DNA from: Eledone cirrhosa
Taxonomy: Eukaryota
Direction of reading: 5' to 3'
DNA length: 64,000 bases
Assembly: GCA_964016885.1 (NCBI GenBank)
Contig: OZ024748.1
Span: 58,218,001 to 58,282,000 of the forward strand
The first letter of the stretch is position 1, and the number at the start of each line of letters is the position of its first letter. Shown here one piece after another: positions 1 through 64,000 of the stretch. Under the pieces are notes generated by a model. It was not told the origin of the DNA and did not search any database. It worked only from the letters and a program-made list of their open reading frames with translations. Both the position numbers and the translations under genes were made by a program.

Positions 1-99
1 ATGTAATCCCTTGTGGTTAATAAAGAAAGCATTATTATTATTATTATTATTTATTTATTACTATTATTGGTCTCATCATCATTGGTCCATTTGTCTTGT

Positions 100-1645
100 G
101 TTTATTTCGTTTGTTTTCAATGAACGTAGGCGTGCTATGAAATTTTTCATTTACATTAAAAAAAAAACGACATAATGTGCAGTATACTTTTCATTACACT
201 ATTTATAGGTTTACAACTGGAAAGCTAGAAATTGTTACACAAATTCTGCAGTTACTTTTTATATTCGTGTTCGTGATATTCTATTGGCAATTTCACATGT
301 GGAACCTTTGATCTTTTACTGCAATTAAAACCAATTTCGACTTTTGAATAACGTGAGTTTCACGCAGTAGCATTTTCTTTTTTTACTGCATCCAATGTAC
401 ATTGTTTGATGTTGACAACATCCTTCCTTGATAGATGATATATGGAACACCAGCTTAGAATTATGTACTGAAACCTAAATTTGGTGATGTTAAATTGTTG
501 GTTCTTTTATCACTGTTATATATAGAAATATGTAACGTTAATACTTATATATCTGTTGTTTGCAAGAAGACAAGAAAAGAGTGTTCCATTTTCCGTCCAG
601 TTATGTGGCTGTTTTTTTACTTCTCTTCAATTATCTTCTTGGTATGTTCTATATTACATACATAATATATAATGTTTATCACTTTGAAATCTGTCGATAA
701 ATCCTTATTTTTGTAGTATACTTAATATTGTGAGATTTTGGAATTTGCATTCGAAATACAACTATGATTTTATGTGTATTCCTCTCTCGATATACTAAAA
801 CACTTAGAGTGGATTTCCGAATATTATCACTATATATTATTAATGGTACAATTTCTAACATATTTATGTTTGATTAGTAATTCAATGCATCGTGGTATTC
901 CTTCATAATATTTACTTTGTGCGTGGTACACTTTCCAGTTCATGAATACAAAATCATTTTCTCGTTTAATTGACATCATGACGCGTGTTTATATTTCTAA
1001 AGGCATAAGAAAGGTGTAGGATTGTTAGAACGTTGGAGAGAATAATTTCCGGTATTAGTTCTGAGATCAAATCACGCCGTTTGAACTCGATAAAACTATA
1101 CCTGTCAATTACTGCGAGCGATTCTCCTATTTCATTTTATTTTCTCTCTCTCGAGATTTCGAGATTCATAAAGAACATATTGAATAAGCTATGCAAAAAT
1201 TATTGTTGGGGTTATTTTCAAGTAATTCTATGCAACATGGTGTTGTTGACCATCCCTTAGAATTTGTTTGTGACATTCCTCTGGTTACACATTTCTTTTA
1301 GATTGGTTTTAGATGTGTTAATAATAAGCAAAAATATTTAGATGAAAAAATGAAGCATCTTGAATTATTTGTTTCATAATTAAGATGCAATTAGATTTTA
1401 GATTTTATATGAAATAAATGTGAGATTATTTTCTGATGTCTCTTCTGTTTAAGAAAGCTGGTTATTACTGAAGTGGCATTATATATTGATAATATACTCA
1501 CAATCAAGATGAGTAAAACCCATGTCATACTCATGCTAATACTTTTCCTTTTATTGTTTTCAGCATTTGCGTTGTAATCCATAATTGATCTTTAACTATA
1601 TATGTGCATCTGCTCGGTATTCCTTGATGTGAGGTTTACCGTCAT
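100..1645 (-). pseudogene. Decayed class-A (rhodopsin-like) GPCR pseudogene 1
   Basis: Hand translation across stops and frameshifts gives motifs in 7TM order: N-term MTVNLTS, TM1 WVLLILIVSILSIYNATSVI (ORF 1391-1582), pre-TM3 Cys, CIE/YLKITP (ERY-like, ~1210-1235), YTFLMPL (TM5, ~1000-1018), ILSW/VPYII (TM6, ~432-462), INSVMKSILH..NEKF (TM7/H8, ~140-207). Confidence 0.55.
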
Positions 1646-2334
1646 ATCATTTATCTTATATGTTACTATGAAGTAAAGCTTCTGTACATTGTAAATATGT
1701 GCTTGCGGTAACACCATTAACGTTGGTGGAGTCGTTGTTAATAATAATAATAATGATGATAATAACAATCATAATACTGGTGATTATGATGATATGACAA
1801 TAGTTCTAATTAATAATTTAATAATCACGAAATAACTCATCACGCAGTCTTAGTGTAGGACATGTTAATCACAATACGCCCTCACGTTACACGTTACAGA
1901 CTCTACGCATCATTTTCTGTGCCAAGACAACAATAAATATAATAAAACAACACAAGAAATAACAATAAAACCAGTGATTACTTACGAAATCTATGCTTCC
2001 AACAAACGTTGAGTAACGGAATGTGTTTGATACATACCATCAAATTCATTTACAATGTGTTTAAGTATCTATTAAAAGAATGAACTCAAATCCGTGGTAA
2101 GGTAAACCTAGAGAAATATCAAACAGAATTATGTAAGTCACTCATGTTTAAGTCATGTGTTATACGATTTAGACACGGTTGTAGTCGTTGCAGCATAACA
2201 AGAAGACCGCCATGTTGTGACGGTCGGTGAACTTTGATCTGGTGGATACTGGTGGATTTCGAGCTACAACAAACATAATTTATTACTATTAATCTAAATT
2301 TATTTTAAAACATTTTCTTAATTGCTAAACCTTG

Positions 2335-2348
2335 ATTATATATATATT

Positions 2349-2409
<61 letters not shown>

Positions 2410-2418
2410 ATATATTTG

Positions 2419-2475
<57 letters not shown>

Positions 2476-2492
2476 TTATATATATATATATT

Positions 2493-2530
<38 letters not shown>
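2335..2530. repeat. (TA)n microsatellite with TTTA interruptions
   Basis: Directly visible. Confidence 0.97.
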
Positions 2531-2541
<11 letters not shown>

Positions 2542-2620
2542 ATTTGAAGACTAAAATCCAAAGAGGGCTCGATAAGGATAAATATATATATCAAATATAT
2601 AAGAACCGTAGAGCAAATAT
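2528..2620. repeat. Short dispersed repeat, copy 1 (second copy at ~54585-54675)
   Basis: gactaaaatccaaagagggctcgataaggataaatatatat..caaatatataagaacc(g/c)tagagcaaat is near-identical at both loci, between (TAA)n and (TA)n. Confidence 0.85.
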
Positions 2621-2839
2621 ATATATATATATATGCGTGTGTGTGTGATTTCTATACTGAGCTATATGCTATTGCTATATATCCATTTTTAATTCGTATA
2701 TCTGAAATGAGTATGTTTCGCCTATCATGTACTAATCATCTTCAATCTTCCAAATATTCCTATATTCGTCTTATATATTGAATGCCGCAGGTTTTATGGT
2801 AGATATGATTTGATTTGTAAACGTTATTCATTATTTTGA

Positions 2840-3032
2840 GGGCGGTGGATTGGCAGTACAAGTAGTGGGCCGGACGCCATGCTTTGCAGCAAAGAGTTAC
2901 GGCCTTTATCGTCTACGTTGAAATCCCACCGAGGTTAACTTTGCTTTTCATTCTTACGGGATCGATGAAATAAAGTACCAGTAATGCACTGGAATAATTG
3001 CTGGCCTTGTGCCACAAGTAGAAATAATTATT
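2840..3032 (+). mobile_element. tRNA-derived SINE with Deu/Nin-like core, full length, diverged
   Basis: A-box-like TGGCAGTA, B-box-like GTTGAAATCC, core GCTTTTCATTCTTACGGGATCGATGAAATAAAGTACCAG, tail GGCCTTGTGCC..GTAGAAATAATTATT. Confidence 0.88.
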
Positions 3033-4509
3033 TTGGGGAAAATGTTATAACCGTTTCACTTAGAAAGCTTCGGCGGTTTAATATATTTCGATTAATGACC
3101 ATCGATAATCGTCACTCGGTAAATTTAAACGTACTCACCTCAACTCTATAGATGTTAGTGGATATCGTATGATTTCTCAAGGGAAAGCCATATTTGTATC
3201 GCTGATACAAAGACGTGTTGGGGATGTATACAGAACTTCAAAGAGGAAATAGCCTAAGTTACTGTAACATAAAGGAAACAAATAAATTTCATTTTTGAAT
3301 GTGTCACACACGTTAACTTAATCAATCAAGGGTATTCATATATATTTATGTTTGAAAAGTTTGACTGAACATATTTGCGAAAAGTATTTCGGAAAAGTCA
3401 GAATGGGGAGAAATGTTTTAAAACATCTCGAAGGGGGAAATTCATTATTCATTGAACATCTTCTAGGTTATTTTTTCCTGGTGTAAGTCTAGGTATATAT
3501 ATGTTAAATTAGGAAACACCTGCAGAAAAATAAATTAGCTTTGAAAATATTCTATCATCTTTGTTTTACTTATTATATTATTGTCTGATTCTATCAATGA
3601 AACATATAATTGTAAAGTGTATACAGATGATCGAAGTTGTAGTATAACATTCACTTGAGATATAATGAATGACTCAAATCTTTTCTTTTAATCTGGAATT
3701 AATATGTAAAAATAACTATCTTACTTAGACAACTGGACACGTATCGACCTTTATTAATTCCTTAATTGTTATCGAAAGACGAATAACAAGAGTAAGATGA
3801 AAATGTACAGATTTCTATTGATAGACAATTTGATTCCAGAAGGACTTCTGAAATTGAAGAACCACAGTAATTGAAGTACCACAGTAATTATTCAGTTGAT
3901 TAAATAACAGATACTGTTGCAATAACATTGTTTTAAATGCTCATAAAACAAATATAAGTAAATTTGTATTATGTACAAACGTAAATTAGAAATATTGCTG
4001 TTCGCGTCATGGACGTAATGTCATAAGTTTGAAGCGGTGTATTGCGTCTTTGGGCAAGTCTCTTTACATCATGTTAATCCAGTAACTCAGATGGTAAACA
4101 TGTTGCATCTGTAATTGAAAAAGTGGGGTCCAAGTTGTCGACATCTTCTCCGTGAGAACTGAAATCTGATCACTGGCTTCTATCAGACAAAAAAGGGACT
4201 TATTAGACACTGTCATGCTGAATAGCCTCGAAAATACATAGAATAAGCTTGTGGGTGTGGAATTCTCATCCACATGCACGATAGGTTAACGTACATGTGT
4301 GTGTGTGTGTGTGTGTAATTAAGATTTATCCAATATACCCTGAGCCCAGTTTAATTAAAAGAGAAATGACACAAACTTCCCAAAGAACAATACCCATTTA
4401 AGTTGCATATGGCTTCAATCCCCAAGTTTCACATCGTCACCCGTGGCAATTCCTAATATAACTATGACAGTAAAACTATACGCGTTCTCAGGGTCTATTG
4501 GATGAATCG

Positions 4510-4540
<31 letters not shown>

Positions 4541-4541
<1 letters not shown>

Positions 4542-4743
4542 AGTATTGAAGTTTCCGTTGAAAATTGAAAAACTAATAGGTTAAACCAGTGTTCTTGCCG
4601 AAGAAGAGATATTATCTCGAAAATTAAGGACATTTAAATAAATCTAGGGTAAAAGACTAATTGTCAACAATATCTTTTGCATTTGCATTCTTTATTCTAT
4701 GTCTATACCTGCATTGTTTTGGCTTTATTATACATATACAAAC

Positions 4744-4746
<3 letters not shown>
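4541..4746 (+). mobile_element. Probable PLE terminal-repeat fragment with degenerate HHR, in (TA)n
   Basis: tgttcttg-CCGAAGA-a-gagat-att-atctc-GAAA-at-taaggaca: 8-bp stem I and 5-bp stem II, stem III lost. AATAAA at 4637. TA tracts on both sides. Confidence 0.45.
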
Positions 4747-4780
<34 letters not shown>

Positions 4781-4959
4781 CGTATAGCACGGACCATATG
4801 TGCATAAACACACATGCACCGTGTTGTATTATGACAGAATTGTATTACCCCAATGTACAAGAACAGGGCCGTTATATGCAAAATAAACCAAAGAATTCTT
4901 AAATACTCAAACAGTTTTTTATTTGCTTACAATGCTTCATCAGAGCTTAATAAACACAG

Positions 4960-5605
4960 TGCTGAGTATAAGCTCCACCGAGCTTAGGCACACGAACGAT
5001 CGGAATGCAATAGAGGATAAAGATAGGGAGATCGGAGATGGCGAACAACGGGGGTACATGTTGGGGTTGTTAAGTATCATAGCTAGAGCCGAAAAGGCGG
5101 AAATTTGAGCGAAAAGGTGTTATTCTTGAATATTTAAGCCACTGCCGTTTCTGAACAAATAATTCAAAAAGTAAAGCTACCTTAAGACGTGAAATAATCA
5201 GATCTAGCGTAGTGTCAAACTTGAACAAAGTAGGTTGATTAATGTGGGAGCTAGAGCCGAAAAAAAGTGGACATTTGAGTCTAAAAGTGGTATTTTTGAA
5301 TATTTAAGTGGCTGCCACGCCGTCCCTGAACAACAATTGCAAAATATAAAGACATTACAGGATGTGCAATGATAATTTGCTTTACAATTTGAACGAAATC
5401 GGGGGCAAAATGTGGGAGCTAGAGACAAAAATCTTTTTTTTCGATACCTAAAAAAAGATGATCCCCTATCGAGTTTTATCTGCAGAATGAAACCGGAATA
5501 GAAAAAAAAAACGATGCGCTGTTATATAGAAAACACTCCTCGATGACTAATCTATGAGCCTGTAAAGTTTCATGAAAATCGGTCGGAAAATGTAGAGCCC
5601 TATAT

Positions 5606-5648
<43 letters not shown>

Positions 5649-5715
5649 GCACGCACACGCACACGCACACGCGCACACACACACATACACACATACACAC
5701 ATACATACATATATA
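4960..5715. repeat. Helitron/Helentron-like non-autonomous repeat with internal sub-repeats and (CA)n
   Basis: Three diverged agctagag(c/a)c(g/a)aaaa units (~5081, 5250, 5417); tgtaaagtttcatgaaaatcggtcg followed by a (CA)n tract, an arrangement typical of HINE/DINE-like elements. Confidence 0.4.
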
Positions 5716-5762
5716 CTGGGATAACAGCTGGCCTTGTGCCAAAAAGTAGAAACAATTATTAA
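5716..5762 (+). mobile_element. SINE 3' tail fragment
   Basis: actgggataacagctggccttgtgccaaaaagtagaaacaattatt matches the family tail. Confidence 0.8.
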
Positions 5763-5870
5763 TGATAAGACAATTTCCGAGAAAATATGTCCCATTTCTC
5801 ATCATCAGTACAACTCGGACACATGTTTCCTAACAACTCAGAAAATCAGTCATTAATGTATGCGATATAA

Positions 5871-5980
5871 TTCAAATCCCGCCGAGGTCAACTTTGCCTT
5901 TCATCCTTACGGGGTCGATAAAATAAAGTACCAGTAATGTACTGGGTAATTGCTGGCCTTGTGCCAAAAGTAGAAACAAT
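5871..5980 (+). mobile_element. 5'-truncated SINE with ~19-bp TSD
   Basis: Family core and tail; attaatgtatgcgatataa at 5852-5870 and 5979-5997. Confidence 0.92.
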
Positions 5981-7619
5981 TAATGTATGCGATATAATGG
6001 CGTTGTTGCCAATCACGCTTTGTAATGTTGGTTGATGTCTTATACAATTATATAATAGATTTGTATATAAGAAATAAATGAGAGTTCTACTATGCCAAGT
6101 CAAATGAAACACTTCGGCTAAGATATGTTATGGGATTGTAACATCTCTGTAGTCATATTCTGTGTTAGAATAAGGATTTATATAGAAGGGATATTGATTT
6201 ATTTTTCATTTTCTATAATGCCCTCCCTGATATTAGGTATCCATAAGATAGGCATGTGCACAATTTCTAAATTTCAAGTACTATCATCAATATATTTGTC
6301 ATTCTCAGACTAGTATCCTATATGGGGTGAGCCAATGGGCTAACGAGTACACTCGAACAAAAATCTACATATTAGTGAAGCTAGATCCTTACACACACTC
6401 TCGTCTATGTGCATCACCGTTTCTCATAGCATACGAATTTCAGGTCATTGTTTCTCGTACAACACTGCAGTAAAATGCTCGTAGAATATCTCTAGTTTAT
6501 AGCGTAAATTTGTATACAGAGCGTGACCTTTTAAGTACGTAGGCATTTCACATCCGTAACTATAAAAGTAGTTCTACCACACTGCGTAACTCTTACAACG
6601 GTTCACAGTAGCTAAACACAATTATAAATAAGCCAATTGACCCGAAGACTGTACGCACCTTGTTGTATGCTTCAGTGCACTTTTGACACCTAATTGTATA
6701 ATATTTGTTTGAAACTCCTGAGTTCCACAATTAATATGTTGTATAAAATACAAGGACATTTATAGAGAAAATGAATATTAAACATATGTAATCCGATTAC
6801 ATTTAGTGTTTAATGAAAAACAAAGTTTGTGACATGTGAAACTCTACTAATATACATTCTTCTAACGAAAAGTTATTGTATATTTTGTATCATTATGAGA
6901 AATTACCTTATGTATTATTGCGTTATGTATTGCTATAATGTAGAAAACAATAATCCGTATTGGTGAACCTGCAGATATATTACAGCGATATAGAATGATA
7001 TTTTGCTTTGTCCTAAAGTTTTCCGCTACTTGAAAGAAAATATATATTTTGGTAATAGAAAGGTTGAATTTCGCTTTAAACTCTATATCTTTACCAAATC
7101 AATTCTCACTTTTATTCACCTCAATTTTTTCCCTCGGCTGCAGAGATAAAATGAGTTATAGGAAAATTGATGAGGTGAACGAGTGAAAATGTTTCCAAAA
7201 CAAAAGTAGATGCTCAACATTTTTATTTTGTTTTTTTACAAAAGAATTAAATAAACAGAAATGGATATACTTCCTTATATATCGTAAATGGATATTAGAT
7301 GTGCACTAATATTGCTGGAGGGAGGCATACATAATATCAAGTCGTCCATGTACTTTGTGGCAGGAGATTCACAGATACAAGAAAGAAATCTTTGTAGAAT
7401 ATAAAATATAGAAGCAACAACACTTTGAATGGTGACTGGTGTCTTTGATATTAATAGTATAATTAAAGCTAATAGCAATACAGCAGAAACAAACGTGAAT
7501 ACATGATGAACATTATATTTGACTTCTGTATTTTTTTCTTAGGTATTCTAATAAATGGCATTGTGGTCCTTTGTAATTATATAACATTTGGTTGTAACGA
7601 AATTTATAATTAGTATATA

Positions 7620-7967
7620 CTAGCTGACGTGCCCAGCTTCGCTCGGGTAAACAGATGATAAGAGAAGACAGGTAAAAGAGAAAATGACTGTATTGGATGT
7701 TTGTCTGGTTACAGTATGAGGCGAGTCCGTGGTGTCTGTGTAATACAGAAAACAGTAAAAAAAAATCTTCCAGATATACCAGATTCTTCGTTGTACCGTT
7801 TGTGCATAGTATATGAACAATTCTAGGTGCTCCCACCTAGAATAGTGACCTCTAGGAGATGGTTCATCTTCTGCCTGACTGTAAAACGTGTATCATTGCA
7901 TATACCTGGTTGTTCCACGTTTCTCAAAAGGATGATGGAAGTTACAATCTTTTTTATTATATGTAGA
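7620..7967 (-). mobile_element. Non-autonomous Helitron
   Basis: Minus strand starts A|TCTACATATAATAAA and ends with the hairpin acccgagcgaagctgggc followed by acgtcagCTAG|T: canonical TC/CTAG termini in an AT site. Confidence 0.75.
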
Positions 7968-8469
7968 TATAGAAAATTAATATAAAAGATGATGTTTAGC
8001 CAGATCGTCTACAACCATCGCAGCATGCCGTGGCTGCTTGGCTCCAGTGTTTCGTTGGCGTTGTTCAGCCAGCTCCTCTTCATTCATGGCGGCACGTCTT
8101 CGCCTCTGAAGCTCGATGTTCCGATGGCGCTGTTTGGCCCGTTTGTCTTCATTCCTGGCTGCACGCCGTCGCCGCTGCAGTTCACTGTTTTATAAAGTCG
8201 AATTGCTTTTATTTTCTGTGGAACGCTGCATGCACGCACACACACATAAATACGCGCAGGTACATACACACGCATACATGGCAATAGTTACAGCGTTCAC
8301 TTTGCCTCTCAGTTTCTTACTCTCCCCTCTCACTCTCTCATTGGCCTTATGCATATTAATTCAAGTTTGGCGTCGTTGAGGTGGGCGGAGTCGTTTGAAA
8401 CCTATGAACCAATGATAATCGAGAATTATGACACACGGAATAATGACGTTGATGAAATTAATATATAGA
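7968..8469 (-). mobile_element. Helitron 5' segment encoding STPR-like 23-aa repeats
   Basis: Minus strand begins TCTATATATTAA at 8469. Stop-to-stop frame 8189-7977 reads NSELQRRRRAARNEDKRAKQRHR / NIELQRRRRAAMNEEELAEQRQR / NTGAKQPRHAAMVVDDLAKHH. Confidence 0.6.
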
Positions 8470-8796
8470 CTAGCTGACGTACCCAGCTTCGCTCGGGTAA
8501 ACAGATGATAAGAGAAGACAGGTAAAAGAGAAAATGACTGTATTGGATGTTTGTCTGGTTACAGTATGTTTGCTCTGATCTGCAAACATCACGGACGCTC
8601 TATCTCAAAATTATTTTTGAAAAGCATTAGAAATGCGCAACCGGTAAAACTTAAAACCAAAACTTAATACTAACCAATACTATTACTAATTATCACTTAT
8701 TCCTAATTAAACTATTTTTCACTGTGAACAATTTGTCAGCATTTTCTATTCCGTTTACCAATATATCATAACTTGTGTGTTACACCTCTATTCTTT

Positions 8797-8800
<4 letters not shown>
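8470..8800 (-). mobile_element. Second Helitron copy (shares the 3' ~100 bp with 7620-7718)
   Basis: ctagctgacgt(a/g)cccagcttcgctcgggtaaacagatg...ttacagtatg is near-identical to the first copy, then diverges. 5' boundary approximate. Confidence 0.65.
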
Positions 8801-8832
<32 letters not shown>

Positions 8833-9788
8833 TTGAAATAAAATGAAAACGAAATTTCATTTTTCACTCTTAGTACGGCACTTACTTAAATGTAAGTATG
8901 TGTGCATGCTACTGTACGTCTGTATACATATATGCATGTACGTATATACACATACTTACATTTATATATATGTATGTATATATAAATATGTATACATATA
9001 TACATACACCCCCCCCCCCACACACACACACACTATTTTCGTGGATTACTGAGGAAGCTATACATATAATCACTCTAACCTATGACAGAATCTATATATC
9101 AATAATAATATACATAAGAAGCGATGAATAGTAAAATCATACGCTGATTTCGAACGAAGTGGAGATAGATACGGAAGAAGCTAAACTTCCATGTTAGACC
9201 CAACAAATTGAGTGGTCCCTTCAGCGCAATTTCTGTTGTAAACAATATCAAGAGAGCAGCTTCGAATTTAATCCATCCAACAAATAAACAATATGTAATA
9301 ATAACTTATTTAAGAATCTTCACACGATGCTTACCAAATATTCTCTCATTATCCCTCAGGCAAGTAGAGGTAATACATCATAATTCAATAATGATGTTTC
9401 TAAATATTTAAGAAAAACAAAAATGGATGGACATATAAGAAAAAGCTGGTAAATTCTATTAACCGAATAAATATCTCAACGTAATGTAGCATAACGTTGG
9501 ATATTTACTGTGTTCATGCCAAACTCTTGTATACGTGCTTTGTTTTATGATATTTATATTCATAGTATATTTGCATTTAAATTAATATGCATGTTTTTCC
9601 TTCGTATATACAATCTCAGTAATCTAGTAATCAACATGAAATGTTGAAGGAGATACAGCTGTAAGTTAAATACATTAAATGCTTTATCCAGATAAGATTT
9701 ATAAATATTAAATGAAATATTCGAGGTATGAAAAAAAATAGATTCACATAATTAATTAATGTGTGGTTATTTATGTAATAGAAGTTCT

Positions 9789-10088
<300 letters not shown>

Positions 10089-11611
10089 ATATATAAATGA
10101 GGTAACACGTTATCGTTATAGGTAATACAGTTAGAGGTTGTGAGTACTCTGCTTCGTGGATAGTTTTAACGTACGGCTTTGTTTACCTCAACAAGCTGTT
10201 TCCATAGCTAGGCAGCGAGTTTGCGAGAATTCCTATGTAGGTTATATTTGGAGTAGTAATAGTGAAAGAATGAACAGTAACACGTTTGGCTGTACAACAA
10301 GGGTCTTTCTTTCAGGTATTGACAATTGTTTCATTGATCAGGTGAGTCTAGAGGTCGCTAATCCCTTGAAGTTGCGCCACTCGATTATATTAGTTACCTC
10401 TGACCAACTCATCAGAATACCATATATATATATATATACATACGTACATACGTACATACGTATCTATGTATGTATAACTTTGATATGTTTCAGCCAGTAT
10501 CCGCTAGGGCCATATTGGACATAGTAGCACAGTCCGGCGAAATTTTTCAAATCTTGATTTGGACACCGTAGCCCACGCAAGTAGAGAGCTATTGTTTACG
10601 CTGAGATATCCGAGTTTAGCTGGGATTGGATGGTGGAATATGCCCAAAAGACTTTTGAATTTTCTGGGATCTGTTTATGTTGCTATGTGTTTTTGTGCAA
10701 CATTAAACAGAGAGGGATCAGATGTGGTGAAATAATTGTGCCGTAATGCTGTTATGAGACACGAGGTTGAATTTTGTTATAGGCGGATAGTACATGGCCC
10801 AAGGTGTACTTTAAAGAATGATGCCGACATCATTAATATATATATATATATACATTTTATATATACATGTATATATGCATATGTACATGTATGTATATGC
10901 ATGTGTATGTATATGTGTATATATCTATATTTATACATGTATATATAGATATGTATATATATTTGCGTGTGTATGTACGTAGGTGTCCCGTGTTCGATCG
11001 CGGGTCACCACAGAAAGTAAGGTACACAATACATTAGTAGAGTGAATATAATAAAAATTAATATAAAATGGCTTCATCAGGTCTAGAACTGTTTCATTCA
11101 AATGTTATACATATATGTGTATATATATATACATATATATATATGTGTGTATATATATATACATATAGGAGAGGAAGATCATGTGTGAGCGAATGTGTGT
11201 TTCTCCATACATGCGTACATGAGCATATGTATCACTATATATTCATATAGTTGTGCGCGTGAGGTGCTCCTTCCATCGTCTCTGGCTTTTCGTCCCGCAG
11301 AGTGGAAATTTGAGCAAGTGGTTTTGGAGTTTTAGGAGTGCCATGTAATAGATGTAAAGAACAAAAGCGTAATATATATGAGATACATTTTCAGTTAATT
11401 CAACATATTACTCGTTGTTGTTCCACAAGGGGGAACCACGCGATAATGGAGACTCATATATCTAATAGAAGCGACATATCTATGCGACAAATATAAGGAC
11501 TTCGTCCAGATATATCAATAATTATATTTTATTTTGTTTAGCTTTTAACTTGGCGATTCGGTTTTTAGAAAGGGTGTTTTTCTAGATTCACTGGATAAAG
11601 ACAGCTTAATA

Positions 11612-11800
11612 AATAATTGTTTCTACTATTGGCACAAGGCCAGCAATAAACCATGTATTACTGGTACTTTATTGTATTGACCCCGTAAGGATGAAAGGAA
11701 AGTTAACCTCGGCGGGATTTGAACTCAGAATGGCAAGGGCCGTAACTCTATGCGTCAAAGCATGGCGTCCTACCCTCTAACAATACTGCCAATACACCAC
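11612..11800 (-). mobile_element. SINE, full length
   Basis: Reverse complement of the family consensus. Confidence 0.9.
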
Positions 11801-11876
11801 TCTTTATAGTTTATAGCATATAATTCATATCGAATATACGAAACGTTAGGAATTTATATTATTTCGTATATATGAA

Positions 11877-12066
11877 GGGCGGTGGATTGGCAGTATCGGT
11901 AGAGGGTCGGACGCCATGCTTTCCAGCATAGTTACGTCCCTTTACGATCTGAGTTCAAATCCCACCGAGGTTGACTTTGCCTTTCATCCTTACGGGGTCG
12001 ATAAAATAAAGTACCAGTAATGCACTGGGTAATTGCTGGCCTTGTGCCTAAAGTAGAAACAATTAT
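11877..12066 (+). mobile_element. SINE, full length, young, ~15-bp TSD
   Basis: A box TGGCAGTATCGG, B box GAGTTCAAATCC, core GCCTTTCATCCTTACGGGGTCGATAAAATAAAGTACCAG; attatttcgtatata at 11858-11872 and 12062-12076. Confidence 0.93.
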
Positions 12067-12598
12067 TTCGTATATACGTGTATGATAGGCATAAAAATAT
12101 AAAAGTCCCGTAATAAGATAAATGAATGTGATTCTTCGCGAGAAAAAAAAAGAACGTTGGCGTAAAATTCATATCCAATTTTCTTCCTCCTCTGTTCGGA
12201 TACTCTACTTTACAATCAGAGGAGATATGTCTGAATGTCCAATATTAATCAATTTATAAACGCCGTTTCTTTTATAGAAATGTATGAATATAAAATCAGT
12301 GCAAAGTCTAAAACTCAGGAATATGACTGCTTGCTTTACTTGATTTATCAACTCTATCACGATCACGTTCCATACACAGGCTTTATCAAATCTTTTCTGT
12401 TTCCGCTTACATTTGTTTATAGTGAAACAGAAGGAAATAGAAATGTCATTTTTATGAATACATTTTTTGCCAAGTATCACACACACACATTAGGTTTTGC
12501 TTTTATTTTTATAGTGTTGCAGCCACATGGAAACACACACATATATGTTGAGCCTATGTAAACATACAGTTTTGCACACATACACTAATACTCACACA

Positions 12599-16032
<3,434 letters not shown>

Positions 16033-16769
16033 CAACTCTAAGCGAGCCAAAAATATCTGCTCTAACATTAATAAGGAAACGAACGTCAACAGACCACAAC
16101 GCACTCCAATATTTTCTCCATCCTAACTGATTAGTTTGTACCAAATCATTTCGAACGCACTATACACGAAATATACTATGCTCTCATCAAATAGCAGGTG
16201 TGTTAAACAAGGCCTGATTCTCCTTGTTGTATTTTCTAGGTACATATATTATTATTGTTATTATTATCATTATTATTATTATTATCATAGCGTATGTAAA
16301 AATATATTTGAAGATTTCCAATAACTTATTAAATCGGTCGGTTGTATATATGTGCACACACAGACTCACACATACACACATTTATATTAAATATGCTGTC
16401 GAAACTGCAAGAGTTCGGCCGTCGGGCCCCGATACTACTATACACAGGCACACACATTTATAACATACATACTACGTGAATTATTCTGTCAAGTTTATTA
16501 GTTAATTATACATTTTAGCTTACTTAGTATGTAATTTGATTCGGTTCGAAATCAGTCTACCCAAAGAAAGTGTTAAACTCCGGCATATAAGTTTATATTA
16601 ATGTATTCGTGTAAACAGTATAACGATTCTTGTAATTAATATAAGATTAATACCTTCCCGTTACAATCGCATAAAATTGCTGCAAACCAAATTTAGAAAT
16701 ACAGATTTTATTTATCTTCTTAAATTGCATATGTTTTACTACTTCCCTGTATGCAAAGAGCATTTATCG

Positions 16770-16810
<41 letters not shown>

Positions 16811-19014
16811 GTGTGTGTGTGTGTATGAAATATATGTATAGTATATAAAGAAGTTGACTTTCGAAATTTTAATTAAATTGTATGTGATTAAACATAGAGA
16901 AAATCAATATTTACTTTACATCAAACAATTCATGTAATTTTTCATATTATTTGTTTTACCTGTCTTTCCCAGTTTTTTTCTATCTCCATAACATTACATA
17001 TCTTTACTAATGAAAGCGTGCATATCTTTCGTAGTACCTATTTAACTTTGATTCCTATTCAATTTAACGTTGCGTAATGAATATACATACATGCCTATGT
17101 CTTTTAGTTCTATAGAGAAATTTTAAAAGATCAATTCTTTCGAAAGTAACATATATGGCCATTGCTCATTACCAAGAATATATTATTTCGCGGAAACACA
17201 ACCTCCTCGTTTAGGATGATACAATTTAAATTGTATATTGGTCTTCAATTCTGTTTAATTCGTAAATTACGAAATATGCAGATCATTTAATTTTGAAACA
17301 TTTTATTTTCATGTGTGATAAATCGCCAAAATTGATAGTATCTAATTAGGTTCAGTTCAAATAATTAATTGAACATTTATAATAACATAAATTACATAGA
17401 TTCACCATGACTTTACTACACACATTAAAACCATATATTCATATTTCTTTGTCAGGAGGCTCCAATTAGGCATATTTATATATTTCTTGATAGCCTAAGT
17501 TAATCAGATTCGAGATGATTTAATTAATTACGATCTTTGCCTTTACACATCTATAACTGTTTTATTATATTGTATTTGTGAAACGACAGCAATACATTCC
17601 TCGTAATTGGAATTTTAATGAAAAGCGACGGGGAATGGGTGCTTCATTTGATAATTTGTCTTCTAAGCAAGAAATAAATATTTGGCTGGTTTCTAAAATT
17701 ATATATGTTTCCTTTTGCATTCCTATAAACTATTTCTGACAACTTATATTCTCCTTTCTTAATTAGATGTTTTGCTGATGCAACTACATCGCATATCAAT
17801 TTATCTAATTTATTATGTCTTTAATATAATGTATGTGATTGCTGTGCGAAACGTGACACAATTATTTAGAAATTATTGTTGTTATTCGTATCTTCGTCTC
17901 TCTACCATTGATAATATAAACATCAACGAAGTTTTAATACCATAGACTTACTTGTCTGATATTATATTTAGTAGCCTTACGTTAAGATCAGCATCAAATA
18001 TCCTAACTAATACGTTATGTCGTAATGCATCGTATATGTTAAACAAAAAGAACCAAACTTTGCTGCAGTGTACTGATTTGATCCATAGGTTGTAGAAATA
18101 AGTTTCATGAAGGTGGTTATTATATGAATCACAACCATCGTCCCCATCGTATTCAGTAATCTGTAGCTAATCATCATTTACATAATCATCCTCACCATCA
18201 TTTTCATCATCATCCTCAGACCCCCCCCCCCCCCTACGAAGATGGATACATCTGGAACGCGCAATTACGTACGCTGAATTCCTGGTAAAACACATTGCAA
18301 TTTCATATGCCCTTGTATAGTTTCTAAATATGTATATTGTATTAGAATGTTTTAAAAAGACACTATCCACATGAAGTGTCTATATTCAAGTACAGGTTAT
18401 TATTAAACATATGGTAAGTAAAATTTAACGTTTAACTAAATTGATATTATACCGACGAGGCATTAATGTTAGATAGATTTAAATGCAAAATAAGTGCGGC
18501 GAAAGTGGGCTGAGATTGAAGGAAAAAAGAATGAGAAAGACGGAGAGTGAGGTGGAGTGAGGAATCAAGAATAAGTGGGAAGAATGAACATAAATATCGA
18601 TTTTTCTTTTCATAAGTGGTAGAAAAAATATACATATAGCAATCTCTTGCACAATTAAAGAAGTACAAGTTACTTTCCAAAATAAATACTTAGGTTTCTG
18701 AATATTTTCGTATGGAAAGGATGCACACATTTCTTAACATATATATCGATACAATAAAGGCAATTTAACTGCATATCGAATATAGATAACAGAACTGTAG
18801 ACGCTGCGTTCCTTGAAATAATCACCACCACTTATTGGTCAAAATGTATAATATATACATTTAATAGAACCAGTAAGGGAAATGTTATCAATGTGAGAAT
18901 GCTGCAGCTTAGTCAAGGTCTATCAGATTATATAATTTGTATTATCTTTTACTGGAATAATTTCCATATATATTAATTGATAGATAAAAACAAATCTATC
19001 AAGCATTATCACTA

Positions 19015-19100
19015 AATATGTGTGTATATATATATATATGTATGTGTGTGTATATATGTATGTGTGTGTATATATGTATGTGTGTGCGTATGTGTCTGTG

Positions 19101-19132
<32 letters not shown>

Positions 19133-19260
19133 TATGTGTATGTGTGAGTATTTAGTGTGTGTATATATATATATTTGTGTATGTATGTATGTATGTATAT
19201 ATATATATGCGTGTGTGTATACATATATATATGTGTGTATATATATATGTGTGTGTACGC
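19015..19260. repeat. (TA)n/(TG)n compound microsatellite
   Basis: Directly visible. Confidence 0.9.
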
Positions 19261-20344
19261 ATTGCGTGATATTTTTCCAAAGACGAAAACTGCTCACAAC
19301 TTTGTCCAAATAATTAAAATTAGTTTATCATTAATGTTTTTACTGAGTTAATTAAACAATGAAATGTCAACACCTGCCTTAATTAAATTTGCGTAAATTA
19401 GCTCTATTCTGCTTATGTAAATTAGCTCTATTCTTCTTATAACGCAATATGTCAAATACTGTTCCGTTTCTAAAGTGTTCTATCTTGCTTACAAACATAT
19501 ACATTATATGTGGCCTACTAAATCAAATAGATAACTTTAAATATGTAACGAATGCAATTAAATAACCATATATAAACACCTTGTTTTAATTAATTTTTAC
19601 TGAATGATTTTGAGTTCTTCTCTTGTAGTTCTCATTGGGTAGATTATTTTTATTGTTCTAAAGGTGTCATAGATTAAATTATATTTCCATATTCGTGCAG
19701 CCTGGAAGCATATTAGTGTTAAGATGTTTATCGTTTAGTATCCTGCTGGCATTTCATATTCACACATTCGAAAACAATTTAAAGTGTTATCTAAATTTTT
19801 GGTAGAAGATTCTCTGTGAAGCCTATTGGCAGATATAATCTACGAGAGCTATAACAATTTAAAATGAAATTAATTATTTAATTAAAATCTCTACATCTAC
19901 TTGTGAAGCAATTAAGGAGATACATGGCAAGTTACGATTCAAAGTTGACGGAATGAGTATCAGATTAATACAAGGTGTATAAACTAATGCTTAATTAATG
20001 AGATTCTTATTTCTTAGCTTTTCTCAGTGTGTATATATTTATGGAGTGGGCTCTCTATGTATGACTGTGGGAGAAACTGGGCGGTGAAACGCATATTCCG
20101 TGCGTTGTGGATTATCATTTATAGACAGTTTATCCATTAAATTATGTATGTAGGCTGTATCTGGCCTTATTTTCTATGTGGCCATCTGCTCTAAAGCAAA
20201 CAAGTTATTCGATATTTTAAGGTTGTTGTTTCACAGATTTTCTGCCATACTCTGCATGTATCAATCAATTGTATAAGTTTAGGTTTCTCATATATCGTGA
20301 ACACACATACACACAGATAATATATATATATATATATATATATA

Positions 20345-21160
20345 CTTAAACACCACACACAACCGGAAGCTGGCAATATAGGCACCCGATAGAACCATGT
20401 GGAGGGAAAGAAGGGTTGACCCAGTAACCCAAACAGACCCAGGGACCCCCCACCGGGCCCGGGGAAGGACCACCATATAATACGCAATGGGAACCCCACA
20501 TTAGGCACGCGGGGGTTGACCACCTCCTGCAACTGCAGAAACCCAGCATTAGGTCCCTTAGTAATGAATGTCTAAGGAAGAAACTTAATATACGGATGTA
20601 GGGTAAAAATCCCCAACTCTGAACACCTTTACATAGGACCCACATCAACGAGTTTTAAGGATCGATGGTATAACCTCGCCACTCCATTAACATGGAGGAC
20701 AAAAGGAAAAGTACGGCTCTTTCCGAACTGATCTGGAAGCTCAAGCTGGACAGGACCGCATACTCTCTGGCCTGGTCCAAAATCAGGAAAGTACCACCTG
20801 ATAAAGGGGGATCTGGCATCTGCAAACTATGTCTGAGCGAGACCCTCAGCGGTGGAAGCAGCCTGATAAACCTCAGGAGTGACTTTTTCGGGACATGTAG
20901 ACACCTCAGGGCCGGGACCTTCCTCAAGCTATATGAACAATAACAACACTTTGGGATGGGAACTACCCTTAAGCTATAGGGACTTCCCGGGACATGTAGA
21001 CACATCAGGGCCGGGATCTTCCTCTAGCTATATGGGCAACAACAACTCATTGGGAAGGTAACTTCCCTCAAGCTATAGGGACAGTAGCCCCGCCACACCG
21101 AGCCCACGGTAAACCACCCCCTACACTTTCACCATCCCTACCCCTGCCTCGATCAACTCC
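20345..21160 (+). mobile_element. Penelope-like element fragment: GIY-YIG endonuclease, frameshifted
   Basis: SCNCRNPALGPLSNECL, LIYGCRV, YIGPTSTSFKDRWYN, then ORF 20692 STALSELIWKLK...CKLCLSE...INLRSDFFGTCRH, the typical C-terminal PLE endonuclease signature. Begins at a (TA)n tract. Confidence 0.82.
20881..21080 (+). repeat. Tandem duplication of a ~100-bp unit spanning the PLE stop codon
   Basis: Two diverged copies of gact..cgggacatgtagacac.tcagggccggga..ttcctc..gctatatg...aagctatagg. Confidence 0.85.
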
Positions 21161-21853
21161 TATGGCAGCACAGACTTATGCATATGTCCCACATATAGAT
21201 CCTATTATCTAAGATTGTACATGCACTGATACTTACATATGTGTGTGTGTGTGTGTGTATGTGTGTGTGTGCGTGTGTGTGCGAGTATATATATACATAT
21301 ATATATATGGGTGTGTGTGTGTTTGTATAATGTGTGTGTGTGTGGGTGGATGGGTGTGAATATGGGATGCACCTGGGCCCGTATTGGTGCGTGTGGGCTT
21401 GCAACGATGTGGGTTGACATACACACATATGCACTCTATGCCGAATTAAAAACTGTAGTCCTCTGCATTTCCGGATTTTGACACTCAGGTTATGGTTCTT
21501 TACACTCCACTCTTGCCTCATTTGCTCTTAAAACGCACCACCCCATGATAGTGTAAAGATCGTAATCCTTTGCATTTCCCGATTCTGACACAGCCTTTAT
21601 ACTTCAGTCAATATTTTCCAAATCTTTCAAACTTTAATATTGGCTATAACACACACGCACTTTATTCTTCTTTGATATTTGATATTGGCTATAACAGATA
21701 CGCATTTTATTCTATTTTATTCATTTATTTTTATATTTTTTTACTTCTTCATTTTATTGTATCGTATCTTATTATTTTATTATTTATTTTATCCTATTTT
21801 TTAATATATTATTTCTTAATTTTATCTTATCTGATTTACGCCCCTTTATGGTT

Positions 21854-21970
21854 TGAGTTCAAATCCCGCCGAGGTTAACTTTGCCTTTCATCCTTACGGG
21901 GTCGATAAAATAAAGTACCAGTAATGCACTGGTTAATTGCTGGCCTTGTGCCAAAAGTAGAAACAATTAT
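21854..21970 (+). mobile_element. 5'-truncated SINE
   Basis: B box, core and tail. Confidence 0.9.
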
Positions 21971-22571
21971 CTGTTTGGCACACCACATCACGTGGAAGGG
22001 TGGTAGGATTGATGCCAACCAACACACTAATTCTTCTAAAGACAGCAGCAGTTGAACTAAGGCTGACCTGCCAGCTGACCCCCTAACACCAATAAACACA
22101 AGGGAGTAGGTCAGCTGTAATTAACAAAAACTACCACAACAGATTGTCTTGCCTCGGAAACAAATTTCTATAGACTTTTGTAGAGGAATAATCTCACAAC
22201 TGACCAATGGGAGGAGAGAGTGTCCTATGATGCCGGAATTCGTTTGTTCGAATTCATATGATTCCAGTTCCTCAGATAAATAACAACGCAACCAGGAGCT
22301 GGACATATCGGAGTATTGACGGAGTAAAAAACTTTAACAACATGTGTACCTGTCTCTACCACACCAATTCGAACCGCCTGAAGAGTCACAGCAAATGATG
22401 GCTGTCACCAAAATATATATAGCAGTACATATTTAACAAAACGAAGCCAAATCTTAAATATTTGAAATAATTACTTTATTTTACATTACTCCTGAGTAAC
22501 CAAACCAACCTGCGTACTTCGTCGATTGCTCCAATCTGCATACTGAGGTGTCGGTAAACAACCAACATATA

Positions 22572-22605
<34 letters not shown>

Positions 22606-22609
<4 letters not shown>

Positions 22610-22810
22610 CTTCAGATGAAATCTTCAGGAAGCTGGGTGTCATATTAAGTTCTGAGAACTTAATATGACACCCAGCTTCCTGAATATTTCATCTGAATGA
22701 AACAGTAATAGTCCTGTAGAAGCTCCTTCTATGAAATAAAAAAAATTTACTCTGCCATGTATTGAGTACCTTACTTACTGTGGTTATCCCCGACTCAACC
22801 CGGGACCTAC

Positions 22811-22811
<1 letters not shown>
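22606..22811 (+). mobile_element. Fold-back PLE-type insert in (TA)n (apex 22654)
   Basis: ~45-bp inverted arms around tct-g-aga; right arm continues through the HHR, AATAAA (22735) and a tail. Confidence 0.8.
22674..22724 (+). ncRNA. Type-I hammerhead ribozyme
   Basis: agcttc-CTGAATA-tttcatctgaat-GAA-ACAG-taatagtc-CTGT-A|gaagct: 6-bp stem I, 4-bp stem III. The opposite arm preserves the canonical CTGAAGA. Confidence 0.75.
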
Positions 22812-22873
<62 letters not shown>

Positions 22874-23872
22874 TGTGTGTGTGTTTCAACATGTTTCTGA
22901 TAAACATGCTACTACATTTTCTATGAAATCATCCATATATAATCACAGTGTATATATCTATGTATGTATATGTATGTATGTATACATATGTATGCTTAGC
23001 TCTAAGCGCGAATCCATTCTAATCGTTTTTGAATGTGTTTATATTATCACGTGAATTCAGAACTTCGAGGCAATCTGTTGACATTTCCCATCTCTACAAG
23101 TCATGGTTAAACTTAGCGAAGTGTATTTATCTCATACACTTCTGTTATTAACGTGATATTGAGCGCATTTAATCAATTCCTATTATATATTTGTTTCTTT
23201 TCAATATTTCAATGTGTGGTATTTATCTTGCTTATCTTTAATCATCATGTGTAGACATCTAGGTACGAGTATTAAATATATATTAAACCGAATGATCTAT
23301 TTCACATTTTCCTTTCAGACATCTGACATTTTAAGTAAAATGGAAGATTATCAGTGAGTATTTGTAATAACAGATAAATTGCAATTCAGTTTAAGTGGGT
23401 ACATTTAATTTATGTATGGATTTTGCATGTGTCTTTCTTTTCCGAGATCAATACACTATATACACAAGTAAAAGTGATGGATCTGATCACCAATAACTAT
23501 TTCCATGAAGTTGGTTTTTATCATTTTGCAAACCATCTTACCGTATATGCGTTTTAAATTCAACTTTTAGATTCACGTCAATGAATTATCCGAATAAACT
23601 TACGAATGTATAAGTTTAAATATTGTGCGCGATACTGATAACTTATAAAACTAGAACCGTCCTGTAAATCTCATCAGTTCTGCACATTTTCTAAGAAAAC
23701 ACCGGCCTAGTTGACTCAGATCTTGGTGTGTTCTGTCAGCTCCTTCTTCTCCCACACCACCGCAGTAAGATATGACGGTGTTTATAGTCAAGTTTAATTT
23801 CGAGGGAAAGGGTTTTGCTTATTAGAATATCCAGGTAGAAGTTGTCCACAGCTTCCAGGTTGACATTATCGA

Positions 23873-23966
23873 TTGACTTTGCCTTTCATCCTTACGGGGT
23901 CGATAAAATAAAGTACCAGTAATGCACTGGGTAATTGCTGGCCTTGTGCCTAAAGTAGAAACAATT
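23873..23966 (+). mobile_element. 5'-truncated SINE with 10-bp TSD
   Basis: Core and tail; attatcgatt at 23865-23874 and 23964-23973. Confidence 0.9.
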
Positions 23967-25044
23967 ATCGATTTTGATTTTAATTGAGGGAGCCATATTA
24001 CATTGATCCGCAAGGGCTACGTCATCATCGAAAGCATCTACCTGCGAAGCACCCACCTCAACTCCGAGCGCAACCGTGATAGATCTATCGTCTGCGCTTG
24101 GAGATAAATTAGATAACATGCATTTAAAGTAGGCGTTCTTTTCAGCCAGCAACTTCGCATTCATCTGCTCAAATGCGATCAATATTTTCTGATAATGAAA
24201 TTATATTTGCTTTTATATTCCCGACAATATGAAACTCATTAGTGTCTGACGATCTGCACAATTCAGGGAAATTTTCTCTCACTTTTAGATAACTTATTAA
24301 AACGACTTATTCATTTATGTAATCTAATTTTTCTTAGCACAACCGGGCAGATGGTAGTTAAGTAAGTATGAAAATGTAGCGTGTCTGCATAACAGCATAT
24401 TCTCTGTCAGTAATTAGATGCATCAGAAAAGGCAACACGATTTTTCTATGTTCTCTTCCAGCTGTAACATTATCTTCCAACTGCAATTCATTCGATTAAT
24501 ATTGCACTAGATGTATTTTTTTAATAGTTATTTCAACTTCAAAATGGTGTCGTGTAAATATCACATGAAAGGTTATTTAGTGTATTTAATTTTCTTATGA
24601 TTGTCATCAAATCCTTTCGTTTGGATTTCTATCTCAGAGCTCATTATCAGTTATCAGGTACATTCCATAATCTTTTAATAATTATCTTCAAACTCCAGAA
24701 TAATTAAGTATCAATGTACACCTTCACAAGTAACAACACGCTCAGTTTAATTCTAGAAAAACTTTAGATTATTTACTTTTCAAATTGCACATATAATGTT
24801 AAAGTATATGAGATCATATTTGGATATTTATACTTTTGGAGTGATACTCTATAATTTTGTCAGCATAGCTGAGATAATTTGTGAATTGAATGCATGTATA
24901 AGAAAAGTAAAAGGTGCAGAGGGGAAACTGGTATGCATGGGTGACTTGTGGTCTTCCATAAATAAAAAATTGAGGGAAACATTCTATGCACAATATCATG
25001 GTCATTAGTGACCGATAGAGGCTTTATGTACATATATATATATT

Positions 25045-25152
25045 AGTTCGGATCCAGCTGTCGAAACGGCCGGAGCTCAACCGTCGGAGTACTCACTCTT
25101 CTCCTTTATATATTTATAGTGAAAGAGTGAAGAATAACATTAATTTATTATC

Positions 25153-25155
<3 letters not shown>
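25045..25155 (+). mobile_element. Short insert in (TA)n with HHR 3' half
   Basis: gctgtcGAAACGG-ccggagctcaa-CCGTC|GGAG, homologous to the reverse complement of 9914-9947. Confidence 0.55.
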
Positions 25156-25241
<86 letters not shown>

Positions 25242-25884
25242 TTACAAGTATTGATTTCATTGGCTACTCCTATAAACATGAAGTCTCCCTTTGAGATTAT
25301 GGCTTCTGTCAAGGCTATTGGCCCAGATAACGGGTTTGTGCCACTTATACCTTTCTAGACATTAGTGTTTACGCCAAACTATACATCGTTTATTACATCT
25401 CAAAATTGGCCCAATTTCTATGTACAAAAATATATTATGCTAATCATACATTCATTTGTTTGGCACTAATTCATTATATATATTTTTTCTAAACGTCAAA
25501 ACGAGGACTAAAATATAAAAGGGAGCTTCAGTGGGCATATATAGCCATTATTGCCAGAACGAACAAGAAGTTAATCATATATTTTAATTATACCATATGT
25601 CATCCAACAATAAAAGAAGTATACGTTCTTGGTTGGAGAGTATATTCTATTGGAATATGTCCAGTTTATTACCAACACCTATACGCTTATTATGTTACTT
25701 GTTTCAGTCACTGAGCAACAAGCTCATGTTGCTATAATTCTCTATTTCCTTGCACTTAAAAGTAGGTGGAAATATATGGTTTTCTCGTCTCTGTAAATGA
25801 GGTGTTTAATCTTATACAGCTTAATATGCAAATGAGATTAATGGGTTTAATCACTTAATTTACACAGACGAGAAAACAATATAT

Positions 25885-26062
25885 TCTGGCCTGTCTTCAA
25901 AGTCCGGCAAGTTGCAAGAGCGGCAGGGATCCTACTGATGAAAACCAGTTCAGTTCGAAATTCATCGACGATTGTCCTCCTTGCTTCTGCTGAAAACCAC
26001 CAGGTGGTGATAACTGCCGGTGTTTTTGCATAGCCACGGCTTTCTGAATCTTTATTTATAAA
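25885..26062 (+). mobile_element. Possible PLE terminal repeat with degenerate HHR
   Basis: CTGATGA (25935)-aaac..gttc-GAAA (25957); stems I and III not convincing. Confidence 0.35.
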
Positions 26063-26134
26063 CATACCGTATTTCTTTAGAAATACGAAAATCCGATACA
26101 TACCTGTACGTATCGGGAGCTAAATTCTAATTCG

Positions 26135-26262
<128 letters not shown>

Positions 26263-26364
26263 GTATATATATAGTATATATATATATATATATATATACA
26301 TATAGTATATATATAGTATATATATATATATATACATATAGTATATATATATATATATATATAT

Positions 26365-29300
26365 CCTCAACCACAACCTCTTCTGGTTCCTCAGCTCCAC
26401 CAAAGCCCGCACAGCGACGAGTTCCGCACCCGAACGGAAGTCGAGCGATTCGTGCGACGCACTAAGCTACCGGCACATTTCGGCCGAACGCCACCGGCTC
26501 CGGACGCCCCAGACCCGTTTCTCGCCCTGGGCCGACGACCATCTTCTTGGACGCCGGCCCCAGGGCAATTTAGCACCCTGGACGCCTTCGTCGATGCCAG
26601 ACGTAGCGCAGTAAATCGTTTCGACTTCCGCCACCATTCCAAAGGGCACAATATCTCACGGGGCGAACTCCTCGCTCTCCGCTCCCTCCGTAGCCGAGAT
26701 GACATCGTCATCAAACCGGCGGACAAGGGAGGCGCCGTAGTGGTATGGCGCGCGGACCTCTACACGGCCAAAGCCCTCAGGCAGCTCTGTAACTCCCTCT
26801 TTTACCGCCCTCTACCCTCCGATCCCACCCCCTCTACCAACAACAAGTCTCCTCCACCATCAAATACCTTATCGCCTCCTCCCCCCCCCCCACCGCTTCC
26901 CACCTCATCGTCCGCACCTCCACCATCTACTTCCTCGCCAAACTCCACAAACCCGACAACCCCGGCCGCCCATCGTCTCCGCTTGCAACTGCCCCACCGA
27001 ACTCATCTCCGCCTTTCTCGACTCCCTCCTCGCCCCCCTTGTCACCACCCTCCCCTCCCACATCTCTGACACCAACCACGCCCTGCGCCTTTTCGACTCC
27101 TTCACCTACCTACCCGGCCCACAGCCCTTCCTCTTCACCCTAGACATCAAGTCCCTCTATACAGTCATCCCCCACGCCGACGGCCTTCGCGCCCTCAAAC
27201 ACTACCTCGACCTTCGCCCCTCCCCCATTCCCTCCACCCCCACCCTCCTTCGCCTCGCCGAGCTGGTCCTCACCCTAAATTGTTTCTCCTTCTCGGGTGA
27301 GTTTTACCAACAGGTCACGGTGGTAGCCATGGGCACAAGAATGGGCCCGAACTATGCCAACCTTTTTGTTGGCCATGTTGAGACCCAAATCTTTGCCTAG
27401 TACACCGGCCCCACGCCCGAACTGTACGGTCGTTACATTGACGTCTGTATCGGAGCCACGACCCTCACCCGAGAACAGCTCGACTCCTTTCTCTCCTTCT
27501 TCTGCTCCTTCCACCCCTCCCTCCACTTCACCACCTCTATCTCCACCACCCACGTCCACTTCTTAGACATCGCCGTCGCCTTCGACCCCTCCCACCACTC
27601 CCTCGTCACCTCCGCCTTCTTCAACCGACTCCCATTTCTTCAATCCGCCGACTCCCACTCTTACCTCGACTTCACCTCTTACCACCCCACCCACACTAAA
27701 CACTCCATTCCCTACTCCCAACTTCTCAGGATCCGCCGCCTCTGTAGCCGTGATGCTGACTTCGAGTCCCAGGCCCTTTCCCTAGTCAGTCATTTCATCC
27801 GCAGAGGTTACCCCCCCTCTCTCGTCTACACCGCTCTCACCCGCGCCCGTGCTATCCCCCGCTCCACCACCCTCACCCCACGCCACCGCACACCCACCTA
27901 CCGTCTCCCCTTCCCCATCACCTACCACCCCTCCACCTTACCCCTCCACCGCACCATCCGCCGCCTCTTCCGACGCCTGCAGTCCGACCCCTCCACCTCC
28001 CACATCTTCCCCCCCACTCCCCTCCTTCAAACGCGCACGCAATCTCCGCACCCTCCTCGTCCACAGCTCCCTACCCCCCAACCCACGCTATGTCCCCCCC
28101 CGGTTCCTTTCCCTGTTCTAGGCCCCGCTGCAACACCTGTCCCCACATAACCAACACCACCACCTTCCAGGGTCCCAACGGCCACTCTCTCTCGGTCCGG
28201 CATGCCTTTCGCTGCACCTCCTCCAACCTAGTCTACGGACTTATGTCGGACAGACAGGACGTCGCCTGGCGGACCGAGTCACGGAGCACCTCCGGGATAT
28301 TCGTCTCAGGGGCAGTTCCCCATCGCCCGCCACTTTGGTGGCCCTGGACACTCCGCACACCATCTCACAGTCTGTGGCCTACTCCAGTGCCACGGAACAC
28401 CCGCCCATCGCCTTACGGTCGAACAACGAACTATCTTCATCTTACAGACCCACACTTCCCACGGCCTGAACTCCCCACCCTTACTCCTTTAGCGTTTGAC
28501 ACCCCCCCCCCCGCACACACACACTTATCCCCCACTAACACCACTAACACACCCCTCCTTTTCACCGCCCACCCCACACTAACAATACTAACACCTCCAC
28601 TCCACCCCTCATCTGACCACCCTTCCCCAACTAACATACTAACATCCCTTCCCTCCCCTCTTCTCCTCCCCCTCCTTATCACACGCACACACCCACCGGC
28701 ACATATATACACACGCTCACACTAAACACACACCCTACTACCACCGCTAACCCTCACCTCCACACCTCTCACCCCAACACTTCCATCCCACCACCCCGCA
28801 ACTAACCTCACTAACACCCCCTAACCACAAGCACACGAACACACGCACCCACCCCACACGCAACTAACATCACTAACACCCCCCAACCCCACGCACACGT
28901 ACCCACACACCCTCGTACACCACCAACTCTACACACCTACCACCACTAACCCCCACTCACACCTGCATTCAACCGCTCCCCACCTCCCGTATACTAACAC
29001 CCACTAACACCTCCTCATCAAACTACACACACACCAGTACACCACACTCCCTCCATAGAACCACACACACTCTTCTCTCCCCGCTCCACCCACACCCTCG
29101 CTCCACACTCACTCATCCCACTAACACCCCTACTAATACACACACACACACACACACACCCTCCTCACTCCAACTTTCACACCTACCCATCCTCGCCCCC
29201 TTACCATTCCACCGACTGCTGTTATGCCCTTCTGACCACCTCCCAGCACCAACAGACCACAGCACTCCCATTGCTGACCACTTCCTGTTGCGCGCGCACC

Positions 29301-29667
29301 CCACATCTCTCCTCTTCCGACCACCGCTTCATGGATTACCCACACGCAGAAATTGACTTACAACCAATCCTCTAAACATCCTTGGAACTTACCAACTTTT
29401 CAACCATCCTCTTACGTAATCACCTATATAACTCACCCACACACACACCCAAAAAAAACAATTTTCTCCACACGCCACCCACACCCACAACACGCTTAAA
29501 CCCCACATACACGTGCTTCCCACCACCTATTTACACCCTCAGCCTCCTGATTCCTCTCCCCCCACCCCCCTATCCACAGACGCACAGACACTCCGACCCA
29601 CAAAAACACCCCCCACACATACCTCTTCCTGAACATGCAACCCCATTCTTCCCCCAACCCTTACTTT

Positions 29668-29706
<39 letters not shown>

Positions 29707-30130
29707 CTACACACACACACCACCTTCAGCCCTCCCCGCTCGGACACCCCGTCTCCCTCTCCCCACTCCACCCGCCACCCCCCTACCCACCCCACACCCT
29801 TCCACCACCTGTTTACCCCCCTTTTAATTTCAGTTTATTTTGATCATGCCTTTATTTTTAAATGTTCTCATTCCTTGTATTTTGATCATGCTTTATTTTT
29901 ATTTTTTATCTTTATTTGTTATTTTTTCATTCGCACCGTTTCCTTTCGCTATATGTCTCTCCACCACTCCCCTACACACCTTTTGAACAGTGTTCCCACA
30001 CACTTCTCACCTGAGGAAGGGCTTATGCCCGAAACGTCGTCCCCCACCTACCCCCCACTCTCCTGAGCGTGAAATTAATAAACAATTATTGTACTGCCTC
30101 TCTGTTTTGTCCCTGTTCAAATTTTTCCAT
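26365..30130 (+). mobile_element. Penelope-like retroelement (Neptune-like), 5'-truncated and frameshifted: RT + GIY-YIG + C-rich 3' region + HHR
   Basis: IVIKPADKGGAVVVW; LFTLDIKSLYTVIPH; VAMGTRMGPNYANLFVG; RYIDV (YIDD mutated, 27434-27445); linker PCSRPRCNTC; SNLVY...YVGQTGRRLADRVTEH; AATAAA ~30077; (TA)n on both flanks. Confidence 0.93.
30008..30041 (+). ncRNA. Minimal hammerhead motif in the PLE 3' repeat
   Basis: CTGAGGA-a-gggc-ttat-gccc-GAAACGTC; stem I weak. Confidence 0.65.
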
Positions 30131-31257
30131 TATATATATATATATATATATTATATATATCGTATGTTTGAGCGAAAAATCATTTCAGAATTTCTATTAT
30201 TTCCTTCGATTATTTTCACGAGGTTTTTGGTCGATAAGTCTATGCCTTTAAATAAATGCCTGGAGGTTTTCAATAAATAGTTATTCCAGAGAATAAATAT
30301 AAATATGTTATCACAAATAAACATTCACCGATTCAATGCCATTTATTTATATCGATTTACCAACGACCTAGAACTTTATCTTATGTATGATTTATTTCAT
30401 AAACGCATTTAAATGGGACTATAATCAATGCATATTCTTATAATGACAACTATTGGCGTTGGTGTTAATGTTTCCTATTCTATATTTAAAACTAAGTAAG
30501 TTTACGCGCGTGATGTTTCTCAAATAATGTTACTGTTGCTTATTTATTTTTTCAATTTATTGAATTGGAAAAAAAATGCATTAAAGTTTCTTTTGCACTT
30601 TTTTTAATGTATTTGCTGAGTATAACATCTGATTCTACCGTCTATCTAAATTCAAACACTATTCTATTTTTCTTTCTGTTAGTTTCTTCTTTCGATCAAA
30701 CAATTAGCAAACGCATATGTGGCCGATTGAATCGATTAAACTCCCATTGCATAAAGATTTATAACAAGTCTACAATGGAATCAATAATATTTGTATTTAT
30801 TTCACTGTTATTTTGCAAGTATTTCTGCAGTTATGGTTCAGTTAGTTATAATAATGTAGTTAGCGTCCGATGACAATGCTTATAGTATTTGCAGCTTCAT
30901 TTAAGTGGTTGCATTGATGGATCTAATATGTAGTCATCATGTCTTTAGACAACGTGATTGCAGTACTGTCCAACGCAGTTACATGAAACAGTATATTAGC
31001 TAGAGGTGTGCAGCCAAGGGACGTGTTATTTTCTACCAATATTATCATCCCAATATATATATATATATATATACTGGTGTGATTTCAGATCTGAACGATG
31101 AGGAGTAACAAATCAGATTAACTAGATACTTCAAGGCTATGTTATATGGGCCATTTATTGCACTATAAGGTTTCTGTTGCCAGTAACATTTAATAAACGC
31201 ATGTCTGTTTACCAATATTTCATCCATGTTTAGAACAAATTATGATTTATCAAGAGA

Positions 31258-31404
31258 GACTGGTCATTTTCCATTTTTGCATGACAATAGATTTAACAGC
31301 TAAACCCTCATTTAAAGACATACTCATTTGACAACGGACACTGGTCATTTTGCATGACCTAATATATTTAACGACCAAATCCTCATTTAAAGACATACGC
31401 ATTT
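31258..31404 (+). repeat. Diverged tandem duplication (~70-80 bp)
   Basis: Two copies of actggtcatttt..gcatgac..atttaac..aaa.cctcatttaaagacatac.cattt. Confidence 0.75.
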
Positions 31405-32077
31405 CATATTTCTAAGCGTATGAAATCTAACAAGACTAGAATAATATTCTACAAATAATTTGACGGCTTATCAGATGAAAATATCCGTTTTCATTAAACA
31501 ATTTAAAACTAAACAGTACAAATATACATTGTGAAAATTGCTGTTTTCAAAATAAGCGAAACACATTCTCCTATATGAAACAGAAGGAAGTTCCCGTAGG
31601 AATATAAATCTATTATGACGGCAGAAAATATGCAGGGTGTCTGCAAAAACTGTATACACGTATTTATTAGAATGCGGTTGAAGTATGTATACATTTGGGG
31701 GACTCAGTGTATATTATGCATCAATATTGTATGAGCTGTTTGAAATACATTTATTAAATACATATAACTGCTGCCAACTTACAAATAAAATTTGCACTTA
31801 CATAAATATTAGATACGTATCTACAAAGTCTTTACACAAAAGATATCCAAAATATTTACACAAACAAACTGAACATCAAATCATACATTGTTCATATCGG
31901 GAAAATCTTGTCTGTGTATGCAAATATCCCATGTATCGGTAAAAGCGCTCATAATATTTATTAACATTTAAGAGGACTGAGTACATTTTACAACCGATCG
32001 CAAATCATTCCCTTAAGTAAAATATATTGTAGCAATGTAATACTCGTGTAACAATAATAGATATTGTAATAGATAAT

Positions 32078-32290
32078 GGGTTCTGATTTAGGCAGAGGAC
32101 CAAACATATTTGAGGTATAGCAAAGTCGATTAGATGGATCCAGTGAATTGCTGGTATTTTACTTTATCGAAGCCGTAACGATGAAAAGCAAAGCTCACCT
32201 CGTCGGGATTTGAACGCAGAACATAAAGATCTGTAACTCTACGCTACAAAGCATGTTTTCCGACACTTTAATGGTTTTAGCTATCCACCC
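32078..32290 (-). mobile_element. Older diverged SINE copy
   Basis: ctggtattttactttatcga..gatgaaaagcaaagctcacctcgtcgggatttgaac matches the reverse complement of the core and B box. Confidence 0.75.
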
Positions 32291-33289
32291 CCCTATCCAG
32301 TACTTTAATAATACTTTGTTAGCGTCTCAGGAATGTTGATTCCCAAGATTTACCTCCGCGGGGATTGACCAAATACATAATAGATAATGTTTAATAAATA
32401 GACGTTAGTTAAATTTTGAGTAATTGGGATGAATTATCAAGATAGAATTACTAAGATTGTGTGTAAATAAAAAGCTGACATATTCATGAAGAACCATACT
32501 AACATGTAAGTAGTCATGTAGGGAAATTTGCAACGACAGTGTAGATTTGTAATATAAATATTTATATATGTTATTATATTGTATACAAGACTTTTCAAAA
32601 TCATATCATACAGTAGAAACGAGTATATTTTATATATATTATTTTTAATAGACTTGAAGAAATGCAGAAACGATATAACATGACATTTACATGTTATACG
32701 ATACGATATAAAGTGCCATAAATTGTTATAGATTTAAATGTAACAGAAACACAAGGACCGATTAATCTTGTTAGATATAAACACAACGTTTACTAGATGT
32801 TGCCAATTAGAAACTGATAGTTTCAATTGTATACGTGTGAATAATATAACAAATGACATGCTACAGTAACCATTGACCAACGAAGGAAGCATTACACTGT
32901 TTGATGATGTACTTCATCAATCAACTTCTTCGGTGAATTGGTTAATTCAGTAAAACATAATAGATGAGTTATAATATTGGTGATAGGGATTAATGTCATC
33001 ACTAAATTTCCGCGAACGTTCAGTTGAGATATATAAGTGTATTAAATCGATATCAGACTATTATCGGTAATTACATATAAATGATGTTGCTTCTCTTAAT
33101 GTTGAAGTCATATAAATCCTGATCAGCACTAAACCAGAAGATCTAAGTTCGAAATCATTCTAACATTTTCTAAGCTTTACGGATCGGGTGAATCAACTAA
33201 ATGTACCCCTGATTGAATTATCCCGGAATTTTTATACAATTCTCAAGCAGAATTGAGGTGGCACAAACCGATTTCTCTTTCGTTTTGTT

Positions 33290-33600
33290 TTCTTCGTCTT
33301 CCTCTTCTTCTAGTCCTTCATGGTCGGGGTCTAACTTATGTGTCCCTTACTGATTGATTTCGGCACGTACAATCTCTCCAGCGATTCGTTCTCGAGTAGC
33401 AAACTTGCAGTTTCGAATTACATGTATGTGTCATGTAACTGGCTTCCACAGGGGTTTTGTCTAATATATTATATTGTAGATGCCACTGCAATTACAGTAG
33501 ATTATTCTATACAACCGCAACAACCTCTAGATAGCCTGCATTTTAATCTTTGTCTCGTTAATGATTTCTTAAATTTATTTTGTTGATATATGTCTACATT
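33290..33600 (-). mobile_element. Possible old RTE LINE 3' end
   Basis: Minus strand ...TNRWRD... followed by a short 3' region and GAA-rich tail; weak. Confidence 0.3.
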
Positions 33601-33714
33601 GATTTTGGCAGGATAATAGCTCAAATCATATGTGAACAGAGTGAGATTTAAAGTTATTATTCATGAAACCTGAGAAATAGCACAAAAGTATATGTTAAAT
33701 GAGAACAATAACTC

Positions 33715-34700
33715 CATAAAATCATGTAGTTCTATATCATGGCCATATGCAATTAATGCATATATTTGGATATGACGATCTCACAGCTTCTTAGCTTCAT
33801 GTGTAGTGCATAATGTTCATTGTCCAAATAACTATCATTTCTCTTCGACGGTATTCCACATTATGTAGCATTTGAATAGTCATGGTCTGTGAAGTAGAAA
33901 AGCTTTGTAATTAGTCAATTACTTCATATTTAATATTGTTCACTAAAATTATTGTGCGCCATTACTAGCCTAGTATCATGCTAACAACATTCATGACGAT
34001 ATCTGCTATAGACAAATCTTACAGCTTGGTTCAATATCTCATTTATTCTATCTGGATGCTTAAACTGAAATATATGATTTCTGAATAGTGGCTACCAAGA
34101 AAACAGCTCTAAATACATCTATCCAGCCATTCATAAATCTATCGATTAAAAAATCTATCCAAATAAGGGGATGTAGTTATATATAGTATCGAATCTACTA
34201 TCTGCTATTCTACAAAGTCTAGTATATATGTGAACCTTCTTCAGTAAAATATTTGAATCGATCTATTCAATTATGTCTCTAAAATGTAAAACTTTTATCT
34301 ATAATAAAAGTAATATTTTCCAGTTTGCGAGAATATGTAATTTATATTTACTACCTGCTAATATTAGAGATAATATAGTCATATGGATTATATCTTGGGT
34401 TCATCCGAAGACTACGATTTTAATTATTGATTATTTTTCATATACAGGAACGAATAAAAAATAGCTTTGTAGATTAATATACTTTGCAATGATCAATATA
34501 CATTCGTTTTTCAATTGTAACTTTGTTTTCAATTTTATATTCTGAACGAAAACCAGATAAATTACAATTAGCTTCAGATATACATTATTGTGAATATTGT
34601 AAGCTGAACAATTTATACCCAGTTATTGGTAATTGTTCCGCTTTATTATATGTTTTATATGCAAATATAATGAATTATTGTACCAAAATTAATTCGATTT
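33715..34700 (+). pseudogene. Decayed class-A GPCR pseudogene 2
   Basis: AINAYI (TM1), MFIVQITIIS/LFDGIPHY (TM2), KLLCAITS then TFMTISAIDKSYSLVQYLIY (TM3, DRY-like, ~33990-34045), IVIWIISWVHP (TM6, ORF 34273), VIGNCSALLYVLYAN (TM7, ORF 34523). Confidence 0.5.
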
Positions 34701-36097
34701 CAAAGCGAATTCAGTTAGGAAGAGAAGTTACCAACTTTGGAAATATTGAATCTATTATATATTATAAAACAATTTCGTATTCCCATTCATTGCCTAATAT
34801 AAATCGATGGCTCAGATACTGTGGATATATGATATAGCACCTGTTAAATCAAGTTCATGCATACAATACAAACAATAAGCATGTCTATTATGTTTTCATT
34901 TATGTATGCTTTGCAATCTTAATTTATATTAAATTCAATCTATATCCTTGATGCTTGCAAGTAATTCATGAATAATACATTAGAAATATGCTTGGAAACC
35001 GCAGGCAGCTATAATATAACCCAATTGTAACATCACTACATTGAATGTAGGATAAATATAGAACCTGTATACAAATGTGTACAATAGTAAGAATAAAATG
35101 ACTTTTACTGCCAACCTCCATTGAAGTATCTTTCACCACAGCTCAATGTAAGGTGTTTTCTTCGGTATATGATACAAATTAATAACAGAACCACACGTCG
35201 ATGTTACAATACAGATGACGCTATAATATCGATGACATACAATATTTTGCGATAACCAATGGGATGTAGAATGGCTAGATCCTTCAAAGATGAATTAGCA
35301 ACAGATCCGACACGGTCCTAGTAATCGGCAGGCAATATTGGAGAGTGTGATTATGTTTTCGCCTCGGATTCTGATGCTGATAGTTATATTCAGTTAATGC
35401 AGCAATATTGTATGCAAATACTTTGAAATATAGGCACGTATAGCTGTAACATTTCATGAGAAATCAATACTTCAGTTAAAAGGGTATATAACTACATTTC
35501 AAAAAGAGATACATGACGTCACTGAACTCTGCCAAGGGTCAAGTTATTAATATTCCTTTTTAAATCTTTTGAATTTTATTTGTTTTAAATGATGTAATAA
35601 TTTAAGTGTACCATCATTAATTCTTGGTGATCTGTAGATTATATCAAGGATGTGAATTGTGTTAGAGATTCAAATAATGTGATTCATTTGAGTTTACATC
35701 AAATAGTTTCTCTAACAAAAACGCATTACTAAACTTAGTAACTGAATAAAACTAGTGTTTTCTGAAAAGGTTTTAATAACAAAATTCCAGGAAAGCTAAA
35801 ACAAAAACATACTAATTGAATTTTGTATTACAGTATAACAAATGAAATATATATTCGTTGAGTCACCAAACCAGCTTCATCTCAATCTCTTTTTCTCACT
35901 CCATAAACGTACAGCCAAAATTCATATCCATTCCTTCATTCCTCACAATATTCTTTATACACTATGAAAACATGCTGAATTCAAATCATATTCGGGTCAA
36001 AATGTTCATATAGCTTTTATCCAAGGAAATAATAATTTTAAAGGAAAATTATTCACACCCTGAGTTTCAATCAAATACATTTAAATCCCCAGCATTC

Positions 36098-36167
<70 letters not shown>

Positions 36168-37714
36168 CATTCTTATCACTATAGAAGTTCAGAATTTGAA
36201 TCAATCATAAAAAGCAGAAAATAAAATAGATTATTTTTCCTCTCGATTTCATGTTAATAAAATGATAACAATGCATAACGCCCTGTTTAACAATTCATAG
36301 AAAACCATTACAGAATTACACTTTTAATGATTTAGCTGAAAATACGGAAATAAATGTTGCATGTAATAATAACCAAATCTACTTAATTGAAATTATTGAA
36401 ATATTTGCTCAATTGTATCCATGCAATTTTGAATGAATTATTTTAGACGTTAGAATAGCAGGCATTATCTAAAATTTAACTTTCAATTAACAGCTGAAGG
36501 AGGTTTCTATGAAAATCAAAGTTTTGCATGCAAAATAAATATAATCGTCTTAATGAGTAGTTAAAATCGGTGTCACGAATTGGAGAAGTTGATTATTCAT
36601 TATTTAGTCTATAATTTCCTAATAATGTGTAGATACGGAATCCTCGGTACTGGAAGAATTTCCTTTTCATTTTCATTTATCAATCTAAGTTTGAATGGAC
36701 ATGTTTCACGTTCTGACGATGGTCATCAAATATAAAACATAACATAAATGTGGTCGTTTGCTTGCAAATATTATTCTATAAAACCCATATTACCATTTTA
36801 AAATATATTGTAGAATATATTGTCTGCCATGTACCTATGTTTTAATTATATATAATCAATTACGGAATAATTCAGCCATTATAATTTATATGAATCGTCT
36901 ATTTATTTGCAGAATCGAACGATGATCAAACTAAATATTTTACACTGATTTCAGTTGAAGGCTAATATGTTTGGGAGACCAGAGTGTCTCCTGTTCATCA
37001 TCAATGTATCTAAGCTATATTTCATGACATTTGTCCATGCATCACCCCGTAAGGTCGAACCAAAATGTATGTGGCTATACAGCGAAAGTCTTAATCACAT
37101 AATTATGCCGGTGCCTATATTATTTTCATAACTTTTCCAAATAATATTTGTAGAAACTTATTGTCCTTTCAAACAATGTTTAAATAGATATTTATTGAAA
37201 TAGATATTTGTTTGAATAATTCGAAGTATTCAAGGAAAAATCAACACATATAATATAGTTTTGATTAATTTTTAATTCATTCTGCTTATTTCATTATTGG
37301 TGTCTTTGAACTTATTATGGGGGTAAAAACATACTATTGATGTTTAATACACCGAAATCGTTTCATAGTCATATAATATACATTGTTGAACTTAGCGTAT
37401 TACAGTTGACACTTCATGAGGAAATTGATGGGAAGTTTTGAAATTATAAAAAAAAACATTTACATCGTATGTTGATATTTCATATACTACTAATGGAATT
37501 CATTAATGTAGACTCTGTAATATCGTGAATGAAATTACATTACTCTTAAAAGAATATAAACAAAAGCCGATGTGATGTCTTTAGTCATACACCTTTGGTA
37601 GTTTAATTCAAATATTTCACTCAAAATGTATTCACTTAATATATATTGATTTCTTACATAGATATAAATCCAACAGGAAAAGACCAGACAATTACATTGA
37701 CTCTGCAACACGAC

Positions 37715-37850
37715 GGATGCTTAGTGTATCGAGTTAATGAGGACGAAGGGCAAAGTTAATATTGATAGAATTTGAAATAAGAATGTACGCGATCATAACT
37801 ACATAAGGCTAGGTTTTATGTCAAACTCCTGAACAATTCATTCATTCCTT
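37715..37850 (-). mobile_element. Highly degraded SINE
   Basis: ggacgaagggcaaagttaatattgatagaatttgaaataagaatgta resembles the family reverse complement. Confidence 0.45.
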
Positions 37851-38630
37851 CGCCCTGTTTATTTACGTCGTGTTAGGTTCGGATACTGTTGGAAGTGATA
37901 ATGTACACGGTTAATAGATTTAACATCAGCAGTGATATCTTACTTTCACCATAGAAGTATACCAGGCTACACTCTGATTTAACAGCACGCGTGGTGAGAT
38001 GGGTATAAGTGTCTGAATATAAGTGTCTACATGCATGCTTATTTTGAGTTGAACCGGAAAAAAAGAACATCGTAACAGATTTACTGTGAAATGGAATCAT
38101 GATATGAGGATATTATAATATTTATAATCCTTTACACACCACCTTCATGACACTGTTCCTATCTCATCTCCCGATGAAAGATGGGTGACTGATTTGCATT
38201 CAATTAGTTGCAGATTTCACAAAGGTCATCAGGATTTGAGACTCTACATACATAACAGAAACGTAATATTCTGTTGGAAATTAGAAAACATTTCTCAAAT
38301 ATGATTTGCTGTTGTAAACGTTATATAAATACAGCAATTCACATAAGCAAGTACTTTCATTAAGCAACATAGTCATAATATTTAATTTAGCTAATATTAT
38401 CATATACAACATCTGAAGATATACGATATATGTGAAGGATTAAACGGATATCAGTAATACGAAGTTCTCGAATTTCTACATCATTGAATATATTCAGTAG
38501 TGTTAGGAAAATTATCTTCATTGCCTGGAGAATACGTATTAGCCGATGAATTAGCGCAGTAGAAAAACCTTACTGCATTGTGACCCAGGAAATATATATC
38601 TGAATATGTATAAATGACTGTATACATAGA

Positions 38631-38730
<100 letters not shown>

Positions 38731-39899
38731 CTCTCGCTCTATTGCAGGCGTCTAAATAACCTATAGAATATATCTCTTGAATTCGTTAGTCTATAAAATG
38801 TATGAGCTAGTGTTAGATAAGTCACGAACACCAAGGAGACATTTAAATAATTAGGGTGTATTTTAATCCCTGGCAAGATGATCAATAAATAAGAAAATGA
38901 GAATGAGAATATTAGCAATATTAAGTATCAAGATAGCGACGGCTACAATTGATTTTATTCAATTTCAAATTCCCTCGATATTGTCTGAAATTATTATCAA
39001 TAATTTCGCAGTGATTTAGCTATTCTGTTAATTGCTTCTGGGGAATGAATACCATAAACTCTTCTATGGATTTCCAAATATTCATGCAGTTATCTAATCG
39101 TCTCCACTTGTGGCATAATAAATCTCGATAGGCATTCTTACATCAGTAGAATTAGATTACCAAAGGAATAATAATAGTAGGATTAACAACCCTTGTTAAA
39201 ATCGATGTTGACAGACTATTCTCTAAATATTTAACGTTTTCAGAAACAATAAATGATTGAAAAAAAAATATTTGTTTATTCATTTATCCGTTTATTATTT
39301 CACTTGTTTCGCCTATTGTCTTGATTGTGTTTCTTATATTGTATAATCAAGTGCAGATGCAAACTAATATAACTTGCACTGAAATAACGTATGTAACCAA
39401 AACATCATAACGACATGTATTTAGGTGTGGAAGTTTCTATTCTTAAAGTGAATGCAAATTCATTGTAGCAAACTTTACTTTGATCAAGCTGGTTGATATA
39501 TGGCTGCGTCGATTTCTGTTAAATCTACACAATAAAGATGATAAATATTCATGGTTGAGGTTACAAACAATTCAATGATCTATACACAAACAGTTCATTG
39601 AATTTAATACAGTTATCTTCAGCAGGCTGTTGAGAATATTGTTTAGTATAAGTCGTAGAATCTAACGTGTATACATAGACATAAAACAACTAATCAATAT
39701 TGTTACCATATTAGCTACATATCTATATGTGTAACATTCTTTTAGTGAAATCACTGCATAGGAATGACATATTAAAGGGTCTGTCATCCTGAAATTAATA
39801 TTAAAATGCTTCTAGAATGTGCGCCTATCTTTCTAATTATATATATATATAAGTTAAAACAATAAAATAAAAAAATCAAGTCATTAGAGATATACTTCA

Positions 39900-40037
39900 C
39901 TGCTTTACGATCGTTTCTAGATGATGATAATACGTTGTAGCTATACTCGGAAATTGATCTATGTAAGGTTATTTACAAACTATCAGATAAAGAGAATATT
40001 TACTTACATGCATATCACCAGCTGTTTTCAAAAGCAA
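39900..40037 (-). ncRNA. Hammerhead, U3-A8 variant with extended stem II (left arm)
   Basis: ttgctt-TTGAAAA-[~107 nt]-GAAAC-GATC-GTA|aagcag. Confidence 0.68.
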
Positions 40038-40038
40038 T

Positions 40039-40170
40039 CTTTTGAAAACAGCTGGTGATATGCATGTAAGTAAATATTCTCTTTATCTGATAGTTTGTAA
40101 ATAACCTTACATAAATCAATTTCTGAGTATAGCTACAATGTATTATCATCATCTAGAAACGATCGTAAAG
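40039..40170 (+). ncRNA. Hammerhead, U3-A8 variant with extended stem II (right arm)
   Basis: ctt-TTGAAAA (40042-40048)-long hairpin-GAAAC-GATC-GTA|aag (40156-40170). Confidence 0.62.
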
Positions 40171-40358
40171 CAGTGAAGTATATCTCTAATGACTTGATTT
40201 TTTATTTCATTGTTTTAACTTATATCATGACTCTGTTTTCCTTTTAATGTTTTATTGTTTTCCGAGATTTATCTTAACCTAAAACATTTTCAACATATGG
40301 ATTACATCGAGTTCTTCATGCTGGATAGACCCCACAACTTACTGTGGATACCTCTGCG

Positions 40359-40388
<30 letters not shown>

Positions 40389-40392
<4 letters not shown>

Positions 40393-40558
40393 TAACAGAT
40401 TAAAGTTTAAGGAAAGCATCGCTGCTTTCACCCTTAACGAGATCTTCTGAAACTTGAGTTTCAGAAGATCTCGTTATAGGTGAACGCGGCGATTCTTTGC
40501 TTAAACTTTAATCTGTTATTTATATATATTGTTATACTTGGGGAGGGTCATATTATTG
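40389..40558 (+). mobile_element. Older fold-back insert in (TA)n (apex 40455-40456), degenerate HHR
   Basis: ~65-bp imperfect arms; CAGAAGA-hairpin-GAAA next to the apex; tail gttatacttgggagggtcatatt also found inverted at ~57239-57262. Confidence 0.7.
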
Positions 40559-40559
40559 T

Positions 40560-40724
40560 AATAATTGTTTCTATTTTAGGCACAAGGCCAGCAAAATACC
40601 CAGTGCATTACTGGTACTTTATTTTATCGACCCCGTAATGATGAAAGGCAAAGTTAACCTCGGCGGGATTTGAACTCAGATCGTAAAGGGACGTAACTAT
40701 GCTTGAAAGCATGTCGACCCTCTA
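40560..40724 (-). mobile_element. SINE
   Basis: Reverse complement of tail, core and B box. Confidence 0.9.
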
Positions 40725-42354
40725 CACGCACTTCAATATATATATATATATAATATATATATATAGCTTGATTAGGATCAAGACAGAATCCTTTTAATTT
40801 GAAAATATATTAAAATATTAAACATTAGTTTAAAACAACAAAACTCCTATATATCCTCACATAGAACATCATAGAAAAATTGCAATTACTATTTGTAATT
40901 GTGCTATTCTCAATAACGCATGCATTCTAACAATATCTTGTGAAATAAGCCTATCATTATTCATTTTATGCTGAGGGTGTATGTGAGAGAATCCTAGATT
41001 GATGTATTATGTAGTTCAAAATTTAATGTGGCCTACATTTTTCAACGGAGTATTGCTGCTCATTAACAGCTATAGAATTTAGCATATTCCATCGAAAATA
41101 CATCCTAACAAGCTTTAGTAAATATAGAATAAACCCCTGATATGTCTTGCTTAATATAATACTTCGGATTTGCATTTAATCTTACGCTAGGAACCAATGC
41201 ATAAATATAATTACGAATGTATGATTCAAATATTGTGCAAACATAAACATGCGTGAGTACGCATACATTTATGAATGGGTGTTTTGTATTGTGCATACGC
41301 GACAGAGGTAAGGATAGAACAAAGGAGAGTGAGTGAGAGAAAGTATGTGTGAGATTAATGAGAATCTCGAGTGTCTCCATAACGACTTAAATTTTTAACT
41401 TGCTGTGCTGATTTTCACTTTCTAGTGTTTCGCTTAACAACAGTTGTTCAATGTTTAACTCTTTAAGTTTTCCTTATCATAAAGAATTTGAGTAGCCTCT
41501 TTTATATTTATGTTAGTAGCGCCGAGTTCTGAAAAGCCAGCATTGTACTGCTGTGTTGTCATGTAATAATTTCTCTTTAACTCTTGCTTTTTTTTTTAAT
41601 AAACGATATTTGATTTCGTTTAAGTGAGAAGAAATCACTATTACAAAAGCCATCACTTTTATTGTATTTCAGTTTCCTTTCATAAACCTCTAACAACATA
41701 TAATTGTACATATTGCAGAATATGAAATGTTTCATTGAAAGCAAATTAGAGAAGAGAATGTAGGTGCTGAAACTGCCTATTATATCCCGGAATATATATT
41801 TCAAAATGGTAAGAATATTTTAAGAATACAATTATGAATCAAATAGTCTCAGTATATCTTTTCAAATTAAACTGTGCGAAATGCGCTGTACGCTTATTAG
41901 CTATACGTGAAAAGGTTGCCTTTAATACATAACAATGAAATCCATAAAAGGTTCTTTAGAGTAAGGTGAATTTTATAAAACTTTCACATTTCTTGAATTA
42001 TATATTGCAAATAAATGTATTCAATCATTCAACGAGGGTCTAAATCTGGTTGTATTGGTATAAATGACCGCCTGTCTCGATGGTAAACATTCTCGTTGAC
42101 AATATTCGGGATTAATAAATGAGTGCGACGAGCTTTGGATTCCAGAGTTGGGCCAGATCGATACAGACCAAACCTTGAGGTGATCAATAGCGAAGGGCGC
42201 GTCACTAATCAATAAACGTAATGAAGGCTTAACAAGTGGTCCTTGTATCATTATATTTACCCTCTGTTTAGTTCTACACATAACTACATACGTTAATCTA
42301 AAGATCGAGGGTTCACCTGGCTGAATCTGCAGTAACTTAACGTTAAACTGCCTG

Positions 42355-42392
<38 letters not shown>

Positions 42393-42621
42393 AGAGAGAG
42401 AGAGAGAGAGATATTTATTGACGGTGAAAAATACATTTTTTAGGATTCCTATGGGTTCCGAAATTTGTTGTCAAGATTGTTTATATGCATATATGATTAA
42501 TAATGTACTTTTTACTCGTAACGTCAAATCTATCTGTTAAAAATGAAACGAAAAATTTCATATGACTGTTAAGATTAAAACTAATATTAAGAATAAATTG
42601 TCCCCACTGCAAAACGTTCAC

Positions 42622-43237
42622 TAACGGGTAAAAATTCCCGAGATCTATGGACGAGTTCCTTCCAGCGGTCTCTGTCCCTCATTATCGCTGCCATGTCCTG
42701 CGTCTCAAACAGACCAGTGTCTGTCCTTATGGCATGAACATACTTTAACCTTGGTCTTCATCTTCCAGTGTGTCCATGTACGGGCTCCCACAGGAGCACT
42801 GAGTGCAATGTCAACTCTGGATGTCAGTGAGCATGTCCAGCTAACCTCAGTCACCTTTGTGTGACTTTTGAGCTAACCTTTGGGAGGCTCCCATACAACT
42901 GTGAGTTTTTCATTCTGAGTAAATACTGATTAGTGTTCAGAGCCATCCTCAGTATTCTCGTGTAGCACCCATCTACCATCTGAGTGAGGTTTCTGGTCAG
43001 TGTACAAGTCTCAGACCCGTACAGCAGCGTAGACTCCACTACAGCAATGAAGAAGCGGATTTTCAGGTCTTTACGAGGTCCGACTTCCACAGCGATCTCA
43101 AGCTGTGGCACGCCGCCCAGGCTTTGCTCTTCCTCTCAACCACATCATCCTTGCTCCCAAATACAGGAAGTCCTCAACCAATTCTAGCGGCTTCTCGCCT
43201 ATATTAGTAATCACGTCTGGCTTCTCAACATTCTCTA
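42622..43237 (-). mobile_element. RTE-clade LINE, 3' fragment
   Basis: TKTKYLVE..LELVEDFLYLG; DLKIRFFIAVVESTLLYGSETCTLT..DGCYTRILRMAL. Confidence 0.88.
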
Positions 43238-43420
43238 CCAGATATTTTGTTTTAGTCCTGGGTATGACATTAAACTACATCCAGTGGCAAAGCTCCAGTT
43301 CGGGAGTTCAGGAGCTGTGGGGAATGTGGAGTTACCCCTTAGTTGTCATAATTCCCATATCTGCTCTGGCCCAGTAGTAGGAGTACCTGTTAGGGCCCCA
43401 TTTATTGGTTAAATAACTAC
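43238..43420 (+). repeat. Interspersed repeat fragment (SINE/RTE-related, unclassified)
   Basis: GC-richer block ctgggtatgacattaaactacatccagtgg...gtacctgttagggccccat joined directly to the RTE; resembles abundant octopus repeats from memory only. Confidence 0.4.
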
Positions 43421-43704
43421 CTTATTTGAGTGGCGCCGGTAAGGTATTGTCAGCCATTGAAAAGAAAAGAAAGAACATTTATGAATTTAGTTTTTAAATC
43501 ATCAAATTCTAATTTATCTCAGTAATTGAAAGATATTACGATTACGTTTCTGAGTGTGTTCCATAGGTAATGTTATTGAAAGCTAGATATAGGAGGTACT
43601 GTAATCTTGGTAGAATTCAACCTCATACCAAATGATATATGCTCCTTCTCGTCAATGTTTTGGTAAGTGAATTCTACAAAAAGAACATTATTGAATATAT
43701 TCTT

Positions 43705-43752
43705 GTAATGTACTGGGTAATTGCTGGCCTTGTGCCTAAAGTAGAAACAATT
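43705..43752 (+). mobile_element. SINE tail with 19-bp TSD
   Basis: attattgaatatattcttg at 43687-43705 and 43750-43768. Confidence 0.88.
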
Positions 43753-44825
43753 ATTGAATATATTCTTGGATGTAAACGTTCATTGTATCATTCATGGACG
43801 TTCCTTTGTCAAACTTTGTATAATTGATGCTTGTATGATAACACTTTAAATTTAATTAGTAACTCACTAAAAATAAACATGGTTTGTTAATAATTTTTAC
43901 TCAATGTAAATTAGATATTGAAATGTTTATATCATAAGTTCTTATACAATAACAATTGTATTAAATACGACGTTTGTTAGGCACTTAATCGTTACTTTAA
44001 ATCGTTCACTGACAATATGGTGATGAATTTAAAAGCGGCTGTGTATTTACTATACTAGTTGTATAGCTTTTCGAATCACACATGAGACTATATCGATTCA
44101 TTTCCATTGCTAACGCCCAGTAGTATATATACGACTTACTAATATCTCATTATATTTGCTGAAAACTCTTAAACTTATTCCTGTTTTTAAATGATTTTCA
44201 TTTGTCTCATTTATATTCATATAATGCAATATTTCTTGCGTCTCTTATGGGTTGGGCTATCCCGAAAGTATTTAAATTTAATCAACACTTCTTACAGAAA
44301 TTATTTTGTAAAGAAACATATTCAATTATGAATACACTCCTCTAATGCAATAGGCTCGTGCGAAATAATGTTTCGGCAGCTGTCAATTGCATTTTATTTG
44401 TAATCATTTATATTTCCTCTTTTAAGATAATGCATTATAATTAGATGAAATGAGAAAAAATACCAACAGAAAAAAAAATGATCGAAAGCTTCTTTGAATA
44501 AATACACCTGAGTTTCAATGTAAATGGCTGCAATAACTTATTTACAGAAATATAACACGCAATAAAACAATATTATTTGAATATAAAAATATTAGACTGA
44601 ATATATATTCTATATCAAGATACAACACACACACACGGGCATACACACAAAACATAAGCGTGTATATATGTACATACATTCATACATATATTGGCTCTAA
44701 GGCCAATCTTCAATGAATCCATGGCCGGAAATAATCTATATATTGATTTTACTATGGAGAATGGCCTAGCATGGCAAAACCCTAATCTCGATTCGCAAGT
44801 CGCAAGAACTCTATACCCCCCCCCC

Positions 44826-44960
<135 letters not shown>

Positions 44961-45418
44961 GTATGTGTGTGTACGACTGCATATGTAGGTGTTTTTTAAT
45001 GACTCCATTCCCCCTCCTGTCACTCGTTAACTTTCTATTTCATATTTCATTTCTTATGCCAACATCGGGTGAAGGACTAGTGACCATCCCGTTGACAATT
45101 TTCTTCTTATTTAAATCGTTACTCTAATAAATTTCTTCGTTGAACTATGGCGTTTGCTTCGGCATTTCTGTTTACTGCATATATATATATATATAGATAT
45201 ATAGATATATAGATATATAGATAGAGATATATAGATAGAGATATATAGATATAGATATATATATAGATATAGATATATATACATATATAGATATAGATAT
45301 AGATAGATATAGATAGAGATAGATAGATAGAGATAGATAGAGATAGATAGATAGATAGATATAGATATATAGATAGATAGATATAGATATAGATATAGAT
45401 ATAGATAGATAGATAGAT

Positions 45419-45458
<40 letters not shown>

Positions 45459-45493
45459 ATGTTTCTTTTATTTGCCACTAGGGCATCAAAAGT
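45459..45493 (-). mobile_element. Isolated 35-bp 3' terminus of the Tx1-like LINE
   Basis: Identical to 45584-45618; contains AATAAA on the minus strand. Confidence 0.85.
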
Positions 45494-45583
45494 ATATAGA
45501 TAGATATATATATATATATATAGATAGAGATAGATAGATAGATAGATATATAGATAGATATAGATAGATAGATATAGATAGAT

Positions 45584-46574
45584 ATGTTTCTTTTATTTGC
45601 CACTAGGGCATCAAAAGTGGGACAAGTACAAAGGGGGGAGTTTACACAAAAAGGCGTCCTCAATAAGGAGGAGGCAATAACAAAATATAAAAATAAAATA
45701 AGATATAACAAAAAATAAAATTTTTAACAAAATCCTCAATAGAGAGGAGGCGCCTTGGGGGGTCGCACACACCCCCGAAAAAAGTGTGCAACCTTTCTCC
45801 TCGGGAGCACAGAGAAGGGGTGCTCCCTTGGTCTTTCATCTTCCTCACCTATAGTCTGATGTAGAGTGAAGGCCCATTCACACGGGCCATTCTCGCCACT
45901 TTCACCCATCTTTCATAGAAACGGCTGGGGTGCAGCACCTCTCTCTCCATCCTGATCCTTCTTCCGAAATGATATCGGAAGAAACGGACCAGTTGTTGGC
46001 CAGAGAGAAAGGTGCCTGACCTCAGTCCTTTCAGACGCGTCCACCATACAACCTCTTTCGCCATGGCTATTACGCACAGAAACACCGCCTCTGCTTCATC
46101 TTTGAAGGGGGGAGGCGGCTTGATCATTACAATAGACTCGGTGGTCAACCGGATCGGTCCCACCCTTGACAGCAGTTGTTCGACATAGCCCCACAGATCT
46201 GCTACGCCCGAGCAGTGTACCAATGCGTGTGCAACGGTTTCCTCGTCGCGCACGCATCTGGGACAGATCTTTTTGGCGGGGTCCCTACCCGGGCGCCCGT
46301 GTCTGTAGAGCCTTTCTCGAACGGGTAAAGCCCCTCGGTAGCACTGCCAGGCGAGGGACTTCTGGAAGTTGTCCATAGGTCCCGGGCTGAATGTCCTACC
46401 GAACAGGCTGGCCAGTTCGTCATCCTCCATGTCTAGGGCTTCTCCGAGGGCGTCGTCGCACCTGCTGCGTACCAGCCCTCTATAGAATGTTGCGCTGGAG
46501 TCTCCACTGATAACCGGATCCGCCTGCCAGAGGGCGGTGAGCGCCTGGGCACACTCAGTGTGCCAGGCGCCCAG
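45584..46574 (-). mobile_element. L1/Tx1-like LINE, 5'-truncated; ORF2 C-terminus with zf-RVT-type zinc finger
   Basis: Open frame 46574-45849: [16 protein letters not shown]...[18 protein letters not shown]...LW; 3'UTR with AATAAA; embedded in (TA)/(GATA)n. Confidence 0.85.
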
Positions 46575-46622
46575 ATAGATATAGATAGATAGATAGATAG
46601 ATATAGATAGATATAGATATAT

Positions 46623-46655
<33 letters not shown>

Positions 46656-46690
46656 TATATATAGATATAGATATAGATATAGATATATAG

Positions 46691-46729
<39 letters not shown>

Positions 46730-46730
46730 T

Positions 46731-46765
<35 letters not shown>

Positions 46766-46903
46766 TAGATATAGATATAGATAGATATAGATATAGATAG
46801 ATAGATATAGATATATATAGATAGATATATATATATATAAATATATAGATATAGATATAGATATAGATATATAGATATAGATATATAGATATAGATATAG
46901 ATA

Positions 46904-46941
<38 letters not shown>

Positions 46942-46986
46942 GATATATATATATAGAGAGATATATATATAGATATATAGATATAG

Positions 46987-47021
<35 letters not shown>

Positions 47022-47464
47022 TAGATATATATATATATATATATATATATAGATATATATATAGATATATATATATATATATATATATAGATATATATAT
47101 AGATATATATATAGATAAATATATATAGATATATATATAGATATATATATATAGATATATATATAGATATATATATATATAGATATATATATAGATATAT
47201 ATATATATATAGATATATAGATATATATATATAGATATATAGATATATATATATATATATATAGATATATATATATAGATATATATATATATAGATATAT
47301 ATATAGATATATATATATAGATATATAGATATATATATATATATAGATATATATAGATATAGATATATATAGATATATATATATATATAGATATATATAT
47401 ATATAGATATATATAGATATATATATAGATATAGATATATAGATATATATATAGATATATATAT

Positions 47465-47947
47465 AAAGAATTAAGAATTAAAAAGAACAGAAAAATGCAG
47501 TAAAAGAGATTTATTCGGTTCTTACGTACGTTTCAATAGACATCAATTTGCCTAGATCTCGCTACATCTATAATATTATATATTTAGTAGAGCATTCGAT
47601 ATCCAATGCACAATCGATCCCATATCATCAGAGATAATCTCTGATGATATGGGATCGATTGTGCATTGGATATCGAATGCTCTACTAAATATTATAGATG
47701 TAGCGAGATCTAGGCAAATTGATGTCTATTGAAACGTACGTAAGAACCGAATAAATCTCTTTTACTGCATCTTTCTGTTCTTTTTAATTCTTAATTCTTT
47801 ATACACGCCCCGGAATATAGCTAAACTGGAATATACAACTTTTTTCGGCATTTCGTTGAGCACCACTCTGTTGTAAGCTGACATTCCACTACACGGTACA
47901 TAACACTGTGTCCTGGAAAACATTAATGCACTCGTGCATAACCAATT
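47465..47947 (+). mobile_element. Fold-back PLE-type insert: ~170-bp arms, 1-nt apex at 47636
   Basis: 47465-47635 is the inverted copy of 47637-47800; tail runs to 47947; TA-type microsatellite on both sides. Confidence 0.9.
47638..47745 (+). ncRNA. Type-I hammerhead, canonical core, 83-nt stem II (mirror copy on minus strand at 47520-47634)
   Basis: tct-CTGATGA-[83 nt; atcgatt/aattgat pairing]-GAAAC-GTAC-GTA|aga; AATAAA at 47750. Confidence 0.78.
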
Positions 47948-47971
47948 ATATATATATATAGAGATATAGAG

Positions 47972-48036
<65 letters not shown>

Positions 48037-48273
48037 TATATATATATATAGATATATATATAGATATATAGATATATATATATATAGATATATATAGATA
48101 TATATATATAGATATATATATGTATATATATAGATATAGATATATATATATAGATATAGATATATATATAGATATAGATATAGTTATAGATATATATATA
48201 TAGATAGATATATACATAGATATATATATATAGATATATATAGATATAGATATATATATAGTTATATATATAG

Positions 48274-48312
<39 letters not shown>

Positions 48313-48730
48313 TATATATATAGATATATATATAGAGATATATATAGATATATATAGATATAGATATATATATAGATATATATATAGATATATATATAGA
48401 TATATATATAGATATATATATAGATATATATATATATATATATAGATATATATAGATATATATATATAGATATATATATATATATAGATATATATATATA
48501 TATAGATATATATATATATATAGATATATATATAGATATATATATAGATATATATATAGATATATATATATATATAGATATATATATATATAGATATATA
48601 GATATATAGATATATAGATATATAGATATAGATATATATATAGATATATATATAGATATAGATATATAGATATATATATAGATATATATATAGATATATA
48701 TATAGATATATATATAGATATATATATATA

Positions 48731-49078
48731 TTAGAAAGTGAGGTTTTTTTTACAAAATGAAAAATAACCGAGGTGTCCTACACGTGTGAAATTATAAAGA
48801 AAAAGAGATGAAATTGAAAATGCAACTGGAGTCTTATTTCTTTTAAAAATATATATATTTATTTGGTTCCTTTACCGGTTTCGCAGTTCTTCTGCTTTTC
48901 AAAAGGTGAGTTGAGATGGAGGGTCTGCGGTTTTTCTCGAAAATCCACAGACCCTCCATCTCAACTCACCTTTTGAAAAGCAGAAGAACTGCGAAACCGG
49001 TAAAGGAACCAAATAAATATATATATTTTTAAAAGAAATAAGACTCCAGTTGCATTTTCGATTTCATCTCTTTTTCTA
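48731..49078 (-). mobile_element. Fold-back PLE-type insert: ~140-bp arms, apex 48937-48938
   Basis: 48798-48936 is the inverted copy of 48939-49077; the left arm has an extra tail to 48731. Confidence 0.9.
48969..49006 (+). ncRNA. Minimal hammerhead, U3-A8 variant (identical mirror copy on minus strand at 48869-48906)
   Basis: cctt-TTGAAAA-gcag-aagaa-ctgc-GAAA-CCGG-TA|aagg; AATAAA at 49012. Confidence 0.82.
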
Positions 49079-49100
49079 GATATATATATAGATATATATA

Positions 49101-49131
<31 letters not shown>

Positions 49132-49141
49132 AGATATATAT

Positions 49142-49176
<35 letters not shown>

Positions 49177-49219
49177 TATATAGATATATATAGATATAGA
49201 TATAGATATAGATATATAT

Positions 49220-49256
<37 letters not shown>

Positions 49257-49311
49257 TATATAGATATATATAGATATAGATATATATAGATATATATAGA
49301 TATATATATAG

Positions 49312-50000
<689 letters not shown>

Positions 50001-50376
50001 ATATATATATATATAGATATAGATATATATAGATATATATAGATATAGATAGATATAGATATATATAGATATATATAGATATATATATATAGATAGATAG
50101 ATAGATATAGATATATATATAGATAGATATAGATATATATATAGATAGATATAGATATATATATAGATAGATATAGATATATATATAGATAGATATAGAT
50201 ATATATAGATAGATATAGATAATATATAGATAGATATAGATCATATATAGATATATATAGATATAGATATAGATATATATATATATATATATATATAGAT
50301 ATATATATATAGATAGATATAGATATATATATATAGATATAAATATATATATAGATATATAGATATAGATATATAT

Positions 50377-50425
<49 letters not shown>

Positions 50426-50607
50426 TATCTATATATATATATCTATATATATTTATATATAGATATATATATAGATATATATATATAGATATCGATATAT
50501 AGATATATATATATATATATATATATAGATATATATATATATATATAGATATATATATATAGATATATATATATAGATATATATATATAGATATATATAT
50601 ATAAATG

Positions 50608-50638
<31 letters not shown>

Positions 50639-51040
50639 ATATAGATATAGATATAGATATATATAGATATATATAGATATAGATAGATATAGATATATAT
50701 AGATATAGATAGATATAGATAGATATATATAGATATATATATATAGATATAGATAGATATAGATATATATAGATATAGATAGATATAGATAGATATATAT
50801 ATAGATATATATATAGATATATATAGATATAGATAGATATATATAGATATATATAGATAGATATATATATATATATATAGGTATATATAGATAGATATAG
50901 ATATAGATATATATAGATATAGATATATATAGATATAGATATAGATATAGATAGATATAGATATAGATATAGATATATATATAGATATAGATATATATAT
51001 AGATATATATATATATAGATATAGATATATATATAGATAT

Positions 51041-51079
<39 letters not shown>

Positions 51080-51548
51080 TATAGATATATATACATATAT
51101 ATATAGATATATATATAGATATATATATATATATAGAGAGAGAGAGATGGAGATAGAGATAGAGTGAGAGAGAGAGATAGAGATAGAGATAGAGTGAGAG
51201 AGAGAGTGAGAGAGAGAGAGAGAGAGATATAGAGAGAGGGATATATATATATATAGAGAGATATATAGAGAGAGAGGGATATATATATAGATATATATAT
51301 AGAGAGAGAGAGATATATATATAGATATATATATATATATAGAGAGATATATATATAGAGATATATATATAGAGAGAGAGATGTATATAGAGAGAGAGAT
51401 ATATATATATATAGAGATATATATATAGAGATATATAGAGAGATATAGAGAGATATATATATAGAGAGATATAGAGAGAGATATATAGAGAGATATAAAT
51501 AGAGAGATATATAGAGATATATACAGATATATATATATAGAAAGAGAA

Positions 51549-52187
51549 TTTCTGGTCAGTGTCCAAGTCTCAGACCCGTACAGCAGCAAAGACTCCACTA
51601 CAGCAATGAAGAGGCGGATTTTTAGGTATTTACGAGGTCCGACTTCCACAGCCATCTCAAGCTGTGGCACGCCGCCCAGGCTTTGCTCTTCCTCTCAACC
51701 ACATTATCTTCCGTATTCACAATCTTTGCTCCCAAATACAGGAAGTCCTCAACCAATTCTAGCGGCTTCCCGCTTACATTAGTGATCCCTTCTGGCTTCT
51801 AAACATTCTCTACCAGAAACTTACTCAGTGGTGGATGGGTGCTACACGAGAATGCTGAGGATGGCTCTGAAAATTAATCAGTATACACTGAGGATGAAAA
51901 ACTCAGAGCTGTATGGGAGCCTCCTAAAAGTCAGCTCAAAAGTGACACAGAGGAGACTGAGATTAGCTGGACATGCTCACCGACATCCAGATTTGACATT
52001 GTACTCAGTGCTCCTGTGGGATCCCGTATATGGACACGCTGGAAGAGGAAGACCAAGGTTAACGTATGTTGATGCCCTCAGAACAGACACTGGTCTGTTG
52101 GAGACGCAGGACATTGCATCGATAATGTGGGACAGAGACCGCTGGAGAGAACTCGTCCATGGATCTCGGGAATTTTACCCGCCCTAG
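51549..52187 (+). mobile_element. RTE LINE copy with 5' inversion
   Basis: 51549-51816 is minus-oriented upstream sequence and 51812-52187 is the plus-oriented C-terminus (DGCYTRMLRMAL..RRLRLAGH..GRGRPRLTY..DRDRWR); same family as 42622-43237. Confidence 0.9.
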
Positions 52188-52289
52188 AAAAATAGAGAGA
52201 GAGAGAGACACACACATACACACATTAAGTATAAATCGAAGTTGTAGCAGCAGTATAGTACATACCAATTGTTTGAGGCAGTCACAAAC

Positions 52290-53460
52290 CACTCGTTGGT
52301 GTGAAAAATTAATATAATATCTTCCAGAGCAAACACAATATATATATATATGAGATTTGAATATCGAACAATACAACACCAGAGGAATTCTCATCAGCCA
52401 TGCCCTCCTTAATATAATGCATAACATACTACGAAACATGTCTCCCATAAAATAGCTATTTTCTGTAATAGCCTTATATGCATGTATTTCATGCAAGCAT
52501 CCTTCTTCATTTCATCATGGCCTGCACCACTAATACTGTGGCCAACAGTGTTGCGGCGGGTAATGCTTTCTCTTTATAATATTTTGTAAAACACCTATAT
52601 ACGTATATTAAAAAAAAAAAACGAAAATGGCTGATCTTCTTGCCGCTAATTTTTTGGTATGTGATATCTGTGATGTCTTTGTTTATAGAAAGCAATGCGA
52701 AATATTTCCTAGAAAAAAGAAATATATATCAGTTCACAATACTAAAACTAATAAAATAAAAACATAACATACGCGTTAAACTATTTTACCTCCATTGGGA
52801 AATATTAGTGTAGAAATTAAGTTTATCTGAAACTATGTTGCAGCCGATACTATGGATTGCTAATAACGCAATATATGATGGTGGGAATGTTGTTTTTCCA
52901 ATGGATACAACGTTTGATCTGTAAATTCTCTTTTCTGTGTTCATATAGATTTCAAATGAAACGCTTGTTTTATAACGTTATTTGAATTATAAGCCCTCAT
53001 AATTGTATATCGTTACACACATATAAGACGCCACTTTTGGAAACTACATGATATTATTCCCAATAAATAAATAACATGGATATAATCTATTCTACAGTCA
53101 GTATCGAAAGGAACTAGTTTTTATATGTTCGTTTAGTTGGAAAGTGTCAAAATACTCATTACAAAGAATAACAAACATACATTACTACCAGAGATTTGTT
53201 ACGCATCGAAATTTCCTGCCTGCCAGAAGGGCTGTGATAGGTGATTATATCACTAATGTATAAATATTTCGCGAATTATAAAGTACACATATTCTATGAT
53301 AAATCATTTCATTCTATTTGATTCCATCTGCCAAGATATGGTGAAACATTCTAATGTAATCCATACATGCTTCCAAACTCCGATGTTCCAAACTGTTTAA
53401 TCGCTCTAAGAAATGTCCATTTCCTGCAGAAGGCCCCATGTCCAAAACGTCACGTTCATC
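52290..53460 (-). pseudogene. Decayed class-A GPCR pseudogene 4
   Basis: FRCVTNLW; FLSILTVE*IISML (ERx-like, ~53075-53110); YVMFYFISFSIL/EIFRIA (TM5); LQKIAILWETCFVVCYALY (TM6); LYCSIF/SNLI/IYCVCSGRY (TM7). N-terminal boundary uncertain. Confidence 0.5.
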
Positions 53461-53568
53461 TTCTACTTTCTCATTAACCTAATTCAAATATGATTTTTGC
53501 ATTGCTGTGTTTATCTTGTTTTCGTTATTAAATTCACACACATACATACACGCATACATACATACATA

Positions 53569-54543
53569 CCCAGGGAAGTTGCTCAGCAGTATCGCAGTGA
53601 ATCCATGGATGAAAAACTGCATGCTTATCAGCAAAATATCATGCATGGATATGTTGCCAGGAAGCCCCAGAGTGAGAGTAATATAGTTAACGACCAACAA
53701 CCGCTATATTGGCTTCCACTTTGAAGGATATGCAATCCAAGAACAAGAAATTCGCACGAAATACCTGATTCACAAAAGAGATAGGGATGCAGGCAAAACA
53801 TCAGCAGTAGCCCAACGATGTCATCGCGGTACTATCTACCTATGAGGCATGATGTAGTGACCTAAACACTGTACAATGCAATCCGTAGAAAGGATGGCGC
53901 TGATAAACACATTAAAAGCTACAGCAATGTGGAAGACATCCATATACAGAATATGAAAGAGTAGTGACGGAATGTTCCAGTAAAAAATCCAATAAAATAC
54001 AGGCATAACAGACCAGATATTATGATATGAAACAGGGAGAAGAAAGCATGCACAGTAGTGGAAATTAGCTGCCCAGCAGATGCCAATACAATATCAAAGA
54101 TTAGCGAAAATTAGAATATTTATGATTAGAATATGTATGCAGAATTGATGAGAAATCTGCAGATCTCCACCCTGATTACACCTTCAGATTTATGCCTGTG
54201 ATCATTGGGGCACTGGGGTATGTTAGCAACTGCCTCAATACAAATCTTGAGAAGCTAGGCTTCACAGGAACAGAAAGAACACAACTAGTTAGGAAACTAC
54301 AAGTACAATCCATTAATGGAACAGTAAAAATATGTAAAATATTCCAAAAGCTTTGCATCTAATAATTGCATATACACATGTACAAAGCATGTGCACATAC
54401 AACTCAAAACATCCACACATACAATAACATCCATATTTACACATGCATGCAATAAGGCATGCATACATAATCTACCTAGTTGATGTTGTGTAAATTCCAA
54501 TGAGACTCTTTTCTATATTAGAAACCGATTCTCTCTGTATTGG
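53569..54543 (+). mobile_element. Non-LTR retrotransposon 3' fragment with restriction-like endonuclease (R4/Dong-like)
   Basis: AIQEQEIRTKY; MRHDVV; HNRPDIMI*NREKKACTVVEISCPAD; MPVIIGALG; several stops; the CCHC knuckle appears deleted. Confidence 0.8.
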
Positions 54544-54584
54544 TACACACACGCACGCGAGCGCACGCACGCACGCACGCACAG

Positions 54585-54668
54585 TAATAATAATACATTT
54601 GGAGACTAAAATCCAAAGAGGGCTCGATAAGGATAAATATATATCAAATATATAAGAACCCTAGAGCA

Positions 54669-54675
<7 letters not shown>
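54585..54675. repeat. Short dispersed repeat, copy 2
   Basis: Near-identical to 2528-2620. Confidence 0.85.
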
Positions 54676-54699
<24 letters not shown>

Positions 54700-56066
54700 T
54701 GACGATTGTCAGCTAAACGCATCTACTAGAATATGTTATTGTTCTTCAGTAATCCTAATCTTTTATTTCGGTCTGATAATGTATCCCATATCATTGTCTA
54801 TCTTAACCTTCCGCAGTTTCTAGGGTTCTATAATGGATGTTGATCCTTGGGTTTGGCTGGTTTCTAACAAACACCACTCTCGCGTTCCTGTTTAAATCAT
54901 ATTTCCTACATTTACATTAACTCCATCTGTTTATAGTTTATAGCCAATTGGAGTATGTGTGTGTGTGTACGTGCATGTTTGTTCTGTTCCTATTGTTTAC
55001 GTCTGTGTAATGTTAATTTTAATCCATGTAATCCTTGTAGCGTTTGTGAGTACGTATGTATTCCATATCTATTAAGTAATTATGAGTGAATGTGTATATG
55101 GATATATATATTTATAGGAGTTATTCTCATGTATATAATCTCAGTGGCAAGTTGCAATCCCAAGTACCTTACTTCCTATTTTATTACATATATAGGATGG
55201 ATGTTCCTGTATGAATTTCAGGAGGATATCACAATTAAGAATCAAATACGTACTTTGATTCAATTGACTTTATCTGCTAAGCAAAGTGTGGATTTGTTAA
55301 TATTCAGAAGGAAGCATTATATTCAGCGTTAATATATGAGGGGACTTTTGCAATATTGATATATATTACAAGTGTGCTTCGAATCCTTAATATGACAGTC
55401 ATTTCATAAATCGAATTTGTGAAAGATATAAGAAAAAAGGTTGAACATTAACCCTTATAAATAGGGACAAATCTATCATATCTTAATTTAATAGAAATAT
55501 ATCGTGAATATAATGATTAATAGAGAACTTCATATGGATGTATCATGTTAATAACAAATCTTCTATTAATAATATATATATATATGTTGAAATTTAGTTA
55601 CATTTGACAAAAAAAGCAGATGTTTCAATTGGCGAATAATTTGACTTGTTAAAATTATCTAAAATATTTTTGTTTCTTTGTATTTAAATCAATATCTTCA
55701 TTTAGAGGTGTTAGATGGATGACACTAATATATTTCTAGTAGATATTTTCAATAAGATCGGTTTCGTTTTGGGATAATGTAGGTGGAGAAAAATTTCCGC
55801 TATAGATATTCTGAGATGTTTTATTTCCCATTTTAATATATACGGTGAGAATTTAATCTAGAATTATAACATTTTAGATTATAACTGATAAAAAGAAAAC
55901 CACGCATAAACTGACGTATATAACTTAATATTCAATTAATGTCTAACGTATGTTGCTTTCATGCTTAGACTCAAGATTATGAAAATTTAATATTGTTTTC
56001 GTAAGTTATAGGTATTCGATCATTCCATTGTTATGTGTATGTGTGTATACACACACACACATATAC

Positions 56067-56145
<79 letters not shown>

Positions 56146-56774
56146 CAACGTACTGACAGGGGGAGTGGTAGAGTTAGTGAGATATATGTTCATGAATATT
56201 TATATGTGTATATTAATATATTCTTGTAAAGGTTTTTGCACCAATCAAAATAAATATTAAAGACTATTTAACACATTACATAAATGTATTCCTCACGTAA
56301 TGTGTGTTTTGATATCTATTAAGTTGTTTACGCGTCAGACATATACCAGTTTGGTAAACAAGTCTTAACCCATTACAAATGTCTTTGATATGAACATACA
56401 TACAGTTAATTAATGTTATGAAATAGAGGATTATTTTTAATCAATATTATATAACACAACTATCTGGCGGATGGATTTGTGAATACACAAGTAAAAATCC
56501 TCTAAAATAAGACTGATAAATAAGCCATAATAATGAAACATATGTATATATATATATTTTTTTTTTCGCTCTACATGACCGAATGAAAAACATATAATCG
56601 GAGTTTTTCGACTATTAATAATAATATTGGATTCATTTGTAATTATGCAAACAAGCCTGATCTTTAAAGCCATTTTAGTAGAATGAGCACCGAGTACTAT
56701 GGTGAATAATTGTCTAATTGCTTTTTACCACCTCCAATCTGATATATATATATATATTTATATATATATATGTA

Positions 56775-56985
56775 TATTATTAAGGCTGAATATTGAGTCT
56801 TTTACTCTGAAGTTTCGCCTGTTTATCACAGGAACATCAGACAAGAACTGTTCTTGTCTGATGACCCTGTGATCAGCAAGGGAAACTCCCAAGTAATAAG
56901 ATTCACTGCTTAGTCTTAATAAAATTAACTTCAAAAATCTACTATTGAATATACTTTCCTCTCGACCGCCAACTTTCAACGGATA
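56775..56985 (+). mobile_element. Older fold-back PLE-type insert (apex 56849)
   Basis: catcagacaagaac-t-gttcttgtctgatg centre; imperfect ~73-bp arms; TA tracts on the flanks. Confidence 0.75.
56853..56900 (+). ncRNA. Type-I hammerhead, canonical core
   Basis: cttgt-CTGATGA-ccctg..aagg-GAAACT-ccca-AGTA|ataag; AATAAA at 56918. Confidence 0.7.
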
Positions 56986-57377
56986 TATATATCATGTTAA
57001 AATACCCCCCCCCCCACACACACACACTTGTCTTAATAGGCACCTGAACTGTTGACCTTTCAACATGACTGCAATTCACACACACATCCCTACTGACCAT
57101 TATCACAATGAACCCCTTTACTACACACACATATTTGTCTTAAAAGACTTATTTTTCATTGACTTCTCAATCAGGCGAAAAGCGAAAACCAACCAAACAG
57201 TGAATGTATTCTGTTATTAATTCTGGCAATATTACACAAATATGACCCTCCCCAAGTATAACAATATTTGTTTCGACACACGATATCATATCAAAAACCT
57301 CGCAAAAGTATATATATATATAATGTGTGTGTGCTTGCTTCCTTTATTTGCAAGGAAACTCATGTAATTATCCTGTC

Positions 57378-57572
57378 TTGGCAGTATCGCGAAAACATTC
57401 TTTGCGGCATATAGTTATGGTTCTTTACTTTCTGCATTCAAATCCTGCCTAGGTTAGCTTTACATTGCATCCCTATGGGGTCGGTAAAATGAAATACCAG
57501 CAACGCTCTGGGGTTGATTTTCGACATACGCCTCCCAGAAAATTGACGGCCTGGTGCCTAAATCAGAAACCA
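57378..57572 (+). mobile_element. Older diverged SINE
   Basis: tggcagtatcg..cattcaaatcctgcc..catccctatggggtcggtaaaatgaaataccag..ggcctggtgcctaaatcagaaacc. Confidence 0.75.
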
Positions 57573-58294
57573 TGAAGAGAGTAGGGCACTTGATTTTTTT
57601 GTAGAGTTTCGGGACTAAATCATTCCGCTTTCTTGTTTTATTCCATGTAGAATATTTACATTCGACCAAATGGTAAAATTATTCAAAGATTAAGATGAAA
57701 TGAAATAAATAATCAAATGAAAAGGAGAGCAATAATCTAAGGGTTTCTATATTTTCATATGAGTATAATAGTTGAAAACAATTGTCGTTGGCTTTTAATT
57801 TGATTTATGATATTCAATAATATCTTATTGAATGTAACATATTCATTTCAATGTTAAAGTAAATATTTCAGGTTCTTGTTCAGGTACTGTTTCAGTTTTT
57901 GTTTCCTTTGAAATAACCTTGTTTTGTTTTCCTATTTCTCAAATTGTGAGCCAATCCTGTTTCATATCTATCATCCTGAGATGAATGGATGTCTTTAATG
58001 TGTTATGTTTAGGAAAAGCTTTATGAAATTGATCTATAAAACCAATAAACATAACGCAATATATATAAAATGCTCAACCTCAACAAAACGAGGAAAACAA
58101 AAGCTTGCTTTGATGCCATGGGAATGTTTTCAGGTGAGGCTGGATTAAACAAGAATTACAATAGATTTATCTAAGGAGTATTGAATCTTCTAATATTGTA
58201 GTATTAGAGATTGGAAAATCGAATTATGTTACATAAAATTGTGTAAAGTTTCATTAAATCTTTTGCACTCAGAACGATGAAATATTGCCGGTGA

Positions 58295-58665
58295 TATAAA
58301 CATGCAGTTAATTCACTCTCGAGCATTTCCGTTGCATAAAATATGTAGCACTTTCACTCTCAAATATTTCTCTTTACAAAAACATGTAGCAATTCCACTC
58401 TCAAATATTTCTCTTGACAAAACCTATGTAGCTCTTATACTCTCAAATAATACTTTTTACAAAAACATGTAGCTCTTACACTCTCAAATAATACTTTTAC
58501 AAAAACATGTAGCAAGTTCACTCTCAAATAATACTTTTACAGCCATGTACCTTTTTCAATCTCAAATATTTCTCACTAACGATGTTGCACCCAGAATGGT
58601 GGAATATTGCTGATGACAAGATTATGTAGCAGGTGCACCAGTTTCATTCTCAAATATTTCTCTTA
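58295..58665 (+). repeat. ~39-40-bp minisatellite, about 6-8 diverged copies
   Basis: Unit aaaacatgtagc.....cactctcaaata.t....tttac. Confidence 0.85.
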
Positions 58666-58899
58666 AACTAAACAGATTAGTGATATTGTTTTAGTAGCAT
58701 TAGTGTTGAAGTTCTATGAGAAGTCATCACTACAGAGATTTATTTATTTTTAATCCATCTTAAGAAATCGCCTGCTGTATTGTCAATCGCTGGACTATGA
58801 ATATATGCTCAACGCAGTTCATTTAAAAAGCTTATTTCATTTTCAACATGAAACAATACCAAGGACACCGATACGCTGGAAACGCTTTAATTTTTCATA

Positions 58900-59460
58900 G
58901 AATAAGAAAATAGTTTACGAGAGAATTCTCTTGGGTGTTGAATGTTTGATAAGAAGCTATGCTGAAAAATAATGGTATTTAATGATTTGGAAACAAACGC
59001 AAGTAGCGAGGAGAACGTTCTAAAAGTAAGAGGTTTCATATTCTGATCAATCAAATCAAAATAATATCAGAAGCATGACCAGAGTCAGTAGGGAATGATT
59101 TAGTTCAAACAATCCCATTGTATATATTTCAAATACGTGGTGTATGTTCATGAATATTCAGACAATTATATATGAGCGTGGATGCAATGTATCCGTTTTA
59201 TCCTATCTACACCTATGTGTAATATCTTAGACAAACAGATATCTGCGTTCAGTGAGTTGGAAGATTTTTCTACACAGAATTATAAGGAATAGAGCCAGCC
59301 TTTTGCCTAGGTTGTTGCAATATTTCAGAATTGTTATTGCTTCCTCCCTCTCACTGGTGATAATTACCAACTGATTCTTAAGTTTCCAAAATTGATAAAT
59401 TGTACAGCATTGTACAGCACCAAGTATTTCTTCAGTCGATAACTGTCCAAATCAGGAGGG
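58900..59460 (-). mobile_element. Possible very old RTE-type RT remnant
   Basis: Scattered GQLSTEEILGAV, ILKYCNN, IASTLIYN, LTFR fragments in RT order; weak. Confidence 0.3.
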
Positions 59461-60151
59461 TTTTTACATAGATCAATTCCTATAGATATTTACGTGTAGA
59501 AACATCATTAATTATATCAATCAAATGCCACGTGAAAGATAACCACGTGAAAGATAACCATTGCTCTGTACATCCTGGTTAAACCGTAGAATGTTGCATC
59601 CATGAACGTCGTAATGTGCAATATTGGCTTTAGGAAATTCAAACCTGTGCTTCGAATTGATCTCACTTAATTTAGCTAACAAACGAGATTCATAACGCAT
59701 GCTTATCGCTGTTACATGTGAATTTTAAAAGGATGGATTGAATGTTTGAATATATATATATATACATTATTCTTTTTTCATTAATTTCCACTTCGCATTA
59801 GGATGGATGAATTATATTTGACTTACGGGGAAAAATAAGATTAATTAATTAAATATTGAGTACATGTGAGTTGTGACAACTAATTAACTCGTAGTTTATA
59901 TGAGCTTTCCATCCACATTTAATTGGATCTCTGGCATCAGGTTGTCATTCATTTCTTGCTTTTGAAAATATATTGGATATTATTAAAATTATTTCTTTGT
60001 TTTCTCTCATTTATAAATGCTGTTGATTGTTGTCAACATCCTCTCATGGGTCAAAATATGTCAGAATTCAATTGTTTGTCGTGCTTCCCACTGACCTGAT
60101 TTCTCTGATTTGATTGCAAATTATTATTCCGCAACCGATGACAGATAAAGT

Positions 60152-60266
60152 AATAATTGTTTCTACTTTTGGCACAAGGCCAGCAATTACCCAGAGCATT
60201 ACTGGTACTTTATTTTATCTATCCCGTAGGGATGAAAGGCAAAGTTAACCTCGGCGGGATTTGAAC
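60152..60266 (-). mobile_element. 5'-truncated SINE inserted at the tail of the next SINE
   Basis: aaagtaataat duplicated at 60147 and 60269. Confidence 0.9.
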
Positions 60267-60273
60267 ACAAAGT

Positions 60274-60463
60274 AATAATTGTTTCTACTTTAGGCACAAG
60301 GCCAGCAAATACCCAGTGCATTACTGGTACTTTATTTTATCGACCCCGTAAGGATGAAAGGCAAAGTCAACCTCGGCGGGATTTGAACTCAGATCGTAAA
60401 GGGACATAACTATGCTGGAAAGCATGGCGTCCGACCCCCTACCGATACTGCCAATCCACCGCC
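60274..60463 (-). mobile_element. SINE, full length, young
   Basis: Near-identical to the reverse complement of 11878-12066; agtaataat on both flanks. Confidence 0.93.
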
Positions 60464-60677
60464 TTAGTAATAATGGCATGACAGCATATTCTTTATTTAA
60501 GATTTGATCTAAATAATAAACACCTAGTTCACTTGTGTTCATCAGTTGTTTAATGTATGTAATTAATTTTGTCAAAACATTAATAGCATTGATATAATAT
60601 ATAGGAGCTACATATTCCCTGACAATTGGACGGCATCTCAATATTGGCTTTTCAAAATGTTCAATAATTAACAGTAG

Positions 60678-60683
60678 TGTATG

Positions 60684-60723
<40 letters not shown>

Positions 60724-60745
60724 CGGAAAAAACAACACACATGCA

Positions 60746-60777
<32 letters not shown>

Positions 60778-60793
60778 CACACTCACACACACT

Positions 60794-60856
<63 letters not shown>

Positions 60857-61515
60857 GTATATATGTATATATGTGTATATGTATATATATATATATATGT
60901 ATATATATATGTATATGTATATATATATGTATATATGTATATGTATATATATATATGTATATATGTATATGTATATATATATATGTATATATGTATATGT
61001 ATATATATATGTATATATATATATGTATATATATATGTATATATATATATATGTATATATATATGTATATATATATATATGTATATATATATGTATATAT
61101 ATATATGTATATATATATGTATATATATATATGTATATATATATGTATATATATATATGTATATATATATGTATATATATATATGTATATATATATATGT
61201 ATATATATATATGTATATATATATATGTATATATATATGTATATATATATATGTATATATATATATGTATATATATATGTATATATATATGTATATATAT
61301 ATGTATATATATATGTATATATATATATGTATATATTTATATGTATATATATATATGTATATATATATATATGTATATATATATATGTATATATATATAT
61401 GTATATATATATATGTATATATATATATGTATATATATATATGTATATATATATATATGTATATATATATGTATATATATATATGTATATATATATGTAT
61501 ATATATATGTATATA

Positions 61516-61560
<45 letters not shown>

Positions 61561-61703
61561 GTATATATATATGTATATATATATGTATATATATATATGT
61601 ATATATATATGTATATATATATGTATATATATATGTATATATATATATGTATATATATATGTGTATATATATATGTATATATATATATGTATATATATAT
61701 ATG

Positions 61704-61760
<57 letters not shown>

Positions 61761-61822
61761 GTATATATATATATGTATATATATATATGTATATATATAT
61801 ATGTATATATATATGTATATAA
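60678..61822. repeat. (TA)n/(TG) compound microsatellite
   Basis: Directly visible. Confidence 0.97.
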
Positions 61823-62002
61823 TATAAGATCAAAAGATGGTTAAAGGAGTTCCATATATTTTATTATGCGCATTTCAAAAACAAAACATCATCAAGCAAT
61901 AATATTTGTGTTTTCATCAGATAAAACAGGAGAACATGATATGTAGGCTAAAAAACACTTGTGGATAGTGCAGTTTCATATGTATATATATATGTATATA
62001 TA

Positions 62003-63640
62003 TAACTTTGAATAACTTTGAAATATTTTGGCCAGTATTGGCCCAGGCCATGTCTAACTTAATAGCACCACCTGGCGAAGTCTTTCAATTCAGGATTTGG
62101 GCACCATGGCCCATTCGAGAAGAGAATTACTGTTTGCGGAGACATATCCGGGTGTGGGTGGTTTGTCCGGGATTACTTGGAGGAATTTGTCCAAAGACTT
62201 CTTGAATTTTGTGTGGTCAGTTTCTGTTTTGACGTGTCCTGATGTGATGTTGAAGAGAGCAGGGCCGATTGAGGTGAAATAATTGTGCCGTATTGTTGTT
62301 ATGAGTTGCGATTTAGATTTTTGAATGGGACGGATAGCACGGGGCCCAAGCCTTGGGTGTATCTTGAAGGCGATGCCAACATCATTTGGGCAGTGATGAT
62401 GGAACATTTTCCACATCATGCAGATAATATAACGCTCACGGCGACGTTGGAGTGAGTAAAGTTTCAGGTTTTCTAATCGACCCCAGTAGTCAAGGTCTGA
62501 CATGCCATCTATCTTTTTCGTGATTGCCCTTTGAGCAGCTTCAAGTTTCATGATACTTTGTTTCGTGTGGGGAGACCACAGTGGACAACAGTATTCAAGG
62601 TGTGGTCGGGCAAAAGTAGAGAAGAGAAGGATAATGGTGCGGGAATCTCTCGACTGGAAGGTTCTGAGGATCCAGGAACACATTCTGCGGGCCATGTCAA
62701 CTTTGCTGCTTATATGCGTGGTCCAGCTTATGTTGCTGTCCACGGTTACTCCCAAGTCTCTGATGTTGTTAGATGCCACGAGAGTTTCCCCGGAGGGAAG
62801 GGAGTACGGGAGTTTCAGAGCATCCTCTTTTCCAAAGTGGATCAGTTCGAATTTGTCTTCGTTCAGTAACATGTTGTTCTTTTCCGCCCATTGGGTAACA
62901 GCCAGTAGGTCTGACTGAAGGCTTATCCGGTCATCCACGCCATTGATGACCTTTTGGAGCTTGGAATCATCAGCGAAAATTTTAATGTTGCTGTGTTTGA
63001 TGATGTCAGTGATGTCATTAATATAGATGATGAAGAGAATTGGGCCCAACACAGTGCCTTGTGGGACCCCACTACTGACTTTGGCTGGGCTGGATTTGAC
63101 TCCCTCAACTACAGCATGTTGGGTTCTGTTTGACAGGAAGCTCTTGATCCACTGCAGCTGCTTTCCAGTGACACCAATATTGGACAGCTTTCTCAGTAGA
63201 ATGTTATGATCAACCCTGTCAAAGGCCTTGCTGAAATCAAGGTAGATAACATCAGTGTTGGAACCCTCTCCCAAGGCTCTCAAAATGTCATCAAAGTGAT
63301 GCAGTAGCTGCGTCAGGCAATCCCTTCCATTACGGAATCCATGCTGGTTGGAGTTCAGCATATTGTTACTCTCAAGGAAGTGGGTCATTCGCGATCTCAC
63401 CACTCTCTCAAATACCTTAATGATATGAGAGGTGAGTGAGATTGGACGGTAATTCACGGCAAGGGATTTGTTTCCCTTTTTAAAAACTGGGACAACACAC
63501 TGGGATAGAAGGTTTTCTGGCACATATCCAGCATCCAGTGAGTTCCGCCACAGATTGGCAAGAGGAGATGCAAGTTGGTGTTGACACACCTTCAAGACAC
63601 AAGCAGGGAACCTATCGGGACCTACTGCTGAATTATGCTT
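62003..63640 (-). mobile_element. CR1/L2-superfamily LINE, 5'-truncated, uninterrupted RT frame
   Basis: Open 63640-62090: [55 protein letters not shown]; short 3'UTR ending in (ttcaaagtta)x2; (TA)n on both sides. Confidence 0.95.
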
Positions 63641-63646
63641 ATGAAT

Positions 63647-63704
63647 TATATATATGTATATATATACGTATATATATATATGTATATATATATATATGTA
63701 TATG

Positions 63705-63749
<45 letters not shown>

Positions 63750-63948
63750 GTATATATATATATATGTATATGTATATATATATATGTATATATATGTATA
63801 TATATATATGTATATATATATATGTATATATATATATATGTATATATATATGTATATATATATGTATATATATATGTATATATATATATGTATATATATA
63901 TGCATATATATATATGTATATATATATGTATATATATATATGTATATA

Positions 63949-64000
<52 letters not shown>
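63647..64000. repeat. (TA)n/(TG) microsatellite running off the window
   Basis: Directly visible. Confidence 0.97.

What the first reader, a model, noticed from the sequence alone, without database searches (positions are those of the whole stretch)
47465..47947. Palindrome whose apex abuts a canonical HHR with an 83-nt stem II
Seen: perfect CTGATGA / GAAAC-GTAC-GTA core, 3-bp stem I starting 2 nt from the 1-nt apex, palindromic loop III, and an 83-nt structured insertion replacing the usual short stem II. Standard HHR models would probably miss it. Transcription from either direction gives a ~170-bp hairpin that sequesters the ribozyme (inference).
Basis: partly seen in the sequence, partly recalled or inferred. 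Interest (0 to 1): 0.72.

Follow-up and report, generated by a model that had tools for sequence, protein, structure and literature searches.

The report
Mirror Penelope insert, long-armed hammerhead
This is a short mirror-image insertion of a young Penelope-type jumping gene, a known layout that likely arose from two copying runs on one RNA; its predicted self-cutting RNA motif carries an 83-90-base arm whose fold is kept across a dozen related families in this genome and that we did not find described in print.

Summary
The 483 bp are the 3' pseudo-LTR of a young Hydra-clade Penelope-like retrotransposon (328 exact matches to a 26-mer), inserted in (TA)n as a tailed copy plus an inverted tailless copy. 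That layout is published, and ribozyme sequestration in the hairpin is a by-product of it. Among 101 family arms, 3' ends fall mostly at two sites 143 nt apart. 26 of 28 head-to-head pairs have one arm of each type, and five loci exclude simple fold-back copying, which favours two priming events. 39 of the 46 arms that pass the core stop within 12 nt upstream of it, about 30 nt below a TATA box, so the apex probably marks the RNA 5' end. Three sister families lack this sharp wall, against my prediction. The long stem II is inherited, not a quirk of this copy: about 20,700 cores with 70-100-nt spacers (control 1,045), and a covarying rod with two bulged-A modules about 10 bp apart in 12 families. 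Published Hydra stems II have 3-7 bp. Cleavage and expression are untested. This scan already noted long-armed Hydra hammerheads and twin priming on other DNA. Verdict: new variant of a known kind.

The parts
46572..47464 (.). (TA)n/(GATA)n microsatellite, left flank (insertion target)
   Evidence: Hydra elements insert in (TA)n (PMC8557442 section 11)
47465..47635 (-). Inverted, tailless pLTR arm, starting at the first 3'-end site (+163 equivalent, counted from C3) and ending 4 nt upstream of its core
47520..47634 (-). Second type I hammerhead motif, with family-length 90-nt stem II (core 47631-47625, predicted cut between 47523 and 47522)
47634..47637 (.). Apex: head-to-head junction; the two arms overlap by a 2-nt AT microhomology, unpaired centre 47636
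   Evidence: sequence; compared with ORF-linked copies
47634..47947 (+). Direct pLTR arm, from 7 nt upstream of the core to the second 3'-end site (+306 equivalent)
47638..47745 (+). Type I hammerhead motif: 3-bp stem I, CUGAUGA, GAAA, stem III AC/GU with palindromic GUAC loop, predicted cut after GUA at 47742
47648..47730 (+). Long stem II rod (83 nt; 7 nt of the apical part deleted in this arm)
47663..47715 (+). Two conserved modules: bulged A at 47665 (facing UAG 47711-47713) and bulged A at 47676 (facing UAG 47701-47703), about 10 bp apart
47804..47947 (+). One-sided tail (144 nt) between the two 3'-end sites; followed by the ORF 5' region in tandem copies
47948..48730 (.). (TA)n/(GATA)n microsatellite, right flank

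Best explanation
This is a non-coding, two-armed insertion of the 3' pseudo-LTR of a young Hydra-clade Penelope-like retrotransposon in a (TA)n tract, likely made by two target-primed reverse transcriptions that ran from the element's two fixed 3'-end sites to what is probably the 5' end of one short RNA and were joined head to head. Shown: family identity, ORF linkage, target, two end sites, one tailed plus one tailless arm, pile-up of 5' ends just upstream of the core. Inferred: (1) the pLTR has a TATA promoter whose transcript starts 7-11 nt before the hammerhead core, which is why the apex abuts the ribozyme (about 0.55); (2) the GIY-YIG protein nicks both strands of the TA tract and primes one cDNA at +306 and one at +163 (about 0.8); (3) the cDNA ends joined through the AT microhomology at 47634-47635; (4) any transcript across the insert buries the ribozyme in a ~170-bp duplex, a by-product of the geometry. 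The long stem II is an inherited RNA structure kept by compensatory change (shown by covariation). Its likeliest job is to act as a handle for the element's own protein through the two bulged-A modules (inferred, about 0.35). The ribozyme would cut weakly, as a stem-III dimer or with protein help (inferred from PMC4209133 and PMC11167929).
For: Family: 40 of 40 scored candidates (of 461) at 94-100% identity over the 311-nt arm; median divergence of arms 1%. ORF: 7 of 30 copies share upstream sequence, which in the longer ones encodes RT + GIY-YIG; a 798-aa frame has the DKT, CxCx5C, CxxC and CxH motifs that define Hydra; Atlas neighbours at 0.96-0.99 carry HTH_animal, GIY-YIG or RVT_1. Ends: 47 of 101 arms end at +163 and 47 at +306; 26 of 28 pairs have one tailed and one tailless arm, as expected from two internal start sites and cleavage of both strands (PMC11167929, parts 1-2 of 4). 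Two primings: in L089, L093, L102, L112 and L152 the tailless arm covers 90 nt or more that the tailed arm lacks. One template: pair ends lie within 3 nt in 14 of 28 pairs against 4.0 expected; the minor +86 allele is shared by both arms in 9 pairs and discordant in 1; both arms of this copy carry a 7-nt duplication absent from the other 29 copies. RNA start: 39 of the 46 arms passing the core stop at -12..-1, and 31 of 36 when counted per insertion, in three allele classes; TATAAAA lies at -39, and a TATA motif at -47..-34 in 6 of 9 families, with only 1 other hit in their 330-nt upstream windows. Stem II: basal helix 6 of 6 pairs with double changes in 21 sequences; named structure 83.9% paired against 32-39% slid, 9 pairs with double changes; 216 of 288 cells paired in 12 families against 34-38% slid; long-stem hammerheads lie 387-899 nt behind endonuclease domains 32-68% identical to family A.
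Against: My written prediction of a wall near -17 in family B failed: 0 of 30 arms end at -19..-1 and 21 of 30 run past -170. A second prediction (wall wherever stem I is intact) failed in family D (1 of 30 at -12..-1) and was weak in C (3 of 30, plus -13 and 0). RNAalifold found no consensus stem II on two MAFFT alignments and only the basal helix on a third. The structures counted were named or anchored by hand, which favours them over slid controls. The monomer hammerhead fold lies 5.6-7.4 kcal/mol above the MFE with stem I probability 0.00, and 5 of 19 clusters have only 1 contiguous stem I pair. No family A arm clearly starts at the cut site (L132 is explained by an allele), against 1 of 30 in B and 1 of 30 in C. 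29 unshared against 15 shared differences between paired arms fit later mutation but also two templates. Later deletions could mimic the non-overlapping arms. The core letters were fixed by my search pattern, so their invariance there is not evidence.
Confidence: 0.72

Rival explanations
1. The palindrome arose by self-priming (fold-back) on one template, as proposed for Penelope inverted repeats, so one arm is a copy of the other.
For: Pair ends often coincide and apexes have 0-3-nt spacers; both arms share rare variants; the model is proposed in PMC3846280 (passages).
Against: Five loci have a tailless arm that covers sequence absent from the tailed arm, and three have arms with no overlap at all. 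Each arm starts at one of two fixed sites flanked by TA. A 1-nt loop cannot form in a fold-back (established RNA/DNA geometry).
Confidence: 0.12
2. The pile-up of 5' ends just before the core is not the transcript start. It comes from short source copies truncated there, or from a local polymerase stop or TA microhomology, peculiar to family A.
For: The wall is absent in B and D and weak in C, although B and D also have a TATA motif; ACATAAT resembles the TA target; a second hot spot lies in the TA-rich apical loop (26 of 101).
Against: The stop rate is 0.071 per nt at -12..-1 against 0.016 in the more TA-like loop and 0.0015 at -200..-13; three allele classes share the wall; only a weak hairpin (-5.1 kcal/mol) is predicted upstream; the TATA spacing fits.
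Confidence: 0.3
3. The motif no longer cleaves. The hammerhead-shaped scaffold and long stem II are kept only as a protein-binding or RNA-pairing structure.
For: Stem I has 1 bp in family B and 4 other clusters; the monomer fold is unfavourable; hammerhead cleavage was dispensable for insertion in vitro in an Anolis element (PMC11167929); templates are uncut in nearly all arms.
Against: Family B, found by RT similarity and not by the pattern, keeps the full core; stem I covaries in the 80-nt group (2 of 3 pairs); stem III is a perfect 8-nt palindrome in 15 of 19 clusters although the pattern fixed only half of it.
Confidence: 0.3
4. The palindrome is a selected regulatory device (ribozyme switch or dsRNA source) at this locus.
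For: Both hammerheads are intact and the hairpin would bury them in either direction.
Against: The layout is routine for this family; the copy is about 95% identical to its siblings; it lies in a multi-kb microsatellite nest of other repeats; it lacks the TATA motif.
Confidence: 0.03

Closest known systems
Hydra-clade Penelope-like elements and their hammerheads (Craig et al. 2021, PMC8557442; abstract, passages, section 11, supplement parts 1, 2 and 52 of 59 read)
   Same: C-terminal GIY-YIG, DKT, CxCx5C linker, CxxC and CxH, (TA)n target, sense-strand type I hammerhead near the 3' end, palindromic stem III, extra unpaired bases at the foot of stem II, inverted 5'-truncated copy and one-sided tail.
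   Different: In File S2 the 26 Hydra rows have stem II of 3-7 bp with 3-10-nt loops, including Hydra-1_oBim. Here the spacer is 83-90 nt with two conserved bulged-A modules. The tail is 143 nt rather than 30-40 and the unit about 3.1 kb rather than under 3 kb. RWK is RWS in family A (RWK in family B).
Minimal type I hammerheads of metazoan PLEs (Cervera and De la Pena 2014, PMC4209133; parts 1-2 of 4 read, supplements not seen)
   Same: In the pLTR, short stem I, palindromic stem III suited to dimer formation, nucleotide between 9 and 10.1, low activity expected as monomer.
   Different: There helix II is 6-8 bp with G10.1-C11.1; here it is a rod of about 30 bp with U.U at that position.
Poseidon element of Anolis, PAc (Frangieh et al. 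2024, PMC11167929; parts 1-2 of 4 read)
   Same: Two internal reverse-transcription start sites define the tail; both target strands are cut and extended; uncut RNA is the template.
   Different: Different clade; its hammerhead overlaps the ORF start; inverted two-armed products and the RNA 5' end are not treated in the parts read.
EN+ Penelope elements of Adineta vaga (Arkhipova et al. 2013, PMC3846280; passages read)
   Same: [quoted passage not shown]
   Different: That paper explains the palindromes by self-priming on an antisense template; copies here favour two primings.
Animal non-LTR retrozymes (PMC7229834, passages; bioRxiv 10.64898/2026.07.22.740005, part 1 of 5)
   Same: Short non-coding units with a type I hammerhead, related to PLE pLTRs.
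   Different: No head-to-tail array here and no sign of unit-length cut or circular templates; the copy is a truncated end of an autonomous family.

Membership tests
Hydra-clade PLE | Single ORF with RT and C-terminal GIY-YIG endonuclease | tested here: met
   798-aa frame with YRDD and VYQ...YIG upstream of the same pLTR; Atlas neighbours with GIY-YIG/RVT_1. Pfam scans gave no significant hit.
Hydra-clade PLE | DKT in place of DKG; RWK motif | tested here: met
   ADKTS in A and B; RWK in B, RWS in A, read by eye against the description
Hydra-clade PLE | CxCx5C linker; CxxC and CxH around conserved E and N | tested here: met
   CNCNLPDRC, CRLC, CNH
Hydra-clade PLE | Insertion into (TA)n | tested here: met
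   TA repeats follow the 3' end in the great majority of the 101 arms
Hydra-clade PLE | RT phylogeny with named Hydra elements | not tested
   Reference sequences were seen only in a paper supplement and were not entered into tools
EN+ PLE insertion structure | Inverted 5'-truncated copy and one-sided tail | tested here: met
Type I hammerhead ribozyme | Core C3-A9, G12-A14, A15.1-U16.1, H17 around three stems, open stem I | tested here: met
   intact in 38 of 45 spanning arms
Type I hammerhead ribozyme | G10.1-C11.1 pair and short stem II with loop I/loop II contact | tested here: not met
   U.U at the foot, 83-90-nt rod; no Rfam hammerhead hit; a U-U mismatch there is known in natural hammerheads (PMC3088659, passages)
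Type I hammerhead ribozyme | Self-cleavage after H17 | not testable with these tools
   No RNA run listed; copy ends give no clear signal at the cut site
Non-LTR retrozyme | Head-to-tail tandem units bounded by hammerheads | tested here: not met
   One direct and one inverted arm only

The most novel reading that the evidence does not exclude
In a radiation of Hydra-type Penelope elements the hammerhead has been rebuilt into an assembly platform: a 75-100-nt stem II with two bulged-A modules one helical turn apart binds the dimeric RT-endonuclease, which chaperones cleavage, while the palindromic stem III can pair two RNAs. It sits at the very 5' end of a TATA-driven pLTR transcript that is copied twice, from both ends of one DNA break. 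Roughly 18,000 such motifs in one genome are invisible to Rfam, and the families differ in ways that make the open question of how Penelope inverted repeats form directly testable.
Probability: 0.2. Interest if true: 0.75.

Novelty: new variant of a known kind. Interest (0 to 1): 0.45.

Why it matters
The palindrome itself is ordinary Penelope debris. Two things go beyond it. First, a large class of natural hammerhead motifs with a long, conserved stem II that standard models miss gives a defined candidate for the protein-binding site of protein-assisted PLE ribozymes and changes the hammerhead census in such genomes. Second, the copy statistics (two fixed end sites, non-overlapping arms, coincident 5' ends, TATA-spaced wall) bear on the open question of how PLE inverted repeats arise, favouring two-ended priming over self-priming, and place the hammerhead at the start of the pLTR transcript.

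Tried and rejected
The repeat finder was swamped by microsatellites. Pfam scans of ORF pieces and full frames gave no significant family. No RNA holder listed; the three coded runs laid on the locus are contigs of unrecorded kind from one sample and say nothing on expression. RNAalifold gave no stem II consensus on alignments A2 and A3; row A3_L040 of A2 was taken 6 nt off register. Prediction 'TATA sets a wall in every family' failed in B; 'intact stem I sets a wall' failed in D and was weak in C. An extra cap-templated G before the -11 end is ambiguous: G in 5 of 15 distinct stopped contexts, several explained by the inverted arm. A-to-I footprint: none in stem II (A>G 7 of 1,435 sites against T>C 5 of 1,675). 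A G>A excess in stem II (15 against 1 C>T) is scattered and its G>A rate equals that of the tail, so it was not pursued. The 39-69-nt spacer count (21,437 against 1,348) was not used because many listed hits are one repeat that looks like LINE RT coding sequence; the reversed control does not correct for such repeats, a caveat for too. A test of single origin of the long stem II failed for lack of an outgroup: none of 20 short-stem loci fetched had an endonuclease match passing the filter. Family M (L157, L158, L174) lacks the two modules and was dropped; close subfamily rows were also left out there (12 of 21 rows counted). An extended stem I (CGGU/ACCG) is possible only in ORF-linked copies, but it is not supported by the MFE or by other families. 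A direct genome-wide count of apex-abutting palindromes was not obtained; the figures come from a sample of 101 arms. A sequence look-up in earlier scan notes found nothing.

Full report
Observation. The plus-strand motif has TCT/AGA as stem I, CTGATGA at 47641, an 83-nt spacer, GAAAC-GTAC-GTA at 47731-47742 and an unpaired apex base at 47636. The inverted arm matches over 168 nt with one mismatch and a 7-nt indel, and carries a second complete motif with a 90-nt spacer. The direct arm runs on for a 144-nt tail; both sides are long TA/GATA microsatellites. Rfam finds no hammerhead at gathering score or at E<=10. The palindrome folds at -269.5 kcal/mol; forcing the hammerhead costs 162 kcal/mol, so sequestration follows if the region is transcribed, which I could not test (no RNA holder listed).

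Identity. The 311-nt arm is a young repeat in a 3.0-Gb genome: 40 of 40 scored candidates (of 461) match at 94-100%, a 26-mer has 328 exact matches, and median divergence is 1%. [quoted passage not shown] A 798-aa frame (L043) shows DKT, YRDD, CxCx5C, CxxC and CxH, the marks of the Hydra clade in PMC8557442 (section 11). Pfam gave nothing significant; Atlas neighbours carry HTH_animal, GIY-YIG or RVT_1 at shares of 13-100%. The same paper describes inverted 5'-truncated copies and one-sided tails as typical of PLEs (passages), as does PMC3846280 (passages). The window copy is thus the solo 3' pLTR, inserted as a direct tailed arm and an inverted tailless arm. I did not determine the organism; other scan notes call it octopus-like (unchecked).

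How the palindrome formed. I mapped both ends of 101 arms (the first 100 listed matches plus one partner), counting from C3. 3' ends: 47 at +163, 47 at +306, 7 elsewhere. Of 28 head-to-head pairs, 26 have one tailed and one tailless arm. Families B and D show two such sites as well (+168/+276 and +155/+270). This fits the two internal start sites and two-strand cleavage shown for an Anolis PLE (PMC11167929, parts 1-2 of 4). In L089, L093 and L102 the tailed arm stops 3' of where the tailless arm begins, and in L112 and L152 the tailless arm reaches 90 nt or more further 5', so one arm cannot be a copy of the other; later deletion is a caveat. The two 5' ends lie within 3 nt in 14 of 28 pairs against 4.0 expected from independent draws; the minor +86 allele is shared in 9 pairs and discordant in 1; and both arms here carry a 7-nt duplication that none of the other 29 copies has. 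I infer two primings on one RNA (or one source), both running to its 5' end, joined by short self-complementary ends (AT at 47634-47635). 29 differences between paired arms are unshared; I read them as later mutation.

Why the apex abuts the ribozyme. 39 of the 46 arms that pass the core stop at -12..-1 and only 7 go further; per insertion, 31 of 36. The stop rate is 0.071 per nt against 0.016 in the TA-rich apical loop, the second hot spot. Three allele classes share the wall, which argues against one truncated source copy. TATAAAA begins at -39, 28-32 nt before the commonest ends, and 6 of 9 families have a TATA motif at -47..-34 with one other hit in their 330-nt upstream windows. I infer a pLTR promoter whose RNA starts just before the hammerhead. 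Against this, two predictions written in advance failed: family B has no wall (0 of 30 at -19..-1), family D has none (1 of 30) and C a weak one (3 of 30). The wall is a family A trait, perhaps because its short pLTR RNAs are the main template; that step is unexplained.

The long stem II. It is not peculiar to this copy. CTGANGA-N(70-100)-GAAACNNNNGTH occurs 20,748 times against 1,045 for the reversed control, more often than with an 8-38-nt spacer (13,271 against 2,944). By eye about 86 of the first 100 listed hits belong to the families studied, so roughly 18,000 is my estimate. Fetched hits fall in 19 clusters; 15 of 19 representatives have a perfectly palindromic 8-nt stem III although the pattern fixed half of it. 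Seven families have the motif 387-899 nt behind an endonuclease domain (A, plus six at 32-68% identity to it). Family B was found by RT similarity alone and has the full core with a 90-nt rod. The basal helix covaries in 21 sequences (6 of 6 pairs with double changes). RNAalifold found no longer consensus on sequence-only alignments. A structure named by hand on 13 sequences gives 83.9% paired cells, 9 pairs with double changes and 0 of 500 shuffles as high, against 32-39% when slid. An anchored count over one row for each of 12 families gives 216 of 288 paired against 34-38% slid. Both controls favour a hand-fitted structure, so this is support, not proof. The rod holds the same module twice: a bulged A followed by N.G and U-A, facing UAG, 9-13 nt apart on the 5' strand (10 or 11 in 10 of 12 families). 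Published Hydra hammerheads have stem II of 3-7 bp (File S2) and PLE minimal hammerheads 6-8 bp (PMC4209133, parts 1-2 of 4). Seven literature searches and passages of PMC6155905, PMC7229834, PMC3088659 and PMC13282606 showed no natural class like this; subscription papers and several supplements were not searched.

Does it cut? Untested. The monomer fold is 5.6-7.4 kcal/mol above the MFE, the ACGUACGU palindrome can form an 8-bp intermolecular duplex (-11.8 kcal/mol), and 5 of 19 clusters have a 1-bp stem I. Copies almost never start at the cut site (none clear of 101 in A, 1 of 30 in B, 1 of 30 in C, 0 of 30 in D), in line with uncut RNA being the template. I commit to weak, dimer- or protein-assisted cleavage, and to stem II as a protein handle, at low confidence.

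Verdict. A routine Penelope inverted end carrying an unusual but clade-wide hammerhead variant. The scan has met long-armed Hydra hammerheads, twin priming and RNA-start stubs on other DNA (unchecked notes). New variant of a known kind; interest 0.45.

Noticed in passing
window 10309-10427, minus strand: Another long-stem-II hammerhead (76-nt spacer, 6-bp stem I, palindromic stem III) of a sister family, 5'-truncated into a TA repeat just upstream of its core.
   Followed up: partly
window about 49460-49540, minus strand: Hammerhead core with a 48-nt spacer and 10-nt palindromic stem III, in the same microsatellite nest; relatives in L057.
   Followed up: no
window 20528-20928: Decayed endonuclease region of a Hydra-like element (31-44% identity to the family A protein).
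   Followed up: no
window about 26360-30170: GC-rich, C-skewed broken frames with a DKG motif and a GIY-YIG-like stretch, apparently another Penelope-like copy, with a hammerhead-like core near 30010; read by eye.
   Followed up: no
window 48731-49074 and 49409-49999: Further long palindromic repeat fragments between microsatellite runs.
   Followed up: no
L048:4833-4965 and family B: Family B keeps the full core, palindromic stem III and 90-nt rod but has only 1 bp of stem I, and its copies are mostly long or tandem: a natural test of whether cleavage matters.
   Followed up: partly
G000:C1, listing: A short-stem hammerhead family also forms head-to-head pairs with cores 0-50 nt apart (for example C1:17640174-17640235), so apex-abutting cores are not tied to the long stem.
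   Followed up: no
L016, L025, L029 and family B arms L189, L193, L197: The same unrelated repeat fragment appears at several inverted junctions, in three family B arms at the identical position +46, suggesting template switching to another abundant RNA.
   Followed up: no
L258 and L185: One arm each in families C and B starts exactly at the predicted cut site; too few to exceed chance.
   Followed up: partly
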